The position numbers and the translations under genes are program-made. Shown piece by piece: positions 1 to 29,340 of a DNA stretch of 29,340 nt. Source of the stretch: Candidatus Hodarchaeota archaeon. Lineage in GTDB: Archaea; Asgardarchaeota; Heimdallarchaeia; Hodarchaeales; Hodarchaeaceae. Where the stretch lies: contig JAEOTQ010000062.1 in NCBI GenBank assembly GCA_016839785.1, forward strand, positions 1 to 29,340, read 5' to 3'. Positions within the stretch are counted from its first letter, which is position 1; every line of letters starts with the position of its first letter. Below the pieces are notes generated by a model, which saw only the letters and a program-made list of their open reading frames with translations, ran no database searches and was not told the DNA's origin.

Positions 1-186
1 GTCCAGTTCAATAGTAGATACATCTACTGTTGAAAATTCTCTGATATTTGTCATTTTGGCACTCATTCCACTATTCTGGAGAAAAAGAAGATCCAATCTG
101 TGATAACACATCCCTCCTCGTGTTTCTACTGTCCACTCTGCCTCGTTATACTCCACTGTGTATTCCTCATCACTGCAAATACTCAA
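1..186 (-). CDS. Possible partial CDS running off the left edge (LSICSDEEYTVEYNEAEW...STIELD), unknown function
   Basis: Manual translation shows the minus-strand frame is open from TTG at 186 to base 1, just downstream of the TPR gene. Alternative in-frame ATGs exist and no family was recognised. Confidence 0.35.
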   Translation of the reverse strand, partial: MSICSDEEYTVEYNEAEWTVETRGGMCYHRLDLLFLQNSGMSAKMTNIREFSTVDVSTIELD

Positions 187-202
187 TCTGGTACTTTTCT
201 TA

Positions 203-1357
203 TCACTTGGTCCAATCGGGGCTTTCTATGAGCTTTTGAAATTCGGGTAGGTCACGAAGAGAATCAAAACTTGAAGTCTGTTTAGCTAACTGTCGATAAT
301 CTGGTAAGTGACGAAGAGACTTCAAGTTGGAGACTCGGTGTGCAGAGCGTCGAAAATTTAGGATCAATACAGTCTGCTTTTCGATAGCAAGGTTTAAACA
401 TCTGAGACTATTCAAAGAATCCTCCAATAACGCATAGCTACAAGCCATGGTAAAATACGCTTTCGCAGCCGTCATAGCTGAGGGATTACTGCCAAGGATC
501 TGCTGAGATTTTTTAATCACTCCCTCATGTCTCCCCAATCGTAGTAGAATACTTCCCCAGTCAATAGCAGCGTTGCTATAAGAAGGATCAAGGTTAATAA
601 TTTTCTGATATTGCTCATTTGCTTCTTTTGGTTTGTCCAATTGATCTAAGGCAATCCCCCAGTTAACATAGGTGAGGGTATGGGTAGCATCCAGCTCAGA
701 TGCCAGTTGAAATTTTTCAATTGCTTCTTTTGATCTACCCAATTTAGTTAAGGCAACTCCCCAGCCAGAATAGGCGAGAGATTGAGAAGCATCCAGTTCA
801 GTAGCTTGTTGAAATTTATCAAGGGCTTCTTTTGAATTACCCAATTTAACTAAGGAAAGACCCCAGCTCACATAGGCGTTGGAATGGAATGCATCACAGT
901 CAACTGCCTGTTGATATTTCTCTATCGCCTCTTTCGGCCGTCCTAATTTTTCTAACATGTTACCCCAGATTACATAATAGTCAGCATTAGAAGTATCCAG
1001 GTCAATCAGTTTTTGAAAATTTTCAAGAACTTCTGCTAATCTCCCCACTCTAATTAACGTAGTTCCCCAGTTAACATTGGCGGTGGTATAAGAAGCATCC
1101 AGGGTTGTGGCCTGCTGAAATTTTTCTAGTGCTTCCTCCAATTTTTCCAATTCAAATAATGTAATTCCCCAGTTGGCATAAGCGGCGACATTTGAAGCAT
1201 CCAGGTCAATCACGTGTTGATATTTTTCCATCGCTTCCTCGAATCTCCCCAAGTCATCTAAAGCATTTCCCCACTTGATGTAGGCATCGGTATCAGAAGC
1301 ATCCAATTCAATAGCTCGTCTATACTTTTCGATCTCTTCTACTAATTTGCGTTTCAT
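203..1357 (-). CDS. Tetratricopeptide repeat protein (about 8-9 TPRs plus C-terminal capping motif)
   Basis: 34-aa periodic AY.NWG..L..LG+.+EA.EK(Y/F)Q.A.ELD repeats. The C-terminus has YFTMACSYALL...FDSLRDLPEFQKL, a typical TPR-end motif. Confidence 0.92.
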   Translation of the reverse strand: MKRKLVEEIEKYRRAIELDASDTDAYIKWGNALDDLGRFEEAMEKYQHVIDLDASNVAAYANWGITLFELEKLEEALEKFQQATTLDASYTTANVNWGTTLIRVGRLAEVLENFQKLIDLDTSNADYYVIWGNMLEKLGRPKEAIEKYQQAVDCDAFHSNAYVSWGLSLVKLGNSKEALDKFQQATELDASQSLAYSGWGVALTKLGRSKEAIEKFQLASELDATHTLTYVNWGIALDQLDKPKEANEQYQKIINLDPSYSNAAIDWGSILLRLGRHEGVIKKSQQILGSNPSAMTAAKAYFTMACSYALLEDSLNSLRCLNLAIEKQTVLILNFRRSAHRVSNLKSLRHLPDYRQLAKQTSSFDSLRDLPEFQKLIESPDWTK

Positions 1358-1766
1358 TTTACATTGGCCTACTGATCAGGATGTCCACTAAAATTATATG
1401 TCAATGATGCAAGAATAACCCGTTTATCAAATTTGTTATCCTTAGGTCTCTCTCCGCAGGTACTTTTCTCCTTTATAGTCTCCCGAAGTTCTTCTAGACC
1501 CCTGAAAATCAATCTTTCATTTCCTTAAATGAGTCCCTAATAGTTTAAGAAACAACGGTTAAAGTTGTTGGAGTATGATACGGGCAGAAAAAGATAGGCC
1601 CAAATACAGTTTTATATACCTTAAGAGAGTGGAACTGATCACAAATGAAACTTTTTCTTCCTCCTTTATACACTAAACCTACTGGTGTACTCACCAGTAT
1701 AAGCAAATATACTCCAATATATTTCCGTTATTTCTTTATACTCACATAAAAAGAAGAATTACTCTG

Positions 1767-3014
1767 ATGAAGATTAGTGGATTAATGATTTCAGTAAGTT
1801 TATTCTCGTTTCTTTCGTTTTTACGTAGAGCAATCTTCTATGCATTCTTCTATGTCTATTTACGGTCATTTCTAGGATTATCTAATACATTATCTGCGCT
1901 TTTAGGAACAGCTAACCTTGCTACATCGACTGTAGGGCAGCTAAAAATATGGGGGCCAAGACTTAATCGGAATCCTCATCTAGCTAAGAAATATGTAGTA
2001 CGTGGTGAAGTAATTGCAGGTATTGTCTATTTAATAGCTTTCTTGGGCCATCGAATATTTGTTAATTCGAATTCTAACCTCATTGCGGCCTTATTTCTAA
2101 TTTCTTGTACCAGTTTTCTTGAAATCTTTTGGTCAGGAAGCGATCTAGGGATAAGACAATTACAGGCGGAAGCTACAATAGGTGAAAATCGTGGGCGGCT
2201 TGTAGGAACAATTGATGGTATTGGGCTAATTGGTCAACTTCTTGGATTTCTTATTGGCGGAATTCTTTATCAGGAAGGTAATGGATTCTTCAATGGATCG
2301 ATATTTTATGTTGTTGTTATTCTAATCTTCGCCTGTGCATTCGTCATCTTCATTGCTCCTTATGATAGCGAATTTAAACAGAGTGATAGCCTGATCTTGA
2401 CGGCAGGTGGAATAAAAGAGGTATTCAAGCTCCCTGCCTTTGGTTACTTCATCATCATTCTGGGAATTTTAACCATGGGTATTTCCGCCAGTACCCAGCT
2501 ATTTCTCTATTATGTTACAGACCAATCTGCACTTAATTTTAGTGCTAAAGTGTTAAGTTATCTGTTAATTCTGTTTTCCCTCTCTGGGGGATTAATTACA
2601 CCGATTGGGGGGAAGCTGTCTGATTCTTGGGGAAGGATTCCAATTATGACAATTTCTGGTTTCGGTGCGGCTCTCAGTTATTTTGCCTTTTTTTCATTAG
2701 GACAGCAACCTCTTCTCATCATTGCGATTGTTTATTCGGTGTTAGGCGCATCCTCAGCCATTCTACAGTCAATAGCATTCTCTCATGCCGCTGATCTCCT
2801 TCCCCAAGAATTTCAAGGTACAGGTTTTGGTGTATTCAACGTAACACTAGCAACAGGTTGGGGTTTGGCAGGTTTTCTCATTGGAGGCCCAATTTCTGAT
2901 GTGTTGATTTCTTTAGGTGAATCAACTGCTTCCGCTTATCGTTCGTCATTTCTTGTTTCAGGACTAATAATCTTATTTGGCACAGTTGCTTTGCTAAGTG
3001 TTAAACGGAAATAG
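1767..3014 (+). CDS. Major facilitator superfamily transporter
   Basis: About 12 hydrophobic segments, motif A-like GKLSDSWGR, ENRGRLVG, and QGTGFGVFN in the C-terminal half. Confidence 0.88.
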   Translation: MKISGLMISVSLFSFLSFLRRAIFYAFFYVYLRSFLGLSNTLSALLGTANLATSTVGQLKIWGPRLNRNPHLAKKYVVRGEVIAGIVYLIAFLGHRIFVNSNSNLIAALFLISCTSFLEIFWSGSDLGIRQLQAEATIGENRGRLVGTIDGIGLIGQLLGFLIGGILYQEGNGFFNGSIFYVVVILIFACAFVIFIAPYDSEFKQSDSLILTAGGIKEVFKLPAFGYFIIILGILTMGISASTQLFLYYVTDQSALNFSAKVLSYLLILFSLSGGLITPIGGKLSDSWGRIPIMTISGFGAALSYFAFFSLGQQPLLIIAIVYSVLGASSAILQSIAFSHAADLLPQEFQGTGFGVFNVTLATGWGLAGFLIGGPISDVLISLGESTASAYRSSFLVSGLIILFGTVALLSVKRK

Positions 3015-3180
3015 AACAGTCGGGTCTCCTCAGGTTGAATATTCTAGGCAGTTGGCTTCAATCGGACAAAGACGTAGATGTTCTTTTGAGGGGTCTCCAG
3101 ATATCCATTAATTATCTTCAATGAAATAAAAAAGAATAGTAGAATTCTAAGTCTAAAAAAATAAGAAAAAAGGAGAGAAT

Positions 3181-3280
3181 CTAACTCTTCTTTCTTTATC
3201 TTCTCTTCCATGGGAAGGGGGTTTGTTCCGAAAACGCCTACAGGTGGTAATCCTGATCCTCCTTGAGAAATTCCCGTGAA
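3181..3280 (-). pseudogene. Orphan diverged copy of the stomatin C-terminal tail (FTGISQGGSGLPPVGVFGTNPLPMEEKIKKEEL)
   Basis: The 14-mer cctacaggtggtaa occurs at both 3237-3250 and 3381-3394. The translation aligns with GFSG...GGLPPVGFYGVKELPTTDKKKKTEE. Confidence 0.7.
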
Positions 3281-3322
3281 AAATGATAACGAAAAAAAGA
3301 AAGGATAAAAAGATTCGAAGAA

Positions 3323-4219
3323 TTATTCCTCAGTCTTCTTTTTCTTGTCTGTTGTGGGAAGTTCTTTCACCCCATAAAAACCTACAGGTGGTAAGCCTCC
3401 GTCTCCAGATGTCCTTCCTAGATTACTAGTTGTTCCTGAAAATCCCGCTACAGGAATATTTGTAGGGATCAGCATTATAGTTGCTCCACCTTCAGTTGCA
3501 GCTTCAAAGAGTAAATTTATCCAACGTAATTCCATTGCCAATGGTACTTTTGCATATTGTTCAGCTGCTTCTATCATACCTTTTGCTGCTTCTTTTTCTG
3601 CTTGGGCAAGTGTGATACGCGCACGTCTTTCTCTTTCTGCCTCTGCTTGACGGGAAATTGCTTCTTGTAACCTTCCTGGTACGACTACATCACGAATTTC
3701 AACACTCATGATTTTTATACCCCACATTACGGTCTTCTCATCAACAATTTCTTGCATATGATGAGCAATCTTTTCTCTTTCAGCTAACACTTCATCGAGT
3801 TCCACTTGTCCTGTTACCTCTCGTAATGTAGTTTGAGCAACCCACTGGGTAGCGGATTGATAATGTTCCACTTCTAAGATAGTTTTTTCCACATCTACTA
3901 CCTTGAAAAATAATACGGCATCGATAGTAACGGGGACGTTATCTCTAGTTAGACTTTGTTCAGAACGGAATGAGTATGTTTGGATTCGTGTGGAGATAAC
4001 AGAGGGAATTTTATCAATACCTGGAATAATCCAGAACACTCCTGGTCCCTTTAATCCTGTATATCGTCCAAGACGAAGAACAGGGGCCCGTTCCCATTCT
4101 TTTATTATCTTAATACCACTAAGGAGATAAATAACGACGAGGATCAGACCAAACAATCCAACAAACATTAACATAACATCTAAGCCCTCACTTTGGGCAA
4201 AAAAATTCATAATTTCCAT
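3323..4219 (-). CDS. SPFH/band 7 (stomatin-like) membrane protein
   Basis: N-terminal TM helix, WERAPVLRLG, GPG.F.IIP, TRDNVPVTIDAV, AQTTLRE..G, QAEAERERRA coiled coil. Confidence 0.95.
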   Translation of the reverse strand: MEIMNFFAQSEGLDVMLMFVGLFGLILVVIYLLSGIKIIKEWERAPVLRLGRYTGLKGPGVFWIIPGIDKIPSVISTRIQTYSFRSEQSLTRDNVPVTIDAVLFFKVVDVEKTILEVEHYQSATQWVAQTTLREVTGQVELDEVLAEREKIAHHMQEIVDEKTVMWGIKIMSVEIRDVVVPGRLQEAISRQAEAERERRARITLAQAEKEAAKGMIEAAEQYAKVPLAMELRWINLLFEAATEGGATIMLIPTNIPVAGFSGTTSNLGRTSGDGGLPPVGFYGVKELPTTDKKKKTEE

Positions 4220-4367
4220 TTATTTAACCTATTTTTCGTTCTTCTTGATTATTAGTCACATTTTGACTAGAAAATTATATAATTTAAATCCTCACGTTAC
4301 GGAAAGCAAAGAGATCAATAATTTCTTTGTCCGATATTCCTTGCCTCCGAATGCAGGAATTGTTCAC

Positions 4368-4781
4368 ATGGCTTCAAATCACATTCTTGTTGAATTTTCA
4401 ATCGCTGGTCAGAATGAATACGGTCGTGGTATATTAGATCGTAACCTTGCTTCCCGTACAATAGCGTTAATCAATTATCAACTTAGGAATGCAATTCAAA
4501 CACGAATTGTAGTCCGTAATGGAGAAGTCAGTTTTCCATTTAAGATTGGTAGGGCAGGCCCTGAAAATGCCAAGAAAAAAGTTCAGAAGGGAGATATTGG
4601 ATATTGGACGCAAAGCAATGTTCTAATTATTTTCTTATCTGATAAAGAAACTGCATATCCAGTTAATATCATTGGACATATTCAACAGGGGGACATTAAA
4701 TTTTTCGAGAAATTGAGAATTGGCCGGTCCATTAAACTTGAAAGAGTTAAGAGCGCGATCGATGAGGAGGACTACCTCTAA
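4368..4781 (+). CDS. Cyclophilin-like fold protein (TM1367/DUF369 type)
   Basis: GEVSFP, ENAKKKVQKGDIGYW, LIIF and YPVNIIG match the TM1367-like pattern. ATG 4368 is preferred over the track's TTG 4245, which would overlap the divergent promoter region. Confidence 0.72.
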   Translation: MASNHILVEFSIAGQNEYGRGILDRNLASRTIALINYQLRNAIQTRIVVRNGEVSFPFKIGRAGPENAKKKVQKGDIGYWTQSNVLIIFLSDKETAYPVNIIGHIQQGDIKFFEKLRIGRSIKLERVKSAIDEEDYL

Positions 4782-4785
4782 ACGA

Positions 4786-5517
4786 TCAGTGGCCGAAAAA
4801 TAATCTCTCAGCTAATCGTATTGGTAAACCGACTTTTTGAATTTCTCTAGCGACATCTCTGATGTCATAGCTTACCCTTATCCAGTCTAATTTAATCGAA
4901 GAGTCTGGGTTTATTTCCATAATACCAACAGATGCCCGTGGATCATTATCACGTGGTTGACCTACGCTTCCAGGATTAAAAATGACTTTTCCCTCTTCGT
5001 TTTGATATATTAATGGGATATGGGTATGACCTGCAATAAGAAGTACATTATCCCCAATCATTCCTAAAAGTTCATCTTTTCGTTGTTTGGAGTCTTCGGG
5101 ATAAATATAATCTGTTAAATACTCTTTAGGAGAGGCGTGTGTCAAATATATCTTGATACCACTCTCTTCGATTTCTTTATATTCATTTTGGGCTATAATG
5201 GAAATATAGGTCTTATTGTAGGTAGTAAGTTCGTCAAAAGTCCAAAGGACTGCTTTTTCTGCGTCAGGATTAAATCCATCAGCATTACCCGTTGCGCAAG
5301 CAACATCATGATTACCAATTATATTTAAATCGAAAGATTCTGATATTTTTACGAGTTCATTGGGATAAGGCCCGTACCCGATAATATCACCTAAGCATAT
5401 AGTATAATCGATATTTTTTCCATATTGCTCTTGAATTTCATCGCGAATAGCATTATAAGCAGTCAAATTACTATGGAGGTCTGCTAAAAATAATATCCGC
5501 ATTGGTCGAGTAGACAT
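4786..5517 (-). CDS. Calcineurin-like metallophosphoesterase (MJ0912/YfcE-like)
   Basis: DLHSN, GDIIGYGP, GNHD, HAS, GHTH and NPGSVGQPRD motifs. The start is ATG 5517 or TTG 5529. Confidence 0.93.
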   Translation of the reverse strand: MSTRPMRILFLADLHSNLTAYNAIRDEIQEQYGKNIDYTICLGDIIGYGPYPNELVKISESFDLNIIGNHDVACATGNADGFNPDAEKAVLWTFDELTTYNKTYISIIAQNEYKEIEESGIKIYLTHASPKEYLTDYIYPEDSKQRKDELLGMIGDNVLLIAGHTHIPLIYQNEEGKVIFNPGSVGQPRDNDPRASVGIMEINPDSSIKLDWIRVSYDIRDVAREIQKVGLPIRLAERLFFGH

Positions 5518-5660
5518 GGAATATCCCAAAATCGAATTTTTGACTCATGTTATCTTATAAAAGTAGCATTTATCCCTGAATATTTATTTTTCCTAATGAG
5601 AGAAAAAAAGAATGTAAGTGGTTCGGTTACCACTAATAGTTTTATCTTAAGATTCTCTCA

Positions 5661-6323
5661 TTAATCGGATGTTAGAATTTGAATTTCTAATTCTTTTTCA
5701 GTGAGAGTTTCTTTTTTATTCAAGGCAGTTGTTATTATTTCAAGAACTAATTTCTTTGCAGCTTCAACATCAATACCTTGCTTATACTCTTTACGAAGAG
5801 CATCGATGATTCGTTCATTTCCACTTCCTGCAGCATATGCATTTACTGCGAAGAAAGAACCTCCATTGTCTACAAAGAACAATTCTGCTTCTTTAGAGAT
5901 CGGATTAAACCCTGCTAGAAGTAAAGCTGTCCCAAAAGGTCTAAGTCCACCTTGAATGGTATGACGGGCCATTAAATCTCCTAATCGTTGAGCTAACGCT
6001 CTAACAGAGATTTTTTCTCCGTAAATCAAACGATGTTGTTGTGCAACTAAACGAGCCTGTCCTATTAAAAGGTTCGAATCGGTTGAAAGCCCAGATGCAA
6101 TTAGGAATAACCTACTATCTATTTCTTGAATCTTGTCTGGTTTTACAACTAACGGATCGAATAATGTTTCGCCAGCAAGTAAAATGGTCTTGTTGTCTAA
6201 GATCATTCCTAAAGCGGCTGCTCCTTTCTCAGATGCTTTCCGTGCATAAGATAATTGAACTAATTCGCCGTCAGGACTCCAAATTGCTGCAGATTTATCG
6301 TATGGTATTCTAGAATCGTACAT
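5661..6323 (-). CDS. psmA: 20S proteasome alpha subunit (divergent)
   Basis: YDKSAAIWSPDGELVQLSYA (canonical [20 protein letters not shown]), DKIQEID, SGLSTD, RPFG, AAGSG. ATG 6323 is preceded by a GAGGT SD overlapping the psmB stop. Confidence 0.9.
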   Translation of the reverse strand: MYDSRIPYDKSAAIWSPDGELVQLSYARKASEKGAAALGMILDNKTILLAGETLFDPLVVKPDKIQEIDSRLFLIASGLSTDSNLLIGQARLVAQQHRLIYGEKISVRALAQRLGDLMARHTIQGGLRPFGTALLLAGFNPISKEAELFFVDNGGSFFAVNAYAAGSGNERIIDALRKEYKQGIDVEAAKKLVLEIITTALNKKETLTEKELEIQILTSD

Positions 6324-6333
6324 GGTAAATACC

Positions 6334-7023
6334 TCACATATCAATATGGATTTCTTCTGTTATAACTTGATCTCCATCCTTAATGAAGATCAATCCATCA
6401 ATTCCATTCCCAGTAGCATTATCTCTTGCAAGAGATGTCTTTAAAGCTGCAATAGCAAGATTTTTCGCCGTCTCTTTGTCGAGATCAGGTTTATATGAAT
6501 TTTCTAATACACCAATGGATAGAAGGGTTCCTGATCCAATTGCAAAGAAATCTTCGTCAGATAAAGACCCATCAGGACCTATAACATAAACATGTGATCC
6601 ACGACGATCGACTCCGGCAACTAAAAGTTGTACCCACCAAGGTTGAAATCTTCGATAACTTCCGTGCATAATAGTGGCAAGTAAACTCCCTGCTACTTTT
6701 ATACTGGGCTTGAAATTGTTTTCAAGCTGATAAAGACGTAATTCACTTCGCAACAAATCCACTAGTGCTTGTGCATCGGATACAGATCCTGCAATGCCAA
6801 TACCAGTGTAATCATTAACCTTATGGACCTTTTTTGCTTGTTTACTAGCGGTAAAACTGCCCATTGATGCACGACGATCAGCGACAACTAAAGCACCATT
6901 TTTAAATTTCAATGCTAGTCCTGTTGTCCCTTTTAATCGATTCATCTGGTCTTGCTGTGAATTATTAAATAAGGGGTTTGTTGGATAATTCACTCTGTAT
7001 TTCTCCTTTATTGTGTTTTTCAT
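6334..7023 (-). CDS. psmB: 20S proteasome beta subunit with propeptide
   Basis: KG|TTG cleavage site with Thr1, Asp17 and Lys33 at the expected spacing, plus AGSVSDAQ, AIGSG and RDNATGNG. An alternative start is GTG 6993 with an AAGGAG SD. Confidence 0.95.
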   Translation of the reverse strand: MKNTIKEKYRVNYPTNPLFNNSQQDQMNRLKGTTGLALKFKNGALVVADRRASMGSFTASKQAKKVHKVNDYTGIGIAGSVSDAQALVDLLRSELRLYQLENNFKPSIKVAGSLLATIMHGSYRRFQPWWVQLLVAGVDRRGSHVYVIGPDGSLSDEDFFAIGSGTLLSIGVLENSYKPDLDKETAKNLAIAALKTSLARDNATGNGIDGLIFIKDGDQVITEEIHIDM

Positions 7024-7049
7024 TGTTGTTGAATATTGTATTGTTTCAT
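7020..7049 (-). other. Candidate uORF MKQYNIQQQ* overlapping the psmB ATG (ATGA)
   Basis: atg aaa caa tac aat att caa caa caa tga read directly. A weak TATA-like catattaa lies about 22-29 nt upstream. Confidence 0.35.
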
Positions 7050-7219
7050 GTGAAGTATTTCAAGACACCATTAATATGACTGGCTTTTGACGAAAAAAGG
7101 AAACATTAGTTTAGTAGACAAGAATGATATTGATTTTGGTTTTTTTCTTTTTAACTTCAGAAATTCAAAGTCATTTACCTTCTAAACTTATCTTTGGTTA
7201 TATTTTGTCGATTAAGAAC

Positions 7220-10183
7220 CTAAAATTCCATATAGAGTGCTGGTTTCATTGGTTGTGCCTTTGATGCCTTTTTCAGTGGATCGTTAATTGATTCAGTCTC
7301 AGCAGCGTACACTTCTATCTCACACTCGAAGTGTTGAGATAAATACTGCTCATATCCAGAAATTGCATCTAATTCTTTATCAGTTCCAACAAACTCTTTT
7401 CTAAAAACTTTAGCATCGCCACGAATGACCTTTAGTTCTTTAGCAATATCTTTCATTTTAGGGGTGAACTTCGGATTTGATTTAAGAGTACCCATGACTT
7501 TTCCCATTTTAAAAGATCCTCCTCCTAGTATTTGGGAAACTTCAGCATAAAGGTCTTGTTTCCATACAGGAGCAATAAAAATTATTATCTTTTTAGGAGA
7601 ATCTCGTTTTAGGTCTATAATTGCTTGGATATCTTCTGATAGGTCTTTAATGAAATTAGTTTGAAGCATTAAATCTGCTGCTTCAGCCGATAATTCTAAT
7701 TGAGGCATTTCTCTTAGTGAACAGAACTCAGTTGATCCTAATTTTTCGTTGATTTCTTCACAAACATGTGGAATCATTGGACTGAGAACTACATTCCAAT
7801 GATCGACCATATAGCGAAGAGCTGCGTGCCTTTCCTTCTTAGATATGCCAACAGATGACTTTTGGTAGAATTCAATCTCTCTTAACATAAGATGGAACGC
7901 GTGTGTCACAAAATCTCTTCCATTATACTGATCTAGCTGATTTATGGCTTCCTTTAAATGTGATGTACAAGCAGAAATGAAGGATCGTGTCATAAAAGAT
8001 GATTTATCAGCGTCAAAAGATTTACTTCTAGGATATGAAGTAATTTCATTTATCAACTGCCAAAATTTTCTGAATCTAGTTACAAGGGTGTTTATCCCTT
8101 CATCAGTCCAGTTCAAAACTGTGTCTGCAGATCCAGCAGCAACTAGATACATTCTTGTAACATCGACTGAATACTTCTTTGGCAGAAGCGCGATAGGTAT
8201 GACATTTCCTGCTGATTTCGACATTTTTTCTCCCTCTCGAATCAATAATTCATTTAGGCTGAAACATTTGGGCCAATGTTTCGGAGGGAATATTGCTACG
8301 TGATGAAATATTGCAAATGATAAGTGATTGCCTATATGTGCAATAGCAGTATGTCGTAGATCATTCGGATACCAATAAAGAAATTCTTTTTGCATTTCAT
8401 CTAAAATTTGTGGATTAATACCACTTTTCTTTGAAATTTTCGCTTTTACTCCTTTTTTCAAAAATACGTAATCAAAAACTTCTGGAATCAATTGTTCAGG
8501 ACTAATTTTATTTTTACGAATATGATGAATAATCGTGTAAAAGGCCATGTAAATGACACTGTCGCTCAATGATTCAATTATCCATCCTTGTCCCTTGGTC
8601 AATGGAAATTCCGTTCCTAATCCTCTCTTTCTCACGCAGGGTCTTCGATCCAACCAATCAAAAGTACGTTCGAAGGATTTTCGATATTTCTCAGGAGTAA
8701 TTACCATCTTAGAAAGAGCATCAAATGCTTTTGATTTCCATTTCTTATTACCATAATGTAGAAAGTACTGATCAGGTAATACAGCAACAATGATTTCTCC
8801 ACCACATCTGCAAAAAGCTTTTCTCGAAGTTTCATAAAATACTGCTGCTCTTTTTTCTTCAATTAACGCCTTTGCTACATTATCTTTGGCTTGTTCGACC
8901 TTCTGACCCGCAAATTCCTCTGTAAAGTCCATCATAACGCCATTGTAAAATTCAGAAGAATATATTTCTTGGGTTGCTGTTTCTAGCTTCTCTGTGTCCT
9001 TCTGGTTTTGAACACCTAGCCTTTCAACGATCTCAATCGCAGGAAATTCCCCATAATCTTCAATTGAAATTAATGCAATTGGTTTAATTTTGGCTACCTT
9101 TTCAGCTAAGCCTTCATATTGATCAATCGGTGAAGAATCTTCTTTTAAATCTCTTAATGCTATGTAATCATACGGAGCATGGGCAGGTACTGAGTAAACA
9201 ACCCCTGTTGCATGTTCAGGATCAACAAAAGGCGCTGGAAGGATAGGTAAGGGTCTACCAGGTACGCGTGGAGCATAAACATCTAATCCAATGAAATCGG
9301 ACCCTATTTTTTCCTCTAATTCTTCAATTTCATGATTCTGTTGATGTAATTTTGTAACAGCTTTAGATGAAATTATCCATGTTTCTCCATTTATTCGTAT
9401 TCGTTTGTATTTAGCCTCTGGATGTAACCAAAGATTTGTGGCACCATATATGGTTTCAGGACGAAAAGTTGCTGCAACTAGATAATCTTCCCCTAGTTGA
9501 AATTTTAGCGCAACAAATTCTTGTACCTCAACTTTATTGACATCTGCATCTCTAATATCATCTTCACCAACCGCATTTTTATCAATTTGGCACCAAAGTA
9601 TTGGAAATTCTCCTTGGACAACTAAATTTTGTTCGATCAGATGTTTATACTGCCATTCAATAAATTTGTTATATTCAGGATCTCCAGTTGTAAATTGTCT
9701 ATGAACATCCAATGAATAGCCCATCGCTTTAAAGTCATTAATCATATTCTTAGCAAAATACATAGCAACATTCATAGGTTCTTTGAAAGATTGGACTATT
9801 TTCTTAATCTTCCTTTCGTCACGTTCATAAATGCGTACATAATCTGTATACAATGAGATTGTATGTTTATCTCCCTCTTCTATTTTTGCTGATACAGATA
9901 ATACTGGTGTTCCAGTAATATGGAATGCCATTGGCCAAAGCGTATTATTTCCCAATTGACGTTTATAACGGCAAAACATATCTCCTAGCGTGTAGGTACG
10001 AGCATGCCCTACATGTAATGCTCCTGATGAGTAAGGGTACGGAATTGTTACAAAATATTTCTTTTTCTTATTATCAATTGTCCCTTTGAATATGTCTTTT
10101 TCTGACCATCTATGCTGCCATTTCTGTTCAATTGATCGTAGACTATCGAAAAAATCGCTAATAACACCTTGTGTTTCACTCAA
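7220..10183 (-). CDS. leuS: Leucyl-tRNA synthetase, archaeal/eukaryotic type
   Basis: HVGH and KMSKS class I motifs, FHITGTPV, CP1 editing motifs ATFRPETIYG and GVVYSVPAHAPYDY, C-terminal KAQPMKPALY. TTG start with a GGTG SD. Confidence 0.97.
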   Translation of the reverse strand: MSETQGVISDFFDSLRSIEQKWQHRWSEKDIFKGTIDNKKKKYFVTIPYPYSSGALHVGHARTYTLGDMFCRYKRQLGNNTLWPMAFHITGTPVLSVSAKIEEGDKHTISLYTDYVRIYERDERKIKKIVQSFKEPMNVAMYFAKNMINDFKAMGYSLDVHRQFTTGDPEYNKFIEWQYKHLIEQNLVVQGEFPILWCQIDKNAVGEDDIRDADVNKVEVQEFVALKFQLGEDYLVAATFRPETIYGATNLWLHPEAKYKRIRINGETWIISSKAVTKLHQQNHEIEELEEKIGSDFIGLDVYAPRVPGRPLPILPAPFVDPEHATGVVYSVPAHAPYDYIALRDLKEDSSPIDQYEGLAEKVAKIKPIALISIEDYGEFPAIEIVERLGVQNQKDTEKLETATQEIYSSEFYNGVMMDFTEEFAGQKVEQAKDNVAKALIEEKRAAVFYETSRKAFCRCGGEIIVAVLPDQYFLHYGNKKWKSKAFDALSKMVITPEKYRKSFERTFDWLDRRPCVRKRGLGTEFPLTKGQGWIIESLSDSVIYMAFYTIIHHIRKNKISPEQLIPEVFDYVFLKKGVKAKISKKSGINPQILDEMQKEFLYWYPNDLRHTAIAHIGNHLSFAIFHHVAIFPPKHWPKCFSLNELLIREGEKMSKSAGNVIPIALLPKKYSVDVTRMYLVAAGSADTVLNWTDEGINTLVTRFRKFWQLINEITSYPRSKSFDADKSSFMTRSFISACTSHLKEAINQLDQYNGRDFVTHAFHLMLREIEFYQKSSVGISKKERHAALRYMVDHWNVVLSPMIPHVCEEINEKLGSTEFCSLREMPQLELSAEAADLMLQTNFIKDLSEDIQAIIDLKRDSPKKIIIFIAPVWKQDLYAEVSQILGGGSFKMGKVMGTLKSNPKFTPKMKDIAKELKVIRGDAKVFRKEFVGTDKELDAISGYEQYLSQHFECEIEVYAAETESINDPLKKASKAQPMKPALYMEF

Positions 10184-10290
10184 TGTTTTACACCGTCATT
10201 TGAATTAAATTTTGATTAGAATTAAAGAAAAAACAATGATTTGCAGAGGATACAAAAATAGAGCGTTCTCTAAAGTTTGAAGAATTAGTT

Positions 10291-10317
10291 TTACGGAAGA
10301 AGAACGCAATACCTCAT
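10291..10317 (-). CDS. Putative leuS leader peptide MRYCVLLP
   Basis: atg agg tat tgc gtt ctt ctt ccg taa with a GAGGT SD (10324-10328) 6 nt upstream. It lies between the TATA box and leuS. Confidence 0.6.
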   Translation of the reverse strand: MRYCVLLP

Positions 10318-10347
10318 TGAATTACCTCAAGTCATCCCTTTTTACCC

Positions 10348-10361
10348 TTTTTATATAAAAA
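10348..10361. promoter_or_regulatory. Palindromic TATA box (tttttatataaaaa), likely leuS promoter
   Basis: Matches the archaeal TTTATATA consensus. It predicts a minus-strand TSS near 10330, just before the leader SD. Confidence 0.65.
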
Positions 10362-10502
10362 TTTGGCTATCATCGAAGGACTCAACACTCACCAATAAGT
10401 ATCAGAGCAGTGGGGGGGGTTCAACTGCTGAGGAGAAGGAGAACAATGAAGTCCATCCCTATACGAAATACTCTCTAAAAAAATAGCGAATTAATCTAGA
10501 GA

Positions 10503-11135
10503 TTAATTCGGATGAGAAGGATTATTTTCGCGTATTTGAAGGAAAATATGATGATTTACCATTATTTGGCGAATTAGTTGAATAAATCTTTCAATGGTAT
10601 TAGAATTAACATTGTAGCTCTCAATTTCGATTTCTCTTTCTGAGATGGTAGAAATCAAAATTTTGGAATGATCTTCTACATGTATCCACTCTAAACGTCC
10701 CTTTTTATTTGTCGAATAGTGTCCAACAAATCGATAATACCCAAAATATTTACCTGCTAATCGTTGAACTAAATTTTCAACAGGTATTTCTTTCTCTGAA
10801 GTAATTATCGTAAGAAATCTGTTAAGATCCTTGTTTTGTTCTTGATAATGATGAACAAGCCCCTGATTATCAAAATATTCTCTTATTTTGTCATAGGTTT
10901 CATTACCTAAACCATATCCTCCGTCAGGAGATTGTTGAATTAAGCGATCTTCTTGAAGGCGTTCTAATGCACGAGTCAATTTTTGTTGGTGTACATCTCT
11001 AAGTAAGCGACGAAGACCATTAAAACGAAAGTTGTAGTTTTTCTCCCGTACGGATAACTCCTCTAGTACCGATTCTTCCAATCTCGATAAATATTCTGGG
11101 ACAAAGTCCTCATTATCTTGTCGGTAATCTTCCAA
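10503..11135 (-). CDS. Uncharacterised protein with an N-terminal winged-HTH domain
   Basis: FRFNGLRRLLRDVHQQKLTRALERLQEDRLI...GGYGL wHTH pattern followed by an alpha/beta C-terminal domain. TTG start. Confidence 0.7.
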   Translation of the reverse strand: MEDYRQDNEDFVPEYLSRLEESVLEELSVREKNYNFRFNGLRRLLRDVHQQKLTRALERLQEDRLIQQSPDGGYGLGNETYDKIREYFDNQGLVHHYQEQNKDLNRFLTIITSEKEIPVENLVQRLAGKYFGYYRFVGHYSTNKKGRLEWIHVEDHSKILISTISEREIEIESYNVNSNTIERFIQLIRQIMVNHHIFLQIRENNPSHPN

Positions 11136-11228
11136 AATTACTCACTTCTTTCCTCATCAATTTGTGTATTCAATGATATAAATGGATATAGGTAAACTGT
11201 TTTCTATTTGACAAGTTGCTCTCATTTA

Positions 11229-11813
11229 TTATTCTATGTCCAATTTATGTCTTTTCTCAGTAGTTTTTTGTTTCTTACTGCGTATTTCAAGAACACCATT
11301 ACGGATTGTACTTTTTGTTTGCTTCGGTTCTATTTTCGAGGGCAGATGTATAACTTGATTAATCTCTCTGGTATCAACTTTTCCTTGAAGGGTTAATTCC
11401 AGACCACTTGCACTAACTTCTATACTCAAGCTTTCCTTAGTAAACCCTGGAACCTCTACAAAAATTTTTAAAGAGTCATCTTCATCTAAAATATCCACGA
11501 ACCGATCGGTATTAACTGATTTTGAGGATATTTGAGGACTTTCTGGGCTTTGACTATTGATAGGAAACATATCGAATTGGGGTAAACCTATTTTCTCGCG
11601 ATAGTCGTTTAAATTTCCCCATTGTCTAACCTCCGGTTTATAATCAGTATCTGGCCCGATACGCATTGAATAACCAAATGTTATAGGTCCATCCTCTGCA
11701 TATTCGTTTTTCGATTCGTTCATAGATGTATTGAATTCTTCATTAAATGATCTAAAAATGTCATTTAAGTCAAAATTCCAAAATTCGTCAACAAATCGTC
11801 TTTTTCGATTCAT
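11229..11813 (-). CDS. hsp20: Small heat-shock protein Hsp20 (archaeal type)
   Basis: GPITFGYSMRIGPD..PEVRQWGN N-terminal motif, alpha-crystallin core (VEVPG, LPSKI, NGVLEI) and C-terminal L-D-I. An AGGTGA SD precedes ATG 11813. Confidence 0.93.
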   Translation of the reverse strand: MNRKRRFVDEFWNFDLNDIFRSFNEEFNTSMNESKNEYAEDGPITFGYSMRIGPDTDYKPEVRQWGNLNDYREKIGLPQFDMFPINSQSPESPQISSKSVNTDRFVDILDEDDSLKIFVEVPGFTKESLSIEVSASGLELTLQGKVDTREINQVIHLPSKIEPKQTKSTIRNGVLEIRSKKQKTTEKRHKLDIE

Positions 11814-11850
11814 AATTGTCACCTTTTAATAATTATCTCTGATAGAAATA

Positions 11851-11972
11851 TATTCACGTACTGTTTATAAATTTTATGTTAGTGAATAAATCTATATGAT
11901 GAAGTTACATGAGGGTAAGTTCGATTTTACAGGCAGAAAACGTTTCTAGTAACTTGTGAATAAAAAGTTACA
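11851..11972. promoter_or_regulatory. hsp20/uppP divergent control region with TATA box and repeated operator-like motifs
   Basis: tttataaa at about 11864-11871 is flanked by tattcac/gtgaata. gtaactt-N9-aagttac lies at 11949-11971. Confidence 0.5.
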
Positions 11973-12037
11973 ATTTTCTCAGTATCCTTATACTTTTGAA
12001 TTAATGTTAGGTTTGCTAATTTGAGGATATTTATGAT

Positions 12038-12886
12038 ATGATTGATCTTCTTGCTGCTATACTTATGGCTCTATTTCAAGGAATTGTGGAATGGCTTCCA
12101 ATTTCCTCAGAAGGGCAATTATCATTACTATTTGTGACAATTTATGGTCTCGATGAATTGGCTGCGGTTACATTAGCACTATTTTTACATCTTGGTACAA
12201 TGTTGGCGGTTATTTGGTATTTTAGAAAAGATTTGCTAGAAATGATCAATCTCCGGTCTCCAATGCTGGAAATGATGATCATCACCACGATTGGAACAGC
12301 CCTAACCGCGGTTCCACTTGTTTTAATGTTTAAGACTTATTGGAAGAATTTTACTGACAACCTTATTCTCCCAACCGACCTTCTTTTTGCATTATTTGTG
12401 GGAAGTTTACTAATTGTTACTGGCTTCGTGTTATCAAAACAATCAGACCAAGGAACCAGAGATCTACTCTCTTTAACAAAAAAAGAAGCTCTCTTCCTAG
12501 GACTCGCCCAAGGAATAGCTGCATTGCCAGGTATAAGTCGGAGTGGGATGACTATTACATTTCTACTTATTATTGGCATAATGCATAGAGATGCATTCAA
12601 AATTAGTTTCTTGGTGTCAGTTCCAGCCGTACTAGGAGCTACAGCATTAGAGTTTATATTAGAGGGATTTAAGATAGATATTACTGGAATGACTGTTGGA
12701 AATGTGTTCTTTCCATTCCCCCTATTAGTTCTTTCAATCTTATTAACTGCGATTATTGGAATCTTGACAATGGATTTCTTAATCTCTTTGAAGGAGGTAC
12801 CCTATGACAAGTTTTGTTATGGGTTTGGTACAGCAACGATTGTCCTGGGGACAATATTTTTCTTGATTAAAGTGGTGAGTGCATAA
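12038..12886 (+). CDS. uppP: Undecaprenyl/polyprenyl-diphosphate phosphatase (BacA/UppP family)
   Basis: QGIVEWLPISSEG, LHLGT, AQGIAALPGISRSG and SFLVSVPA motifs; multi-pass membrane protein. Confidence 0.93.
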   Translation: MIDLLAAILMALFQGIVEWLPISSEGQLSLLFVTIYGLDELAAVTLALFLHLGTMLAVIWYFRKDLLEMINLRSPMLEMMIITTIGTALTAVPLVLMFKTYWKNFTDNLILPTDLLFALFVGSLLIVTGFVLSKQSDQGTRDLLSLTKKEALFLGLAQGIAALPGISRSGMTITFLLIIGIMHRDAFKISFLVSVPAVLGATALEFILEGFKIDITGMTVGNVFFPFPLLVLSILLTAIIGILTMDFLISLKEVPYDKFCYGFGTATIVLGTIFFLIKVVSA

Positions 12887-14244
12887 TGACGATACTTACG
12901 ACACACATAAGTTTAGCAGGAATAGTATTTTGGTCCTTTCTATCCTCAGCAGAGAAAGATAACTTTAAAGAAAACAAATTTCTATTTTGGATTGTTCTAG
13001 CCTTTTCGATCCTTCCTGATGTTGACATTTTCTTTGGGATACATCGTGGTTTATCTCATAGCCTTATCCCTCCGACATTATTAGTCATTAGTGGAATCAG
13101 TATCCATATCTTAAACCAATACAGGACAAAACCAAGAAATGAAATAGACAATCTAGCAAATCAACAACAAAATGCGTTTAAAGGACGACTTTTTCTGTAC
13201 GCCGGACTCTTATGGATTTTTCATCTGTTATTAGACTTTGAATACCCTCTTGCGATTTTTTATCCACTTTCTGATCGTCTTTATCAGCTAGATTTTGTTT
13301 ATCTTCTGAGTTTGGTTCCCTGGTTATTCTTTCCAGTGATGATTGTAGGTGTGGAATTTCACTTAACTAGCATTTCATATTTACAGGGTATAGCGAGTTA
13401 CTTTGTCAATCTAACCCCTTCTCAACGGATAGATGTTTTTGGTACGGATATTATTGCAATAAGGATTGAAGATATTTTTATTCATTTGTTTCTGTTTGTA
13501 ATCTTCCTACAAGTCACGAAACCGATGTTTCCGAAGGTATCCATCAAAAGGTTTTGGAATTATAAATCACGGATTCAATACGATGGATACATTCTAACAA
13601 CAGGTTTAGTAATTTTACTGATTGGCCTTGTAATGGGACCTATGATTGGAACTCATGTCACTGATTCTAATACAAATAATTCTTCCTTTAGAATATCAAC
13701 AAATACTTTTGCGCCCTCAATTGCATTGTCCATTGATCCTCCGAGTTACTTTCTTCAGCCAAAAACAATCATGAAAGTAACTGGGTCTCTAATAGTTGAA
13801 TCTGAGAGTGGAGATTTTGACCATATATTATTAGTTTCCTCTCAAGAGCATTATAACGCTTTCACAAGCGATCTTTCACTACTATTCAAGGAGAATCCTC
13901 CCAATACAAGTGAAAATATCATTATTCTCCAAGAGAATTATACGATTCTACTAGATCGACTATATAGCACCGCACTGGCTATGAATCTTACAAATCTAAA
14001 TGAAACAACGATTTATACAGAGATTATAAGTAGTCCTATAATTGTGGTAGGTGTGATGGAAAATTGGAACAATACACAAGTTCTAAGTGGAAATGAACAA
14101 AAAATGAACGTTAAACTAGAAATTACTGTAATAACAAGTCGTTTATCGTTATTTATTATCGGACTTGGCACAATGGTATTAGGAAGTAGTACGATTTTCA
14201 TTTCCGTTATATTAAAAAGGTGTCATATGACAAAATTGCCTTAG
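12886..14244 (+). CDS. Membrane-bound metal-dependent hydrolase (YdjM/DUF457-like) with C-terminal extracellular domain
   Basis: TTH, LPDVD, HRGLSHS and HLLLD motifs. The C-terminal Asn/Ser/Thr-rich loop lies between TM helices. TAATG overlap with uppP. Confidence 0.8.
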   Translation: MTILTTHISLAGIVFWSFLSSAEKDNFKENKFLFWIVLAFSILPDVDIFFGIHRGLSHSLIPPTLLVISGISIHILNQYRTKPRNEIDNLANQQQNAFKGRLFLYAGLLWIFHLLLDFEYPLAIFYPLSDRLYQLDFVYLLSLVPWLFFPVMIVGVEFHLTSISYLQGIASYFVNLTPSQRIDVFGTDIIAIRIEDIFIHLFLFVIFLQVTKPMFPKVSIKRFWNYKSRIQYDGYILTTGLVILLIGLVMGPMIGTHVTDSNTNNSSFRISTNTFAPSIALSIDPPSYFLQPKTIMKVTGSLIVESESGDFDHILLVSSQEHYNAFTSDLSLLFKENPPNTSENIIILQENYTILLDRLYSTALAMNLTNLNETTIYTEIISSPIIVVGVMENWNNTQVLSGNEQKMNVKLEITVITSRLSLFIIGLGTMVLGSSTIFISVILKRCHMTKLP

Positions 14245-14290
14245 ACTCATAGATAGATTCTTCTTCAAATATGAAATAGGTGTTGTACAT

Positions 14291-14476
14291 ATGCCTTCGT
14301 ATCGTTGTCAAAGCTGTGGGAAAATTATATCTCCCATTCCTCAACATTGTGGAAAAGATATGGTTATAGGGGAAGTTAACGGAGCTCCTAGTTTAATTTG
14401 CGTAAATGGTGAAGATTGTCATTATGAAACTCTCCCAAAATGCTGTAGTATGCCCGGATATACCCGATGGATATAA
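14291..14476 (+). CDS. Small Cys-rich metal-binding protein
   Basis: AGGTG SD. CxxC...PQHCG and Cx5C...PKCC motifs in 61 aa. Confidence 0.8.
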   Translation: MPSYRCQSCGKIISPIPQHCGKDMVIGEVNGAPSLICVNGEDCHYETLPKCCSMPGYTRWI

Positions 14477-14484
14477 ATCAGAGT

Positions 14485-15702
14485 TTAATTAATAAGTAAA
14501 TTTAAATATTTAATAAATGGGAATGCAAGAGACACTTTCAGTGGAACACGGCAATGAACTACATCAGATACATCTGACGTTTTTAGACGATTTAAATACC
14601 ACTGTACTCGATTATCACTTCCAGAAGAGATTTTGTCAAACAATTGTCTCAGTTTATATGAACGAATAAACATTGTCATCATTTGTTCTTCCCATTTAGT
14701 CTGATAATCACTAAGTGATCCATTTCCGATCAAATAGCTATGAATTGTATCCGCAGCAATAGACCCAGCTACCATTGCTGTTGGTATCCCACCTCCAACA
14801 CTTGAAACCACTTGACAAGCAGAATCACCAACTAAAAGAGTCTTCGAATTCTCATCAACAGTTTTCTTTAAGGGTAACCCAACAGGGACCAGACCACCAA
14901 TTGTCGTTTCAATTGTAGCTGAGCGTAACAATTCACTCACATAAGGGTGATTCAAAGTGAAATTGTCTAATGCTTGGGAAACAGTAATTCTACCTTTAGA
15001 CATTGGAATCCGTAAACCAACACCCACATTGGCAGTTGTACCATCTTTGGGAATCACCCAAGCATATGCTCCTGGAGCGTAATTCTCCCCGAAAAACATC
15101 TGAATATCAGTTGGATCAAACTTTGAGGAATCTATATTTGTCATCACATGCTGTTTGACGTAAACAAAATGTTCTGTATTCCGCTTTTCAGCTAACCCAG
15201 CCCATCGAGCAATCCGTGATCGGGCACCATCTGCTCCAATAATGACTTGTGCTTCTATAGGTTCAGGAGATAATCCTTTACGAGAAACCCATGTTGTAGT
15301 CTTTTTCATATCAGTAGCTCGTGATGATCTCCAAATTTGAGCTCCAGCGGATTCAGCAGAATCTAATAAATCTTCATTCCAAGCTCCACGATGTAAGGTA
15401 TAGCCTTCAAAAGGAGTTTGGATTACTTTTCCTGAGGGGGAATGGAAACTTATTCTATTTGTTCTGGTGCTGATAAATTTCGAATTAAATTTATAAAAAT
15501 TATGAGCATCAGGAACATTTGGAGTAAGAATAGCCATTTCCTCTGGGGAAGGCATAAATTCACCACATTGTACAGGAAACCCTGGTCGTTCTCGCTTGTC
15601 TATCCCGAGTATTGAATATTCTTTACCGACGATTTTTGTTAAATTGTATAACGTGGATGCTCCAGCTGGACCTAATCCTACAACTAGCACATCAACTTTC
15701 AT
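14485..15702 (-). CDS. Geranylgeranyl reductase family flavoprotein (DGGGPL reductase-like)
   Basis: VVGLGPAG FAD motif, PVQCGE, IGADG, PGAYAWVIP, GDSACQV..GGGI. Confidence 0.93.
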   Translation of the reverse strand: MKVDVLVVGLGPAGASTLYNLTKIVGKEYSILGIDKRERPGFPVQCGEFMPSPEEMAILTPNVPDAHNFYKFNSKFISTRTNRISFHSPSGKVIQTPFEGYTLHRGAWNEDLLDSAESAGAQIWRSSRATDMKKTTTWVSRKGLSPEPIEAQVIIGADGARSRIARWAGLAEKRNTEHFVYVKQHVMTNIDSSKFDPTDIQMFFGENYAPGAYAWVIPKDGTTANVGVGLRIPMSKGRITVSQALDNFTLNHPYVSELLRSATIETTIGGLVPVGLPLKKTVDENSKTLLVGDSACQVVSSVGGGIPTAMVAGSIAADTIHSYLIGNGSLSDYQTKWEEQMMTMFIRSYKLRQLFDKISSGSDNRVQWYLNRLKTSDVSDVVHCRVPLKVSLAFPFIKYLNLLIN

Positions 15703-15737
15703 GAGAGTTTTTCCTATGATATACTATTGAAGAGAGA

Positions 15738-17312
15738 TCATGTTCGGGTAAAGCTTGTCGCAGCGTTAACTGCAAAATCAAAAATGGCTTCAGGAATCAC
15801 ACCGATAAGAATTATTAATATGACACCAATACCGATTGCCATTGCATAGGACATTGGTATTCTATAAGTCTTCAAAGATTCAACAGAAACTGTATGAGAT
15901 TCAAGCAGTTCTTCTGCTGGTGGATCGAGAATCATTAATTTGATAACACGAATATAGTAGTACACTGAAATTGCGCTGTTTAAAACCCCAATTATTGCTA
16001 ACCAGATTAAGTCAGCATATATAGCTGAAAAGAATATGAATAATTTAGAGATAAATCCTGCAAGAGGAGGAACACCCAGTAAACTGAGGAGTGCTATTGT
16101 CATCGCAAAAACTATCCACGGATGACGTTTTCTGAGACCAGCATAGTCATTTATTTCTTCGCTACCTACAGAAAAGGAGACTACTATGACGACTGTAAAT
16201 GCAACTATCTTCATTACGGCATGAGTCAGAATGTGGAACTCTGCTGCAGCTATTGAAAAACTACCAACGGAAATATCAATAAGTCCAGAAATTGAAGCTA
16301 CTGGTTCATTCGCTGCTGCAGCTAATGCTATCAGTATATAACCAGCATGTGCTATACTTGAATAGGCAAGCATTCTTTTGATATTAGTCTGAACCAATGC
16401 CACTACGTTACCAAGTGTCATAGTCAACACTGCTAATACAGCAAAAATTATACCCCATATTTCTCCTAAATCAGTTAAACCTTCAATCACAATACGCATT
16501 ATTGCTGCAAAACCCATTGCTTTTGAACCAGCAGCAAGATAGGTTGTAATGGCTGTCGGGGTTCCTTGATAGACATCTACTGCCCATGCATGGAATGGTA
16601 CTGCGGCCATTTTATATCCAAAACCAACAAATAGAAACATCAGTGCTAAAACATGTAGGGGAGAGAAATTTGATAATGATAAATCTGTAAATGAGGTGAC
16701 GACTGTTTCCAAGCTTGTTGGGGTGGATGATCCAGTTGAGCTAGTAATTCCATAAATGAGTGAAATTCCAAATAAAATGAAGGCTGAAGACATAGCACCT
16801 ATTAAAAAGAATTTCAACGCACTTTCGCTGGTTTCAGCTCGTGATTTCTGATAAGCAGCAAGAGAATACACAGGGAGCGACGCTAGTTCCCAAGCTACAA
16901 AGATCAATAGTAGATCATTCGCTGCAGCCAACACCATCATACCAATAGTAGCGAGGATGAGAAGTGAATAATATACACCTAAGTTATGATCCGTTTTCAT
17001 ATAATCGCTGCTAGAAATGGCTACAAAAACGAGGACGATTAAAAAGATAATGGCAAAGAACCGATAAAAATCATCGATTACCATAATTCCTGAAGGAAAG
17101 TTGATATCTAGAAAATCATCAGGATTTCCAAACAAATGAACAGTATCGCCATTTACACTTAAAATAACACTATAGAGCGCGAGAAATCCACCTATAATTG
17201 TAATAGGGGGAGTAAATTTTCTTGCGATATTAAATGCTTCAAGTAGAAGACATATGATCATAGTTCCTATTAAAATCAGGAACGGGAGAAGTATAATGGC
17301 TATATTGCTCAT
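15738..17312 (-). CDS. nuoN: Complex I/Fpo antiporter-like subunit N
   Basis: WELASLP, ESALKFF, GYKMAAVPFHAWAVDVYQG, KRMLAYSSIAH, last gene of the operon. Confidence 0.95.
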   Translation of the reverse strand: MSNIAIILLPFLILIGTMIICLLLEAFNIARKFTPPITIIGGFLALYSVILSVNGDTVHLFGNPDDFLDINFPSGIMVIDDFYRFFAIIFLIVLVFVAISSSDYMKTDHNLGVYYSLLILATIGMMVLAAANDLLLIFVAWELASLPVYSLAAYQKSRAETSESALKFFLIGAMSSAFILFGISLIYGITSSTGSSTPTSLETVVTSFTDLSLSNFSPLHVLALMFLFVGFGYKMAAVPFHAWAVDVYQGTPTAITTYLAAGSKAMGFAAIMRIVIEGLTDLGEIWGIIFAVLAVLTMTLGNVVALVQTNIKRMLAYSSIAHAGYILIALAAAANEPVASISGLIDISVGSFSIAAAEFHILTHAVMKIVAFTVVIVVSFSVGSEEINDYAGLRKRHPWIVFAMTIALLSLLGVPPLAGFISKLFIFFSAIYADLIWLAIIGVLNSAISVYYYIRVIKLMILDPPAEELLESHTVSVESLKTYRIPMSYAMAIGIGVILIILIGVIPEAIFDFAVNAATSFTRT

Positions 17313-17327
17313 TGTTTTGTTTCACCT

Positions 17328-18884
17328 TTAGAATTGAGATGCGAAAAATGCCGTTGCTTCAGTCATCAATTTTAGTAGCCAATCAGGGAATAATCCCAAC
17401 ACGAGAGTGAAGAGACTTAATAGTCCAAGAACTGCGTACTGGGACCAGTGGGAGACATCATGTGCATGCGCTAGTTCTGGATTTTTATCGCCGAATACAG
17501 TTCTTTGCAGCATCCAAAGATAATATGCTGCTGTGAAAACGATTCCGAATATTCCTATAAATGCCAGAATCTGTGCCCATTTGAATAGAGCGACAAATAC
17601 TAATAGTTCTGACCAAAATCCAGCCAAACCTGGCAAACCCGCACTTGCGAAAGAGGCAAATACTAGTACAGCGGCAGTTATCGGCATATTTTTAGCAAAT
17701 CCACGTAATTTTGGGATATCTCTTGTATGAGCAGAATGCCCGATTGTACCAGCCAAGAAAAACAATAATGGTGAGATAATTCCGTGTGCTATCTGCATAT
17801 ATTGGGCACCAGCGAATCCTTCCTGTGTTTGAGTAGCAACTCCAAGAAGGACAATTCCCATATGTCCAACACTGCTATATGCTACAAGTGATTTCATATC
17901 TACCTGTCTTAACGCAACCCAAGCTCCGTAAAGCAAAGAAACAATTCCTATTATGGCAACTAGCCATGCAAATTCTGTTAATGCATCAGGCAGGAACCAA
18001 CCACTCATTCTCATTAAACCATAGCCTCCCATTTTTAACAGTAGCCCAGCCAGTATCATAGAACCAGGGGTCGGTGCTTCTACATGCGCTAAAGGAAGCC
18101 ATGTATGGAAAGGCACACTAGGAACCTTGACTATAAATCCGAACAATAATGCCAAGAATATTAACAGGACAAAGGCTCCATTACCAAATTGTTGAGAGAT
18201 ACCTGTAAGCTCTGAAAACGAAAACGTTCCCATTCCAGAGTCAGTATATTTTGCTGATTCTAGCCAAATTCCAATGATCCCTAATAACATGACCATAGAC
18301 GCTACATGTGTATAAATAAAGAAGTATATTGCGGCATATTCCCGTCGTGGTCCACCCCATATTCCTATGAGGAAGAACATCGGCACTAGCACTAATTCCC
18401 ATGCAACATAAAAGATAACAAAATCTGTAGCAAGAAAGGTCCCCATAACACCTGTTTCTAGAAGTAGAATCATTGCATAATAGGCAGGCTCCCTTTCATG
18501 GATATCCTTAAATGACGCAAGGATTGCGATAAAAAATACAAATCCACTAAGAAGTACTAAAGGTAAACTTAGTCCGTCTATACCAAGAGAATAACTCATA
18601 CCTAAAGATTTGATCCACTGAATATTCTCTACGAGAACCCATTCACCGCTAGCTGCATGGCCTACATGCAAACTTGAGGGCAAAAGTGGATTATTATCAT
18701 ACATCATCCAGACCAATATAGCAATAGCAAACGTGATTAAGCTAACTAGCAAAGCTAAATAACGCGCAAGTCCTTCACGTACACGGCCAATAAACCATGT
18801 AGGCAGAGCTGCTAAGATTGGTAGAAGAAAAATAAGAGTTAACACTCCGAATCCGTTTTCACCAAATAATATTTGTGTTATCAT
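17328..18884 (-). CDS. nuoM: Complex I/Fpo subunit M
   Basis: IDGLS, FYVAWE, VKVPSVPFHTWLPLAHVEAP, LLKMGGYG, PGLAGFWSE. ATG 18884 is preferred over TTG 18893. Confidence 0.95.
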   Translation of the reverse strand: MITQILFGENGFGVLTLIFLLPILAALPTWFIGRVREGLARYLALLVSLITFAIAILVWMMYDNNPLLPSSLHVGHAASGEWVLVENIQWIKSLGMSYSLGIDGLSLPLVLLSGFVFFIAILASFKDIHEREPAYYAMILLLETGVMGTFLATDFVIFYVAWELVLVPMFFLIGIWGGPRREYAAIYFFIYTHVASMVMLLGIIGIWLESAKYTDSGMGTFSFSELTGISQQFGNGAFVLLIFLALLFGFIVKVPSVPFHTWLPLAHVEAPTPGSMILAGLLLKMGGYGLMRMSGWFLPDALTEFAWLVAIIGIVSLLYGAWVALRQVDMKSLVAYSSVGHMGIVLLGVATQTQEGFAGAQYMQIAHGIISPLLFFLAGTIGHSAHTRDIPKLRGFAKNMPITAAVLVFASFASAGLPGLAGFWSELLVFVALFKWAQILAFIGIFGIVFTAAYYLWMLQRTVFGDKNPELAHAHDVSHWSQYAVLGLLSLFTLVLGLFPDWLLKLMTEATAFFASQF

Positions 18885-18903
18885 TGTCTTCAACCTTCAA
18901 TTT

Positions 18904-21174
18904 TTAGAGGGGTAACACCCCTGCTATAAATAAACCGATGATAATAATTGTAATCGCACCCATTAAGGAGTAAAGTGCATAATTTTCAACTACTCCTGTC
19001 TGAACACGTCTAATGTACCCTCCAGTTTTCATAACTCCTTTAGCTGAACCCCTTATTATTCCGTGGTCAATGACTCTCTCATCTGTCGCCTTAGCTAATC
19101 CACACAATGCAACAGATGCACGACCCGTTAAGCGTACCAAACCATCGACAACAGTGTCATCCCACCATCTAGAAAATCCACACAGTTCGTACCCAATTCT
19201 CCCAGTGAATCTTACGGCGTTATCGAAAATATTTTTCTCGAGCCAATTCATCAATTCACAATAATAGGCATAGATGACATGAACCAAACCAAGGTAAAGA
19301 TCATCAATATAGTAGCCCTTTTCAAGTAATCTTTGGATACCTCTTCCAATAAATGTTAATTTAATACTTCTAATAACTGATCGGGAGGTTTCTTGAATTC
19401 CTACTATTGAATCTTTCTCACTTACCTCAAATTTGAATGTACCATCAGCTGAAAAGGTAACTGTTGCATTCTTACGCGGGTAATATACTATGTAGGCGAG
19501 TCCAATACCACACAATGCAATGATTAAGGAAGAAAGTTGGGTTAACACTGTAAGACCTTTATCAATATCTGGAGCTGGCTTTAATGGTTCCAGCCATTCA
19601 AACATATGGTGTTCAATATTTAACAATGGGATCAGTTCTATGTTCAAGACAGGAATATTCCCCAAAAAGTAGATCCCGGCTAAGACCAAAGATACTATGG
19701 CTAATGTCCATAATGGTCTAGTCATCCAACTATCTGACTCATGTGCATGATGTTCTGGTTTTCTAGACTGACCCGGAAAGACTAAGAACCATAATCTAAA
19801 TATGTAGAACGCTGTAAGAAATGCTGTTATTACTGCAGATAGCCAAACTAGCATAACTAGTGGTTCATGCAATGCATGATCCAGCGTATGTAAAATTATT
19901 GCATCTTTGCTGAAAAAACCATTTCCTATACCTGCAAGAGAAAGGGATCCTATCAACATCACAATCGAAGTCTGAGGCATTTTTTCTCTCAATCCACCCA
20001 TCTCTCGAATATCTTGAGTTCCTGCTCCATGAATTACTGAGCCTGCTGATAAAAATAGCAAAGCTTTGAACACACCATGGTTTATTACATGGAATATGGC
20101 CACAGCCATGCCTCCAACTCCTAAACCAATGGTCATATATCCTAATTGACTGATAGTGGAAAATGCTAACACTCCCTTGATATCTGTTTGTACAAGTGCA
20201 ATCGTTCCTGACATTATTGCTGTTATTCCTCCAATGAGAGCAACGATTAGCATAGCATCCGAATCTGCAAACTCAAATACAAAATAACTTCTCGCGATCA
20301 AGAAGATTCCTGCTTTCACCATTGTAGCGCTATGAATTAGACAGCTAACTGTAGTAGGGCCAGCCATAGCATCTGGTAACCAAACATGGAGTGGAAATTG
20401 AGCAGATTTTCCAACAGCACCTCCAAATATTAAAAGGGCAATAAAAACAAACCACATCGGATCAAAGTGAATAGCCTGTGCTTCTAGCAAATCCCTAACT
20501 TCAATGAAATCAAAGGTGGGCTGACCGAAGTTCAGTGTTTCAAGATAAAGAAGAATTATCCCTGCAAATAGAAAAATATCTCCAACCTTGGTTGTCAAGA
20601 AAGCCTTTTTAGCTGCCGATGCTGGATGAGGTTGTCCTTCTGGTACAACTTCTTTGTCATAGAAATAACCAATTAGTAAGTAACTGCAAACACCCATAAG
20701 CTCCCACCCAACGAAGAGTTGAATAAAATTAGGGGACAAACAAAGGGTTAACATTGCTGCAGCGAACAGGTTTATTTCAGCATAGTAACGAGGAGACCCT
20801 TCGTGAGACATATAACTTCTGCTATACACAACAACTAGAAAAGCTATAAGAGCAACCATTAAACTTACAACAGCGGCAAGAGGGTCGAGAAGGACTCCGA
20901 TCTCAATTTTAACATCCCCTACATGAAACCATGTTGCAGCAATTTTTTGCTCTATATGAGCATGATCAAGTAGAAGACGAAGAATAATTTCTCCTGAGAC
21001 AAGTAAAGTTAAGATGAAACTTGCACCAGTAGCAATTAATGCAATTAAATTACCATAGGCTTTTTTATCAACATATTTTCCAGCGAACAAAACAATAAAG
21101 GATGCTACGATTGGAATTATTGGAATAAAAACAGCAAAATCACTAAAAATTAAGTGTACTACTTCTTCAACCAT
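18904..21174 (-). CDS. nuoL: Complex I/Fpo subunit L
   Basis: GWELMGVCSYLLIG, GKSAQFPLHVWLPDAMAGPT, HGVFKALLF, QTG..ENY terminal helix. Confidence 0.96.
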   Translation of the reverse strand: MVEEVVHLIFSDFAVFIPIIPIVASFIVLFAGKYVDKKAYGNLIALIATGASFILTLLVSGEIILRLLLDHAHIEQKIAATWFHVGDVKIEIGVLLDPLAAVVSLMVALIAFLVVVYSRSYMSHEGSPRYYAEINLFAAAMLTLCLSPNFIQLFVGWELMGVCSYLLIGYFYDKEVVPEGQPHPASAAKKAFLTTKVGDIFLFAGIILLYLETLNFGQPTFDFIEVRDLLEAQAIHFDPMWFVFIALLIFGGAVGKSAQFPLHVWLPDAMAGPTTVSCLIHSATMVKAGIFLIARSYFVFEFADSDAMLIVALIGGITAIMSGTIALVQTDIKGVLAFSTISQLGYMTIGLGVGGMAVAIFHVINHGVFKALLFLSAGSVIHGAGTQDIREMGGLREKMPQTSIVMLIGSLSLAGIGNGFFSKDAIILHTLDHALHEPLVMLVWLSAVITAFLTAFYIFRLWFLVFPGQSRKPEHHAHESDSWMTRPLWTLAIVSLVLAGIYFLGNIPVLNIELIPLLNIEHHMFEWLEPLKPAPDIDKGLTVLTQLSSLIIALCGIGLAYIVYYPRKNATVTFSADGTFKFEVSEKDSIVGIQETSRSVIRSIKLTFIGRGIQRLLEKGYYIDDLYLGLVHVIYAYYCELMNWLEKNIFDNAVRFTGRIGYELCGFSRWWDDTVVDGLVRLTGRASVALCGLAKATDERVIDHGIIRGSAKGVMKTGGYIRRVQTGVVENYALYSLMGAITIIIIGLFIAGVLPL

Positions 21175-21185
21175 GATTTGTCACC

Positions 21186-21497
21186 TTAACCTTTCAACGC
21201 TTGAAAATCTGTTGCCTCCACTGTTCCATGATTTCGATACACAGATAAAATGATCCCTAATCCCACTGCAGCTTCAGCAGCAGCGAGTGCAATGCTAATA
21301 ATCACAGCAATTTGCCCTGTCACAAACCCTATATCATTGTACAGAGCAAAAATAGCAAAATTGATATTAGCTGAATTTAACATTATTTCTACTGCGATTA
21401 ACATACGTATTGCAGATTTGGACTTAATAAAACCCGCAAATCCAATTAAGAATAACAATAATGCTATTCCCACAAAAATTGAGGCATCTGCGATCAT
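21186..21497 (-). CDS. nuoK: Complex I/Fpo subunit K
   Basis: AVEIMLN and AAAEAAVG with the two conserved Glu residues; three TM helices. Confidence 0.95.
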   Translation of the reverse strand: MIADASIFVGIALLLFLIGFAGFIKSKSAIRMLIAVEIMLNSANINFAIFALYNDIGFVTGQIAVIISIALAAAEAAVGLGIILSVYRNHGTVEATDFQALKG

Positions 21498-22084
21498 ACA
21501 TCCTCAACCTCCTTCTTCACAAGATAGACGCTCCCAAGCATCGCCCCTAAGACTAAAAGGCCTAATGTAAGGATTGTTCCTCCATGTAAAGTGAACATTT
21601 GTTCTGCTAATTGTCCAATTAGCACGGCGTCGATCGCTTTATCGGGGAACTCTGGGTCAATTCCTCTACTAGCTAAATCTTGAAGTGTCCAAAAAATACT
21701 ACTTACCTGAGACAGAATATAAGCTCCAACCATAAATAACAAAAATGCACCAGCAAAGCTTAAACGCCAGTCCATTAATTTTCCTGATCCTAGTGATTCG
21801 AACATAGCTTCCTTCCCCGAAAGTGAGATGGCGAAGAGCATTAGGATCGTTATTCCGCCTGCGTATACGATTATTTGAATTACTAATAATAATGCAGAGC
21901 CTGCATAAAGTAAAAAAATCATTGCAACACCTAGGAGACAAAATATTAGCCATAAAACCGCGTGATATACACTTTTAACGGATACAGCAAGGTAAGCAGA
22001 CCCTGTTGTATATATTACCAGTATAAATAATACAAAGTATTCTAATAGTTCAAACAATTCAGGTGGGATTAAATAAGCCATCAT
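21494..22084 (-). CDS. nuoJ: Complex I/Fpo subunit J
   Basis: QIIVYAGGI motif, five TM helices, ATGA overlap with nuoK. Confidence 0.92.
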   Translation of the reverse strand: MMAYLIPPELFELLEYFVLFILVIYTTGSAYLAVSVKSVYHAVLWLIFCLLGVAMIFLLYAGSALLLVIQIIVYAGGITILMLFAISLSGKEAMFESLGSGKLMDWRLSFAGAFLLFMVGAYILSQVSSIFWTLQDLASRGIDPEFPDKAIDAVLIGQLAEQMFTLHGGTILTLGLLVLGAMLGSVYLVKKEVEDV

Positions 22085-22740
22085 CAGTTCTCCTTATCAG
22101 CTTCCGTGGTATTTTTGCTATTATCCTGATATTCTTTATCACCATACTTCTCTACATATTCTTTCCAGTGATTTGCATACTCTTTGGGATAATAAAGCTT
22201 GTAAATTCCATACAAATCGTGATAATCGTGGTATAAATCTTCTTTATTGGATGTCGCAGCGTCAAAACCAGGTGTATGATATAATGCATCATATTTGCAT
22301 GCTTCAACACAGAAACCACAATAGAGACATCTTCCAATAAAAATTTGTGGGTGTAAAAGGGGTCTAGGTTTCTTTCCTTCCCGAGTTTTTTGTTTTTCAA
22401 CCCAATGTGCAGGGGTTGGGGTAACTTCAACCATTTCTATACATTTGTTGGGGCAGGCTCTTTCACATGCTTTACAGGCGGTGCAGTTAGGAGCATTCAG
22501 GCCAATTAAACCCCGATAATTTGGTGAGATATGGGGTGTTGCTTTAAACACGTCAGAGAATGTTAATTCCCGGTCAAGAATGGTTTCACCTTTTTCTGCC
22601 AACACTTCGGGAAAATAAATTGTATCTTTATTGCGACGGTCACCATCATATATTGCAATCGGTTTTTTAAAGAGCAAGCGTCCGACATATGCCAATGGTC
22701 GCGTTATTAGAATATTTGGGATTAATTTAAAATTTACCAT
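22084..22740 (-). CDS. nuoI: Complex I/Fpo subunit I (2x[4Fe-4S])
   Basis: YRG, CTACKACERACP and RCLYCGFCVEAC. Confidence 0.94.
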   Translation of the reverse strand: MVNFKLIPNILITRPLAYVGRLLFKKPIAIYDGDRRNKDTIYFPEVLAEKGETILDRELTFSDVFKATPHISPNYRGLIGLNAPNCTACKACERACPNKCIEMVEVTPTPAHWVEKQKTREGKKPRPLLHPQIFIGRCLYCGFCVEACKYDALYHTPGFDAATSNKEDLYHDYHDLYGIYKLYYPKEYANHWKEYVEKYGDKEYQDNSKNTTEADKEN

Positions 22741-22741
22741 T

Positions 22742-23884
22742 TTAGCTAACCACTCCGAATAATCCTGGATTCATCAAAAATAAAATGATAACGAGAACTA
22801 TATTCACAAAAGCAAGAGGTATTAGTCGTTTCCACCCAATATCTAATAATTGATCTATTCTAATTCTTGGTAATGCGGCTCTAACCCAGATAAATAAGAA
22901 TATAAATACCCAAATCTTTACAACGAGGATTGCAGTTGATAAAAGGGGAATACTTTCGATTGTACTTGCTGGAATAAAGGGTAGATAAGCGCCACCCCAG
23001 AATAAAGAAACACCAATAAAGGCTCCAATTAGAAGAATGAAATATTCCGTAGCCATTGACATCATGTAACGAAATCCTGTTAATTCAGTCCTCCAACCCA
23101 TGACTAGTTCTGCTTCTGCTTCAGGAATATCAAAAGGAACTCTTTCGGTTTCTGCTGCTAATGAAACCATGAATACAATAAAACCAATAGGCATGAAAAT
23201 CATAAATGGAAGTCCTGCAGGAGTGTTTGTCTGCTGGGAGGCAATTTGTACTAAAGAAAATGAATTGGTTACGATCACTACTGCACCTACAGACAGGATG
23301 AGGGGAATTTCATAACTAATCATTTGAGCAGCTGATCTAAATCCTCCTAGTACTGAATACTTGTTATTTGAGGACCATCCAGTTATTAGTACCCCCACAG
23401 GATAAAGGGAAAACAACGCGAATATTAATAGAAACCCAACTGCAGGATCAGCTATAACTTCGGTTGCCCCAAGAGGTAATAATGCTCCAAGCATAAATGG
23501 TGGAGCAACCACAAAGGCAAAGAAACCAATGTTAAACGGAAATTTATCAGCTTTTTCTGGCACAATATCTTCTTTAGAGAAGAACTTAAGAAATTCTGCG
23601 ATATTCTGTAGAAGTCCGAACTTCCATGTTCTCCCGAAGAAATGTCCATAATTGAAATCTATGAATACGGGGCCTCGTCGATTCATCATACGCCCAACAA
23701 GTTTTCTTTCAAACCAAATCAATAAGATAGTATTAACAATTAAGAACACTAGAATGGAAGTCATTTCTAAGCTGTCAATAAGAGTTAAACGTAAAGAGTC
23801 TTGAAATTCAACCTGACCTGGCAAAATATCACTAACAAACCCAAGTAGCCAATCAACGAATCCATCATAAATACCAAAAGCCAT
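22742..23884 (-). CDS. nuoH: Complex I/Fpo subunit H
   Basis: ERK..GR...RGP, SNNKYSVLGGFRSAAQMISYE, RVPFDIPEAEAELV, PRIRIDQL. Confidence 0.96.
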   Translation of the reverse strand: MAFGIYDGFVDWLLGFVSDILPGQVEFQDSLRLTLIDSLEMTSILVFLIVNTILLIWFERKLVGRMMNRRGPVFIDFNYGHFFGRTWKFGLLQNIAEFLKFFSKEDIVPEKADKFPFNIGFFAFVVAPPFMLGALLPLGATEVIADPAVGFLLIFALFSLYPVGVLITGWSSNNKYSVLGGFRSAAQMISYEIPLILSVGAVVIVTNSFSLVQIASQQTNTPAGLPFMIFMPIGFIVFMVSLAAETERVPFDIPEAEAELVMGWRTELTGFRYMMSMATEYFILLIGAFIGVSLFWGGAYLPFIPASTIESIPLLSTAILVVKIWVFIFLFIWVRAALPRIRIDQLLDIGWKRLIPLAFVNIVLVIILFLMNPGLFGVVS

Positions 23885-23894
23885 AATCTTTCAC

Positions 23895-24983
23895 CTATCT
23901 ATCAATTTCTCCCATGCATAGATCTGCGCTAGCAACAATTGGTGGAATATCAGCAACTTTACCACCAGTAATTAGATGTGAAGTTAAACACAGATTGGAA
24001 TAGGCTGGGGATTTTATCTTCACACGGTAAGGGATTTGATCCTCATTCCCAATAATATAATATCCAGCTTCTCCACGAGGATCTTCTGTTCTAAAATAAA
24101 CCTCTCCTTTAGGAAGTCTTCTGGGTGCTTTTTGATTTATTTCACCTTCTGCAGGAAGATTATCAAGAGCTTGACGTATAATATGAGTGGATTGTCTTAT
24201 TTCAGCCATCCTAACTTGGAATCGAGCTAAACAGTCCCCACCTGTTCGGACTGGTACCTCAAATTCCAGATCTGGGTAGACTAAATACGGTTCAACTTTT
24301 CTAATATCCCCTTGAGTACCAGAAGCTCTTAATACTGGACCTGTTGCTCCGAGGTTTAGTGCATTCTCTTTTGAGAGAACACCAACATTTTTGCTTCGGA
24401 GCATGAATACCTTCGAATCTTCCAACATAGCATTGTATTCTGCAACACGATCATCGAGATAGTACGTCAGCATTCTGGCATCGTCAATAAACCCGTTTGG
24501 AAATTCATGCTTCAAACCACCAACTCTGAAGTAATTATACATCATTCGAGATCCTGTCACATGCTCTAATAAATCAAGAACATATTCTCTCTCTCGATAA
24601 GGTATGACAAGCATTGTCAATACTCCCAAATCCCCTGCATATGCAGATAGCCATGTAAAATGAGACGCAATTCTCTGAAATTCGAGCATTATAACTCTCA
24701 TATATTGGGCTCGCTTACTGATCTCCATCCCTAATAGTTTTTCAATTGCCATGATATAGGTCCCTTCCCATGACATCGCTGACACATAACATAACCTGTC
24801 TGCAAGTGGTTGAAAAGTGTCATAAGGACGTGATTCAGCCATCTTCTCAATCATGCGAAAAATATAACCAATAAGAATTTCAGACCCAACAACTTGTTCT
24901 CCTTCAGTTTTTACTTTTAAGGTCCATAAACCGTGATTAACTGGATGCTGAGGTCCCATATGAATATACATTTGTTCGCTCAT
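23895..24983 (-). CDS. nuoD: Complex I/Fpo subunit D
   Basis: MGPQHPVNHG, DRLCY, GPVLRASG, C-terminal DLCMGEIDR. Confidence 0.96.
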   Translation of the reverse strand: MSEQMYIHMGPQHPVNHGLWTLKVKTEGEQVVGSEILIGYIFRMIEKMAESRPYDTFQPLADRLCYVSAMSWEGTYIMAIEKLLGMEISKRAQYMRVIMLEFQRIASHFTWLSAYAGDLGVLTMLVIPYREREYVLDLLEHVTGSRMMYNYFRVGGLKHEFPNGFIDDARMLTYYLDDRVAEYNAMLEDSKVFMLRSKNVGVLSKENALNLGATGPVLRASGTQGDIRKVEPYLVYPDLEFEVPVRTGGDCLARFQVRMAEIRQSTHIIRQALDNLPAEGEINQKAPRRLPKGEVYFRTEDPRGEAGYYIIGNEDQIPYRVKIKSPAYSNLCLTSHLITGGKVADIPPIVASADLCMGEIDR

Positions 24984-24985
24984 GG

Positions 24986-25504
24986 TTAGACATCCTCCTT
25001 GGGCTGTGGTTTATATGAAAAAGGTTTTTCTGGTAATGTGTAGGCCCTTCTCATTGGATATAATTCAGAAATATGTTTGTGATCAAATTCATCCCAATCA
25101 TCTGGAAGAAGCAATCTTTTCAAATTTGGATGCCCAGACACAATAATTCCGAACATATCAAATAGTTCCCTTTCATGCCAATTTGCAGAAGCCCAAATGG
25201 AGGTAACAGAGGGAATCTTTGGGTCATCCCGATCATCTAGTTTCACCCTGACTTGGATGACTGTTGAATCACCATCCCACCGATCAATGTGATATACTAC
25301 ATCAAAATAAGTATCCCAATCAACTCCTGAAATTGCTTCCAAAGAAGGAAATTCCAAATCCTGAGCTATAAAGGTCATAATATCTAGGAGGTTTTCAGGG
25401 CTGGTTCTAATTTCAAGGCGGGAATCAGCAATTATTTGTGCATCATGGATCTTTCCTGCAAGTTTGGACTTAATCTGCATTAAATGATCATCAATCCCAG
25501 TCAT
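24986..25504 (-). CDS. nuoC: Complex I/Fpo subunit C
   Basis: [29 protein letters not shown]. Confidence 0.95.
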
Positions 25505-26136
25505 TATTCTTCTTCCTCCAATAATTTGTCCTTCAAAACAATCCGATAATCCACAAAGGGAGGACTTCTCTCATAAAACTCTCGAGGCAGTTCACGAAGG
25601 GGTTCTGGAACGTAAACACCATCTGCTTTAATTTTTTCTTGAAGACGATGAAGTCCCGCCCACATGGCTTCCGGTCTTGGAGGACAGCCCGGTACATAAA
25701 TATCAACTGGAATTACTTGGTCAGTTCCTTCCAAAATTGTTGGAGCTTGCCAAAATGGACCTCCACTAATAGCACATTCTCCTGTGGCAAAGACCCACTT
25801 CGGAGCAGGCATTTGATCATAAACGTCTCTAAGCCGTGGTGCTCCTTTGAGAGTCATTGGTCCGTTGATCCACAAAACATCACAATGCCGAGGACTTGCA
25901 CGAGCTAGTATTCCTATTCGTTCTGTGTCATACCGAGAAGCCATTGTCGCAGCCATTTCGATGGCACAACATTTCATACCCAAAAACACTGGATACAAAC
26001 TGGCTCTTTGACTCCAATTTCTTAACCAATTCAGTATTACTGTCACAAAGTTTCTACTTTTCGTTAATACCACATTGGGCATTGGTTCATAGATTTCAAG
26101 CTCTCCAAGAGCTTTTAATTCCTTATATTCAGCCAT
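25504..26136 (-). CDS. nuoB: Complex I/Fpo subunit B (cluster N2)
   Basis: CCAIEM tandem Cys, [26 protein letters not shown]. Confidence 0.96.
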
Positions 26137-26139
26137 GCT

Positions 26140-26508
26140 CTACACCCAGGACATTGTTCCCTTTTTCATCCAGAAAAATACCCCAAATAGCAATAGCGCT
26201 GCAAATAAACCCATTACAATCAGGATCGTCGTTTGATTGGTCACAATACGAAAAGAGTAGGCCCAAAGGAGAAATAGAATAGTCAATATATCAAAAACTA
26301 CAAAAACTACTGCAAATGTAAAGAATTGGATATTAAATCGTACTTGGGCTGTACCTATTGGTTTTTCTCCACATTCATATGTTGTTGTCGCAGCTCTTAA
26401 CCGTGGTATGCTTGGTGCCAGAATCAGCTGGATTATTTTGATAGCTATTGGACTTGCCAGACCTGCAATTAAAAATAAACCGAAGTGTGTGATTTGCTCG
26501 TCATACAT
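26140..26508 (-). CDS. nuoA: Complex I/Fpo subunit A
   Basis: YECGE, FVVFD, C-terminal KKG..W. ATG 26508 gives a normal length of about 122 aa, with a TATA-like tttaaa about 40 nt upstream. Confidence 0.92.
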   Translation of the reverse strand: MYDEQITHFGLFLIAGLASPIAIKIIQLILAPSIPRLRAATTTYECGEKPIGTAQVRFNIQFFTFAVVFVVFDILTILFLLWAYSFRIVTNQTTILIVMGLFAALLLFGVFFWMKKGTMSWV

Positions 26509-26794
26509 GAGATTCCCATTAATGAGTGAATTCAAATAAACAGTTGCTTTAAATAACCGATCACGAACATTTTTAGATTTATTTTTTTGATCGGAATCTA
26601 ATCCGTCCATAAATTTTGTTTTATAGACGATATTCCCTTCGAACACCCTATTTATTAATATCTTTCTCGAAATGATTAGAGAATGAACAATAATTAACTA
26701 TACCGTAATAGTTCTGTAATTAGGATGCAACTTGTAAGCGTTGTAAACATAGCATTTTATTATGAGAACGATAAACACTCTTCCTGATGTTAGA

Positions 26795-28234
26795 GTGAAA
26801 ATACTTCTTTTAGTACCTCCCTCAAATCAGGAGAAGACCATTTCAAAATATCAGCTTGCTTTTCTTAACTTTACTGCTCCTCCTCTTGGATTAGGATATA
26901 TTGCTGCAGTCCTAGAAGAACATGGTCATTCAAAAATTAAAATCCTTGATTCTCAAGCATATGCATTAACCCCAAATGATTACCGTAGATATCTAAAACG
27001 TTATGCGCCTGATTTTCTTGGCATTCAAACTCTTACACCCAATTTTGCTGATTCTTTACAAGCTGCAAAAATTGCCAAGGAAGAAAATGTCCCAATTGTA
27101 GCTTTAGGGGGTTATCATCCCACTGCTATGCCTGATGAAAGCCTTCTTCTTGGGAAGGGAAACGTGGATCTTGTATTTCGGGGTGAAGCAGAATACTCAA
27201 CTTTAGAATTTGTACAGAAATATGAAAATGGTCAGGATTGGAAAGAGGTAAAGGGAATTTCCTTTTTAAAAGATATTCCACAGCATAACCCTCCTGCTCC
27301 ACTTATTCAAGATTTAGACTCATTACCTTTACCAGCTCGTCATTTACTCCCAATGGATCGATATAAGATCTTTGGATCCGCGTTCCCAGCAACTTCGATA
27401 ATCACCAGCCGTGGATGCCCTTTTTCATGCGATTTTTGTAGTGTATCGGCCTTTTATGGGGCAAAATGGCGTCCAAGATCACCTGGAAAAATCGCGGAAG
27501 AAGTTCGATTTCTAAGAGAAGAAATGGATATTAAAGCAACAGCTTTTGTTGATGACTTGTTTTTTATTTCCAATAAGAGAGTTAAAAGACTTTCACTTGC
27601 TCTTTCAAAAATTAAAGACATCTATTGGGGAGCTACTACTCGTGCAGACAAAGGAGATCTTGAACTTCTAACTTTGATGCGTAAAGCAGGATGTCGATTA
27701 GTTTTTGTAGGTGTAGAATCTGGAAATCAAGTTATTTTAGATCAGATCCACAAAAAGACGACTTTGAATCAAATAGAACAATACTTCGACAATATCAAAA
27801 AATCTCGGATGGATTCTCTGGCATCAGTCTCATTTGGTTTTCCTGGGGAGACAAAAGAGACCATTGAGTCTACTGTGGATTGGATAATTAATCGTCTTGA
27901 TCCTTCGCTAGCACTGTTCACGCTTGCTACACCATATCCAGGAACAGAATTTTATGAAAAAATGCTTGCAGAAGGAAGAATAAAGGAGCAGGATTATTCT
28001 AAATACAATTTATTCTATCCGATCACAGAATTATCAGGTTTAACTAGAGATGAGATGAAAAACTTAACCAAGTTGGCATATAAGCGTTTTTATATGCGTC
28101 CACGCAAAATTTGGCAAAATACGTTACGAGAACTACGGTATTCGATGGAAAGTTATGGTTTTGGACAATTTTTATATAATAGTCAGGTTTTTGCTAAAGG
28201 AATAATCAACATGAAGATCCTAACCTCCATGTAG
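26795..28234 (+). CDS. Cobalamin-binding radical SAM enzyme (class B-type architecture)
   Basis: PPLGLGYIAA and GGYHPT B12 domain, SRGCPFSCDFC, FVDD, GVESG, GFPGET, TPYPGT. GTG 26795 (MKILLLVPP) is preferred over ATG 26762. Confidence 0.92.
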   Translation: MKILLLVPPSNQEKTISKYQLAFLNFTAPPLGLGYIAAVLEEHGHSKIKILDSQAYALTPNDYRRYLKRYAPDFLGIQTLTPNFADSLQAAKIAKEENVPIVALGGYHPTAMPDESLLLGKGNVDLVFRGEAEYSTLEFVQKYENGQDWKEVKGISFLKDIPQHNPPAPLIQDLDSLPLPARHLLPMDRYKIFGSAFPATSIITSRGCPFSCDFCSVSAFYGAKWRPRSPGKIAEEVRFLREEMDIKATAFVDDLFFISNKRVKRLSLALSKIKDIYWGATTRADKGDLELLTLMRKAGCRLVFVGVESGNQVILDQIHKKTTLNQIEQYFDNIKKSRMDSLASVSFGFPGETKETIESTVDWIINRLDPSLALFTLATPYPGTEFYEKMLAEGRIKEQDYSKYNLFYPITELSGLTRDEMKNLTKLAYKRFYMRPRKIWQNTLRELRYSMESYGFGQFLYNSQVFAKGIINMKILTSM

Positions 28235-28239
28235 ACTGA

Positions 28240-28485
28240 TTAAAGTACTAATTTTCCTTTAGAAGTTAAAATATAGGATTTAGATTTCGATTCAAGCTCT
28301 TTGATCAAATCTTTCTGTTCTAATTCATGGATGGCATTGTTAAAATCAGAATCTTCTAAAGTTTGACCTGTTATTTTGCTCATTTCCTGCAATTGACCTT
28401 TTACAAGTAATATATGGATATCTCGTTGTTGTGCAATTATTTCTAAAATCGATAATGACAAGTTAGACAGTTCAACCTCATTCAC
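28240..28485 (-). CDS. Small winged-helix protein
   Basis: ILEII...FNNAIHELEQKDLI...YILTSKG wHTH signature. Confidence 0.75.
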   Translation of the reverse strand: MNEVELSNLSLSILEIIAQQRDIHILLVKGQLQEMSKITGQTLEDSDFNNAIHELEQKDLIKELESKSKSYILTSKGKLVL

Positions 28486-28683
28486 TTGATTTCATCCCAG
28501 ATACATTAGATAAAAACTCTTTCAGTCTTTGAATTTGAGATATTCGTCTCTCGAATTCACTTTTTCAGAGTAATATAAAAAACAATAAAAGGTTATAAGG
28601 AAATATTCATACGACCTTCTCTATAATTCAAAATAGATAACACGATCCAAGATACTCAAGCTGTAAATTAGAGGTGAATTAGG

Positions 28684-29271
28684 CTGGAGGATATAAGAAG
28701 TTTAATTGTCAAAGCAAAGGCCCTAAAACAAAACAAACAAGTTTCAGAAGCAATAGAAATCCTTAATCAAGCACATGAGATTGGAATTACCAATAATGAG
28801 GTTGAAAATCTCGTAGATATTCATAATCAGCTAATGTTACTACACTATCAAAACAACGACTCCGAATCCTTTCAAAAATCCTTTAAATTTGCACGTACTT
28901 TGGCAGCAAGAATTAATTACAACAAAGGTCTTGTAGAAAGTTATATGAATAAAGCTTGGATCGAAACCGATAACAAAAACTTTATTGAAGCTATCACACA
29001 CGCATCTCAAGCTCTAGCGATTGATGAAATTCTAGAAAGCGCAACAGCCTTCACCACGGCATTGTACATTATTTCTGAAGCAAATTATAGTGTCGGAGAC
29101 AGCGTGAAAGGGGACAAGTATAAGAGTCTATACCAACAAAAATTAATGAAGCTGACCGAGAACGAGGAGCAAGTACTTCGCAGTATTGAAGGCTTATCAG
29201 TTGGTATCACAAAGGAAGAAGATTTAGATTCGCGTGTTAAACAGGCCTTACAAGAGCTAGATTCTTTCTAA
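28684..29271 (+). CDS. TPR-like alpha-helical protein, probable CTG start
   Basis: The frame is open for 50 codons upstream of ATG 28834 with TPR-like content (SEAIEILNQAHEI). A GAGGTGA SD sits 6 nt before CTG 28684. Confidence 0.75.
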   Translation: MEDIRSLIVKAKALKQNKQVSEAIEILNQAHEIGITNNEVENLVDIHNQLMLLHYQNNDSESFQKSFKFARTLAARINYNKGLVESYMNKAWIETDNKNFIEAITHASQALAIDEILESATAFTTALYIISEANYSVGDSVKGDKYKSLYQQKLMKLTENEEQVLRSIEGLSVGITKEEDLDSRVKQALQELDSF

Positions 29272-29340
29272 GCTCCAAAATTCTTTATTGTTGGTCATAT
29301 TCAATATCTGGAGTCACGTTTCAGCGCAATGGTCAATGTA

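Follow-up and report, generated by a model that had tools for sequence, protein, structure and literature searches.

The leuS mRNA of this Candidatus Hodarchaeota archaeon probably begins with a translated leader ORF that acts in cis as a sensor of the leucyl-tRNA supply, as judged from comparative sequence analysis. A short upstream ORF (uORF) is conserved together with its Shine-Dalgarno (SD) sequence, start codon and cognate codon, a helix covaries, and parallel leaders precede other aminoacyl-tRNA synthetase (aaRS) genes; a translated leader that senses its cognate charged tRNA is therefore well supported. As to the individual steps, we infer that the uORF is translated, that the ribosome stalls on it, in which direction the response goes and that termination serves as read-out.

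Layout of the leuS leader

The window (the whole stretch of DNA analysed, 29,340 nucleotides) carries leuS on the minus strand. All parts that the sequence-only reading had described upstream of the gene were recovered at their coordinates (Table 1), including the TATA box, the GAGGT with its 6-nt spacer, the ORF MRYCVLLP* with tandem CUU codons, and the 107 nt between the end of the uORF (10291) and the leuS TTG (10183). The gene product matches the archaeal LeuRS profile TIGR00395 with 880 bits (cut-off 648.5), and its TTG start is backed by the N-terminus MSE(Q/T)Q.. that is conserved in same-genus orthologues, as well as by an in-frame stop just upstream. Moreover, GGTGA is kept before the leuS start in the relatives.

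Table 1. Features of the leuS leader region, with positions in the window
Feature	Position	Strand	Remarks
TATA box TTTATATA	10352..10359	-	sequence observed; predicted leader/leuS promoter
Shine-Dalgarno GAGGT of uORF	10323..10327	-	6-nt spacer to ATG
Leader uORF MRYCVLLP*	10291..10317	-	ATG AGG TAT TGC GTT CTT CTT CCG TAA
Tandem Leu codons CUU CUU, codons 6 and 7	10297..10302	-	codon 6 is the invariant one
Helix P2, 5' arm GCGUUCUU	10300..10307	-	overlaps uORF codons 4-6; RNAalifold consensus
Helix P2, 3' arm GAGAACGC	10263..10270	-	RNAalifold consensus and covariation
First U run (U5) after P2	10254..10258	-	from sequence
Conserved CCUC motif (anti-SD-like)	10246..10249	-	13 nt after P2
Second U run UUUUUUCUUU, candidate termination site	10224..10233	-	termination putative
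SD of leuS itself, GGUG	10191..10194	-	from sequence
leuS, archaeal leucine--tRNA ligase, 987 aa, TTG start	7220..10183	-	profile match and N-terminus conservation

Only 5 of the genome's 1920 upstream regions combine a TATA box, GAGG and ATG with an ORF no longer than 22 codons and a gap of 40 nt or more to the gene. In a scan of the same genome for the pattern SD-ATG-GTTCTY, the leuS copy alone was found in a promoter-like context; such own-genome scans relied on rough gene calls (ORFs of at least 120 aa). Judging from the distance to the TATA box, the transcript is predicted to start at about 10328-10330, at or just before the uORF SD. A contig from the RNA libraries (10087-10435) spans the leader together with the start of leuS; it reaches 76 nt upstream of the TATA box and therefore lends no support to a start at the SD. 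The contig carries 21 differences, none within 10273-10348, which restates the conservation described below. The libraries (four runs) consist of assembled contigs, from which starts, ends, strand and level cannot be read and in which DNA carry-over is possible, and gaps in their cover (e.g. 10436-10476 in the contig above) were not counted as evidence.

Conservation of the uORF

The arrangement upstream of leuS is conserved in the relatives beyond chance. A uORF with SD, start and an NUU-CUN pair (Val/Ile/Phe-Leu) precedes the gene in 28 of the 30 leuS loci that were drawn from the genomes of 41 relatives, and the two loci that lack it have just 76 and 165 nt of upstream sequence present. Loss of the uORF or of its Leu codons among relatives, the outcome that the sequence-only reading had named as fatal to the proposal, was thus not observed. 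In these 28 loci, and in 19 further Asgard loci, the uORF has 5-16 codons and lies 90-290 nt ahead of leuS, with a poorly conserved interval in between.

The start codon of the uORF alternates between ATG, GTG and TTG across the leaders. Within the genus, the GAGGT is invariant (18/18 leaders) and its distance to the start is 11-13 nt; in other lineages GGAGG, GGTGA or GGAGA occupies the position, and SD-like sequences lie at 5-13 nt across lineages. The Leu codon is codon 5, 6, 7 or 8 in the leader collection, each length variant being in frame: insertions between the start and this codon always measure 3 nt or a multiple of 3, and an in-frame stop always follows. The alternating starts, the in-frame length changes and an SD that varies between lineages while keeping its place are all signs of translation. 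A candidate promoter is recognizable as well, with a TT[TA]A[TA]A hexamer located 41-44 nt ahead of the uORF start in 13 of the 18 same-genus leader loci and, in family f3, in 3 of 6 loci; a TTATAA variant replaces it in other loci.

The constraint ends abruptly, as both sequence and length of the leader are free after the Leu codon and conservation stops right there. Up to this point it extends to the nucleotides. AGG and GGG are the only second codons, NUU invariably precedes Leu, and Leu itself is encoded by CUN in all 45 collected leaders (25 CTC, 16 CTT, 4 CTA), most of which have one or two Leu codons only. UUR codons never occur at this position, yet they make up 47% of the Leu codons genome-wide. 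Part of the conservation of the peptide may therefore be structural, the codon choice showing a strong constraint at the RNA level.

A covarying helix over the Leu codon

The two arms of helix P2 form seven Watson-Crick pairs and one G.U pair, with CUCUAUUUUUG next. The 8-bp stem between the Cys-Val-Leu codons and a downstream segment, as drawn in the initial annotation, turned out to be the exact RNAalifold consensus of the leaders, and it covaries (G-C to A-U to G.U). In the alignment, 141 of 144 cells are paired (97.9%) versus 30-65% with the partner slid, and not one of 500 shuffles reaches the observed pairing, the double changes or the covariation score. The outer pair is AU in 10, GC in 6 and GU in 1 of the sequences, the second pair CG in 16, UA in 1 and UG in 1. 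All one-sided changes are from U-A to U.G or from C-G to U.G, and these are wobble-compatible only in RNA of the sense strand. The loop is not conserved.

The repeat that underlies P2 (GCGTTCT..AGAACGC) could also be read as a DNA operator for a dimeric transcription factor, for instance the weakly HxlR-like protein encoded upstream. It does lie just downstream of the promoter, and the neighbouring gene has a sub-threshold helix-turn-helix match (PF01638, 16.2 bits versus a cut-off of 20.8). However, half-sites of an operator should stay conserved and these covary instead; eleven sequence-pair cells hold G.U, a mismatch in DNA and on the other strand; the spacer of about 30 bp is variable in sequence, and the upstream gene differs among relatives. 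Taken as an operator, the repeat is hardly credible.

P2 is the only covarying helix, and a conserved antiterminator/terminator pair was not found in the leaders of the relatives. A second pairing, CAAUGA..UUGC with GCAA.UCAUUG, is present at this locus and forms part of its minimum free energy fold. The suggestion that it competes by burying the leader start fails in the closest relatives (L002 and L003), where the pairing is not kept. The single-sequence fold of the leader is not unusually stable (z = -0.27, 76 of 200 shuffles folding as well), and fold stability, being no better than that of shuffles, was dropped as evidence.

Downstream of P2, 14 of the 18 same-genus leaders carry a conserved CCTC, and the variants CCTT or TCTC occur in others (read by eye). 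Per sequence, pairing of GAGG with CCUC did not exceed chance (median shuffle fraction 0.345, with 2 of 45 leaders at or below 0.05), and a long-range helix between the SD and this anti-SD-like motif was set aside after an unbiased search for the best helix gave no significance against shuffles. In the leaders of family f3, RNAalifold returned a weak GAGGA:UUCUU helix that lacks covariation, and in the Met leaders it returned 3 invariant pairs. The alternatives GAGG:UUCUY and GAGG:CCUC are present as sequence and lack statistical support. We regard CCUC, and the GGUUUCC described below, as conserved sequence motifs, and GAGG:CCUC pairing as hypothetical.

U runs and the possible read-out

The U run directly after the stem, to which the initial annotation had drawn attention, is not a conserved feature: by eye, four or more U's are found there in about 8 of 18 same-genus leaders. 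A run of at least five T's within 60 nt after the 3' arm of P2 is present in 14 of these 18 leaders, in 13 of them at 20-33 nt, against a background of 1024 in 4422 windows (23%). The U run thus lies 20-33 nt past P2 and does not abut it, and 4 of the 18 leaders have U4 only. The leaders of family f3 share a conserved GGUUUCC, and in all 8 of them U4-7 comes next, within 2-3 nt (read by eye).

We propose that transcription would begin some 25 nt downstream of the TATA box, practically on the uORF SD, and that a ribosome would translate M-R-x-x-(V/I)-L. When the charged tRNA(Leu) that reads CUN is scarce, the ribosome would wait with CUY in the A site and mask the 5' arm of P2 (codons 4-6), leaving the leader unable to close. 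When charged tRNA is plentiful, the ribosome would be done 2-3 codons later and depart, upon which P2 would form, possibly together with the GAGG:CCUC contact. RNA polymerase, or the mRNA, would then come to a halt at the U run, which lies 20-33 nt downstream. A shortage of Leu-tRNA would in this way raise LeuRS.

The same stalling could be read out post-transcriptionally, by protection of the mRNA from 5'-to-3' decay or by altered translation of leuS, with no premature termination involved. Stalled ribosomes on the erm leaders of Bacillus protect the mRNA from 5'-to-3' decay, and the uORF lies at the extreme 5' end of the predicted mRNA, where a ribosome would be parked about 25 nt from that end (41-44 nt from TATA box to start and 11-13 nt from SD to start). 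The U run that does not abut the helix and the lack of a conserved terminator/antiterminator pair fit as well, and archaeal termination at U runs needs no hairpin, which we counted for this alternative. On the other side stand the enrichment of U runs after the leader (14/18 versus 23%) and the poor conservation of the 90-290 nt between the uORF and leuS. Furthermore, partition-function folding of 26 leaders with the uORF blocked in silico left the accessibility of the leuS SD and start unchanged (mean change in unpaired probability 0.007; 5 up, 6 down), and translational control through long-range sequestration of the leuS SD was discarded for want of a consistent effect in this analysis. On balance, a purely post-transcriptional read-out seems unlikely.

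Leaders of other aminoacyl-tRNA synthetase genes

The advice of the sequence-only reading to inspect other aaRS genes proved fruitful, as leaders with cognate codons were found for Val, Met, Pro, Trp and a second IleRS. Within the genus, the ValRS leader (..WDHFV) has D.FV in 20/20 loci, versus 0/30 on the reverse strand, and the MetRS leader (MWDCQM) has MWD[CY]QM in all 21 loci with upstream sequence. MD[RH][FLI]P is found in 18 of 19 loci for ProRS (MDRFP), M(x)YQW in 8 of 8 for TrpRS (MYQW) and D..I in 19 of 19 for the second IleRS (MWDHEI). Three residues after the Asp (D+3), no residue but the cognate one is prominent (I 19/19, M 21/29, P 18/30; none of these on the reverse strand). The Asp codon is GAU in 90 of 90 cases, and the cognate codon ends the conserved block in each of the six aaRS leaders. 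Possibly, though we hold this more tentatively than the sensing role of the leuS leader, the mRNAs of Asgard aaRS genes carry at their 5' ends homologous leader peptides that form a programmable family, M-(W/R)-(D/N)-x-x-(cognate residue) followed by a free tail, which would be retargeted by one codon and be the archaeal functional counterpart of the T-box. The block before the cognate codon may be a nascent-peptide or RNA module that prolongs the wait at the A site, so that a single codon suffices.

The TrpRS leader has a terminator-like hairpin inside the uORF, about 9 nt past the Trp codon; a stall would not obviously block this hairpin, so the proposed direction of control is tentative for the family as a whole. 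In the Val, Trp and Met leaders, base pairing extends over the initiation region itself. Paired initiation regions would fit a uORF that is translated and conserved for constitutive ribosome loading or damping of translation, the hairpin tuning initiation, with no sensing of amino acids, and the one or two Leu codons of the leuS leader might be taken the same way. Such a role leaves unexplained both that the conserved block of each of the six leaders ends on the cognate codon and that conservation stops right after it, and we consider it very improbable.

An RNA that is read by something other than a ribosome deserves slightly more weight and is still improbable. Here an uncharged tRNA(Leu) would bind the CUN as a T-box-like 'specifier', or LeuRS would bind the leader, and the ORF would be incidental. 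The invariance of the nucleotides (RUG-RGG, NUU-CUN, GAU in 90/90), the fixed place of one cognate codon per leader, as in the specifier loops of T-boxes, and the support for P2 as RNA are what one would expect of such an element. An incidental ORF, however, would hardly keep start codons as start codons while they vary between AUG, GUG and UUG, keep the SD spacing while the SD sequence varies, admit insertions between start and Leu codon only in multiples of 3 nt, and always end in an in-frame stop. Rfam returned no T-box, tRNA-like element or bacterial amino-acid leader (Leu, Thr, His, Trp) for 9500-11200 on both strands at E up to 10, its sole return being PyrG_leader on the opposite strand (10468-10528; 21.2 bits versus a gathering score of 65), and ARAGORN found nothing in 9900-10700. 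In addition, the P2 loop is not conserved, and an element of the UGGN...NCCA type was not identified, outside any systematic search.

In the genome itself, a scan for further M[WR][DN].. or MD[RH].. leaders gave none (ORFs of at least 120 aa). Alignments of 2-5 sequences, inspected by eye, revealed no conserved uORF for SerRS, ThrRS, TyrRS, IleRS type 1, HisRS, AlaRS, class-I LysRS, AspRS, the AsnRS-like gene and both GluRS types. For PheRS-alpha, 2 of 3 loci share a conserved uORF, MPW(T/N)L, that lacks a Phe codon. For ArgRS (M[SP]TRIS.. in 2/2 loci of one type, ..RFS.. in 2/3 of the other) and for a uORF ending in CCC(C)* at a CysRS paralogue (2/7 loci, two relatives) the sequences are too few. 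The incomplete assembly yielded 16 tRNA genes, tRNA-Leu(GAG) among them.

Taxonomic range

A covariance model of the leader was run on 83 genomes of the class and gave exactly one match in each of 30, including 20 of the 21 other genomes of the genus. Of these 30 matches, 25 were checked by coordinates, and all 25 lie just upstream of leuS. Of 40 sampled Asgard leuS upstream regions, 14 contain the strict pattern ^MR..[VILF]L, versus 3 of 40 on the reverse strand and a mean of 0.66 (maximum 3) in shuffles; in the sampled non-Asgard archaea this pattern did not reveal a leuS leader. The leuS leader, the most widespread member, is present in at least 13 of the 22 Asgard families sampled.

Comparison with known systems

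Leader-peptide attenuation and T-boxes are the textbook means by which bacteria match the expression of aaRS and amino-acid genes to charged tRNA. To our knowledge, an archaeal equivalent of either has not been described, and the literature searched, at the level of listings and the beginnings of abstracts, gave nothing on leader peptides of archaeal aaRS genes. On sequence grounds, the leuS leader looks like an archaeal version of bacterial leader-peptide control. The analysis adds a testable set of elements, namely six or more aaRS genes with a fixed position of the cognate codon, together with one covarying helix and a delimited taxonomic range among Asgard archaea, the closest prokaryotic relatives of eukaryotes. 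Should the elements function in the proposed way, they would directly attest to a regulatory coupling between transcription and translation in these archaea and provide a natural design for a single-codon sensor; with a different read-out (for example mRNA stability, or a reversed direction of control), they would represent a mode of uORF control that is new in its own right.

The ribosome-mediated attenuators of bacteria, such as the leaders of the E. coli leu operon and of pheST, share with the leuS leader a short SD-led ORF, cognate codons, a helix over those codons and a downstream U run, and pheST also shares the homeostatic logic of an aaRS gene. The leuS leader differs in being archaeal (Asgard), with a different termination machinery, and in having no more than one or two control codons, whose place behind a conserved M-(W/R)-(D/N)-x-x block is fixed. 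Moreover, a conserved pair of mutually exclusive hairpins was not found in the leuS leaders, and the U run does not abut the helix.

The T-box riboswitches of Firmicutes, which are found on aaRS genes including leuS, are untranslated and bind uncharged tRNA directly. The control gene by gene, the display of one cognate codon and the diversification of a family by codon change are alike, whereas here the SD, start codon, frame and stop are conserved. The erm and cat leader peptides sense antibiotics, act by translational attenuation and mRNA stabilisation through a stalled ribosome, and free the SD of the next gene. There too, a paused ribosome in a short 5' ORF, as proposed here, remodels a hairpin that includes the ORF; the leuS SD, however, is 100-280 nt away and its accessibility did not change upon blocking of the uORF in silico.

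Eukaryotes have regulatory uORFs, such as those of GCN4/ATF4 and the fungal arginine attenuator peptide, whose control is tied to amino-acid supply. The Asgard leaders are distinct in their SD-dependent initiation, in the cognate sensing codon and in a main ORF with its own SD, and they give no indication of reinitiation or of sensing of the free amino acid. The link of uORF control to amino-acid supply is common to both, and the peptide block before the sensing position recalls arrest peptides.

In mycobacteria, leaderless short ORFs that encode polycysteine have been presented as cysteine-responsive attenuators (bioRxiv 10.1101/834739). These ORFs differ in being bacterial and leaderless, in their runs of Cys codons and in downstream genes of Cys metabolism rather than aaRS genes. 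They resemble the leuS leader in that translation of cognate codons in a short ORF, located at the very start of the mRNA, is coupled to expression of the downstream genes, and the CCC(C)* uORF of the CysRS paralogue in two relatives recalls them.

The leuS leader in the window

The main features around the leader are collected in the table below. The 987-aa ORF is an archaeal leucine--tRNA ligase (TIGR00395, score 880 bits, cut-off 648.5); over 280 aa this LeuRS is 84% identical to its nearest named match, from Candidatus Hodarchaeota. The TTG start of leuS is supported by 17 same-genus orthologues with ATG, GTG or TTG starts, in which the N-terminus is conserved and an in-frame stop lies 2-4 codons upstream. 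What the sequence-only reading had stated about the coordinates and sequence of the leader proved correct throughout when the minus strand of the window was read again.

Features of the leuS leader and its surroundings (peptides are written without the stop)
Feature	Position	Strand	Basis or place
Proteasome subunit	6334-7023	minus	downstream of leuS
leuS, 987-aa ORF, TTG start	10183-7220	minus	TIGR00395 match
uORF-to-leuS interval, 107 nt	between 10291 and 10183	minus	
P2 arms GCGUUCUU and GAGAACGC, able to pair	10307-10300 and 10270-10263	minus	sequence
uORF ATG AGG TAT TGC GTT CTT CTT CCG TAA (MRYCVLLP)	10317-10291	minus	sequence
SD GAGGT, then 6-nt spacer	10327-10323	minus	sequence
Mini-ORF ATG ACT TGA	10327-10335	minus	overlapping the SD
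TATA-like TTTATATA	10359-10352	minus	sequence
Short ORF MDFIVLLLLSS	10421-10456	minus	between TATA box and terminator of upstream gene
10-bp hairpin, then CTATTTTTTT; T run to about 10478	10487-10510	minus	directly past the stop of the 210-aa gene
210-aa protein, HxlR-like HTH match sub-threshold only	10503-11135	minus	upstream of leuS
Hsp20-family protein	11229-11822	minus	

The distances from TATA box to start (41-44 nt) and from SD to start (11-13 nt) are both constant among the leaders, so that the transcript is expected to begin at the SD. The mini-ORF lies at or before this predicted transcript start; at its site the relatives have (A/T/G)TGAGGTAA, a start-like triplet with a stop two codons later. 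The hairpin behind the 210-aa gene is likely the terminator of that gene, so that leuS plausibly has a promoter of its own. The second short ORF carries GTT and then four Leu codons (CTC CTT CTC CTC). As the homologous stretch at the related locus L003 lacks a start codon, this ORF is unlikely to be a conserved leader. Contig X4 (10087-10435), one of the assembled contigs that make up the RNA-library data, stems from a strain 94% identical to the window and differs from it at 21 positions, none of which falls within 10273-10348, a 76-nt segment containing the SD, the uORF and the beginning of the P2 loop.

Conservation of the leuS uORF

The LeuRS N-terminus, used as query against 41 relatives' genomes, yielded 30 loci, and in 28 of these a short ORF with V-L, preceded by an SD, is found upstream of leuS; at the two others the contig reaches just 76 nt and 165 nt beyond the gene start. 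The arrangement of SD, start and ORF with a Leu codon, for which the sequence-only reading had proposed a check in related genomes, is thus kept. The peptides are variations on one core (MRYCVLLP, MRNCVLLS, MRNYVLP, MGPCVLTA, MSGVL, MKGDYVLLGKQLFY, MGYRVLLKE, MRDSVLRKQK) and start with ATG, GTG or TTG. Leu occupies codon 6 in most leaders and codon 5, 7 or 8 in seven lineages, so that the length from start to Leu always changes by a multiple of three; beyond that codon neither sequence nor length is fixed. Loci L025, L026 and L028 encode a second LeuRS type within one genus, 35-40% identical to that of L001-L017 over the first 300 aa. Leader and helix are the same in the two types, which suggests that either the leader travels with leuS or leuS was swapped behind it.

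RNA structure and codon choice

Given an alignment (MAFFT) of 18 same-genus leaders, RNAalifold predicted P2 exactly and no other helix. The 8-bp stem noticed in the single sequence is therefore borne out, and covariation was found in it. Of 144 P2 cells, 141 are paired. A-U forms the outer pair of 10 leaders, G-C that of 6 and G.U that of 1; the second pair is C-G in 16, U-A in 1 and U.G in 1, and all remaining changes are from U-A to U.G or from C-G to U.G. The pairing, the number of double changes and the covariation score were each reached by 0 of 500 column shuffles, a comparison that overstates independence as the sequences are related; sliding the partner by 1-3 columns reduced pairing to 30-65%. 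The series of G-C, A-U, U-A and G.U at two positions would be hard to obtain without pairing, and the G.U cells favour a sense-strand RNA over a DNA operator. The competing pairing proposed earlier (CAAUGA..UUGC with GCAA.UCAUUG) is absent from L002 and L003 despite 89-91% identity of their LeuRS. The fold of the single leader sequence was no more stable than that of shuffled copies (z = -0.27).

Downstream of P2 a CCUC motif is conserved, and 14 of 18 leaders have a run of at least five U no more than 60 nt from the helix, 13 of these at a distance of 20-33 nt, against a background of 23% in random 60-nt windows from long upstream regions of the window's genome. By visual reading, the leaders of family f3 have a conserved GGUUUCC with U4-7 following within 2-3 nt (8/8), which is complementary to their SD region (GGAAACC, GGAGACC, GGAAAUC). 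UUCUY is complementary to downstream GAGAA and to the upstream, GAGG-containing initiation region. A contact between the SD and downstream sequence is put forward as a hypothesis; an unbiased search for such a helix, sequence by sequence, did not rise above shuffles.

The Leu codon is CUN in all 45 leuS leaders compared, while UUA and UUG account for 47% of the Leu codons in the window's genome. The preceding codon is always NUU (GUU 37, AUU 4, UUU 3, CUU 1), codon 2 is AGG or GGG without exception, and the Asp codon of the other aaRS leaders is GAU in 90/90. This fixed choice of codons points to selection on the RNA as well as on its reading.

Leaders of other synthetase genes

The proposal to inspect other aaRS genes was fruitful: comparison within the genus revealed cognate-codon leaders for five further enzymes.

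Cognate-codon leaders of other aaRS genes
Gene	Conserved block	Loci
ValRS	..S-(W/R/M)-D-(H/R/N)-F-V	20/20 same-genus; reverse strand 0/30
MetRS	M-W-D-(C/Y)-Q-M	21/21 having upstream sequence
ProRS	M-D-(R/H)-(F/L/I)-P	18/19
TrpRS	M-(x)-Y-Q-W	8/8, and 2 in sister family
Second IleRS	M-W-D-H-E-I, then second leader M-D-x-E-I; M-R-D-(H/Q)-E-I-I in family f4	19/19

Each conserved block ends in a codon for the enzyme's own amino acid, and tabulation of the residue three places past Asp showed enrichment for the cognate residue only. In other Asgard lineages the leuS leader reads M-R-D-(S/C/T)-(V/I)-L, which puts it into one family with them, M-(W/R)-(D/N)-x-x-cognate. The initiation regions of the Val and Trp leaders are also base-paired, with compensatory changes, and in the Trp leader a terminator-like hairpin of 7 bp precedes a U-rich tract. 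In the window's genome, valS is preceded at 228 nt by the ValRS leader MVNSWDRFVIPSTSTR (G000:C119, L053) and trpS at 142 nt by the TrpRS leader MYQWQLSLVELHQH (G000:C129, L349); the assembly of this genome, 84.5% complete, is without ProRS and the second IleRS, and has MetRS at a contig edge with the leader out of view.

Tandem leaders precede the second IleRS gene (L365-L383) in 9/10 same-genus loci, the first (MWDHEI..) roughly between -290 and -320, the second (MD(x)(E/Q/K)I..) some 150 nt closer to the gene, roughly between -130 and -160; L367 and L370 are without the first leader, and L368 has MDHEIH at that place. A CysRS paralogue in two closely related genomes (L119 in G012, L120 in G010; 2 of 7 CysRS loci) has a uORF that ends on a run of three or four Cys codons, with the stop right behind them (MIILTTQISGNNCCC, MIILTTQISGIKYCCCC). 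In the same genomes a conserved GAGGT-ATG uORF, MPW(T/N)L.., precedes PheRS alpha (L145 and L144); having no Phe codon, it does not fit the cognate-codon rule. For some ten other aaRS genes no conserved uORF was seen by eye in the upstream regions of the genus.

Specificity and taxonomic range

Within the class, a covariance model of the leader matches 30 of 83 genomes, exactly once each, and among these are 20 of the genus's 21 other genomes; each of the 25 matches that were checked by coordinates lies just upstream of leuS. Within the window's genome, a TATA box, GAGG, ATG and short ORF at least 40 nt before a gene were found in 5 of 1920 upstream regions, that of leuS among them, and a scan of the whole 4.04-Mb assembly for SD-ATG-(1-5 codons)-GTTCTY gave no second copy in a promoter-like context. 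The phylum sample comprised 161 genomes, 136 with a LeuRS match, from which 40 upstream regions were picked to cover 25 families. The strict pattern ^MR..[VILF]L was present in 14 of the 40; the reverse strand gave 3 of 40, and shuffles a mean of 0.66 (maximum 3). Looser variants (MGYCILLR, MWRIYVLH, MVLRDYVL) raise the leader count further. No leuS uORF of this kind was seen in the sampled loci of families f8, f9, f12, f14, f16, f20, f22 and f23, nor in the single f6 locus. Across Archaea, the strict pattern occurred in 4 of the 80 loci returned by one LeuRS scan (reverse strand 3/80): two in Promethearchaeota, one in a further archaeon and one, likely by chance, at -598 without an SD. The leuS leader was not found outside the Asgard archaea in these 80 loci, for which the strict pattern gives a lower bound.

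Proposed mechanism and comparison with known systems

The best-supported reading of these data is a translated leader that would report the supply of the cognate aminoacyl-tRNA; all evidence for the leaders is comparative and comes from non-independent relatives, and several of the counts are based on our own pattern definitions and visual inspection. Because the invariant Leu codon of the leuS leader sits within the 5' arm of the covarying P2, a ribosome waiting there, or finishing 2-3 codons later, would keep P2 open, and its release would allow P2 to form ahead of the U run. Shortage of Leu-tRNA would then lead to stall-dependent read-through and more LeuRS, a physiologically sensible outcome for leuS. 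The stalling, the termination and the direction of control are what we infer from the leader sequences. The same direction does not obviously follow from the geometry of the Trp leader, where the Trp codon comes before a hairpin lying inside the uORF. In erm-type translational attenuation the uORF would act on the translation start of leuS; in silico blocking of the uORF left the accessibility of the leuS SD unchanged, which argues against this alternative. A stalled ribosome may instead shield the mRNA at its 5' end, a less probable reading.

No Rfam family matches the leuS leader, and the titles and abstract openings returned by a full-text literature search held no description of archaeal aaRS leader peptides. 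The Asgard aaRS leaders share their logic with the bacterial leader-peptide attenuators and, functionally, with the T-boxes. More specifically, both the bacterial pheST and the T-box systems provide more synthetase when charged tRNA is short, matching the response proposed for leuS. Unlike in bacterial attenuators, no classical terminator/antiterminator pair was found in the leaders. They differ from attenuators and T-boxes, moreover, in that they belong to another domain of life, rely on one control codon, fixed in place behind a conserved block, and constitute a leader family common to several aaRS genes.
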